Positions 1 to 6,772 of a DNA stretch of 6,772 nucleotides are shown here, piece after piece. How positions within the stretch are numbered: position 1 is the first letter of the stretch; each line of letters opens with the position of its first letter. The notes beneath the pieces are model-generated. The model had not been told where the DNA came from. It worked only from the letters and a program-made list of their open reading frames with translations, and searched no databases. Source of the DNA: a virus (taxonomy: Duplodnaviria > Heunggongvirae > Uroviricota > Caudoviricetes); IMG/VR virus record IMGVR_UViG_2671180884_000018. One strand, given 5' to 3'. The position numbers and the translations under genes are program-made.

Positions 1-1
1 T

Positions 2-358
2 GCGGTGAACTTCGTCAACGGAAACAGTGACGCCGATCCGGAGCAGGAGGTGATCAGCCGCTGGCGCATCGAGCAGTGCAGCGAACTGAGCGCGGTGAGT
101 GCCTCCTTTGTACTGTCCACGCCGACGGAAACGGATGGCGCTGTTTTTCCGGGACGTATCATGCTGGCCAACACCTGCACCTGGACCTATCGCGGTGATG
201 AGTGCGGTTATCACGGTCCGGCAGTTGCGGATGAATATGACCAGCCGACGTCCGATATCACGAAGGATAAATGCAGCAAATGCCTGAGCGGCTGTAAGTT
301 TCGCAATAACGTCGGCAACTTTGGCGGCTTCCTTTCCATTAACAAACTTTCGCAGTAA
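2..358 (+). CDS. L: Tail tip protein L (gpL-like), 3' portion only; the 5' end lies upstream of the window
   Basis: Open frame running from the window edge to TAA at 356-358. Translation (…NFVNGNSDADPEQEVISRWRIEQCSELSAV…CTWTYRGDECGY…CSKCLSGCKFRNNVGNFGGFLSINKLSQ) matches the C-terminus of phage lambda gpL as I recall it, including the C-terminal cysteine cluster. Position immediately upstream of K/I/J fits lambda gene order. Confidence 0.9.
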   Translation, partial: AVNFVNGNSDADPEQEVISRWRIEQCSELSAVSASFVLSTPTETDGAVFPGRIMLANTCTWTYRGDECGYHGPAVADEYDQPTSDITKDKCSKCLSGCKFRNNVGNFGGFLSINKLSQ

Positions 359-362
359 TCCC

Positions 363-1106
363 ATGACAGAGACAGAATCAGCGATTCTGGCGCACGCCCG
401 GCGATGTGCGCCAGCGGAGTCGTGCGGCTTCGTGGTGAGAGCGCCGGAGGGGGAAAGATATTTTCCCTGCGTGAATATTTCCGGTGAGCCGGAGGATTAT
501 TTCCGGATGGCTCCGGAGGACTGGCTGCAGGCAGAGATGCAGGGTGAGATTGTGGCACTGGTCCACAGTCATCCCGGTGGTCTGCCCTGGCTGAGTGAGG
601 CTGACCGGCGGCTGCAGGTGCAGAGTGATTTGCCGTGGTGGCTGGTCTGCCGGGGGGCGATTCACAAGTTCCGCTGTGTGCCGCATCTCACCGGGCGGCG
701 CTTTGAGCACGGGGTGACGGACTGTTACACGCTGTTCCGGGATGCTTATCATCTGGCGGGGATTGAGATGCCGGATTTTCATCGCGGGGATGACTGGTGG
801 CGTCACGGTCAGAATCTCTATCTGGATAATCTGGAGGCCACAGGGCTGTATCAGGTGCCGTTGTCATCAGCACAACCGGGCGATGTGCTGCTGTGCTGTT
901 TTGGTTCATCGGTGCCGAATCATGCCGCCATTTACTGTGGTGATGGCGAGCTGCTGCACCATATTCCTGAACAACTGAGCAAACGAGAGAGGTATACCGA
1001 CAAATGGCAGCGACGCACACACTCCCTCTGGCGTCACCGGTCATGGCGCGCATCTGCCTTTACGGGGATTTGCAACGATTTGGCCGCCGCATCGACCTTC
1101 GTGTGA
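363..1106 (+). CDS. K: Tail assembly protein K (gpK-like), JAB/MPN metallopeptidase-like N-terminal part plus NlpC/P60-like C-terminal part; start codon uncertain (ATG 363 vs ATG 507)
   Basis: ORF ends at TGA 1104-1106. Translation from ATG 363 (MTETESAILAHARRCAPAESCGFVV…) contains an exact JAMM-type motif HSHPGGLPWLSEAD (HxHx7Sx2D, nt 564-605) and an NlpC/P60-like Cys/His context (GVTDCYTLF…NHAAIY). The classical 199-aa lambda K would correspond to ATG 507 (MAPEDWLQ…), which is preceded by GGAGGA at 491-496. The ORF-track start at 321 is not an ATG/GTG/TTG codon (ATG is out of frame at 320-322) and lies inside L, so it is not used. Confidence 0.8.
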   Translation: MTETESAILAHARRCAPAESCGFVVRAPEGERYFPCVNISGEPEDYFRMAPEDWLQAEMQGEIVALVHSHPGGLPWLSEADRRLQVQSDLPWWLVCRGAIHKFRCVPHLTGRRFEHGVTDCYTLFRDAYHLAGIEMPDFHRGDDWWRHGQNLYLDNLEATGLYQVPLSSAQPGDVLLCCFGSSVPNHAAIYCGDGELLHHIPEQLSKRERYTDKWQRRTHSLWRHRSWRASAFTGICNDLAAASTFV

Positions 1107-1675
1107 AAACGGGGGCTGAAGCCATCCGCGCACTGGCCACACAGCTCCCGGCGTTTCGTCAGAAACTGAGCGACGGCTGGTATCAGGTACGGATTGCCGG
1201 GCAGGATGTCAGCACGTCCGGATTAACGGCGCAGTTACATGAGACTCTGCCTGATGGCGCTGTGATTCATATTGTTCCCAGAGTCGCCGGGGCCAAGTCA
1301 GGTGGTGTATTCCAGATTGTCCTGGGAGCAGCCGCCATTGCCGGATCATTCTTTACCGCCGGAGCCACCCTTACAGCATGGGGGGCAGCCATTGGGGCCG
1401 GTGGTATGACCGGCATCCTGTTTTCTCTCGGTGCCAGTATGGTGCTCGGTGGTGTGGCGCAGATGCTGGCACCGAAAGCCCGGACGCCCACAGCGACCAG
1501 CACGGATAACGGTAAGCAGAACACCTATTTTTCATCACTGGATAACATGGTTGCCCAGGGCAATGTTCTGCCTGTTCTGTACGGTGAAATGCGCGTGGGG
1601 TCACGCGTGGTTTCTCAGGAGATCAGCACGGCAGACGAAGGGGATGGTGGTCAGGTTGTGGTGATTGGTCGCTGA
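1004..1675 (+). CDS. I: Tail assembly protein I (gpI-like), 223 aa, with a Gly/Ala-rich hydrophobic segment
   Basis: ORF 1004-1675 translates to MAATHTLPLASPVMARICLYGDLQRFGRRIDLRVKTGAEAIRALATQLPAFRQKLSDGWYQVRIAG…VVVIGR, matching lambda gpI in sequence and length as recalled. It overlaps the 3' end of K (1004-1106) in a different frame, as in lambda. Confidence 0.9.
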   Translation: MAATHTLPLASPVMARICLYGDLQRFGRRIDLRVKTGAEAIRALATQLPAFRQKLSDGWYQVRIAGQDVSTSGLTAQLHETLPDGAVIHIVPRVAGAKSGGVFQIVLGAAAIAGSFFTAGATLTAWGAAIGAGGMTGILFSLGASMVLGGVAQMLAPKARTPTATSTDNGKQNTYFSSLDNMVAQGNVLPVLYGEMRVGSRVVSQEISTADEGDGGQVVVIGR

Positions 1676-1732
1676 TGCAAAATGTTTTATGTGAAACCGC
1701 CTGCGGGAGGTTTTGTCGTTTATGGAGCGTGA

Positions 1733-5134
<3,402 letters not shown>

Positions 5135-5152
5135 ATTTTATAACCCATAACG

Positions 5153-5178
5153 GGCGTCAGAAATGACGCCTTTTTTAT
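5153..5178 (+). terminator. Putative Rho-independent terminator downstream of J
   Basis: Stem ggcgtca (5153-5159), loop gaaa (5160-5163), stem tgacgcc (5164-5170), followed by ttttttatt (5171-5179). Lies 19 nt after the J stop codon. Confidence 0.7.
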
Positions 5179-5200
5179 TGCAGAAAAGCGAGAGGTAATT

Positions 5201-5800
5201 ATGCGTAAACTTTATGCCGCCATTTTGTCCGCAGCCATTTGTCTGGCCGTATCCGGTGCGCCTGCATGGGCGTCTGAACATCAGTCCACGCTGAGCGCGG
5301 GGTATCTTCATGCCTCGACGAACGTTCCCGGCAGCGATGATCTGAACGGGATTAACGTGAAATACCGTTATGAGTTTACGGACACACTGGGGATGGTGAC
5401 GTCATTCAGCTATGCAGGAGACAAGAATCGCCAGCTGACCCATTACAGCGATACCCGCTGGCATGAAGATTCCGTGCGTAACCGCTGGTTCAGCGTGATG
5501 GCGGGGCCGTCTGTGCGCGTGAATGAATGGTTCAGCGCGTATGCGATGGCGGGTGTGGCTTACAGCCGTGTGTCGACTTTCTCCGGGGATTATCTTCGCG
5601 TAACTGACAACAAGGGGAAAACGCACGATGTGCTGACCGGAAGTGATGACGGTCGCCACAGCAACACGTCTCTGGCGTGGGGAGCTGGCGTGCAGTTTAA
5701 CCCGACCGAATCCGTGGCCATTGATATTGCTTATGAAGGTTCCGGCAGTGGCGACTGGCGCACTGACGGTTTCATCGTGGGTGTCGGTTATAAGTTCTGA
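5201..5800 (+). CDS. lom: Lom-like outer membrane beta-barrel protein (Ail/Lom/PagC family), 199 aa, with predicted signal peptide
   Basis: ATG 5201 preceded by AGAGG (5191-5195) with 5-nt spacing; stop TGA 5798-5800. N-terminus MRKLYAAILSAAICLAVSGAPAWA looks like a Sec signal peptide (cleavage after AWA). C-terminus …NPTESVAIDIAYEGSGSGDWRTDGFIVGVGYKF matches the conserved C-terminal region of lambda Lom and ends in the aromatic residue typical of OMP beta-signals. Position between J and stf is as in lambda. Confidence 0.9.
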   Translation: MRKLYAAILSAAICLAVSGAPAWASEHQSTLSAGYLHASTNVPGSDDLNGINVKYRYEFTDTLGMVTSFSYAGDKNRQLTHYSDTRWHEDSVRNRWFSVMAGPSVRVNEWFSAYAMAGVAYSRVSTFSGDYLRVTDNKGKTHDVLTGSDDGRHSNTSLAWGAGVQFNPTESVAIDIAYEGSGSGDWRTDGFIVGVGYKF

Positions 5801-5826
5801 TTAGCCAGGTAACACAGTGTTATGAC

Positions 5827-5853
5827 AGCCCGCCGGTTCAGGCGGGCTTTTTT
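5827..5853 (+). terminator. Putative Rho-independent terminator downstream of lom
   Basis: Stem agcccgcc (5827-5834), loop ggttca (5835-5840), stem ggcgggct (5841-5848), running into tttttt (5848-5853). Confidence 0.75.
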
Positions 5854-5864
5854 GTGGGGTGAAT

Positions 5865-6772
5865 ATGGCAGTAAAGATTTCAGGTGTACTGAAAGACGGC
5901 ACAGGAAAACCGGTACAGAACTGCACAATCCAGCTGAAAGCAAAACGTAACAGCACCACGGTGGTGGTGAACACGCTGGCCTCAGAAAATCCGGATGAAG
6001 CCGGGCGTTACAGCATGGACGTTGAGTACGGTCAGTACAGCGTTATTCTGTTGGTGGAAGGATTCCCGCCGTCACATGCCGGGACCATCACCGTGTATGA
6101 AGATTCTCAACCCGGTACGCTGAATGATTTTCTCGGTGCCATGACGGAGGATGATGCCCGTCCGGAGGCACTGCGCCGTTTTGAACTGATGGTGGAAGAG
6201 GTGGCGCGTAACGCGTCCGCGGTGGCACAGAACACGGCAGCCGCGAAGAAGTCAGCCAGTGATGCCAGCACATCAGCCCGTGAGGCGGCAACCCATGCGG
6301 CTGATGCTGCGGACTCAGCACGCGCAGCCAGCACGTCAGCCGGACAGGCCGCGTCGTCGGCTCAGTCAGCGTCTTCCAGCGCAGGAACGGCATCAACAAA
6401 GGCCACTGAAGCATCAAAAAGTGCTGCCGCTGCAGAGTCCTCAAAAAGCGCGGCGGCCACCAGTGCCGGTGCGGCGAAAACGTCAGAAACGAATGCTTCA
6501 GCGTCACAACAATCAGCAGCCACATCTGCATCCACCGCGACCACGAAGGCATCAGAAGCTGCGACCTCGGCCCGGGATGCGGCGGCCTCAAAAGAGGCGG
6601 CAAAATCATCAGAAACGAGCGCAGCCTCGAGCGCCAGTAGTGCAGCTTCCTCGGCAACGGCGGCAGGAAATTCCGCGAAGGCGGCAAAAACGTCCGAGAC
6701 GAACGCCAGGTCTTCTGAAACGGCAGCGGGACAGAGCGCCTCAGCTGCGGCAGGCTCAAAAACAGCGGCTGC
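5865..6772 (+). CDS. stf: Side tail fibre protein (Stf / lambda orf-401-like), N-terminal part; continues beyond the window end
   Basis: ATG 5865 opens a frame with no stop to the window end. Translation MAVKISGVLKDGTGKPVQNCTIQLKAKRNSTTVVVNTLASENPDEAGRYSMDVEYGQYSVIL…GFPPSHAGTITVYEDSQPGTLNDFL… followed by an Ala/Ser/Thr-rich low-complexity region (…AAKTSETNASASQQSAATSAS…AAKTSETNARSSETAAGQSASAAAG…) matches the lambda side tail fibre N-terminus as recalled. This ORF is missing from the supplied ORF track, presumably because it has no stop inside the window. Confidence 0.85.
   Translation, partial: MAVKISGVLKDGTGKPVQNCTIQLKAKRNSTTVVVNTLASENPDEAGRYSMDVEYGQYSVILLVEGFPPSHAGTITVYEDSQPGTLNDFLGAMTEDDARPEALRRFELMVEEVARNASAVAQNTAAAKKSASDASTSAREAATHAADAADSARAASTSAGQAASSAQSASSSAGTASTKATEASKSAAAAESSKSAAATSAGAAKTSETNASASQQSAATSASTATTKASEAATSARDAAASKEAAKSSETSAASSASSAASSATAAGNSAKAAKTSETNARSSETAAGQSASAAAGSKTAA

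Follow-up and report, generated by a model that had tools for sequence, protein, structure and literature searches.

Our results strongly support a model whereby K of this lambdoid tail operon is one 744-nt gene (363–1106) that starts at ATG 363 and encodes a JAB domain followed by an NlpC/P60 domain, while the start at ATG 507 is an annotation artefact. The architecture is that of a 28-kDa protein in which a JAB/MPN+ (JAMM) domain makes up approximately residues 1–100 and an NlpC/P60 domain approximately residues 111–224. The window, by which we mean the whole 6,772-nt stretch of DNA that was analysed, comprises the L-K-I-J-lom-stf tail region of a lambdoid prophage. Its positions 250–1110 are 100% identical to Escherichia phage ev207, and a prophage of E. 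coli 2012EL-2448 is 99.97–100% identical to the entire window with the exception of one inverted segment in J. In ev207, phage 21, and lambda, the gene upstream of K carries the annotation minor tail protein L. The features of the K region are as follows.

5–358, plus strand: 3' part of tail gene L, taken from the list of open reading frames; the gene continues past the left end of the window and ends with the stop codon TAA at 356–358.
363–1106, plus strand: full-length gene K, 247 codons and TGA (1104–1106), 28.2 kDa, JAB/MPN domain and then NlpC/P60 domain.
363–365, plus strand: ATG, put forward as the true K start; it lies 4 nt past the L stop and lacks a Shine-Dalgarno sequence.
363–506, plus strand: the 48 N-terminal K codons that are absent from the classical 199-residue K, coding for helix 1 and strands 1–2 of the JAB fold and for its catalytic Glu.
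417–419, plus strand: GAG codon of Glu19, the acidic member of the JAMM motif (PAESCG), inside CAPAESCGF and invariant in the homologue alignment.
491–496, plus strand: Shine-Dalgarno-like GGAGGA within the coding sequence, in codons Glu42-Pro43-Glu44-Asp45.
497, plus strand: site homologous, by alignment, to the base missing in J02459/NC_001416 between 14266 and 14267; the base is G in lambda.
507–509, plus strand: internal in-frame ATG (Met49), equivalent to the classical lambda K start at 14276 and an internal codon in the window.
564–605, plus strand: JAMM metal-binding motif H68-S-H70-x7-S78-x2-D81, HSHPGGLPWLSEAD, from the translation and the homologue alignment.
693–1034, plus strand: NlpC/P60 (C40) peptidase domain, K residues 111–224 (Pfam PF00877, 47.7 bits).
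1004–1675, plus strand: open reading frame of gene I (ubiquitin-like domain and tail-tip plug domain), which overlaps the 3' end of K; Pfam Lambda_tail_I covers residues 14–97.

The L-K junction consists of TAA (356–358), the four nucleotides TCCC, and ATG (363–365), and in translation the K frame runs without a stop from 363 to the TGA at 1104–1106. A preliminary description of this DNA had presented the start of K as ambiguous; its positions for the L stop, ATG 363, the Glu codon at 417, GGAGGA at 491–496, ATG 507, and the JAMM motif at 564–605 were all correct, and the K start in the window holds no real ambiguity. The homologous 744-nt coding sequence is already annotated as K in NC_049949, OL657228, PV340536, and NZ_CP027586, some of them near-identical phage and prophage records, as well as in many others.

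As that description had argued, a complete JAB/MPN domain requires ATG 363. Against the Pfam Prok-JAB profile (PF14464; gathering cut-off 25 bits, profile length 114), the 247-residue K scores 52.8 bits over profile positions 4–103 of 114, whereas the 199-residue K, which indeed has just 19 residues ahead of the JAMM motif, scores 22.9 bits over positions 63–103 only and falls under the cut-off. Residues 1–48 by themselves match profile positions 3–51 (E = 3.5e-5), and this match together with the rise from 22.9 to 52.8 bits is more than would be expected by chance. The catalytic motif has been defined as E-x(n)-H-S/T-H-x7-S-x2-D (PMC300881). In K this motif is complete, with E19, H68, S69, H70, S78, and D81 all present and invariant in 16 homologues and with a spacing of exactly seven residues between H70 and S78; E19 is unique to the long form. 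In a PDB search with a profile built from 16 homologues, K residues 4–108 can be aligned with the MPN protein 2kks starting at residue 10 of the latter, and PAESCG of K is placed on PNEACG in 2kks and on PEEGCG in 2kcq, which points to Glu19 as the catalytic acid of the E...HxH-x7-S-xx-D motif. The acidic residue suspected earlier near nt 417 is this Glu19, invariant and aligned with the E of solved MPN proteins.

An AlphaFold2 model of moderate confidence (mean pLDDT 76.7, built from only 16 sequences) places helix 1 (residues 3–15) and two strands (residues 20–27 and 30–35) all in the disputed segment. With this model, Foldseek retrieved 2kks, PfJAMM1 (5ld9 and 5lda, with and without SAMP2), Rpn11, CSN5, and AMSH, all with a probability of 1.00 and with E-values for the MPN matches from 7e-5 to 3e-3, and NlpC/P60 hydrolases were matched too; as modelled, K has the MPN fold. 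PHROG families phrog_2635 and phrog_7305 likewise begin with the first residue of the long K. The first 48 residues are most probably integral to the JAB fold, with Glu19 acting together with H68, H70, S78, and D81. The second domain is matched over its whole length: against Pfam NLPC_P60 (PF00877; gathering cut-off 23 bits, profile length 105), K scores 47.7 bits over profile positions 1–105 of 105, and C121, H187, and H199, which are invariant in the homologue alignment, are candidate catalytic residues of the NlpC/P60 domain.

In the classical view, K is a 199-residue protein made from ATG 507 only and 363–506 is an untranslated spacer between L and K. This is the annotation, with a ribosome-binding site, in the lambda RefSeq/GenBank entries and in some recent records (OM418626), and it has in its favour a good Shine-Dalgarno sequence at ATG 507 and none at ATG 363. 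However, the supposed spacer makes up half of a Pfam domain, and it is conserved at the protein level with codon-periodic substitutions; the check for such conservation across lambdoid relatives, proposed in the preliminary description, returned a purifying, codon-periodic pattern. In a protein alignment of 16 homologues with 67–91% identity from Escherichia, Shigella, Salmonella, Citrobacter, and Edwardsiella, all N-termini lie within ~4 residues of ATG 363 and 16 columns of residues 1–48 are invariant (I8, L9, A12, A16, P17, E19, S20, C21, G22, V24, G30, Y33, P35, N38, S40, and F47). At the nucleotide level, among 113 intact loci (99 unique sequences), parsimony assigns 15, 8, and 28 changes to positions 1, 2, and 3, respectively, of codons 2–48, with a position-3 share of 55% as compared with 58% downstream. 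pN is lower than pS at all divergence levels tested, bar one near-identical pair with just four changes; versus E. albertii, for example, pS is 0.40 and pN 0.08. dN/dS is somewhat higher in codons 2–48 than downstream (for example, 0.31 vs 0.09 in the comparison with lambda); 363–506 is slightly less constrained than the remainder of the gene, yet clearly protein-coding.

The frame is likewise intact at every related locus except in copies of the 1982 lambda reference and in three prophage copies. Frameshifts in 363–506 were found only in the lambda reference and an identical record and in these three copies, which are decayed over their full length; frameshifts or stops limited to 363–506, named earlier as the mark of a non-coding spacer, were thus absent from homologues outside the lambda reference record and its copies. 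Several homologues also lack an ATG at codon 49. Judged by these comparative data, the view that K is made from ATG 507 only is effectively refuted, and we regard it as extremely improbable.

A start at another in-frame codon, such as GTG 471 or GTG 432/435, we hold to be very unlikely. One lambda record, KT232076, annotates K as 636 nt (211 aa), in agreement with GTG 471, and GGGGG ahead of this codon gives an anti-Shine-Dalgarno duplex of -8.4 kcal/mol, but the spacing is 16 nt. Such a start would delete Glu19 and strands 1–2, residues 8–24 are the most conserved stretch of the N-terminal region, and GTG 471 is itself not conserved, being ATG in some loci and absent in others.

Initiation at ATG 363 instead finds a plausible basis in the position of this codon relative to L. 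In agreement with the preliminary description, no clear Shine-Dalgarno sequence precedes ATG 363, the best anti-Shine-Dalgarno duplex being +0.7 kcal/mol, i.e. none, and the location of the codon 4 nt after the L stop is consistent with translational coupling: the distance from the L stop to the K ATG is 4–5 nt in 105 of the 113 loci and 4 nt in the window. The equivalent of ATG 363 is the first start codon past an in-frame stop in most relatives, and in distant homologues (Edwardsiella, Chania, and others) AAGGA, GGGAG, or AAGGTG stands ahead of the same start. With a gap this short and no Shine-Dalgarno sequence before K, L and K look like a translationally coupled (termination–reinitiation) pair, and most likely ribosomes that end at the L stop would re-initiate at ATG 363, 4 nt on. 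It is on this proposed coupling that initiation at 363 rests, because ATG 363 has no Shine-Dalgarno sequence while ATG 507 has a strong one. As a separate observation, in 92 unique K sequences with at least 80% identity, synonymous variation is near absent in codons 4–12 (372–398; ACA GAA TCA GCG ATT CTG GCG CAC GCC) while neighbouring codons are variable, a pattern that selection on the mRNA around the coupled start, or simply the close relatedness of the sequences, might explain.

The strong element upstream of ATG 507 raises the question of two nested products, the 247-residue protein from ATG 363 and a 199-residue NlpC/P60-only protein with a crippled JAB remnant from ATG 507 via GGAGG 491–495. 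The GGAGGA at 491–496, already pointed out in the preliminary description, is a strong Shine-Dalgarno-like element with a duplex of -9.5 kcal/mol, a value reached by only ~4% of window positions, and it lies ~10–11 nt from ATG 507, which is a usable distance. Codon 49 is ATG in 107 of the 113 loci, mostly close relatives, and gene callers often pick the equivalent of ATG 507 on intact DNA. Nevertheless, the other six loci have no ATG at codon 49: E. albertii, at 86% identity, has ATC, an E. ruysiae prophage of 94.7% identity has CTG, and four more distant homologues (52–57% identity) have ATA or ATC. Residue 49 is Ile in 6 of the 16 aligned proteins; this Met/Ile alternation would suit a buried hydrophobic side chain better than an initiation codon. 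The GGAGG is supplied by the codons of the conserved Glu42-Pro43-Glu44 (GAG CCG GAG G) and is lost where the peptide changes, it is predicted to lie inside a 7-bp hairpin (478–495), and no local dip in synonymous variation could be detected around it in a thin set of closely related sequences. The exceptions at codon 49 and the loss of GGAGG indicate that internal initiation is not a conserved feature of the family. The earlier suggestion that both isoforms could exist thus gains no support from conservation, and we consider two nested products unlikely, though conceivable in lambda itself. Nested dual-start genes such as lambda S105/S107 and C/Nu3 have a conserved internal start and ribosome-binding site; K differs from them in that neither is conserved throughout its relatives.

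It is a quite unlikely variant of the same idea that those lambda-like phages that have both ATG at codon 49 and GGAGG make a 199-residue, JAB-less NlpC/P60 product by internal initiation, perhaps gated by the hairpin at 478–495. If this were true, ribosomes translating from upstream would open the hairpin, and two K isoforms with distinct functions in building the tail tip would be made in a constant proportion. RNA folding of 200–700 is modestly better than that of shuffled sequences (z = -2.6), which we read only as possible occlusion of the internal GGAGG. The same region holds two weak terminator-like hairpins, both within coding sequence, and no promoter-like sites were found in it; Rfam gave zero matches in the window. 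We therefore set aside a structured RNA, promoter, or terminator at 200–700.

The single gene from ATG 363 leaves to be explained why K of lambda has been listed with 199 residues. An alignment of the window, phage 21, and lambda reveals that NC_001416 is short by one base between 14266 and 14267, 10 nt upstream of the classical K ATG: it reads GGAGGC-TATTTCCGTATG, while all others have an extra base there, which is G in lambda-type sequences. Translation of the reference from the ATG located 5 nt past the L stop gives MTQTESAILAHARRCAPAESCGFVVSTPEGERYFPCVNISGEPEA before the frame is lost, and tblastn against the lambda reference accordingly finds the two halves of K in different frames. The 148-nt "gap" between L and K and the 199-residue K therefore exist because one base is missing in the 1982 record. 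Exact (100%) matches to the version with the deletion were restricted to J02459, NC_001416, and two further lambda records, at the same coordinates. The G is present in three independently sequenced lambdas (PV340536, OM418626, and KT232076) and in nine or more lambda contigs present as contaminants in assemblies of unrelated genomes, and over 0.9–3.0 kb these resequenced lambdas and contigs differ from the reference by 0 mismatches and exactly one gap. Because the G is present in every independently sequenced lambda examined, the missing base looks like an error in the 1982 record.

Contigs identical to lambda (0 mismatches, up to 3 kb) occur in assemblies labelled as Neobacillus, Pseudomonas, Chromatium, Shewanella, Leeuwenhoekiella, Bradyrhizobium, Paenibacillus, Desulfosporosinus, and others, and evidently represent lambda DNA contamination or spike-in; we used them as independent resequencing of lambda. 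Commercial lambda DNA presumably also carries an inserted G at 14266/14267 relative to NC_001416. A mouse-transgene study lists a 14266 C>CG difference in lambda gt10 in its Table 5 (PMC6760142); in the papers that could be searched, we found the 14266 C>CG variant only there and no explicit statement that lambda K is mis-started.

The single-base difference has a parallel in stf. The stf frameshift of lambda PaPa, reportedly described by Hendrix and Duda in 1992, is a true mutation carried by the laboratory strain. In both cases one base in the reference record alters the apparent structure of a tail gene; unlike the stf frameshift, the base loss in K is absent from every independently sequenced lambda examined.

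As judged from these sequence comparisons, the classical 199-residue K is an annotation artefact whose start was copied on into later records. OM418626 has the G and yet keeps the 14276 start with its annotated ribosome-binding site, and among the best 120 protein clusters ~11,000 members fall in 199-residue clusters as compared with ~50,000 in 247-residue clusters. Natural frameshift alleles were considered as the source of the 199-residue database proteins and rejected, both examples examined being on intact DNA; for the same reason, we attribute these two to gene callers choosing the ATG led by a Shine-Dalgarno sequence. The lambda reference protein NP_040598 is the truncated 199-residue K without residues 1–48, and UniProt P03729 is, we assume, the same truncated protein. 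Consistently, a 2020 review treats gpK as a protein of 199 residues in which only a peptidase at residues 52–182 is seen (PMC7291167).

There is no biological novelty in this, in that the architecture was published in 2003–2006, the 744-nt gene is annotated, and the 14266 insertion is on record; all of it is already known. The remaining value lies in curation, namely the correction of the lambda reference entries, as K still lacks 48 residues, among them a catalytic Glu, in the reference genome of the best-studied phage. Expressing, modelling, or mutating lambda K requires the 247-residue sequence and a lambda sequence with G at 14266/14267. Moreover, some of the "NlpC/P60-only" K variants in comparative surveys may be similar start-site artefacts.

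With the long form restored, K of the window belongs with the lambda gpK/"TAPK" family (tail tip assembly protein K): it occupies the same place in the L-K-I-J operon, has the same JAB and NlpC/P60 domains, and lies beside the ubiquitin-like gpI. The protein is ~95% identical to K of resequenced lambda and differs biologically from lambda gpK in nothing, only from the truncated 199-residue reference entry. Anantharaman and Aravind reportedly described the lambda gpK/"TAPK" family with its JAB and NlpC/P60 domains in 2003. Iyer, Burroughs, and Aravind treated the TAPK family with the same two domains in 2006 and predicted that the JAB domain of K removes the ubiquitin-like N-terminal domain of gpI (PMC1779556). 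[quoted passage not shown] In virions, only gpI residues 135–223 are seen and gpK is absent (PMC10721106), consistent with removal of the gpI N-terminal domain by the JAB domain. gpI is the likely substrate of the K JAB domain, a putative Zn-dependent (iso)peptidase that would release the ubiquitin-like N-terminal domain from gpI while the tail tip is being assembled.

K also shares the E...HxH-x7-S-xx-D motif and the MPN fold with prokaryotic JAMM/MPN+ isopeptidases, including P. furiosus JAMM1, which pairs with SAMP2, the haloarchaeal desampylase HvJAMM1, 2kks, and 2kcq. As in JAMM isopeptidase systems, the partner gene of K encodes a beta-grasp protein with a Gly-rich linker; unlike in these enzymes, the JAB domain of K is joined to an NlpC/P60 peptidase and serves in the assembly of virions. 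K scores 28.5 bits against the NCBIfam desampylase model, far under its cut-off of 130, and is therefore not a desampylase orthologue.

For the neighbouring gene I, near-identical records disagree on the start, giving three versions: ATG 1004 (223 aa; lambda and phage 21), TTG 1070 (201 aa; ev207 RefSeq), and GTG 1103 (190 aa; PGAP annotation of E. coli). The Pfam Lambda_tail_I (ubiquitin-like) domain spans residues 14–97 of the long gpI, from Met14 (ATG 1043). The shorter starts remove 13 and 24 positions of this profile and so probably truncate the beta-grasp domain. Database proteins in which L (PF05100) or I (PF06805) domains are fused to K are nearly all single-member clusters, and we set aside such L-K or K-I fusions as real proteins because this points to probable sequencing frameshifts or pseudogenes.

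Finally, we note that a 559-nt segment of J (1736–5134), at 3315–3873, is inverted relative to the otherwise 99.97–100% identical prophage of E. coli 2012EL-2448. The 167 phage records and 4,579 E. coli genomes that match it likewise all have the opposite orientation. The inversion junction was not found in IMG/VR or in 381 fetched loci. The ends of the segment form a perfect 12-nt inverted repeat, GCGGCAATCCGG (3315–3326) and CCGGATTGCCGC (3862–3873), and the inversion could have arisen by private recombination between these short repeats, as a chimera of assembly or amplification, or through alteration of the window. The J frame is still open across the segment, with residues 531–709 scrambled into antisense-encoded nonsense, and the true J peptide is encoded by the minus-strand open reading frame 2666..3856.
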